This document shows, piece by piece, positions 1 to 20,000 of a stretch of DNA of 20,000 bases. The DNA is from an uncultured virus (IMG/VR IMGVR_UViG_3300033463_000102) (Duplodnaviria > Heunggongvirae > Uroviricota > Caudoviricetes): the IMG/VR virus record IMGVR_UViG_3300033463_000102. The stretch is one strand, 5' to 3'. The translations under genes were made by a program, and so were the position numbers. Below the pieces are notes generated by a model. The model worked only from the letters and a program-made list of their open reading frames with translations. It searched no databases and was not told the DNA's origin. How positions within the stretch are numbered: the first letter of the stretch is position 1; the number at the start of each line of letters is the position of its first letter.

Positions 1-573
1 ATCACCAGTAAGCGATTGCCGCATAGCTTCACTATACAATGACGGGTATGCCAGATAGCCTAGCTTGTTGTACCACTCGGAATCGTCCATGGTCTCTTGG
101 ACGGCCTTTGCACGGTTGTAGTTTACATCATGCTGACCTAGTATATCAAAGAACTCCTTTCGGCTTTCCTTGTTCGTCGGGTCGTACCCTAGTTCCGACA
201 TCTTCAAGTCAAGCTCCTTGTTCGGCATGTTGTACCACTTTCCGTCCACTACGAGGTCTTGGAACTTATTAAACTGCTCCTGCTTCGCCTGTACACGGGG
301 CGAGTACTTCCTGTCCCCAAGATACCACATCTTGAACCAGTCATCATCCTTCGAACTGGCCAACTCGGCAGCCATCTTCTCGTCAAACTTGTCCTTAGGG
401 TATTCCTTCTGAACGACGGGCCAAATCTGGTCAGTCAGATATTCGATAGCCTCTTCCCTATCCTTAGGCAATTTGCTGGCCAGTGAAGCATTGACCTGCG
501 GTATAACAGTATATGCCTGCTCGGCTGCCTTTCTTGCCTTGGCGTAAGTATCTACGTTGTATGAAAAAGCCAT
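1..573 (-). CDS. Partial ORF running off the left edge; probable large internal virion/ejection protein
   Basis: Not in the ORF track. ATG at 573 has a GAGGT RBS, and the frame MAFSYNVDTYAKARKAAEQAY... stays open for 191 codons to base 1. Function is inferred only from its position after the gp10-like and ejection genes. Confidence 0.7.
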   Translation of the reverse strand, partial: MAFSYNVDTYAKARKAAEQAYTVIPQVNASLASKLPKDREEAIEYLTDQIWPVVQKEYPKDKFDEKMAAELASSKDDDWFKMWYLGDRKYSPRVQAKQEQFNKFQDLVVDGKWYNMPNKELDLKMSELGYDPTNKESRKEFFDILGQHDVNYNRAKAVQETMDDSEWYNKLGYLAYPSLYSEAMRQSLTGD

Positions 574-584
574 AGCTACCTCTA

Positions 585-1583
585 TTACTTAACTTCGTGC
601 CACTTGCCACCATAGAAGATTTGAGGCTCGTCGTTTACGAACTGGTAGTTGAAGTTGTACTTAGTTCCGTCTTTGTCAACGAACTGCACTTGTTTTTCAC
701 CCTTTGAATTGGCGGCAAGAACCTGACCTTTCTTTACCTTTGGGCCAGCCTTTGCTTTTGCCGCCGCACTTTTTGCATTCTTTCGTATGGTCTCTGCCGA
801 TTTCCTTGCTTTAACGACCTCATCTCCCTTATAGCCCTGCACATTTTTGAACTTTTCAACATTGGCCGCTGCCGATTCGATTGCATCTGGGTTCTTGGAT
901 GCTATGGCCGCATTGAGTTCGCCCATTGCAGCTTCCATTGCCACTGGTCCTTCAAGCTTATTGATTTTGTCATCTATGGCAGCATAGACATCCGACATGT
1001 CGGCACCCTGCTCTGCAAGAAAATCTGCCTTAACCCTTGCAGCTTTAAGCTCGTCAATTGTAGAACTTTCCTTCTTTACGGTTTCGTTTACCTTTTTCTG
1101 GAAATCCTGAGCCATCTTGTAGAGAGTTGCCTCATTCTTGTCTTCCTGTTGTACCGATTCGTTAGCGGGGGCATTCTTATAGCCCTTTTTAGCACCACGT
1201 TCAGCATGGAAGTTGTAGTTGGCTACGGCATCTTCAAGGTCCTTTTGAGTGGCCTTTCCTTCCTTTGCCTTCTGGCGAACGTCATTCAGGTCGCTTCTGG
1301 CATTTGTCATGTCCTTACGCCACTGAATTTCATTCTCCTCGTCAACCTGCTCCTTTCCAGCCTTTGCCATCTTCTCGGCACTTTCCCTGCTGAGCTTGTT
1401 CTGGATGGCCGCATTCAGTGCATTCTGATATGCATCGAGGCCACTGCGGTCACCGTCAACGATGTAGTCGAAACGGGCAGCCCTGTACTCTGGGCTGTTC
1501 CTTTGCGGTGTTCCCTCATTGCGTGCTGCGATACGCTGCTGTACTGCGGCGATATCTGCGTCGATTTCTGCTATGCTTCTCAT
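585..1583 (-). CDS. Ala/Lys/Glu-rich helical protein; probable internal virion (ejection) protein
   Basis: 332 aa with coiled-coil-like composition. TAATG stop/start overlap with the upstream ORF. Lies in the position of podoviral ejection genes. Confidence 0.6.
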   Translation of the reverse strand: MRSIAEIDADIAAVQQRIAARNEGTPQRNSPEYRAARFDYIVDGDRSGLDAYQNALNAAIQNKLSRESAEKMAKAGKEQVDEENEIQWRKDMTNARSDLNDVRQKAKEGKATQKDLEDAVANYNFHAERGAKKGYKNAPANESVQQEDKNEATLYKMAQDFQKKVNETVKKESSTIDELKAARVKADFLAEQGADMSDVYAAIDDKINKLEGPVAMEAAMGELNAAIASKNPDAIESAAANVEKFKNVQGYKGDEVVKARKSAETIRKNAKSAAAKAKAGPKVKKGQVLAANSKGEKQVQFVDKDGTKYNFNYQFVNDEPQIFYGGKWHEVK

Positions 1584-1990
1584 TAGTACAACCCCCTCTT
1601 CCTCAATACTTCGGTGTAGTTAGGAACAACGTAAGACGATGCAGGAGTGTAGCCCTGCATAGCCTGTGCATAGGTGTTAGAAACGCTAGGCCCATTGATG
1701 GTGCTCGGCATCATCAAGCTTGCCCTTTCGTCTCGCAGTTCTTGGTCATTCTCCTGCTGTGCTTGGATAACCTCTTCCCTTTCCTTCTGCAAAGCTGCTA
1801 GCTTGGCCTCGTCGTCTCCCCACGTTTCGTATGTGCGGCCAAGCGCCTTGGCGAAGTTGCCGATGGCCTGTGCATTCTGGTTCCTGCGTTGAGCTTCACG
1901 GTCAATGTATGCCTGACGCCTAGCCAATGCAGCTTCGATTGCAGGCGCCAGCTGCTGTGCCAAATTGTCTCTTTGATAAATTCCAGCCAT
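1583..1990 (-). CDS. Ala/Gln-rich helical protein; probable internal virion protein
   Basis: 135 aa with a GAGGT RBS. Composition and context are typical of ejection proteins. Confidence 0.6.
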   Translation of the reverse strand: MAGIYQRDNLAQQLAPAIEAALARRQAYIDREAQRRNQNAQAIGNFAKALGRTYETWGDDEAKLAALQKEREEVIQAQQENDQELRDERASLMMPSTINGPSVSNTYAQAMQGYTPASSYVVPNYTEVLRKRGLY

Positions 1991-2016
1991 GATTTACCTC
2001 ACGGGATAAATAAGTA

Positions 2017-2712
2017 TTAGTACAAGCCTGCCATGGCCTGTGCATAGGTGGCGTTCGTTGCAATCTTATCTTGCTGTGCTTTCAGCCTGTCGGACTGTGC
2101 AGAATCCATAGCTGCATAGTAGTCGTTGGCAAGGTTACCTTGCAACGTAAGCTTCGTGTTGGTGGCCTCACGCAACTGGTTCAGCTTGTTCTGCATGGCT
2201 GCCGAATAGTCGCTGTACTTCTTGTAGGCGAAGTCACGGTCGTCACGATAGTCTTCCTGTGCAGTCTTGTAGAGTTCCAAGTCCTTGTCGGCAACGGCCT
2301 GTGCGATGGCTTCGGCTGCACCAGAGCCACGTCCAAGGCCTGCACCAGCAGCGCTGTGCTGTACACCTGCAACCTCGTTTGCGATAATCTTGTCACGCAT
2401 CGGGTTGATGAAGTCATTGGCCGTCTTGTTGTAGCTGAACTCAGTCGGGTTGTAGACAAAGTCTTCTGGGTTATATCCAGCGATTGCATCCTTGTAAGAC
2501 AGGGCATCCTCTGCCTTGCCCAACGAACCACGGTTCTCGTAGTACTTGTCGATGTCTTGGAGAATCTTCGTGTACTCGGCATTAGATGCAGTTTGGTCGC
2601 CCGCCAACCTATTGAGAGCGTCCTTACGGGCCTCACGGTCAGCGGAAGAGTTGTACATGTTGCTGATGAGGCTAGCCGCAGCAATACCACCAGCGATAAG
2701 AGCAGGAATCAT
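2017..2712 (-). CDS. DNA transfer/pilot-type ejection protein (P22 gp7-like architecture)
   Basis: Hydrophobic Gly/Ala N-terminus (MIPALIAGGIAAASLIS), an internal AAGAGLGRGSGAA motif and an Ala/Gln-rich helical body. GGAGG RBS. Confidence 0.65.
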   Translation of the reverse strand: MIPALIAGGIAAASLISNMYNSSADREARKDALNRLAGDQTASNAEYTKILQDIDKYYENRGSLGKAEDALSYKDAIAGYNPEDFVYNPTEFSYNKTANDFINPMRDKIIANEVAGVQHSAAGAGLGRGSGAAEAIAQAVADKDLELYKTAQEDYRDDRDFAYKKYSDYSAAMQNKLNQLREATNTKLTLQGNLANDYYAAMDSAQSDRLKAQQDKIATNATYAQAMAGLY

Positions 2713-2721
2713 AGTTGCCTC

Positions 2722-3021
2722 CTAGTTGTCCTTGACCAGTTTAAGGGTTCCCTGTGCACACTCGCTGGCCCCGAGGTCAAGGTTTAATATTGAATTCGTT
2801 ACGTTGATGACGTTCCCTTCGTTTGTCAGTAGGAAGCCGTCGTACACTTCTGGGAGCTGGTAGTTCGATACCTTGGCTCCCCTGTTGGCCACCACAAGCA
2901 GCAGGTTCTTGAATACGGTTACGCTGCCCCAGCCTTCGCCAAGGTAGCCGTACTTGCCTTTCAGCGCCTCGATGTTCGGGTTCTCCTGCGAGTATCTTAT
3001 GAGTTTCATTTCGTTTGTCAT
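2722..3021 (-). CDS. Hypothetical virion-module protein (99 aa)
   Basis: Start moved to the ATG at 3021 (MTNEMKL...), which has a GGAGG RBS directly after the upstream stop. Confidence 0.65.
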   Translation of the reverse strand: MTNEMKLIRYSQENPNIEALKGKYGYLGEGWGSVTVFKNLLLVVANRGAKVSNYQLPEVYDGFLLTNEGNVINVTNSILNLDLGASECAQGTLKLVKDN

Positions 3022-3029
3022 AATCCCTC

Positions 3030-4640
3030 CTAGAACCAAGCCGCTGGTGACCATGCCACCTTCATGTTCTCTATGGCGAACGGAACTTCCTCGGTCGTGC
3101 TTATTTCAATCGTGAAGAACTTGCCATAGCCAAGATGCCACATCGTTGTCTGCCACTTATAGTCGCCAACCTTGCCTAGGAAGTAGTCCTCGTAGTCCGA
3201 GAAGTTGCCACCGTCCCAAGTGTAGCGCACGGACACCCTAGGGTTCAGCTCGCCGTCCACAGGCTGCGTCAATGCGCCGTCAATGAGGTTGGCAAAGCGT
3301 GTGCTGTGCTGTCCGTTGTTGCAGATAAGTTCAATGCTGTCGATGAAGAACGGCTGGTCGTTCGATGTCAGCACACCGCCCCTGCGTAGTTTCAGAATCT
3401 TGCGTCCGTCATGCTCGTGGAAAACGTGTTCGTCCATGTAGCACAAAGTATTGCCAGCAGCCACCATTGTTCTGTTGTATGCAAACGTAGCATGAGAATA
3501 ACGCCAGAACGTTAGGTTGTTCGATGCGTCGTAGCTTGCACGCCTGTGCCACTTGTTCTCGGTCACGTCATACACGTATGTCATCTTGCTGTCCTCGAAA
3601 GTCAGCGAGTAGAACACATGACGATGTTCCTGCCAGATGCTCGAATAGGCGTTCTCTGGATGCACCATCTGGGCCAGTTCACGCTCCACGTCTCCCGTGG
3701 ATACACGTGTCAACTGCGTATCGTTAATCATGAACACGGCGTTCTCACCAATGTCGGAAGAGCCCAGCCAGATTGTCGTGTGGCCAAGCATGCACAACGA
3801 ATTGACGGCCTTTATGCCTATGTTTCCCGCAGCGTTGTCAGGTGAGCTGAACGGGTTGTTCTTGTCGTCGTTGAAGGAGAACACCTGCCAGCTCCTCGGG
3901 CCAAAGGTCATCAGCTTACTGCCATTGCTGCAGAGTGCAGACGTGATATCTTGGCACCACTCACTGAAAGTTATGAATCCAATGTTGTTCGTTGTAGACA
4001 AACGCCAGATGTCGTAATCAATCTCATTTGCATCAGTAAGCGTTTCAAACGGATACTGTATGCTCGTATAGAACGCATCGGTTCCATCGTCATTACATAC
4101 AAGGTAACCATACAGGTAGGCCACGTGCGTCGGCTTGATGTGCTGAGAATCGTCAAGCGGCTTCAACGGCAACTCGATTGTACGGAAGTCAGTACGCTGC
4201 GATGCAATAGGAATTGTCGTATCGACCGCATACATGCTGAATCCGTCAACGATAACAAGGTGCGGGTGGGCTGAATTGTAGCCACCAGTTTCCACCATGC
4301 GGCATTCTGTGCTCGTGCTCTCGATAGTCGCAATGACATGCTTCGTTCCGTCCTTGTCGAACAGGTAAAGCTTATGGCCAAAGACACCGTACAAGGCAGG
4401 CTCGTTGCCAGTCTCGTCACGGCCTCTGGACACCCTGTATAGACCACGGCATACCCCGTCAAGTTCCTCTGCAAAGGAAACTTCTCCATCTACGGAGCGC
4501 ATCAACAACTGGGTGCTGTGCTCGTTCAGGTCCTGCGTTTCAGGGTACATGTTTACACTATCGCCAAGGCCTACCTTGACGATATTGGAGCGGGACAATC
4601 CCCCAGCCACGTTCTGAACTAGAAGAACCCTGTTTCCCAT
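3030..4640 (-). CDS. Packaged-DNA stabilization/tail hub protein (P22 gp10-like)
   Basis: 536-aa beta-rich protein with motifs recognisable from the gp10 family: N-terminal VNMYPE, HVAYLYGYLV, FGPRSWQVF, TYVYDVTENKWHRR and C-terminal WHLGYGK. Directly follows a gp4-like gene. Confidence 0.8.
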   Translation of the reverse strand: MGNRVLLVQNVAGGLSRSNIVKVGLGDSVNMYPETQDLNEHSTQLLMRSVDGEVSFAEELDGVCRGLYRVSRGRDETGNEPALYGVFGHKLYLFDKDGTKHVIATIESTSTECRMVETGGYNSAHPHLVIVDGFSMYAVDTTIPIASQRTDFRTIELPLKPLDDSQHIKPTHVAYLYGYLVCNDDGTDAFYTSIQYPFETLTDANEIDYDIWRLSTTNNIGFITFSEWCQDITSALCSNGSKLMTFGPRSWQVFSFNDDKNNPFSSPDNAAGNIGIKAVNSLCMLGHTTIWLGSSDIGENAVFMINDTQLTRVSTGDVERELAQMVHPENAYSSIWQEHRHVFYSLTFEDSKMTYVYDVTENKWHRRASYDASNNLTFWRYSHATFAYNRTMVAAGNTLCYMDEHVFHEHDGRKILKLRRGGVLTSNDQPFFIDSIELICNNGQHSTRFANLIDGALTQPVDGELNPRVSVRYTWDGGNFSDYEDYFLGKVGDYKWQTTMWHLGYGKFFTIEISTTEEVPFAIENMKVAWSPAAWF

Positions 4641-5564
4641 TTAGAACCCCCACATTCTGCCGCCAACTACGCCCCAGTAAGAACTACGGTCATCGTAGCC
4701 GTCACCACGCAATACCTGCTTGGCATCGGCCTTTGGCGTCTTTACGTTGTTCAGCATTCCTTCCAGCTCGGTGGCCAAGCGTGCAACCTGTGCATCGTCC
4801 ATCCTAGGATAGGCCACCGCCAACTTATACGTAAGGGCCACGGTGAGCAGCTCCGTATAAGCGTCGGGTATTCTCAAATCTGTATCCAAGTCAAACTCGA
4901 TGGCCCTGTTGTAGTCAAGGCGGAGCTTTACGTTCTGCGCAACAAGATAGGGCTTGACCTCGATAATCCATTCTCCCTGCGACAAGTCGTTGAAAGTCCA
5001 AATCAAGTCAGTGTTGCAATATGAATCAAAGTCTGCATAAGGCTCGAAGTGCATTTCCAGCATTCCGCAAGGCTGACCCCTGTTGATTGCCAAGGTATTC
5101 AGCTTGGAAACTCCGTCAAGGTGAACATGGTATGCGTTTACGTAATTAAGAATCTGCTGATACCTCGGGTCAAACCCGTCCACTTCGATTGGTTCCCAGT
5201 GATATGCCCCCATAGTCTCCACGACTCCGTAGACTTGCTGGGGATTGGTCCTGATGACCGCCCAAGCATTGTTCTGCTTCTCTTCCACAGACGGGACATA
5301 TCTGGTCATTTCCGCCATATCATTGAAGACGTAATTGTATTCACCGAGCATGGTATCGTGCTGTCCATAAATATGTATAACCTTCCTTGCCGGAAGGTCA
5401 AGCTTCTGCTGGGTGAACGAAAGGAAATTGTCATTGTTGTACTTGCTGACAATCCCTTTAAGCAAATTGAAAGAGCTCTGTACCAAGTCACCTGGAGCAG
5501 GTTGCCGCCTCGGCACGACATTTGCTCGGCTAAGAGCCTCTGTAATAATGGAGCGGACTTCCAT
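4641..5564 (-). CDS. Head-tail adaptor (P22 gp4/tail tubular A-like), enlarged
   Basis: N-terminal IITEALSRANVV...SFNLLKGIV helices and C-terminal IPDAYTELLTVALTYKLAVAYP resemble adaptor proteins. Adjacent to the gp10-like gene. Confidence 0.7.
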   Translation of the reverse strand: MEVRSIITEALSRANVVPRRQPAPGDLVQSSFNLLKGIVSKYNNDNFLSFTQQKLDLPARKVIHIYGQHDTMLGEYNYVFNDMAEMTRYVPSVEEKQNNAWAVIRTNPQQVYGVVETMGAYHWEPIEVDGFDPRYQQILNYVNAYHVHLDGVSKLNTLAINRGQPCGMLEMHFEPYADFDSYCNTDLIWTFNDLSQGEWIIEVKPYLVAQNVKLRLDYNRAIEFDLDTDLRIPDAYTELLTVALTYKLAVAYPRMDDAQVARLATELEGMLNNVKTPKADAKQVLRGDGYDDRSSYWGVVGGRMWGF

Positions 5565-5614
5565 GGATAAGCCCTCATGTTTGATTGTTAAACGTTTACA
5601 TTTATAATAAGTAG

Positions 5615-6949
5615 TTACAGGCCCGCATAGTACCTGTCCAAGACGCTCCTTGCCTTCTCTGCGGAATACCCACCGTCTGGCTTTGCACCGCCATGGTTCT
5701 TCGCATAGACGGCCAGTGCGACGGCATCAGCCAAGTCAGGGGAGTGCCCCAGAATCTTCTTTGCGAGTTCCTTCGGCAACAGCGAACGCTGGCCCCTCTT
5801 GTTGATTTCCACCTGCATGGCAAGGATTTCATTCTTCACCTCGTCGCAGACCCAGAAGCCATTCCTGATTTCCTTTGCCAGCTCCAAGTACATTTCCGTC
5901 CTTGCATTGGGGTAGTCGTTCTCGTTATAGGCCTTCTGGGCAAAGTTGATGGAAGTCATCTTCATGTCCTTCGTCTCGGCAAGGTCCATGGCCCCCTGAC
6001 CATAGCCGCCAGTGCCGTCGCCATAGGCGCCTATGGGCTTGAAGCTCCGCCACAGTTCGGCAATCTGCTCCACCTTCTGGTTCGTGTTCAGGTCAGGCGC
6101 CTTCTTCCAGTCAATCATGCCCGTCTCGTCGATGATTACAGCCGTGTTCTCGTCAGCGCCAAGGCCAGCGAAGTCGGCCCCAAGCCAATACCCCTTGCGG
6201 TGCGGATTCACCAGCTTGGCCGCAATGAAGTCGGAACGCATTACAATCTGGGATGCGATGTCGAAGTCGAAGATTTCGCCAAGCACCTGCTGACGGTATA
6301 TGTTCGACCCCTCGATATAACGGTCTTTCAGGCCCTGCTTGAACTTCTCGGAAGTGAACGGGTTGTCCAGTGCAGTCGCATGGATTACTGAATCGGGGTG
6401 GTTCTTGCACAGGGAGCTGAACCAGTTCTCTGCGGACATGGACTGCGGGGAACTGATTAGCCTAGTCATCGGCTCGTATCGGCCACCACGCATACGGTCA
6501 GAAGCATACTGGTATGCCTCTTCCACGATGTAGGCGCTCTCGTCCATCGCAAGGATATCTATTTCGGAAAGGCCGAGCATGCCGCTCGGGTTTTCACTTG
6601 AATACCCGAACATCACCGAGCCGTTCGAAAGCATGAACTCCTGGTCGGACTTGTTGTACTCGTAGCCCAGCTTGAACATTCCGCACACGGCCTGCATTTC
6701 ACGGATAAGAACACGCTTCAAAGCCTTGTGGGTCTGTGCGATGCCTATGCAACGGCAAGAGGGTTTCTTGGCCATCTGCATTATCAGCCAGATAGCCAAT
6801 GCCCTGGACTTGCCTGCTGAAATGCCAGTACATGCAATCCTGAGGTCGTCATTGAAACCGTCAAGGATAAACTTGCGCTGCCACTCGGACAGCTGCAACT
6901 TAATTGCCGCCGACGATTTCGAATTCGAGCTTGATTTCCTTGCTGCCAT
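5615..6949 (-). CDS. terL: Terminase large subunit
   Basis: Q-motif (LSEWQ), Walker A-like TGISAGKS, Walker B LAMDE, coupling motif ISSP, DNPF, and RNase H-like nuclease motifs GADFAG..D and SPDLADA. GGAGG RBS. Confidence 0.93.
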   Translation of the reverse strand: MAARKSSSNSKSSAAIKLQLSEWQRKFILDGFNDDLRIACTGISAGKSRALAIWLIMQMAKKPSCRCIGIAQTHKALKRVLIREMQAVCGMFKLGYEYNKSDQEFMLSNGSVMFGYSSENPSGMLGLSEIDILAMDESAYIVEEAYQYASDRMRGGRYEPMTRLISSPQSMSAENWFSSLCKNHPDSVIHATALDNPFTSEKFKQGLKDRYIEGSNIYRQQVLGEIFDFDIASQIVMRSDFIAAKLVNPHRKGYWLGADFAGLGADENTAVIIDETGMIDWKKAPDLNTNQKVEQIAELWRSFKPIGAYGDGTGGYGQGAMDLAETKDMKMTSINFAQKAYNENDYPNARTEMYLELAKEIRNGFWVCDEVKNEILAMQVEINKRGQRSLLPKELAKKILGHSPDLADAVALAVYAKNHGGAKPDGGYSAEKARSVLDRYYAGL

Positions 6950-7397
6950 TCTTTGCCTCCGTCGGTTCTGCCGAAGTAGAGGCCTTCACACTCAATCCCT
7001 TGTTCTTCTGGGCCCACCTTTCGCTATCCCTGCGTTCAAGAATCTGCAGGTATCTGAGGGCCCTCTTGTTGTCAGGGTTAAGCAACAGTTCCTTTGTCAG
7101 AAGCTGTCGCAACAGGAGCACTTTCTCCTCATAGTAGACAGCAGGAACCTTGTCGATGATAGTTCCTGCGGGAGCCCAGTGGAAAGCCACCTTGGCCCAA
7201 TCAGAAACATTGTCGCATGACAGAAGTGCAATGGTCAACTCTACGTTCGACTGGGGACAAACTAGACGATTAGCGCCTTCCGTGATAGTAGTGGAAAGCG
7301 TGACGTGCTTATAATTCATTTCAAGCCAACTCGTTAGAGTCGAGCCTGGATGTTCGGTGGCGAGTTGTGCCGCCTTCTTTTTTCCCAATCTTTTCAT
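6900..7397 (-). CDS. Probable terminase small subunit
   Basis: Immediately upstream of terL and overlapping it by 50 nt. C-terminal YLQILERRDSERW followed by a terminal beta-strand (IKLEFEIV) resembles TerS. Start re-called at the ATG at 7397 because the longer ORF overlaps 7438-7644. Confidence 0.6.
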   Translation of the reverse strand: MKRLGKKKAAQLATEHPGSTLTSWLEMNYKHVTLSTTITEGANRLVCPQSNVELTIALLSCDNVSDWAKVAFHWAPAGTIIDKVPAVYYEEKVLLLRQLLTKELLLNPDNKRALRYLQILERRDSERWAQKNKGLSVKASTSAEPTEAKNGSKEIKLEFEIVGGN

Positions 7398-7413
7398 ACT
7401 ATAAATAAGTAGA

Positions 7414-7432
7414 GCCGCCCATCGTGGGCGGC
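7414..7432 (-). terminator. GC-rich hairpin followed by a T-rich tract
   Basis: Minus strand reads GCCGCCC-ACGAT-GGGCGGC then TCTACTTATTT, just after the stop at 7438. Confidence 0.5.
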
Positions 7433-7437
7433 CTTGC

Positions 7438-7644
7438 TTACCGAGCCTTGCGCTGTCTTGCGTACATCGTATCGAAAGGGTTTCCGTTCGGATTCTTTCG
7501 GGGGATTTCCTCGACAACCCTTGGTGGGTCATCAGTAACCTGCATTGCCGACTCGGGCGCCTTGTCAATCTGGTCAGGCGGAGTCTGCAAGTCCAAAGGG
7601 TCGGTTTTCTTTACTGTCTTTTTCTTGGTCGGTTGCTTAATCAT
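7438..7644 (-). CDS. Small basic/disordered hypothetical protein (68 aa)
   Basis: ATG at 7644 with an AAGGAG RBS; begins MIKQPTKKKTVKK. Confidence 0.6.
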   Translation of the reverse strand: MIKQPTKKKTVKKTDPLDLQTPPDQIDKAPESAMQVTDDPPRVVEEIPRKNPNGNPFDTMYARQRKAR

Positions 7645-7819
7645 GGCTTTCTCCTTGTGGAATTTTGCCTGCTGCGGCATCTAACTCACAGCACACACAT
7701 TTCTGAGATGTTATTGACGACTTGTCGAGATAATATAACCCTACGCAAAGAATAAGGGCTAGCATAATTACGATACCCCAAAGAGCTGCTGCAATCGATT
7801 CATTGGATTCCGTTTTCAT
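7637..7819 (-). CDS. Small single-TM membrane protein (60 aa)
   Basis: ATG at 7819 with a GGAGG RBS. Hydrophobic stretch IAAALWGIVIMLALILCVGLYYL and a CVCC motif. Confidence 0.6.
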   Translation of the reverse strand: MKTESNESIAAALWGIVIMLALILCVGLYYLDKSSITSQKCVCCELDAAAGKIPQGESHD

Positions 7820-8240
7820 CGTCGTCCTCCACATATGCAGTAACCGAAATGACTTTCTTAAATTCCAGCTCATTTCCCGCCTGCCGTATTAGCTTTAATA
7901 CAGTCGGCTGGACAAGGTGAGTATGAAGTTCATCCAAGTCCTTGGTCGCAAAATTCATTTCTCCGATTTGGATGTTGTAGACGTGATTTTCTCCATTCTT
8001 AGTCTTTACCGTCATGACTACCTTAAACGGACCATCTATATCGCATTGCTTTTTGTTCAGGTATTCCGTCATTGCTTCTGCGGGAGCCTCGCAATAGTAA
8101 GTCGTGGTAAGCTCCTGCCCTTCAAGAGGAACTCTAGTACACCAAGACTTATAGCCTTCATGATGCTTGGGATTCTCCGCAACCAGCAAATTAGGGGCCC
8201 ACCAAAAAGCCTTATCTACTGTAATTTCTGATGATTTCAT
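7800..8240 (-). CDS. Hypothetical protein (146 aa)
   Basis: ATG at 8240 has an AGGAG RBS. An in-frame upstream ATG at 8327 also exists. Confidence 0.7.
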   Translation of the reverse strand: MKSSEITVDKAFWWAPNLLVAENPKHHEGYKSWCTRVPLEGQELTTTYYCEAPAEAMTEYLNKKQCDIDGPFKVVMTVKTKNGENHVYNIQIGEMNFATKDLDELHTHLVQPTVLKLIRQAGNELEFKKVISVTAYVEDDDENGIQ

Positions 8241-8256
8241 AACTACTCCTATCTGG

Positions 8257-8285
8257 AAAGAAAGCCCACGGGTTCCCCCGTGGGC
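8257..8285 (-). terminator. Intrinsic terminator
   Basis: GCCCACGGG-GGAA-CCCGTGGGC (perfect 9-bp stem, GNRA loop) followed by TTTCTTT. Confidence 0.8.
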
Positions 8286-8333
8286 CCTTGATGAGTTAGC
8301 TTGACTTTTTAGAGTAACAACCCGCATGGGCCT

Positions 8334-8361
8334 AGTTTATCCTTTTTTTCCTTCCATGCAA
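8334..8361 (-). promoter_or_regulatory. Sigma70-like promoter
   Basis: TTGCAT-16 nt-TAAACT; same -10 hexamer as the promoter at 9477-9505. Confidence 0.5.
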
Positions 8362-8464
8362 GTTGTTGACCCTAGTGGACAGATGGGTGAAACTGATAGC
8401 ACACATTTGTTGAAGAAAACCCCATCTGCCCGCTAGGGCCCAGCCCGAAGGCTGAACCCACAAC
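8362..8464 (-). ncRNA. Candidate structured ncRNA of unknown family
   Basis: A C(UUCG)G-capped 10-bp hairpin (8436-8459), a ~20-bp stem (8368-8387 with 8421-8440) enclosing a 33-nt loop, and a GUUGU/ACAAC closing pair. G-U pairs favour the minus strand. Confidence 0.6.
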
Positions 8465-8530
8465 AGGTAGGTTAACATGAACAATAAGTAGCCTGTCTAT
8501 TTTAAGCCAGTCAGGCAAGTTGGCTGTTAG

Positions 8531-8659
8531 GTGTGATGGCAGGGTTCGAACCTACAACATCGGGATTACAAATCCTAAGTAACCCGCCCTGTCGCAACCA
8601 TTTCAGGAGAAAAGGCGGACGGGTAACATTCCGTGCTCTACCAGTTGAGCTACATCACA
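8531..8659 (-). tRNA. tRNA-like gene with UGU (Thr) anticodon and a 56-nt insertion in the anticodon stem
   Basis: Acceptor TGTGATG/CATCACA, D arm GCTC-AACTGGTA-GAGC, T arm GTAGG-TTCGAAC-CCTGC, anticodon loop TT-TGT-AA. Removing 8576-8631 leaves a canonical 73-nt cloverleaf with stem CGGGA/TCCCG. Confidence 0.85.
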
Positions 8660-8669
8660 CTTTTAATAA

Positions 8670-9395
8670 CTAGAACGGGAGGTCCGAGTCTTCGAAGCTA
8701 GTAGCACTCGTTGCTGCAGCCTGTTCCATCAATTGCTTCTTGGCAGTGGAGCCCTTCGGCAATGCCGGGGGAGCAGTCTTTGCCTTCTGCTGTTCTTCGG
8801 CAGGTTCGGAAGACTCTTCCTTTGCACGGATGCCGATGCCATCAGCCAACTTATAGTCAAGGGCTTCTGAAAGCATCCATTCAGGAATATCGTCGATACC
8901 GACTTCCTTTGCAGTCTTTGAAGCAGGAGAGATGCTTACGATGTCATTGAAGGTCTTTCCTTTCTTGGAAGTGACCTGATTGACCATAAGGCGACCCTTC
9001 TTGCCGATGAACTTGCTGACATCGAAATGGGCACCGTTTTCGTCAGTGACGAGAAGTCCGCCCTTTTTCAGGATATCAACGATGGTCGGCCAATCCGTCT
9101 TGTTGAACCACTTGGAAATTTCCTTGCGGAACACCGAGCGTTCATCAGCACAAATCTTCCAGCGCTTGCCGAGAAGACTATGCACGAGGCCTTCGCTGTC
9201 TGCGAGCTGCCAAATGAGCTGGATTTTCGGGCCATGGTCATCGCCTTCGAACACATGGGGCTTGATGACATAGCCACGGACGACTGCATCATAGACTCCT
9301 TCTTCGAGCAGGAACTTGGATGTGGTTTCCCCGCTTTCGAATGCTGCGAGTTCTTCTTCATTGAGGTCTAGTCCGAGATTGATTTCGTTACTCAT
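8670..9395 (-). CDS. Single-stranded DNA-binding protein-like (phage SSB)
   Basis: ATG at 9395 with an AGGAG RBS. Beta-rich core starting EEGVYDAVV, a flexible tail and an acidic C-terminus ending EDSDLPF. Adjacent to primase and helicase. Confidence 0.75.
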   Translation of the reverse strand: MSNEINLGLDLNEEELAAFESGETTSKFLLEEGVYDAVVRGYVIKPHVFEGDDHGPKIQLIWQLADSEGLVHSLLGKRWKICADERSVFRKEISKWFNKTDWPTIVDILKKGGLLVTDENGAHFDVSKFIGKKGRLMVNQVTSKKGKTFNDIVSISPASKTAKEVGIDDIPEWMLSEALDYKLADGIGIRAKEESSEPAEEQQKAKTAPPALPKGSTAKKQLMEQAAATSATSFEDSDLPF

Positions 9396-9476
9396 ATTAT
9401 TACTCCTATTGAGATTGTTAGCACCAGCACGGTGGATTTCTGTGACGGGACGTGCCCCTTTCAAGTCTGTACCTAT

Positions 9477-9522
9477 AGTTTAGCATTTTTATCTTCGACT
9501 GTCAAGAGTTTTTTATAAAAAA
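9477..9522 (-). promoter_or_regulatory. Sigma70-like promoter with AT-rich upstream element
   Basis: TTTTTTATAAAA-AACTC-TTGACA-17 nt-TAAACT. Confidence 0.8.
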
Positions 9523-9538
9523 GCATGTTATTTTTTCT

Positions 9539-10378
9539 TTACATTAGTCTTGCAGCCATTCGCATGAATTCGTCTATGAAATCTGCCTCTACAGATTGAG
9601 CCAACCTTTCCACGCACATGAAGTCAAGTCCATGCCTTTTCAGGTAGGTAAGGATTTCGAACGATGTCCTGTTGCGTTCACCCTCGTGCATTTCACCGAG
9701 AGCCTTTTCGGCCCATCGGAGCATCCTTTCTTCCTCTTCCTTTTCTGTGACAGGATTGCCGTATTTCTTGTTGAACTCGGCGGCGGCATGCTGGAAGTCG
9801 ATTTCATTGTGGCCCCGTTCACGCTCGGCTTCAACCTTGTTCCAGTCAATTGAATATTTTGTCCCCTTGTTGTAGGCCCAACGATACGGCGACTTGGGTT
9901 CCCTTATGATGGGAATGAGCTGACAGTGGCCACGGTCGAAACAGGAAGGGTCACAGCCCCATTCGTTGACCATCGCCTTCTTGAAGTAGTAGTCCTGCAA
10001 GTCACAGTCCAACGGCTTGTCGAGCGGAAGGATTACACGGAAGCGGTCATGGTCTCCCTTGTAGGTATGGCTATGGCTCGTGTACAACGCATAGGACAGG
10101 CCCTTGTGGTCTGCTATCCATTCATCGACAGAGCACGAGGAATCATAGTCTATCTGCAAGAAGTAAAGGCTTGCAAGGTTTGCCCCGATATACTGGGCCT
10201 GCATAGTCACTGGATTGAGCACAGGATTGGCCACGAGCGTTCCGTAGATGCCAAGGGGAGCCTCTTCCTTGTTCGGGCATACAAATGGCTTCTTGATGAG
10301 TTCAAGCCACTTCTCTGCCGTAGGGCGCCAGTGCCACAGGCTTTTATCATAGAAGTGTTTTCTGATGAGGATATCCAT
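9539..10378 (-). CDS. AEP-superfamily primase/prim-pol with a PriCT-like C-terminus
   Basis: Motif I QIDYD, motif II YTSHSH, RFRVILPL, motif III region DPSCFD, and C-terminal GERN. GGAGG RBS. Confidence 0.8.
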   Translation of the reverse strand: MDILIRKHFYDKSLWHWRPTAEKWLELIKKPFVCPNKEEAPLGIYGTLVANPVLNPVTMQAQYIGANLASLYFLQIDYDSSCSVDEWIADHKGLSYALYTSHSHTYKGDHDRFRVILPLDKPLDCDLQDYYFKKAMVNEWGCDPSCFDRGHCQLIPIIREPKSPYRWAYNKGTKYSIDWNKVEAERERGHNEIDFQHAAAEFNKKYGNPVTEKEEEERMLRWAEKALGEMHEGERNRTSFEILTYLKRHGLDFMCVERLAQSVEADFIDEFMRMAARLM

Positions 10379-10386
10379 GTTGCCTC

Positions 10387-11883
10387 CTAGAATAGCACAG
10401 ACGTATCGCTGCTTTCAATAGTTGAGTCTTTCATCATCCGTTCAGAAACGGGAGCATCGTCGGTGTCAAAATCTACATAAATTTTCCCGTTCGGACCAGT
10501 GCAGTCAGGAAGGATATGCTGAACATCACGGGCGAAGTATTGCAGTGCCTTGCCCTTGTTTCCAGTTTCCTTGCACCAGTTCGAGTAGAAACGGAAAGCA
10601 CTTTCGAGCTTTGTCTTGCCGATGCGGAGGTTGACAGCATCGGCCCACATTTTCGTCGTAGTCTTCGTCGGGTAATAGCTTGCCTGAATTGCCTGAACTT
10701 GCTTGCCAACTTCCGTATCAGGGTCGAAGTAGCCATCATCCGAGTCTTCGTCAATGGACTTCCAGAAGTATATGGAATTGTCCAAGTACTTGTTGATTTC
10801 ATCAAAAGACTTCGGGCGTGTTCCAGTGCAGTTGAAGTCGAAGAAGCGGCGCATGGTGGTTTCGTCGTAGATGACATCGTAGAGGTGTTCATTAGCCGAG
10901 CTGATGCAGCTGAATGTAATCCTACGCTTTGCCTGTTCCTGAGTTCCGTAAACACGGGCATCCATCTTGTCGCCCGTGATGATGGATTTGAGGATTGCCT
11001 TCTGGTCAGCAGTAAGGCGCCCACCGCTAGTCTCTGATTCCACGTTCACGGCCATTTCATCGAAGATTAGGATGAAGTTTTCCGTGAGGCGCTTGATTTC
11101 CTTGGTATCATCGAAAAGCTTGGAAATGCTTGTCGTAGACGTAAAGTCCGTGAATGGAGATGAAATCTTGTTGAGGGCAGTTGTCTTGCCTATTCCAGCA
11201 GCGCCAAAGAAGTTCAGCCAGATGTGGTACTTTACAGGCCTGTCATTCATCTTGCGCTTCACCTGCCATGCCCAGTGCTTCATAAGAGTGGAAAAGATTT
11301 CATAGCTTTCAGTAGGCTTAAAGTATTCATAGATTGCTTTTAGCCAGCGTTCGCCGATAGCTTCACAGCGGGCATCGTATCTTACATTGTTAGATACAAT
11401 GGCAAGGCCATCCTGATACCCATGCATGGCCATGGTCTGCAAGGTGCTCTTGATGGCATCAGCTGTATAATGGCCCGCCCCGTTATAGATGTCGCTCATG
11501 ATGGCGACCCTGAGGTTATCTAGGTCTTTGTAGGTGGCAACGCCCAATGCTGTGTACTTGATTTCCTTCCATGCGGGGCTGATGTACCAGTCCCTTGAAT
11601 GGTCCTTTAACCATTTGGTAATGAATTCCTTTGGTGACGGCTGGTCTTCTTCATCTTCGTTGGATGGCCACTTCCTTTTCTGTTCATCCTTTACAAACTT
11701 TTCGATGTCTTCTAATTCAAGGGGAGCCCATGTTCCAGTACCTTCACGGAACCTTTTAAGTTTCATCCACTCTGTCCAGATAGTATCTACATCTGTCTTT
11801 CGTCTTCCTTTATCACGAAGTCCACCATTTTTCTGGACTTCATAGTTCTCCCCGAACCATTGTTTGAAGTGTTCATTAGTCAT
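10387..11883 (-). CDS. VapE/SF3-type P-loop helicase
   Basis: Walker A GAAGIGKT, Walker B ILIFDE, LKSIITG, motif C ISSAN, arginine finger MRRF, and a C-terminal winged-helix-like segment (FYSNWCKETG). Confidence 0.85.
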   Translation of the reverse strand: MTNEHFKQWFGENYEVQKNGGLRDKGRRKTDVDTIWTEWMKLKRFREGTGTWAPLELEDIEKFVKDEQKRKWPSNEDEEDQPSPKEFITKWLKDHSRDWYISPAWKEIKYTALGVATYKDLDNLRVAIMSDIYNGAGHYTADAIKSTLQTMAMHGYQDGLAIVSNNVRYDARCEAIGERWLKAIYEYFKPTESYEIFSTLMKHWAWQVKRKMNDRPVKYHIWLNFFGAAGIGKTTALNKISSPFTDFTSTTSISKLFDDTKEIKRLTENFILIFDEMAVNVESETSGGRLTADQKAILKSIITGDKMDARVYGTQEQAKRRITFSCISSANEHLYDVIYDETTMRRFFDFNCTGTRPKSFDEINKYLDNSIYFWKSIDEDSDDGYFDPDTEVGKQVQAIQASYYPTKTTTKMWADAVNLRIGKTKLESAFRFYSNWCKETGNKGKALQYFARDVQHILPDCTGPNGKIYVDFDTDDAPVSERMMKDSTIESSDTSVLF

Positions 11884-11896
11884 TTCTACGTACCTT

Positions 11897-11997
11897 AAAA
11901 ATAAAACCCGTGTCGTCCTTGTTTAAAGTTAGCAGCTTTGGGCACGGACGACACGGGTCTACGGTAGTAGAAAACTCTTTATGCCCAGGTGCTGCTA
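11897..11997 (-). promoter_or_regulatory. Attenuator/pseudoknot-like structured leader of the helicase-primase operon
   Basis: Perfect 13-bp inverted repeat (11906-11918/11946-11958) with a T tract. Its loop is complementary to 11981-11997. Confidence 0.65.
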
Positions 11998-12026
11998 GAA
12001 CCTTTACATATTGTTTATACATCATT

Positions 12027-12055
12027 AATATATATTTTTTTTCTGAGTTCTGCAA
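12027..12055 (-). promoter_or_regulatory. Leftward sigma70-like promoter
   Basis: TTGCAG-17 nt-TATATT upstream of the replication genes. Confidence 0.65.
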
Positions 12056-12134
12056 GGCCAAGTGAAAATATTTTTCTCTTTCCATAGCCAGTCAATGGGG
12101 TAGTCTTTAACTACCTCATCCCTTTTCTGTGTCC

Positions 12135-12256
12135 AAAAATTCTCTCCTTATATTCTTTAATTTAACGTATATATATATCAAAATGCCGTTTTTGAGCGAA
12201 TTTCGAGGTTTTGATATATATATACGTACTTTTAAAGAATATATAGGGGAATTTTT
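12135..12256. repeat. Large AT-rich imperfect palindrome; candidate replication origin
   Basis: Perfect 19-bp arms ACGTATATATATATCAAAA (12165-12183/12209-12227), 12-bp arms (12149-12160/12232-12243) and 8-bp arms (12135-12142/12249-12256), with a 25-nt central spacer. Confidence 0.85.
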
Positions 12257-12263
12257 TTTCACC

Positions 12264-12309
12264 TTTTTTATAAAAGGTACTTGACAAGTGTAAACACTTT
12301 TGATATATT
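12264..12309 (+). promoter_or_regulatory. Rightward sigma70-like promoter with an overlapping palindromic operator
   Basis: TTTTTTATAAAA-GGTAC-TTGACA-17 nt-TATATT. The palindrome AAGTGT-AA-ACACTT lies at 12286-12299. Confidence 0.85.
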
Positions 12310-12341
12310 TATGGCATCAACACAAACACAAGAGGTAAACA

Positions 12342-12734
12342 ATGAACAATAAGGAAAACACATCCATCACAGAACTCCCTTTCCAGACTGGTCTCAAGAA
12401 GTTCCTGAACCGCAAGGGTCTCACCCAGAAAGCACTGGCCGACAAGATTTACGTCTCGTCATGCACGGTATCACAGTGGACTCGTGGCAGCTATGACCCT
12501 AGCGTGACAGTCTCCCTGCTCATTCTGGAAGGCATGACGCTCGAAGAAATCTTCGGTGCGGACGTGATGGACAAGATTCTTGAAAACGAGAAGGAAAGCA
12601 CCAACGCAATCCTTCGCCACATCAACGCACAGTCCTCGCCCAAGAAGGAAGAACCCAAGAAGGAAACGAGGGCCGAGAAACAGAAAGCTGGCTTCATGAG
12701 CCGTCTGACCATGCTGTTCAGCGCAAAGAGGTAA
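12342..12734 (+). CDS. XRE-family helix-turn-helix regulator
   Basis: KGLTQKALADKIYVSSCTVSQWTRG..DP pattern. GAGGT RBS. Confidence 0.9.
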   Translation: MNNKENTSITELPFQTGLKKFLNRKGLTQKALADKIYVSSCTVSQWTRGSYDPSVTVSLLILEGMTLEEIFGADVMDKILENEKESTNAILRHINAQSSPKKEEPKKETRAEKQKAGFMSRLTMLFSAKR

Positions 12735-12736
12735 TA

Positions 12737-12937
12737 ATGAAGAGAACACAGTTCCAAGAAGGCCTGATGGCCTTTATGAAAAGAAAAGATTACACACAGC
12801 AGGAGCTTGCCGATAACATAGGTGTCACACGCACGTCAGTGAACTACTGGGTCAATGGACGGCATGAGCCTATGCTCCGTGACATAAACAAGCTGATAGA
12901 GGCAGGCATGAGCATTGAGGAAATCTTCGGAAAGTAA
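12737..12937 (+). CDS. Small XRE-family HTH regulator (Cro-like)
   Basis: YTQQELADNIGVTRTSVNYWVNG..EP pattern. GAGGT RBS. Confidence 0.9.
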   Translation: MKRTQFQEGLMAFMKRKDYTQQELADNIGVTRTSVNYWVNGRHEPMLRDINKLIEAGMSIEEIFGK

Positions 12938-12975
12938 AAAACAGGGTCGTCCTTTCGGGCGGCCCTTCAACCTTT
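12936..12975. terminator. Probable terminator (possibly bidirectional) between convergent operons
   Basis: AGGGTCGTCC-TTTC-GGGCGGCCCT hairpin (12943-12966), with an A tract on the left and a weak T tract on the right. Confidence 0.65.
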
Positions 12976-12985
12976 TGTACATAGG

Positions 12986-13630
12986 CTACAAGACATTCTG
13001 GACATAGCGGAAGACGTGCCCGCTTTTGACCCTGACATCGGCATGAACAGGAATTCCCTTTTCCTTGCACTTGCATGCAAAGAACAGGTCTTCCCCGAGC
13101 ACGCTGTGCTTCTCGTCCTCGTAGTTCACCCACTTGAAGTAAGGGTAGCCTAGCTTCTTGAACACGTCCGTCTTGATTAGGGCGCACCCTAGGCCGCCAC
13201 CGTGAACCCTTATCTTCGTGGCACCGTCTGTAACCATCTTCTCGATTTCCTGTGCGGTGTACTCGGATTCAAGAGGAAAGCTGAAATACTCGCTGCCGTC
13301 GAGCTTGTAGAGCTTACAGATGTTCGTATTGCCCTTGTAGGAGCCGTCAGTGGTCCTATGGGCATAGAAGGACAGGCAAACGTCCACAGGGTTCTCCAGC
13401 ATCAGTTTGAGGGCATTGCTGGGGATGACGTTGTCGGCATCCACCATTAGCACGTAGTCGGCATTTATGGCCATAGCTTCCTCGGCAATCCTGTTTCTGG
13501 CCGAGGCGCAGTCGTAGCCCCTTACGAAGTCGAACAGGCACCAGTGGCCGCATCTGTCGAGGCCATAGATTGAACGGAAGGTTTCTGGACAGATAGTGTC
13601 CGAACATGGAATCGCAATCAGTATCTTCAT
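12986..13630 (-). CDS. GT-A fold (GT2-like) glycosyltransferase
   Basis: MKILIAIP N-terminal strand, ARN, YVLMVDAD (DxD), GGLGCALIK, GEDLFF and GH motifs. GAGGT RBS. Confidence 0.85.
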   Translation of the reverse strand: MKILIAIPCSDTICPETFRSIYGLDRCGHWCLFDFVRGYDCASARNRIAEEAMAINADYVLMVDADNVIPSNALKLMLENPVDVCLSFYAHRTTDGSYKGNTNICKLYKLDGSEYFSFPLESEYTAQEIEKMVTDGATKIRVHGGGLGCALIKTDVFKKLGYPYFKWVNYEDEKHSVLGEDLFFACKCKEKGIPVHADVRVKSGHVFRYVQNVL

Positions 13631-13639
13631 ATTTACCTC

Positions 13640-14302
13640 TTAGTAATTGGCGTCCTTCGGCTTGTCTGAGTAAACGTGGACCCTGCCACTATACACTTTA
13701 AGGCCATTGAATGCTGCCCACGGACTCCACAATTTTTCACAGCAGTAGCCGAAGAAACGCTTGGAATCCTTGGGCGCCTCTATATGTGCACACAGGTTGA
13801 ACAGCATGGCACAGTATTCATCAACAATATATTCACGTCCAATGAACATGTTTGTCCAAGAAAATTCAGACGGGTAATGCGTCTTCATGTAGCGCTTGTA
13901 GAAGTCCCCGAAGCCGTTGTTGAACCTGTTCATCTTTTCGATATGGCCAATCTTGCTGTCCACGGGCATGCAGTATCGGTCCATTGTTCCGCCAAAGAAG
14001 ACGTAGTTGTTCGTCAATATCACGTCGTAGTCTTTCAGGATAGCCTCGATTTCGTCAGGCTCCAAGAGGTGTGTCCCAGTCCTGTCCCAGATGGCCCTGC
14101 GGTAGTGTTCCAGCCCCTTGTATGAAACTCCGTGGACATTCTTCCAAAGGTAGTATAGCCCAGTTATTTCGTTGTACAGCGGGTTCAGCTCATCTATGTT
14201 GTCGCCTTCGTGCGGTTCGTCCACAAGGAACTTCGTGCGGCCATGTTCAGGGGCGACATCGAACTTGTTCTTGGCCATGCCTACTGAATAAATTACCCCC
14301 AT
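13640..14302 (-). CDS. DUF4422-family glycosyltransferase
   Basis: GDNIDELNPLYNEITGLYYLWKN, GLEHYRR, NMFI, YC..LF and RFFGYCCE match the DUF4422 pattern. Start is 14302 or 14278. Confidence 0.85.
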   Translation of the reverse strand: MGVIYSVGMAKNKFDVAPEHGRTKFLVDEPHEGDNIDELNPLYNEITGLYYLWKNVHGVSYKGLEHYRRAIWDRTGTHLLEPDEIEAILKDYDVILTNNYVFFGGTMDRYCMPVDSKIGHIEKMNRFNNGFGDFYKRYMKTHYPSEFSWTNMFIGREYIVDEYCAMLFNLCAHIEAPKDSKRFFGYCCEKLWSPWAAFNGLKVYSGRVHVYSDKPKDANY

Positions 14303-14520
14303 TCTCCAAGCCTCTCCAAGGCAGCATTGAGCAATGCCTTCTTGCAGTCCCTGCATATACAGCGGACTTCGTGGTTGCACTTGATTGCCGTTACTTCTAT
14401 TGCGGCGGTAAGGTACTCGCCAGCAATCGTAGTGTCGGCATATACCTTGGTGGATTCGTCACTGACGGGCCTGTTGCACAGGTCGCAGATTATTTCTTCC
14501 GTGGTGATGATTCTTTTCAT
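14293..14520 (-). CDS. Small zinc-binding hypothetical protein
   Basis: CDLC and CRDC pairs. GGAGG RBS. Confidence 0.7.
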   Translation of the reverse strand: MKRIITTEEIICDLCNRPVSDESTKVYADTTIAGEYLTAAIEVTAIKCNHEVRCICRDCKKALLNAALERLGEWG

Positions 14521-14521
14521 G

Positions 14522-15406
14522 CTATGCCTCCTTGAGCTTTCCTACGTATGGCTTGCCGTCCTTCATCGGGCGACCATTCAAAATCCACCAGTCGTACATG
14601 TAGTACGGCGAGAAGTCTATCTGCATCGGTGCGTTTATCTGTTCAAGCATGGCCGTAAGCAAGACCTCGCAATGCCATGGCTTTCCCGGCACGTCGTTGC
14701 CGTTAATCTTGATGAAGTCTTCCCACGTCACCTGATTCTCTGCGCACCACTCACGGAAGCGCTTGCAGTTTATCCAGTAGAATGACCCGCAGTAATGGTT
14801 CTGGTAGTCCGTGCTAACAAGGTCGCCAACACGGCCAGGAATGGCCGCAAGGTAAGGGTCTAACCAATGTCGCTCAGTGCAGTCCACTGCCCCGTAAGTG
14901 ATGCTGTCGAAGCCGTCGATGTCGAACATGTAGTCGTACATGAGGGCGTTCCAGAAGAGTATATTCTTCATGCGGAAAACGTCGTAATGACTTTTCTTTC
15001 CTTTGAAATGGATACGGGCCACCCAGTCGCAGTCTCCCTTCAAGGCCTGCCCTATGGTTTCAAGGAAGCTTATTTCCTCGCCCCTTGTGGTATCGTTCTT
15101 GATTCTTACCACGGTTATGCCGTCAAGGCCTTCGGGTATAGGAAGTTCGCTTGCATAAAACAGGATGACACGCCTGAACATCGACTTGGCCTTGCGCAGC
15201 ACGTAGAGGTGTACCTGCTCGGTGGCCGTCAGTTCTTCGTTCTCTCTCCACCAGTGTATAACGAGGCAACTGTTAGGTGGAGTCCTCTTTGGTTCAGGCG
15301 TAGGTATCTTGTACTTAGACCATATAGGGAAGCTTCTCGCCAGTTCATAGTCGAGGAAGGACTTCCCCGGTATCTTCTTCGACTGTGGTATTTTTCGTTG
15401 AGCCAT
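14522..15406 (-). CDS. Putative glycosyltransferase-like protein
   Basis: RGEEISFL, ARIHFKG, HYCGSFYW and CE motifs resemble the viral HTKG...HYSGNFWW / RgpF-like proteins. Clustered with two clearer GTs. Confidence 0.55.
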   Translation of the reverse strand: MAQRKIPQSKKIPGKSFLDYELARSFPIWSKYKIPTPEPKRTPPNSCLVIHWWRENEELTATEQVHLYVLRKAKSMFRRVILFYASELPIPEGLDGITVVRIKNDTTRGEEISFLETIGQALKGDCDWVARIHFKGKKSHYDVFRMKNILFWNALMYDYMFDIDGFDSITYGAVDCTERHWLDPYLAAIPGRVGDLVSTDYQNHYCGSFYWINCKRFREWCAENQVTWEDFIKINGNDVPGKPWHCEVLLTAMLEQINAPMQIDFSPYYMYDWWILNGRPMKDGKPYVGKLKEA

Positions 15407-15746
15407 AACTAATCCTCGGATTGACTTGCTCCATGCGGTAGAGTATCTTCCATAGGGCTTTCAGGCGACCTCGCCAGTCGTTGTTCCCCTTGCCCCATAG
15501 CCAATGAACTACCTCATGGGCCGTCTTAGATAAAAATATAAAATTTTTTTCGCATTCTATATTTTCATATTCACTTTCATCTAAGTTTATATGATGAAGG
15601 TTTGCGGTGGGCCCGAGCTTCGAGCCAGTGACGGCACAGAACTTCTGCTTCTCCTTCATGTACTTGCGGAACTTCATCCACTTAGAGGAACGCCTGAACT
15701 TTGTCTTGGCCGCTTGGGCCTTGCTGTGATTGCGCTTAAATTTCAT
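15345..15746 (-). CDS. HNH endonuclease
   Basis: FRRSSKW..FR, CAVTG, LHH, N and H...H pattern typical of small phage HNH proteins. Confidence 0.75.
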   Translation of the reverse strand: MKFKRNHSKAQAAKTKFRRSSKWMKFRKYMKEKQKFCAVTGSKLGPTANLHHINLDESEYENIECEKNFIFLSKTAHEVVHWLWGKGNNDWRGRLKALWKILYRMEQVNPRISYGSTKNTTVEEDTGEVLPRL

Positions 15747-16194
15747 ACCACCCCGTGTAGACCTTGTCTACGTTTACAAACCATCTGTCGTTGGGCATAG
15801 GAATGCCATACCAGTCTGACGACAGGCTGACCGCCTTGCGGATAAGCTCTGACTTGAACTTGCTGTATCCTACTATATCCCTCAGGAAATACTTGAGGGC
15901 ATAGTTGGTGTTCGCAAAGCTCAGGCTCTGGCCGTACCCAAGGGCGTCGTGCATATGCCATGCGACCTTTTCATCCAATGAGCCAAGGTTAGGGGCGAAC
16001 CAGTCTATGATGGCTGGGCCGCTCCTTCCGTCGAACTCGAAGCCAGCCTCGGTGCGGACATGGAGAATGCCCGTATCGAAGCGGACTTCGTATTCTATCG
16101 GCTTATGTAAAATATATAAACGGTACTTGTTCTCCACAAGGCCTAAAAGTTCAGAGGCGCCCGTGATGAAGTTGTATTCGTATGCTGCTATCAT
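15736..16194 (-). CDS. DUF1353-like protein
   Basis: GFEFDGRSGP and AWHMHDALGY motifs. Start re-called at 16194 (GGAGG RBS, ATGA overlap). Confidence 0.7.
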   Translation of the reverse strand: MIAAYEYNFITGASELLGLVENKYRLYILHKPIEYEVRFDTGILHVRTEAGFEFDGRSGPAIIDWFAPNLGSLDEKVAWHMHDALGYGQSLSFANTNYALKYFLRDIVGYSKFKSELIRKAVSLSSDWYGIPMPNDRWFVNVDKVYTGWYEI

Positions 16195-16274
16195 TTCTTG
16201 CCTCCCCAGTCCTTCGGGTCGAAAAGCCAAGCGGCGACCGTTATGGCCGCCGCCAACCATACGATGGTAAACAT
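16191..16274 (-). CDS. 27-aa membrane peptide
   Basis: MFTIVWLAAAITVAAWLFDPKDWGGKK. GAGGAG RBS, TGATG overlap upstream and ATGA overlap downstream. Confidence 0.6.
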   Translation of the reverse strand: MFTIVWLAAAITVAAWLFDPKDWGGKK

Positions 16275-17848
16275 CAGCGTATCTCCTCGGCAAGGAATGT
16301 GATATCCGTGGAGCCTATGCCAGACAGTGTAAGCCTGAGGCTTCGTCCGGGATTGCTGGAATATGCCAGTTCTATGATGTAGGTCCACTGCGTTCCGCTT
16401 TGGAGCATGTACTGTGGCACAATCCCGACCTCCTCGAACTCAGTTCCAATCAGGGTAACCGTATCGAAAGACGTTGTTCCGCTAGGCGGTGCAGAGGTCT
16501 GCGTAGAGTTGTGGAAGAGCCTCGTGAATACCTTGTAGGAACCAGTCCATCCTTGGGTGCCCACTTTCACGCCCACCTGCATTGTTCCACCGTGGGTGCC
16601 TTTCTGCGCAACCACGAAGCTGCTGGTATGGTCTACTTCGTTCCAGTTGTCAGACGGCGTAGTGGAGCCATGTTCGGCAAACGTGGTGATTGGAGCGGCA
16701 GAGGTGTACATCGTCCACACGTTGTCGCTATCGACCTCGCAGAAGTCCTCTGTGTTCCAGCCTAGGTTGGCCTTGCTGTTGAATATGATACGGGCATCAA
16801 AATGGTGTATCATTGGGTAGTACTCTGTACCACGCTTCGTCACGACGTACATGCCATTGTTGATGGCGTTCTGGATTGTGGCGAATGTCGTGCTATTGTA
16901 CTCCGCAATGAATACACGGCCATCCTTTTCGTTAGGAACATAGGTGCTCCATCCAGTATCGTTGTTGATTCGATATATGGTGCGTTGTCCGCCCTTTCCC
17001 AAGGAGAAGAAGTAATACTCATCGAAGTCAGGGTAGGAGTTGAATCCGCCATAGGAAGCATACGAGGCCTCGCCAACGCCACCGTTGAGCGTCATCACTA
17101 CGTGTTCACCTGCGGCAATGGCATTACGAATTTGTTCGAAGCTAGTGATGCCATATTCAGCCGTGAAGATTCCATCGGCGGAAATGACCCCATCGCTAGT
17201 GATATGGATATGGTTTCCTTCGGTCAGAAGCTTCTGGTAATTAGTGGACACGTCATGCTGGGTATAAGGCACGTCATAATCTGACACAGTGCATGTCCAT
17301 GCAATGTCACCTTCTGGGCTGTTTGTAAGCTCTGGTGTGAACGAGAGGATGCCAGCGTTGCTGCTGCCTTCCCAGTCAAGCCAGAACTGGTTCTGGCTGA
17401 AATTGCGGAGTTTCAAATAACCTATTAGACGGCTTCCGACTTCCCTGATTTCGAGGCGCTCGACAAAGGCGTAGCTCTTAGCCATGTCAGGAGAAGCACT
17501 GACAACGTAAGGCCATCCCACAGTGTAGTTGGCCCCGAGGGCACGGGTAGCGGAAACGGCAAACGTAACGTAGTCACCGCCGTAATGAGTGGCTGTGAAC
17601 ACGCACTGGCCACGCCCATAGATGTACTGCCACGTAAAGTCGAAAACCTTGCAATACTGGTAGCTTATGTTGTTCGTAGCCATCAGCTTGTGATGGGTCT
17701 TGCTGATTCTCTGGCCGTCAATGGCTATTCCATAGCCAGCAGTGTACAGCGGGGCTGCCCCGATGTTCGCACGGGCCTGTGCTTTTTCTTCTTCTGTGAA
17801 GTCCTGCGGGATGTTCGCAGCGACATGCATTTGCTTAGGTGCGCTCAT
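16274..17848 (-). CDS. Tail fibre/fibre-like virion protein
   Basis: N-terminal TEEEKAQARANIGA motif, shaft-like YTAGYGIAIDG and LTEGNHIHITSDGVISA segments, a duplicated internal domain and a beta-rich C-terminus. AAGGAGG RBS. Confidence 0.65.
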   Translation of the reverse strand: MSAPKQMHVAANIPQDFTEEEKAQARANIGAAPLYTAGYGIAIDGQRISKTHHKLMATNNISYQYCKVFDFTWQYIYGRGQCVFTATHYGGDYVTFAVSATRALGANYTVGWPYVVSASPDMAKSYAFVERLEIREVGSRLIGYLKLRNFSQNQFWLDWEGSSNAGILSFTPELTNSPEGDIAWTCTVSDYDVPYTQHDVSTNYQKLLTEGNHIHITSDGVISADGIFTAEYGITSFEQIRNAIAAGEHVVMTLNGGVGEASYASYGGFNSYPDFDEYYFFSLGKGGQRTIYRINNDTGWSTYVPNEKDGRVFIAEYNSTTFATIQNAINNGMYVVTKRGTEYYPMIHHFDARIIFNSKANLGWNTEDFCEVDSDNVWTMYTSAAPITTFAEHGSTTPSDNWNEVDHTSSFVVAQKGTHGGTMQVGVKVGTQGWTGSYKVFTRLFHNSTQTSAPPSGTTSFDTVTLIGTEFEEVGIVPQYMLQSGTQWTYIIELAYSSNPGRSLRLTLSGIGSTDITFLAEEIR

Positions 17849-18200
17849 TTTTGAAATCCTCCTTTAATTCCTTAAGGGTTGTGATAACGTTGTCCATCTT
17901 TACCAGGACCTGGGTCAGTTGCTGGTTCATCAGTGCTATCTGCTTGTTGCTATCAGCCACCTGTTGAAAAAGTAGTCCGATGTTGTCCTTGTTCTGCTGC
18001 GATTGAAATTGCAGTTTGAGAACGTCATCATGCAACTTCTGAGAGTCATCATCACGCATAACTTTCGTAGCGTTGCGCTCATCACGTATAGAGCTGCACT
18101 CGGCTCTGCTCTTGATGTAGAGTCCGATGGCAGTGAGCAAACCTGCGAAGCCAGTGAGCACTGCTATGACTGCTGCGATGAATTCTGGATTGCTGGTCAT
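17835..18200 (-). CDS. N-terminal TM plus coiled-coil protein (holin- or spanin-like)
   Basis: Hydrophobic FIAAVIAVLTGFAGLLTAIGLYI followed by a heptad-rich C-terminus. AGGAGG RBS. Confidence 0.6.
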   Translation of the reverse strand: MTSNPEFIAAVIAVLTGFAGLLTAIGLYIKSRAECSSIRDERNATKVMRDDDSQKLHDDVLKLQFQSQQNKDNIGLLFQQVADSNKQIALMNQQLTQVLVKMDNVITTLKELKEDFKNERT

Positions 18201-18208
18201 TGTTCCTC

Positions 18209-19798
18209 CTATAGATTAGGCTTCATTTGGTAATGGTTGTACATATACGAGTAGAAAGTATTATCCCCTATGTGCCATACATTGGAGCCGCCTCCTGTCG
18301 TATCGAAGTTAAAGTCCATATGAACCCACGTAGTTTTGCCCTTATTAAGGCCATACTGCTGTGATGAATCGGCTAAATACGTGTCGGTTTCATATTGGAA
18401 TAAGTACATCCCGTAAAACGAAGACAAACCGTTCCATGTCTTTGCTCCCCACGTCGATGTTGACTTATCAAGTACATACTGGTTTGCCCCGTATGAGTAA
18501 TACATGTTTTCCCCGTCACTCCATACACTGGTGCCGTAGAAGTTGCTCAAACCATTCCATGTCTTAGGCGACCATGTTGAAGTGCCTACGTCAAGCGTGT
18601 ATTGCTGTGACCCGTAAGAGTAGTATATGTTGCTTCCTTCTTTCCATACATTGCTTCCGTAGAACGAAGTAAGACCTGTCCAAGTCTTTGCCGACCATGT
18701 AGACGTAGTTTCATCAAGGACATATTGCGACGTGCCTGATGAGTAGTAAATATGCTCTCCATCAGACCACACCGAGCTTCCATAGAATGAAGTGAGGCCG
18801 TTCCATGTCTTTGGATAGAAGGTAGATGTTTCGATGTCGAGGACATGCTGTTGGCTGCTGTTAGAGTAATAGATGTTAGTGCCGTCAGTCCAAATATGGC
18901 TTCCTATAAGGTAAATCTGCTTACGAAGTCCGCTATTACTCCATGATGACTTTTGTATGTCAAGGACAAGCTGGTAGTTGTTGTCGGAGAAATAGATGGT
19001 CTCTCCGTCGTTCCAGACATCTGCCCCGTGGAAAATTTGGCCCGTACCACCCCATGTCTTTGCAGTCCATGTTGACGTGCTCTTATTTAGGACAAACTGG
19101 CTTTCGCTGGAGGAATAATAGATGTCTGTACCGTCAGACCATACATCGCTTCCTACAAAGCTAGTAAGTCCACTCCATGTCTTTGCTATCCATCTGGATG
19201 TACTCTTGTTGAGTACGTACTGTGAATTATAGTAAGACATGTATATGTCTGTTCCGTCCGTCCATATACTAGAACCTGCAAAAGATGTTAATCCATTCCA
19301 CGTCTTTACAGACCATGTAGAGGTTGTCTTGTCCAACACGTACTGTTGCGCTTCATCTGAGTAGTATATGTTCGTTCCGTCAGTCCATACCTCATTTCCT
19401 CTGAATGATGTTAGGCCATTCCAGCTCTTTTGTGACCAAGTTGATGTGGATATGTCAAGTACATACTGCTCTGTATCGTTAGAGTAGTATGTGTTTTCTC
19501 CGTCGCTCCATACTAGGTGTCCGTAGAATAAGGAAAGACCATTCCATTGTTTCCAATCCCATGCTTTTGCTTCACGGTTGAAAATGTAGTTGTCATATCC
19601 GTTTGAGAAGTACAGGTCATCCCCATACTTCCACACGTAAACCCCAAGGGCAGTACCGTGGCCAACAGTAGACCCGTTGTCGAACGGCTCATAGAACATC
19701 TTAGTGACGCCGTGAATATTCGTAAGAACATCAAGCTTCATAAGATTTCCGTTGTAAGAGAGAGCGTAGCTAGTGTTTTTTCCAATAACAATGTCCAT
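18209..19798 (-). CDS. Trp/Tyr-rich 41-aa repeat protein; probable double beta-propeller
   Basis: About 12 copies of WNGLTSFxGxxVWxDGxxIYYSxxxxQYVLDxxTSTWxxKT. Start re-called at the ATG at 19798 (AAGGAG RBS). Confidence 0.85.
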   Translation of the reverse strand: MDIVIGKNTSYALSYNGNLMKLDVLTNIHGVTKMFYEPFDNGSTVGHGTALGVYVWKYGDDLYFSNGYDNYIFNREAKAWDWKQWNGLSLFYGHLVWSDGENTYYSNDTEQYVLDISTSTWSQKSWNGLTSFRGNEVWTDGTNIYYSDEAQQYVLDKTTSTWSVKTWNGLTSFAGSSIWTDGTDIYMSYYNSQYVLNKSTSRWIAKTWSGLTSFVGSDVWSDGTDIYYSSSESQFVLNKSTSTWTAKTWGGTGQIFHGADVWNDGETIYFSDNNYQLVLDIQKSSWSNSGLRKQIYLIGSHIWTDGTNIYYSNSSQQHVLDIETSTFYPKTWNGLTSFYGSSVWSDGEHIYYSSGTSQYVLDETTSTWSAKTWTGLTSFYGSNVWKEGSNIYYSYGSQQYTLDVGTSTWSPKTWNGLSNFYGTSVWSDGENMYYSYGANQYVLDKSTSTWGAKTWNGLSSFYGMYLFQYETDTYLADSSQQYGLNKGKTTWVHMDFNFDTTGGGSNVWHIGDNTFYSYMYNHYQMKPNL

Positions 19799-19817
19799 AC
19801 AAATTCTCTCCTTTACG

Positions 19818-20000
19818 TTATATGTTAATTGTGTAGGTCTTGTCGTTGCTGTTCGTCCCTGACGTATAGCCCAAATCGGTTTCAACGCCGTCCTTTACTC
19901 CTGCAACGTGGATGGTGACAGTCATGCTTCCGCCGCCATACCAAAGTCCAGTATGAACCTGAACCTTAGTGACTGGGTCATCAGACGTGAAGTTGATATC
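19818..20000 (-). CDS. C-terminal fragment of a beta-rich protein entering from the right edge
   Basis: Open frame DINFTSDDPVTKVQVHTGLWYGGG...KTYTINI ending in TAA at 19818, just before the next RBS. Confidence 0.65.
   Translation of the reverse strand, partial: DINFTSDDPVTKVQVHTGLWYGGGSMTVTIHVAGVKDGVETDLGYTSGTNSNDKTYTINI

Follow-up and report, generated by a model that had tools for sequence, protein, structure and literature searches.

What is the structured RNA that lies at the boundary between the early and the late genes of this phage, and what might it do there? The window, i.e., the whole 20,000-nt stretch of viral record IMGVR_UViG_3300033463_000102 that was analysed, belongs to a phage and carries nearly all of its genes on the minus strand, and the structured RNA occupies a gap between the replication genes and the packaging genes. 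A first-pass annotation of this DNA had pointed to a UUCG hairpin and a stem of about 20 bp displaying a 33-nt loop, and had inferred an uncharacterised sRNA. The surrounding features, in minus-strand reading order, are the following:

Upstream part, minus-strand order: tail-type genes, an HNH protein, glycosyltransferases, a divergent HTH repressor, and then the VapE-type helicase
10387-11883, minus-strand order: VapE-type helicase
9539-10378, minus-strand order: primase
9477-9505, minus strand: candidate sigma-70-like promoter, TTGACA-17-TAAACT with TG upstream, ahead of the 264-aa ORF, 10/12 consensus matches
8670-9464, minus strand (9464-8670): 264-aa ORF, preceding the tRNA-like gene
8669-8241: gene-free gap of 429 nt, holding the tRNA-like gene and the structured RNA
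8240-7800, minus strand: 146-aa ORF with its start codon at 8240, then two small ORFs
6949-5615, minus strand: large terminase, followed by a portal-like protein

The gap is unchanged in G001, a 36,489-bp viral record rated complete that shares 98-99% identity with the window over most of its length, and the sequencing runs that hold this stretch are labelled bovine gut metagenomes. The terminase shows at most 27.5% identity to its four tblastn hits in a phage collection, and the gap, searched as a 451-nt sequence, had no blastn match in 50,697 phage records. Neither Pfam nor PHROGs returned anything for the 146-aa, 78-aa, 222-aa, and 264-aa ORFs, the ESM Atlas gave nothing for the neighbouring proteins, and an AlphaFold model of the 146-aa protein (pLDDT 71) had weak matches only, to the little-finger domain of Y-family polymerases (best E 2.2e-3). 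In the rest of G001, neither an integrase nor an RNA-processing enzyme was recognised. The phage is also one without a recognisable late regulator. As promoter-like sites in the window are no commoner than in shuffles, the promoter candidate at 9505-9477 is treated as a lead only. Among the relatives described below, the gene upstream of the gap is of three unrelated kinds, two of which end in DLPF, an acidic tip of the type borne by bacterial SSB proteins. The tRNA-like gene always begins about 10 nt past the stop codon of that gene, which argues that tRNA and structured RNA are co-transcribed with it.

The structure that raised the question consists of two hairpins in the minus-strand RNA:

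8436-8462, minus strand: hairpin 1, formed by GGGUUCAGCC (8459-8450), UUCG (8449-8446), and GGCUGGGCCC (8445-8436), with a C(UUCG)G cap
8440-8433 with 8375-8368, minus strand: base of hairpin 2, GGCCCUAG/CUAGGGUC, hairpin 2 as a whole spanning 8368-8440
C8432 with A8376, minus strand: conserved mismatch between the base and the upper stem of hairpin 2
8431-8421 with 8387-8377, minus strand: upper stem of hairpin 2, GGGCAGAUGGG/CCCAUCUGUCC
8420-8388, minus strand: loop of hairpin 2, 33 nt

The core of hairpin 1 is CAGCC/GGCUG (8454-8450 with 8445-8441), and it can be extended to 10 bp (8459-8436) or, if a U is bulged, to 12 bp (8462-8434). RNAfold gives the 121 nt from 8475 to 8355 on the minus strand a minimum free energy of -52.7 kcal/mol, compared with a mean of -33.9 for 200 dinucleotide shuffles, none of which folds as well (z -5.64). 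The opposite strand folds at -46.8 kcal/mol, 5.9 worse, consistent with the presence of four G-U pairs, which become A-C on that strand. The first-pass annotation had thus described the sequence correctly with regard to the UUCG hairpin, the long stem (19-20 rungs) with its 33-nt loop, the four G-U pairs, and the five nucleotides, 8436-8440, for which the two helices compete. Its placing of the structure at the RNA level, on the minus strand, agrees with the fold score, the weaker fold of the opposite strand, and compensatory changes among relatives. It had also closed the whole by GUUGU/ACAAC; this pairing is possible in the window (8464-8460 with 8366-8362), but on reading the relatives it is not conserved.

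Relatives were sought by protein-guided and motif scans, which located the element in 6 contigs of viral origin and 9 from metagenomes. On the viral side, three motif scans gave 6 contigs of 4 types, while a looser gapped pattern gave 65 loci, all of which except the 6 family contigs were judged to be chance; one motif scan of metagenome contigs gave 11 loci, comprising nine of the family and two by chance (L085 and L090). Protein-guided scans with the two flanking genes recovered the same contigs. The sole motif match in 185,579 species genomes, L093 in an Actinomycetes MAG, turned out on reading to be another chance match and was dropped. Together, these contigs provide nine distinct variants, i.e., the window type, L086, L010, L088, L084, L087, L089, L091, and L092. 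All nine are related sequences from one small phage clade, so the number of independent events is overstated in every conservation and covariation count given here, and shared gene order is not independent evidence. The module is borne by a small group of cattle-rumen phages.

Within this clade, both hairpins are kept in all nine variants by compensatory changes. In A5, an alignment made with a covariance model (CM), 95.6% of cells pair if hairpin 2 is complete and 97.5% if hairpin 1 is long, a count that took in only the first four pairs of the hairpin 2 upper stem; A5 misregisters this stem in the variants where it has 10 bp, and the stem was counted separately by script. Twelve pairs in A5 changed on both sides, none of 500 shuffles reached the observed pairing or covariation score, and pairing fell to 25-56% when the partner columns were slid. 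RNAalifold on a plain MAFFT alignment returned the same hairpins, with compensatory change in 13 of 32 pairs. Two of the five pairs in the hairpin 1 core covary (AU in six variants and CG in two; CG in six and GC in three), and the long form of hairpin 1 pairs in 99.1% of cells, its outer part never mispairing. The upper stem of hairpin 2 has been rebuilt between lineages, being GGGCAGAUGGG/CCCAUCUGUCC in the window versus GGGUGGCGGG/CCCGCCACCC in L086, with GGGAGUCCAUGG/CCUUGGGCUUCC in L010, GGGAGUCAAGGG/CCUUUGGCUUCC in L084, and GGGAGUCCGGGG/CCUCGGGCUUCC in L091. Several of the double changes separate close relatives (L010, L084, and L091) and are hard to explain without a helix. Despite this turnover, the whole helix of hairpin 2 measures 19-21 rungs in each of the nine variants, and its 1x1 mismatch is fixed as C.A (U.A in L092); the base carries an extra, uncompensated C.A mismatch in five variants. 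The apical loop, 20-34 nt long, is conserved, and its 5' half (UUUCUUCAAC.AAUGUGUGC) is kept in six of nine. Whether relatives show a conserved stem with a varying loop had been proposed as a check, and the reverse is seen.

The pair of hairpins is the 3' part of a larger module, in which a tRNA with an insert is followed by an H-type pseudoknot and then by hairpins 1 and 2. The structured RNA core spans about 160 nt (8525-8368, minus strand) and is always fused to the 3' end of the tRNA. Its upstream parts are:

8531-8659, minus strand: tRNA-like gene with a 56-nt extra arm in the anticodon stem, at about 8631-8576
8491-8525, minus strand: H-type pseudoknot, beginning 5 nt past the tRNA discriminator
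8463-8490, minus strand: linker delimited in alignments A3 and A5, with conserved motifs UUCAUG and YUACCU

The tRNA-like gene matches the Rfam tRNA family (RF00005) at 42.7 bits with a 67-nt unaligned insert, and ARAGORN finds nothing in it. Matches above the gathering score were obtained for the window, G001, and six of the eight relatives scanned, the other two being assigned by alignment only. The anticodon loop in the window, UUUGUAA, is canonical, and the anticodon is UGU in two variants and GAU in seven. Across the nine variants, 97.3% of 261 cells in the tRNA and its insert pair, all cloverleaf helices reaching 100%. The two outer pairs of the anticodon stem are formed by the bases that flank the insert, the split pair 27-43 being GC in five variants and CG in four, and the insert itself forms a covarying stem of 7-8 bp with three pairs changed on both sides. 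A tRNA with such an insert precedes the module in nine of nine variants, with changing flanks, and among the matches listed by full-text literature searches no tRNA with a retained extra arm in the anticodon stem was found described for bacteria or phages.

The pseudoknot starts 3-5 nt past the discriminator in every variant. Its stem S1 pairs AGCCA (8525-8521) with UGGCU (8509-8505), and GUCG/CGAC takes their place in the L010 type, while stem S2 pairs GCCUG (8516-8512) with CAGGC (8495-8491) in the window and is formed by GGCCG/CGGCC, GCCUCG/CGAGGC, GUCCCA/UGGGGC, or ACCCUG/CAGGGU elsewhere. Changes on both sides occurred in three of five S1 pairs and in all six S2 pairs, with 95.6% and 96.1% of cells pairing, respectively, and RNAalifold found S2 unaided. 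The third loop is A-rich (UAAAAUAGA; AAAUAGA). In the linker that follows, UUCAUG lies at 8480-8475 (GUG in one variant, L092) and YUACCU at 8469-8465, and the length varies from 12 to about 55 nt.

The competition between the hairpins involves more than five nucleotides, as a shared segment of 9 nt, GGGCCCUAG, has two partners. Pairing with the upstream partner, CUGGGGUUC, creates a hairpin 1 of 12-13 bp and reduces hairpin 2 to its upper stem, giving two stem-loops one nucleotide apart. Pairing with the downstream partner, CUAGRRYY, leaves hairpin 1 with 5 bp, stacked on hairpin 2 in its complete form. The minimum-energy fold has the long hairpin 1 in L086, L087, and L088 and the full hairpin 2 in the window, L084, L089, and L091; when each state is forced, their energies lie 0.0-5.7 kcal/mol apart across the nine variants, four of which favour one side and four the other, with one tie. 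The three strands of this two-way pairing are almost invariant, as expected for a segment bound to satisfy two partners. The extra C.A mismatch at the base of hairpin 2 suggests that the second state may be weak in the five variants where a gene follows directly.

What follows the module divides the variants into two groups. In five of them (L086, L087, L088, L089, and L092), a GGAG-type ribosome site and the AUG of a homologue of the 146-aa protein lie about 15-25 nt past hairpin 2. In the remaining four (the window, L010, L084, and L091), the next gene lies beyond a third hairpin and an intrinsic terminator, which in the window are placed as follows:

8316-8367, minus strand: hairpin 3, AACAACUUGCAUGG/CCAUGCGGGUUGUU, with a purine-rich loop containing GGAUAAACUAGG, predicted in a 282-nt fold and present in four of nine variants only
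8255-8287, minus strand: intrinsic-terminator-like hairpin GGGCCCACGGG-GGAA-CCCGUGGGC followed by UUUCUUUCC, recognised from sequence and fold

In L010-type relatives, hairpin 3 reads as GACUCGCACA/UGUGCGGGUC and a different terminator stands at the corresponding place. The terminator-like hairpin of the window (8287-8255) was not called by a consensus scanner. Its tail is separated from the AGGAG ribosome site of the 146-aa ORF by about 15 nt, leaving no room for a promoter, so the late genes of the window would be reached only by read-through.

Evidence at the RNA level comes from contigs of relatives in RNA libraries, where DNA carry-over is possible. A 151-nt unitig from metatranscriptome run X24 is made up of 77 nt of the 5' part of a variant tRNA with its insert, 51 nt corresponding to 8581-8531, and 23 nt of Illumina adapter. 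The adapter abuts 8531, the discriminator, and the 128 nt ahead of it equal the length of an L088-type tRNA including the extra arm, which suggests that a tRNA-like RNA, stable and unspliced, was cut at the discriminator; that molecule bears no CCA. The depth of this unitig is 46, compared with 14 for the hairpin region. Other RNA contigs cover the hairpins and continue into a downstream gene, and a contig from run X23 is unbroken over the tRNA 3' end (8289-8581), indicating that processing there is at most partial. The RNA-run contigs, which are the material inspected here, show no ends inside the hairpin 2 helix. In the X23 contig, the adapter abuts 8289; this is a single contig, from which nothing is drawn.

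Several identities proposed for the hairpins, or suggested by their form, were examined. The element is uncharacterised, as had been stated: Rfam 15, with its tRNA-linked, T-box, riboswitch, ROOL, GOLLD, and ribozyme families, gave no match except the tRNA, at gathering score or at E<=10, the hairpins themselves yielding at E<=10 nothing but a 16-bit chance match to a microRNA precursor (gathering score 90). It is likewise not a simple terminator, as hairpin 2 lacks a U tract and is followed by AACAACUUGCAUGG, and the terminator-like hairpin with UUUCUUU is separate (8287-8255). A REP or other dispersed repeat was discarded, with model R1 finding one copy in G001 and one in the window, and otherwise its own reverse strand at 15.6 bits. 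The similarity in length to a CRISPR spacer that the first-pass annotation had seen in the loop found no counterpart in the DNA, where no CRISPR-like direct repeats occur in 7000-10000, and the loop is partly conserved. Its suggestion that the loop could act as an antisense or guide fares no better, since complements to the loop are no better than those of shuffled loops, 73% of which do as well at start sites and 60% window-wide. Nor does the element stand free, being the 3' part of a tRNA-pseudoknot-hairpin module and, in five of nine variants, the 5' leader of the next gene. A T-box-like codon-anticodon match between loop and tRNA fits three of six variants inspected, no better than chance, and was rejected. 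Attenuator pairings tried by eye met the same fate, as each fits some variants only: the shared segment with the 5' strand of the terminator, the 3' strand of hairpin 3 with the terminator, an upstream CUGGG with the ribosome site, GUUGU with ACAAC, and UUCAUG with the start codon. No conserved pairing of the freed strands with ribosome site or terminator was thus found among the candidates considered. A helix of about 20 bp, i.e., about two turns, with a small internal loop is typical of RNase III sites, and the 19-21 rungs in nine of nine variants agree with this description, making the helix a possible substrate and nothing more.

How, then, could the module work? The reading we favour, tentatively and with more doubt than conviction, is that it acts in cis, as leader and processing module of the late (packaging) genes. 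The module would be transcribed together with the upstream gene (the 264-aa gene in the window), whose stop codon lies about 10 nt from the tRNA in the sequence itself. Processing of the tRNA end may then cut at the discriminator, as suggested by the one RNA-library unitig of a relative that ends exactly there, and the pseudoknot, 5 nt further on, would become the 5' end of the downstream RNA, where it could shield this new end from 5'-end-dependent nucleases. Hairpins 1 and 2 would form a two-state device through the 9 nt GGGCCCUAG, given the computed difference of 0-5.7 kcal/mol between states. In addition, the helix of 19-21 rungs with its fixed C.A mismatch would suit a processing site of the RNase III type, judging from the established properties of RNase III substrates, or a protein operator. 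The state of the leader might finally set the stability and processing, and hence the expression, of the first late or packaging genes, which lie 15-25 nt past the helix in five variants and behind an extra hairpin and a read-through terminator in four. In favour of a cis-acting leader are the compensatory changes in every helix, the retention of the module as a unit while its flanks change, and the ribosome site and AUG directly after the helix in L086, L087, L088, L089, and L092. The X24 unitig ending at the discriminator argues for processing, and the near-isoenergetic states and the constant helix length under sequence turnover point the same way. Against it, the strong sequence conservation seen in hairpin 1 and CCUAGCGGG hints at specific recognition by a partner, for which a mere stabiliser would have no use.

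That conservation would suit contact with a protein or with RNA polymerase, and a real, if minor, possibility is a cis-acting RNA like HK022 put, EAR, or conAn2, in which the nascent two-hairpin RNA binds polymerase and carries it through the terminator at 8287-8255 and on through the late operon, the pseudoknot possibly being part of the polymerase-binding RNA. The element does lie just upstream of a terminator with no promoter room behind it in the window and L010-type relatives, heads packaging and structural genes among which no Q-like or other antiterminator protein was recognised, and in its long-hairpin-1 state presents two stem-loops one nucleotide apart, while the A-rich loop of the pseudoknot could form a triplex comparable to that of put. 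Yet no terminator lies close by in five of nine variants, the element exceeds put in size more than twofold and resembles it in hairpin number alone, and terminator-like hairpins in the late region number 18, against 18.2 in shuffles. The two-hairpin state itself is the minimum-energy fold in three variants and within 5.7 kcal/mol of it elsewhere, and a terminator follows in four. Where the terminator is present, it could instead define the 3' end of a trans-acting sRNA or protein sponge, whose 5' end would arise by tRNA 3' processing from a tRNA-sRNA precursor (about 275 nt in the window) and which would act through its exposed loops. This has a small but appreciable probability: in four variants the RNA lies between the tRNA and an intrinsic terminator that is preceded by an A/U-rich stretch, the large loop has a pyrimidine-rich motif, UUUUCUUC, similar to UUUUCUCC in the loop of the tRNA extra arm, the hairpin 3 loop reads as purine-rich with two GGA, RNA-library contigs cover the region, and P1 C4, P4 CI, and 3'ETS-leuZ are precedents. 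In the other five variants, however, the RNA lacks a terminator at its 3' end and continues into the next gene, and the window offers the loop no better target than it offers shuffled loops.

The similar pyrimidine motifs in the two loops also bear on whether the trailer RNA and the arm-retaining tRNA are partners, forming one particle or a decoy pair, e.g., by binding the same factor through UUUUCUYC loops. The tRNA apparently remains unspliced, as an RNA of 128 nt, and co-occurs with the hairpins in nine of nine variants across changing flanks, but co-occurrence in one clade is weak evidence, no covarying pairs were found between the two RNAs, and L089, where a tRNA of the window kind stands beside a hairpin 2 of the L088 kind, shows no visible adjustment, which speaks against tight co-adaptation and makes such a partnership quite improbable. 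The position between replication and packaging modules, just ahead of the terminase genes, would fit a signal in the DNA (a packaging site, replication origin, or protein-binding repeat) with three CTAG-containing boxes as binding sites, and CCTAG, ACTAGG, and ACTAGG are invariant or nearly so. Yet the hairpins are kept by compensatory changes, for which a duplex binding site has no need, G-U pairs make the minus-strand fold 5.9 kcal/mol better than that of the plus strand, and the third box is absent in five variants, leaving this highly improbable. Hardly credible is a small protein or a leader peptide translated from the conserved AUG (8478-8476). This codon is AUG in eight variants and GUG in the ninth, and one frame through the hairpins is open in eight of nine, but ORFs meet hairpin 1 in three phases (phase 0 in three variants, phase 1 in four, and phase 2 in two), so the overlapping ORF that the first-pass annotation had set against its own reading is not a conserved protein. 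Starting from the AUG or GUG, the frames run from 13 codons to open and yield unrelated products, L087 and L088 differing by a 1-nt indel in the loop, and no ribosome site stands at the usual distance upstream. A bolder idea, to which we give a rather small probability, is that the module is an RNA-only late-gene switch and would represent a new class of polymerase- or ribosome-directed riboregulator, made in cis, whose two near-isoenergetic folds would flip to license read-through into the packaging genes or their translation and of which the unspliced, arm-bearing tRNA, with its similar pyrimidine loop, would be a part.

What would follow differs between these readings. Metagenomic phage genomes hold much unexplained intergenic sequence and few structured RNAs with comparative support, and the present element combines covariation in every helix with a pseudoknot, a two-state segment, and a fixed tRNA partnership. 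If the element does control the early-to-late transition, it would be a control device of a rare, RNA-only kind and could offer synthetic biology a compact part; if it serves processing and stability alone, it would still show how phages employ the fold of a tRNA in cutting a polycistronic RNA and shielding the end so created. The RNA-only switch, if true, would add to put, EAR, and conAn2 a fourth RNA-based system of antitermination or licensing, as well as a natural 'tRNA scaffold' RNA.

Among known systems, neither Rfam nor the publications listed by our literature search included a family or publication matching the module. One of the closest is HK022 put, described in PMC9378689 as an RNA of about 70 nt with two stem-loops, stem I containing a minor-groove triplex, that binds the beta-prime zinc-binding domain of RNA polymerase and suppresses termination without protein factors. 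RNA-based antiterminators are rare according to PMC8191782, where put, EAR, and conAn2 are the only ones named. Compared by description, the present element shares with put the form of a structured nascent phage RNA in which two stem-loops adjoin, and a place before terminators and a long operon, but it is about 160 nt long rather than about 70, is fused to a tRNA, contains a true H-type pseudoknot, and lacks a nearby terminator in five of nine variants. A pseudoknot with an autoregulatory role is found at T4 gene 32, as cited in PMC10690425. Both are phage H-type pseudoknots beside an SSB-type gene, but the one described here comes after the SSB-like gene, with a tRNA in between, rather than occupying the gene's 5' leader.

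Other likenesses concern processing. Phage polycistronic mRNAs carry RNase III processing hairpins, such as the T7 R sites, the lambda N leader, and sib, which resemble hairpin 2 in being intercistronic helices of about two turns with a small internal loop between gene blocks. The present element differs in being far more conserved in sequence and in having a conserved loop of 20-34 nt and a competing upstream hairpin. Precursors of the tRNA type include C4 of P1 and P7, CI of P4, and E. coli 3'ETS-leuZ, as well as the stable species 1 and 2 RNAs of the T4 tRNA cluster; P1 C4 and P4 CI are cut out by RNase P, and 3'ETS-leuZ is a trailer sRNA. In these, too, a non-coding RNA is joined to a tRNA or tRNA-like fold and tRNA-processing enzymes set one end, but the module described here has no antisense target in the window and runs on into mRNA in most variants. 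ROOL and GOLLD are large, ornate phage RNAs often found beside tRNA genes, and ROOL was first seen in rumen data. The likeness extends to a phage-borne structured RNA beside a tRNA in rumen samples, but there is no Rfam match to either, and the module is several times smaller and of another architecture. In kind, the module thus resembles known phage leader RNAs and tRNA-linked RNAs, and what is new is the way its parts are combined, the two-state segment built into it, and its partnership with a tRNA whose anticodon stem keeps an extra arm.

The tRNA that opens the RNA module carries a structured extra arm, and its loop motif recurs further along the module. The RNA features lie in the window as follows.

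8659-8531, minus strand: tRNA with a 56-nt structured insert in the anticodon stem
8625-8590, minus strand: pyrimidine-rich motif, tRNA extra arm
8420-8410, minus strand: pyrimidine-rich motif, hairpin 2 loop
8435-8433, 8374-8372 and 8334-8332, minus strand: UAG of the three conserved CUAG boxes

The insert is placed between positions 28 and 29, away from the usual intron site, and displays both covariation and conservation across the nine variants. The window and the variant L089 have a UGU anticodon, the remaining seven a GAU. U1-A72 forms the outermost pair of the acceptor stem, and the gene does not encode CCA. ARAGORN detected the insert-bearing tRNA in none of the nine variants. It appears from one RNA-library unitig that this tRNA stays unspliced and persists at a length of 128 nt.

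In all variants, the same pyrimidine-rich motif occurs in the extra-arm loop (CUUUUCUCCU) and towards the 5' side of the hairpin 2 loop (GUUUUCUUC). The loop of hairpin 3 (GGAAGGAAAAAAAGGA; GGAGAUGGA in the L010 type, which has a terminator after hairpin 2) is the purine-rich complement of this motif. It is also reminiscent of a ribosome-binding site or of paired GGA sites. In the window, UAG stops from the CUAG boxes cover all three minus-strand reading frames, yet this coverage may lack meaning, as the odds of it arising by chance are about 2 in 9.

L089 (1428-1634, minus strand) looks like a recombinant, with a tRNA resembling those of the window and the variant L092 and a hairpin 2 resembling that of the variant L088. 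Its hairpin 1 has one mismatch, located at the junction, and an insert of ~35 nt repeating GAACA(U)ACCCUCAU separates the pseudoknot from hairpin 1.

The motif scan also returned chance matches in seven unrelated viral contigs (L038, L039, L041, L053, L056, L067, and L069), which have a near-identical stretch of ~110 nt in common. Inside it, a 7-nt patch varies between contigs (GCGCCGG, ACTGGGG, GCGGGGG, ACTGTGG, GCGGTGG) and looks like a localised hypervariable site.

Window positions 12258-12460 span both ends of the closely related 36,489-bp viral record G001, so the phage genome is circular or circularly permuted. At its end, G001 repeats a portion of the helicase gene (window 11016-11644): these last 630 bp are a second copy with 82% identity.

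The following ORFs flank the RNA in the window or in its relatives.

Window 8670-9464, minus strand: 264-aa ORF ahead of the tRNA, ending in DSDLPF
L092 441-1211, minus strand: upstream ORF, ending in DDDLPF
Window 7800-8240, minus strand: gene of a 146-aa protein, after the RNA in all variants

The DDDLPF-ending upstream ORF, found in L089 and L092, is unrelated to the 264-aa ORF, and neither matched Pfam or PHROG. Both endings are of the acidic-tip kind known in bacterial SSB proteins. No family was assigned to the 146-aa protein; its structural model (pLDDT 71) contains a C-terminal alpha-beta-beta-alpha-beta domain that weakly resembles the little-finger domain with which Y-family polymerases bind DNA (Foldseek, best E-value 2.2e-3).

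What the first reader, a model, noticed from the sequence alone, without database searches (positions are those of the whole stretch)
8531..8660. tRNA(UGU)-like RNA with a 56-nt structured extra arm inserted into the anticodon stem
Seen: all tRNA landmarks are intact, namely U8, A14, G18G19, the TTCGAAC T-loop, U33, A37 and a compensatory A15:U48 Levitt pair, which argues against decay. However, 56 nt (8576-8631, or shifted by one) sit at tRNA position 28/29 or 29/30. The insert folds on itself: GUUACCCGUCC/GGGCGGGUUAC (11 positions, one U-U) encloses a GCC-U-UUUC/GAAA-U-GGU hairpin and a 7-nt bulge. The acceptor end lacks the bacterial Thr identity pairs (U1-A72 and G2-C71 instead of G1-C72 and C2-G71), can form a His-like G-1:C73 extra pair, and ends CCTA with no encoded CCA. 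Known: bacterial tRNA introns are group I elements of about 200 nt or more in the anticodon loop, while short introns at such positions are archaeal and need a bulge-helix-bulge, which I could not build here. Inference: this is either a new type of short phage tRNA intron or, more likely, an unspliced tRNA-scaffolded regulatory/decoy RNA (e.g. a decoy for anticodon nucleases or a carrier for a functional hairpin).
Basis: partly seen in the sequence, partly recalled or inferred. Interest (0 to 1): 0.9.

Follow-up and report, generated by a model that had tools for sequence, protein, structure and literature searches.

The report
Y RNA module inside phage tRNA
The 56-base insert in this phage tRNA-Thr gene is most likely not an intron but the Ro60-binding stem of a bacterial-type Y RNA grafted onto a complete tRNA, a new arrangement of a known family of tRNA-mimicking RNAs.

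Summary
On the minus strand, 8531-8659 is a full tRNA-Thr(UGU) body (Rfam tRNA 42.7 bits). A 56-nt structured insert (8576-8631) lies between positions 28 and 29 of the anticodon stem.

It is not a misassembly or decay:
- Three independent contigs are identical.
- Nine diverged variants carry an insert at the same site.
- Its helices covary.
- A relative's insert-bearing RNA stands in metatranscriptome contigs and ends exactly at the discriminator base.

The insert ends in GUUACUU and holds an invariant (U/G)GCGA(N)AG. This resembles GNCGAAN0-1G, the proposed Ro60-recognition motif of YrlA Y RNAs (Chen 2014).

The same module recurs in at least 118 distinct viral sequences. Of 98 such records, 80 encode a Ro60 (TROVE) protein; in the 38 whose distance I measured it lies within 4 kb. 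Of 20 loci in YrlA order, 18 give sub-threshold Rfam YrlA hits.

The window's RNA is therefore a tRNA-ordered, anticodon-bearing relative of YrlA, in a phage with no Ro60 gene. No splicing machinery or known intron signature was found. I rate it a new variant of a known kind; Ro60 binding, charging and splicing remain untested.

The parts
8531..8659 (-). Whole RNA: tRNA-Thr(UGU)-shaped body with an internal Y-RNA-like stem-loop (129 nt, position 1 to discriminator C73)
   Evidence: Rfam tRNA 42.7 bits. The cloverleaf is recovered by RNAalifold on 9 variants. ARAGORN calls Thr(UGU) once 8576-8631 is removed.
8632..8659 (-). tRNA positions 1-28: acceptor 5' strand, D arm, and the first two anticodon-stem nucleotides (C27, G28)
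   Evidence: Sequence. Acceptor pairs covary in 6 of 7 positions and the D stem is invariant.
8576..8631 (-). 56-nt insert, read here as a Y-RNA-type (Ro60-binding-type) module closed by a hairpin
   Evidence: Present at 28/29 in 9 variants, 53-89 nt long. Covariance model R1 finds diverged members L139, L141, L173, L251 and L155. Homologous strands form the 5'/3' stem of YrlA-like RNAs.
8617..8627 (-). Outer stem P1, 5' arm (GUUACCCGUCC)
   Evidence: Pairs with 8579-8589. 8 of 10 P1 pairs change on both sides across 16 sequences. cmscan aligned this arm to the 3' half of the YrlA model with high posterior probability.
8598..8607 (-). Inner hairpin P2 (CC ... GG closing U-GAAA-U), the place where relatives carry 4-36 extra nt
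   Evidence: The CC/GG pairs are invariant in the 9 seed sequences and covary in the wider set. In YrlA-order relatives the RNA ends lie here instead of a loop.
8589..8596 (-). Conserved bulge motif UGCGACAG, family consensus (U/G)GCGA(N)AG, the candidate Ro60/Rsr contact
   Evidence: G, C, G, A, A and G are invariant in 9 of 9. It resembles GNCGAAN0-1G of YrlA, which Chen 2014 relate to the Ro60-contacted GGUCCGA (passages read). It lies on the strand that runs into the variable loop and T arm, as in YrlA.
8577..8589 (-). P1 3' arm and the hallmark GUUACUU at the 3' end of the module
   Evidence: (G/C/U)UACUU is kept in all 9 variants. A pattern anchored on GUUACUU found at least 121 viral loci.
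8563..8575 (-). Lower anticodon stem and 7-nt loop UUUGUAA (anticodon UGU at 8568-8570)
   Evidence: Sequence. The three lower stem pairs covary. Orthologues carry GAU or GGU instead.
8531..8562 (-). tRNA positions 42-73: anticodon-stem 3' end, variable loop, T arm, acceptor 3' strand, discriminator C
   Evidence: In run X23, RNA contig record 6 (a relative, 4 other letters over 51 bases) abuts what I recognise from memory as an Illumina adapter directly at 8531.
8491..8525 (-). Conserved H-type pseudoknot just 3' of the RNA (stems 8521-8525/8505-8509 and 8512-8516/8491-8495). Function unknown; it may or may not belong to the same unit.
   Evidence: 100% of cells paired in 5 distinct sequences, 7 of 10 pairs changed on both sides, 0 of 500 shuffles as good. 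No Rfam family at E up to 10.
8670..9464 (-). Upstream 264-aa ORF ending ...SFEDSDLPF. Context gene of the window's subfamily.
   Evidence: Translation. No Pfam or PHROG family. Relatives at 73-84% identity are followed by the same kind of RNA. That the tail resembles the SSB tip is my recollection, not a test.

Best explanation
The locus encodes one stable RNA of about 129 nt. It is a complete tRNA-shaped body (acceptor, D, anticodon and T arms) with an extra stem-loop leaving the anticodon stem between positions 28 and 29. That stem-loop is homologous to the Ro60/Rsr-binding stem of bacterial and phage Y RNAs of the YrlA type.

Shown:
- the structure is conserved and covaries;
- the module recurs in many phages, nearly always beside a Ro60 (TROVE) gene;
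- an RNA that includes the insert exists in vivo for a relative and ends at the discriminator.

Inferred:
- the RNA is cut out of the operon transcript by the tRNA end-processing enzymes (RNase P at the 5' end, a 3' tRNase);
- the insert is kept, not spliced;
- the bulge motif UGCGACAG and its helix bind a Ro60/Rsr ring, here the host's, because this phage encodes none;
- the tRNA body serves as the effector or tether domain, as proposed for YrlA (for example bringing Rsr to PNPase or another tRNA-binding factor), so the phage can redirect or block the host's Ro60 RNA-surveillance machinery.

In topology it is YrlA turned back into tRNA order. The ends are in the acceptor stem, the Ro60 stem is closed by a loop, and a genuine anticodon arm is present.
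For: 1. Family and structure.
- 9 diverged variants carry the insert at 28/29.
- Covariance model R1 finds diverged members at E 5e-09 to 2e-03.
- In the 16-sequence alignment 89% of cells pair, 13 of 15 pairs change on both sides, and 0 of 500 shuffles do as well.

2. Motif.
- (U/G)GCGA(N)AG is invariant in 9 of 9, against GNCGAAN0-1G of YrlA (Chen 2014, PMC4201824, passages).

3. Direct link to YrlA.
- cmscan aligned the window's D arm plus the insert's 5' arm to YrlA model positions about 62-111 with high posteriors, although the total was only 18 bits because the other half is permuted away.
- In L499 and L502 the same strands form the terminal stem of RNAs that match YrlA over the whole model (48.4 and 50.7 bits, E about 1e-09).
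- 18 of 20 YrlA-order loci hit YrlA at E up to 0.001.

4. Ro60 linkage.
- A TROVE gene is present in 38 of 49 and 42 of 49 viral records holding the module, 80 of 98 in all, and in 35 of 38 records at least 90% complete.
- In the first batch it lies within 1.5 kb in 32 of 38 and within 4 kb in 38 of 38.
- Of 12 tested loci in tRNA order like the window, 8 have TROVE.
- A different insert class at the same site has TROVE in 0 of 5 records.

5. Expression.
- In metatranscriptome run X23 a 151-nt contig at depth 46.2 (neighbouring contigs 14.4, 33.1 and 40.7) consists of 23 adapter letters, then 8531-8581, then 77 more letters.
- The shown 30 letters of that run-on, read on the RNA strand, hold the family motifs UUUCUCC and GGUUGCG.
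- No contig of that run covers the trailer 8478-8530.

6. No splicing apparatus.
- RtcB, RNA ligase, splicing endonuclease and NYN were each found in 0 of 5 phage records.
- No Rfam ribozyme or intron hit.
Against: - The window's phage (G001, 100% complete) and relative G003 (100% complete) have no TROVE gene, nor do 3 partial relatives: 0 of 5. A host Rsr must be assumed, and the host is unknown.
- The window's own motif departs from GNCGAAN0-1G at two positions (U for the first G, C for the sixth A).
- An ungapped weight matrix trained on 70 YrlA-order loci puts the window's own 22-mer only in the top 1.8% of window 22-mers (701 of 39,956 score as high). 4 of 9 subfamily members pass the 99.9th percentile.
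- Rfam YrlA scores only 18 bits on the window, and 31-53 bits on the permuted relatives, all below the gathering score of 69. Chen 2014 warn that tandem tRNAs can mimic YrlA.
- The perfectly kept anticodon arm, with anticodons that change between Thr and Ile among orthologues, is what a decoding tRNA would show. Published YrlA lacks an anticodon loop.
- RNA libraries can contain DNA, and contigs cannot show a rare spliced form.
- No binding, charging or processing experiment exists.
Confidence: 0.6

Rival explanations
1. It is a true tRNA intron of a new, small, structured class. The insert is cut out and the halves are ligated by host enzymes, giving a working tRNA-Thr(UGU). The resemblance to Y RNA stems reflects shared ancestry or a second use.
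For: - Removing the insert gives a clean tRNA in 13 of 13 members.
- The anticodon-stem pairs on both sides of the insert covary.
- The anticodon loops are canonical.
- Insert length varies from 53 to 89 nt at one fixed site.
- Phage tRNA 'introns' of unknown mechanism are on record (Devoto 2019, PMC6784885, passages).
- Wang 2018 speculate that some YrlA RNAs could be processed to look more like tRNAs.
Against: - No bulge-helix-bulge can be built at 28/29 (inspection).
- 56 nt is far below group I or II size, and no intron or ribozyme family matches.
- No endonuclease or ligase was found in 5 phage records.
- No insert-less allele was found.
- No joint was seen in RNA contigs.
- The homologous module in YrlA-order RNAs cannot be an intron, because there it holds the RNA's ends.
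- The conserved bulge motif and the Ro60 gene linkage point to a retained, protein-binding element.
Confidence: 0.15
2. It is a tRNA-shaped decoy or sponge that works without Ro60. The intact anticodon loop baits a host tRNA-cleaving defence nuclease, and the extra arm keeps the decoy off the ribosome.
For: - Orthologues with near-identical acceptor stems switch anticodon between UGU, GGU and GAU (L016 against L110, window against L100), as if tracking a target rather than a codon.
- This phage has no Ro60 gene.
- The acceptor lacks the Thr identity pairs (sequence; the identity rules are recalled).
- Phage tRNAs are known to counter tRNA-targeting defences (titles and abstracts of PMC10264068 and PMC11464382 seen in the listing).
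Against: - Nothing here links the RNA to a nuclease.
- The conserved motif and the 80-of-98 Ro60 linkage of the same module argue that its function is Ro60-related.
- The apparent bias to NNU anticodons is largely explained by my search pattern: 71 of 110 uninterrupted controls against 14 of 15 interrupted, Fisher p 0.036.
Confidence: 0.1
3. It is a DNA-level feature, a small palindromic mobile element or decay product that has disabled a phage tRNA gene.
For: - The insert has inverted-repeat arms.
- KVP40's comparable genes were annotated as pseudo-tRNAs.
Against: - G-U pairs and compensatory changes keep an RNA helix.
- The exons stay intact across relatives whose neighbouring protein is only 73-84% identical.
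- There is no second copy of the insert in the phage (G001 gives one match).
- None was found in 185,579 species' genomes with the subfamily pattern: 35 pattern matches, 0 with tRNA flanks.
- An RNA with a defined end is present.
Confidence: 0.03

Closest known systems
YrlA (Y RNA-like A; Rfam RF02553) of Salmonella Typhimurium, Mycobacterium smegmatis and 22 phages (Chen et al. 2014, PMC4201824; Wang et al. 2018, bioRxiv 10.1101/312249)
   Same: Two modules: a tRNA-like domain with D arm, T arm, acceptor stem and Levitt pair, and a stem leaving the anticodon-stem position that carries a GNCGA-type motif on the strand leading to the variable loop and T arm. Relatives of the window's module sit beside Ro60 genes, as YrlA does. 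M. smegmatis YrlA is even opened by RNase P and receives CCA, giving tRNA-like ends.
   Different: YrlA has its 5'/3' ends in the Ro60 stem, a closed acceptor stem, no free CCA end and no anticodon loop. The window's RNA has tRNA-order ends, a closed Ro60-type stem and a full anticodon arm. It scores 18 bits, far below the family's gathering score of 69. Its phage has no Ro60 gene.
Phage Ro60 with Y RNA-like RNAs, e.g. Thermus phage phiLo Yrl1/Yrl2 (PMC12135203)
   Same: Phage-encoded Y RNA-like RNAs with a conserved CGAA-type bulge motif next to a phage Ro60. They are reported to form a Ro60-Y RNA-host PNPase complex (passages).
   Different: Those RNAs are plain stem-bulge-stem Y RNAs found next to the phage's own Ro60. 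No tRNA body or anticodon arm is described in the passages I read.
Deinococcus radiodurans Yrn1
   Same: A Y RNA with tRNA-like features. According to Chen 2014 it can be drawn with a possible 5-bp 'anticodon arm'.
   Different: That loop has 6 nt, no variable arm and no clear D arm. The order of arms differs, and Chen 2014 regard it as independently evolved.
'Enigmatic' introns in tRNA genes of Lak megaphages (Devoto et al. 2019, PMC6784885)
   Same: Phage tRNA genes interrupted by conserved inserts with no known bacterial splicing route, including a tRNA-Thr(TGT).
   Different: Different phages (about 540 kb, Prevotella). The inserts are reported as introns found with eukaryotic tRNAscan settings, and one may itself encode a tRNA. 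No Y RNA link is made. I read passages only, not Supplementary Table 6, so shared motifs cannot be excluded.
KVP40 'tRNA-Pseudo-3' and its homologues in 50 Vibrio phage records
   Same: A tRNA (Asn GUU) with a 38-41-nt structured insert at exactly 28/29, conserved in cultured phages.
   Different: A different insert class: A-rich 5' strand, hairpin with a UGAYAA loop, CNGCA(A) motif, and no GUUACUU. TROVE was found in 0 of 5 records. Its function is unexplained.
Circularly permuted tRNA genes of red algae and an archaeon (as cited by Wang 2018)
   Same: They show that tRNA-order and permuted-order versions of one fold can interconvert in evolution.
   Different: Those are precursors processed to normal tRNAs by bulge-helix-bulge endonuclease and ligase. 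No such machinery or motif is present here.

Membership tests
YrlA / bacterial Y RNA (Rfam RF02553) | Conserved GNCGAAN0-1G motif near the 5' strand of the Ro60-binding stem | tested here: inconclusive
   The family consensus here is (U/G)GCGA(N)AG, with G, C, G, A, A, G invariant in 9 of 9. The window reads UGCGACAG, two departures. L008, L016 and L052 read GGCGA(U/C)AG, one departure. The motif is in the right place and strand orientation.
YrlA / bacterial Y RNA (Rfam RF02553) | tRNA-like domain (D arm, T arm, acceptor stem, 15:48 Levitt pair) | tested here: met
   Rfam tRNA 42.7 bits. A15:U48 is read from the sequence.
YrlA / bacterial Y RNA (Rfam RF02553) | Reaches the curated Rfam gathering score (69 bits) | tested here: not met
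   18 bits, E 0.43, on the window. Permuted relatives score 31.3-52.7 bits. The circularly permuted window sequence could not be scanned with these tools.
YrlA / bacterial Y RNA (Rfam RF02553) | RNA ends in the Ro60 stem, acceptor stem closed by a loop, no anticodon loop | tested here: not met
   The window RNA has an open acceptor stem, a closed module and a 7-nt anticodon loop. Published description.
YrlA / bacterial Y RNA (Rfam RF02553) | Encoded within about 4 kb of a Ro60 (TROVE) gene | tested here: not met
   No TROVE in G001 or G003 (both complete) or in 3 partial relatives. It is met for the wider module family: 80 of 98 records, and 38 of 38 measured within 4 kb.
YrlA / bacterial Y RNA (Rfam RF02553) | Bound by Rsr/Ro60 in vivo | not testable with these tools
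   Needs co-immunoprecipitation or gel shift.
Canonical elongator tRNA-Thr | Continuous cloverleaf of 73-76 nt detected by tRNA finders | tested here: not met
   ARAGORN finds 0 genes in the window. It calls Thr(UGU) only after 56 nt are removed in a script.
Canonical elongator tRNA-Thr | Bacterial Thr identity pairs G1-C72 and C2-G71 (recalled rule), and a CCA end | tested here: not met
   U1-A72, G2-C71, C73, and no encoded CCA. The RNA contig of a relative shows no CCA before the adapter.
Archaeal/eukaryal-type tRNA intron | Bulge-helix-bulge motif at the exon-intron junctions, and a splicing endonuclease | tested here: not met
   With cuts at 28/29 the central 4-bp helix would have to use D-stem nucleotides 23-26. 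Only 3 of 4 pairs form, and no flanking helix (inspection). tRNA_int_endo was found in 0 of 5 phage records.
Bacterial group I tRNA intron | Catalytic core of about 200 nt or more, in the anticodon loop | tested here: not met
   The insert is 56 nt and lies in the stem. No Intron_gpI or other ribozyme appears among the 4 Rfam matches at E up to 10.
Theta / HDV-like ribozyme 3' of phage tRNAs (PMC10879173), considered for the downstream pseudoknot | Nested double pseudoknot with P3/L3 and a catalytic C in J4/2, cleaving at the tRNA 3' end | tested here: not met
   Only 2 nt lie between the second and third strands, so there is no room for P3. The A-rich linker has no C. No Rfam HDV-type hit.

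The most novel reading that the evidence does not exclude
These tRNA-ordered RNAs may be the missing link between tRNAs and YrlA Y RNAs: a real tRNA that acquired a Ro60-binding stem in its anticodon stem, from which the permuted YrlA form arose through tandem arrays (arrays of 3 to 5 or more modules exist). In Ro60-less phages such as this one, the RNA could be an orphan Y RNA that is still processed, and perhaps charged, like a tRNA. It would then let the phage couple the host's Ro60/Rsr ring to tRNA-handling machinery such as the ribosome, synthetases, RtcB repair or anticodon nucleases.
Probability: 0.2. Interest if true: 0.8.

Novelty: new variant of a known kind. Interest (0 to 1): 0.62.

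Why it matters
Y RNAs and Ro60 are conserved from bacteria to humans. What the tRNA-like half of bacterial Y RNAs does, and where it came from, are open questions.

The published form (YrlA) lacks an anticodon loop and free ends. Here the same module sits on a complete tRNA in tRNA order, with a varying and canonical anticodon, and in phages that lack Ro60. This has three consequences:
- It gives a natural series (tRNA order, permuted order, tandem arrays) for testing how YrlA evolved.
- It suggests that phages deploy Y RNAs against, or through, the host's Ro60.
- It warns annotators that long 'pseudo-tRNAs' or 'tRNA introns' in phage genomes may be functional chimeric RNAs that both tRNA finders and Rfam thresholds miss.

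Tried and rejected
- **Known ribozymes or riboswitches in the insert.** Rfam at E up to 10 on 8350-8850 and on 12 family loci gave only tRNA, weak YrlA and noise.
- **ARAGORN intron mode.** It forces an implausible tRNA-Leu(UAG) with a 50-nt loop intron and G-U-rich stem. Rejected in favour of 28/29, which gives 5 clean stem pairs in all members.
- **Bulge-helix-bulge, K-turn, hammerhead, hairpin-ribozyme and HDV-like readings.** Tried by hand; none fits.
- **Phage-encoded processing enzymes.** NYN, RtcB, tRNA_int_endo and RNA_ligase were each found in 0 of 5 records. A weak partial NYN hit in G001 outside the window is not shared by the other phages tested.
- **Bias to ANN-reading tRNAs (t6A37).** Mostly an artefact of my D-arm pattern.
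- **Insert-less allele.** 0 matches, exact-match pattern only.
- **Prophage or host copies.** 35 pattern matches in species genomes, none with tRNA flanks.
- **Cultured relatives of the window's class.** blastn found only exon-sized matches.
- **T4 species 1/2 RNAs.** No Rfam tRNA match and no shared module by eye.
- **Alternative YrlA-like 'helix 1' pairing of the motif with UC(C)GCC.** Possible in the window but not kept in diverged members, by eye.
- **Spliced form in RNA runs.** No joints, but these are contigs, which cannot show rare forms.
- **Uncovered stretches in RNA runs X22-X24.** No conclusions are drawn from them beyond the one hint named above.
- **Literature searches** for short bacterial or phage tRNA introns or tRNA-ordered Y RNAs found no description of this arrangement. 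Two papers could not be opened.
Full report
**What is there**

The feature is on the minus strand. Rfam's tRNA model matches 8531-8659 at 42.7 bits (gathering 29, E 3.2e-06). It skips 67 nt where the model expects 11. ARAGORN in default mode finds nothing in the window.

Read by hand, the RNA has:
- a 7-bp acceptor stem (U1-A72, G2-C71);
- U8, a GCUC/GAGC D stem, A14 and G18G19;
- the loop UUUGUAA (UGU), the variable loop AUGUU and the T loop UUCGAAC;
- discriminator C and no encoded CCA.

Between G28 and G29 lie 56 nt (8576-8631). The minimum-free-energy fold agrees, but is only modestly better than shuffles (z -2.23, 4 of 200). Removing the 56 nt in a script makes ARAGORN call tRNA-Thr(UGU).

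**It is real and conserved**

- The window belongs to a phage of about 36.5 kb, with terminase, a P22-like portal, a VapE-like helicase and a primase-like protein.
- Three viral contigs from three assemblies are identical across the locus.
- Searching with the two neighbouring proteins gave five loci each. Two of these loci are diverged relatives (neighbour identity 73-84% and 40-75%). Both have a tRNA hit with a large gap at the same place (39.0 and 38.3 bits; 125 and 162 nt).
- A motif pattern gave 38 viral loci, of which 8 are real (5 distinct). It gave 45 metagenome loci, of which 5 are real, and 35 loci from 185,579 species' genomes, of which none is real.
- That makes 9 distinct variants, with inserts of 53-89 nt always after anticodon-stem nucleotide 28.
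- Their anticodons are UGU (3), GGU (1) and GAU (5). Near-identical acceptor stems occur with different anticodons.
- RNAalifold recovers the cloverleaf plus the insert's outer stem, with 12 of 29 pairs showing compensatory changes.
- No insert-less allele with the window's exon flanks exists in the viral collection (0 exact matches).

**Expression**

The stretch is held in full by 5 bovine-gut DNA runs and in part by 3 RNA runs. Only contigs could be laid.

In metatranscriptome run X23, a 151-nt contig at depth 46.2 carries 23 letters that I recognise from memory as the end of an Illumina adapter. These letters directly abut 8531, the discriminator. The contig then covers 8531-8581 and runs on for 77 letters. 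The 30 of those letters that the tool shows, read on the RNA strand, hold the family motifs UUUCUCC and GGUUGCG.

Neighbouring contigs in the same run have depths of 14.4, 33.1 and 40.7, and none covers the trailer 8478-8530. In run X22 another contig shows the matching 5' arm of that relative's stem.

My reading is a discrete RNA of about 128 nt that includes the insert, ends at the discriminator and has no CCA. The caveats are that RNA libraries can contain DNA, no joints were reported, and contigs cannot show a rare spliced form.

**Looking for an intron mechanism led nowhere**

- Rfam at E up to 10 gives no ribozyme or intron family, on the window or on 12 family loci.
- A bulge-helix-bulge cannot be built at 28/29.
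- ARAGORN's intron mode gives only a forced, poor tRNA-Leu reading.
- NYN, RtcB, splicing endonuclease and RNA ligase were each found in 0 of 5 phage records, including complete genomes.
- Six literature searches found no description.
- The nearest in print are the 'enigmatic' introns of Lak megaphages (passages). Theta ribozymes lie 3' of gut-phage tRNAs, not inside them (passages).

**Widening the family**

A scan for the same D arm and T arm separated by 70-100 nt returned 120 loci (capped), 64 of them distinct non-tandem cases. 18 of these give five clean anticodon-stem pairs, U33 and a purine at 37 once an insert is removed. In 14 of the 18 the cut falls after stem nucleotide 28, and these inserts are 45-66 nt.

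The inserts fall into two classes:
- **Class A** is the window's. It ends in GUUACUU.
- **Class B** has an A-rich 5' strand, a hairpin with a UGAYAA loop and a CNGCA(A) motif.

A covariance model built from the 9 seed sequences (R1) finds diverged class A members: L139 (Asn GUU, 43.2 bits), L141 (Lys UUU, 32.7), L173 (Arg CCU, 30.4), L251 (25.3) and L155 (21.3). In the resulting 16-sequence alignment, 89.2% of cells pair, 13 of 15 pairs change on both sides, and 0 of 500 shuffles do as well. That alignment was fitted to the model.

An apparent restriction to NNU anticodons is mostly my pattern's doing: 71 of 110 uninterrupted controls against 14 of 15 interrupted, p 0.036.

**The turn**

A pattern anchored on GUUACUU, an anticodon loop and the T arm gave at least 121 viral loci (capped; 118 distinct). 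In several contigs the motif repeats every 71-145 nt.

Reading these loci showed RNAs in a different order. The motif-bearing strand comes first, then GUUACUU, an anticodon arm, the T arm, an acceptor stem closed by a loop, the D arm, and last the partner strand. This is the circularly permuted tRNA topology of YrlA, the bacterial Y RNA.

- Rfam YrlA matches them over the whole model at 48.4 and 50.7 bits (E about 1e-09), below the gathering score of 69.
- 18 of 20 further YrlA-order loci hit YrlA at E up to 0.001 (31.3-52.7 bits).
- Their terminal strands are the two halves of the class A insert.
- In hindsight, one search had already aligned the window's D arm and insert 5' arm to the 3' half of YrlA with high posterior probabilities. 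The total was only 18 bits because the other half lies downstream.
- By a crude D-arm test, 71 of the 118 are in YrlA order, 16 in tRNA order like the window, 8 ambiguous and 23 unclassified.

**Ro60 linkage**

- Pfam TROVE, the Ro60 domain, is present in 38 of 49 and 42 of 49 records holding the module. That is 80 of 98 in all, and 35 of 38 among records at least 90% complete.
- In the first batch, the gene lies within 1.5 kb of the RNA in 32 of 38 and within 4 kb in 38 of 38.
- Of 12 tested tRNA-order loci, 8 have TROVE; the four without are 12-34% complete.
- Class B phages have it in 0 of 5, including KVP40.
- The window's subfamily is the exception: 0 of 5 records, two of them complete genomes.

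**What the literature says**

In each case I read passages only.

- **Chen et al. 2014**:
  - They found YrlA next to Ro60 in 254 bacteria and 22 phages.
  - They defined the motif GNCGAAN0-1G, which they relate to the GGUCCGA contacted by Xenopus Ro60.
  - They showed that M. smegmatis YrlA is cut by RNase P and receives CCA.
- **Wang et al. [quoted passage not shown]
- **A 2025 study of Thermus phage phiLo** reports phage Ro60, Y RNA-like RNAs and host PNPase forming a complex.

The window's invariant bulge, (U/G)GCGA(N)AG, sits where YrlA's motif sits, on the strand that runs into the variable loop and T arm. It differs from the consensus at one or two positions. A simple weight matrix trained only on YrlA-order loci gives mixed support: 4 of 9 subfamily members exceed the window's 99.9th percentile, but the window's own sequence is only in the top 1.8%.

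**Conclusion**

The 'insert' is best read as a retained Ro60-binding-type module. The RNA is a tRNA-ordered, anticodon-bearing variant of the YrlA family, made by a phage that must rely on a host Ro60 if it uses one at all (confidence 0.6).

It fails several defining features of curated YrlA: topology, score, and a neighbouring Ro60 gene. I therefore file it as a new variant, not a member. A splicing route remains possible (0.15), as does a Ro60-independent decoy role (0.1).

**Left unexplained**

- the canonical anticodon arm and the switching of its anticodon between relatives;
- the missing CCA;
- the conserved pseudoknot just downstream;
- class B inserts.

This agrees with the present reading but concerns other DNA.

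Noticed in passing
window 8491-8525 (-); also L008 3427-3461, L009 3377-3410: A conserved H-type pseudoknot starts 6 nt after the RNA's 3' end and ends about 12 nt before the conserved start (GUUCAUG) of a small ORF. All cells pair in 5 distinct sequences, and 7 of 10 pairs change on both sides. No Rfam family matches. Its topology resembles preQ1-I-type knots with an A-rich third loop, but nothing ties it to them.
   Followed up: partly
L376 3994-4109 (KVP40 'tRNA-Pseudo-3'); L375 147-256 (Vibrio phage D482); L160, L163, L197, L198, L236: A second class of structured insert (38-54 nt: A-rich 5' strand, hairpin with UGAYAA loop, CNGCA(A) motif) sits at the same 28/29 site of phage tRNAs (Asn, Thr, Arg and others). 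It is conserved in 50 cultured Vibrio phage records, where it is annotated as pseudo-tRNA, as the wrong tRNA, or not at all. No Ro60 gene was found in 5 records tested.
   Followed up: partly
L376 2197-2309 and 2320-2443 (KVP40 'tRNA-Pseudo-5' and 'Pseudo-4'): Two more long 'pseudo-tRNAs' (113 and 124 nt; Rfam tRNA 51.9 and 55.5 bits) carry a similar hairpin-plus-CUGCA module. In Pseudo-4 it seems to follow a complete AUGUUAA loop, i.e. to lie at 38/39.
   Followed up: no
L499 205-475; L500 220-650: Tandem arrays of Y-RNA-type modules (3 in L499, at least 5 in L500) lie upstream of a Ro60 gene. Some units enclose only a small loop, some only an anticodon-like hairpin, and the last a whole permuted tRNA body. 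Identical helices would allow alternative pairings between neighbouring units.
   Followed up: partly
L136, L158, L168, L213, L241: These are tandem phage tRNAs in which the second gene has a 12-14-nt hairpin inserted in the D loop, between GG and the 3' half of the loop.
   Followed up: no
L160, L232, L252: A class I tRNA body (5-nt variable loop) carries the anticodon GCU, which in bacteria belongs to long-armed tRNA-Ser. It also has a class B insert.
   Followed up: no
G001 26708-27559 (outside the window): A 283-aa ORF has a short, weak match to the NYN nuclease domain (E 4e-06 over 24 residues). It is not shared by 5 other insert-bearing phages.
   Followed up: partly
window 12342-12734 (+): This is the only clearly plus-strand gene in a minus-strand block. 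It encodes a CI/Cro-type helix-turn-helix repressor-like protein (PHROG 3, E 4.6e-10). No integrase was found among the ORFs scanned.
   Followed up: no
run X22 record 1 (window 8306-8581 and beyond): A second relative in an RNA run continues past 8581 with a different insert 3' end that lacks the exact GUUACUU and GCGA motifs. The family is therefore wider than my patterns.
   Followed up: no
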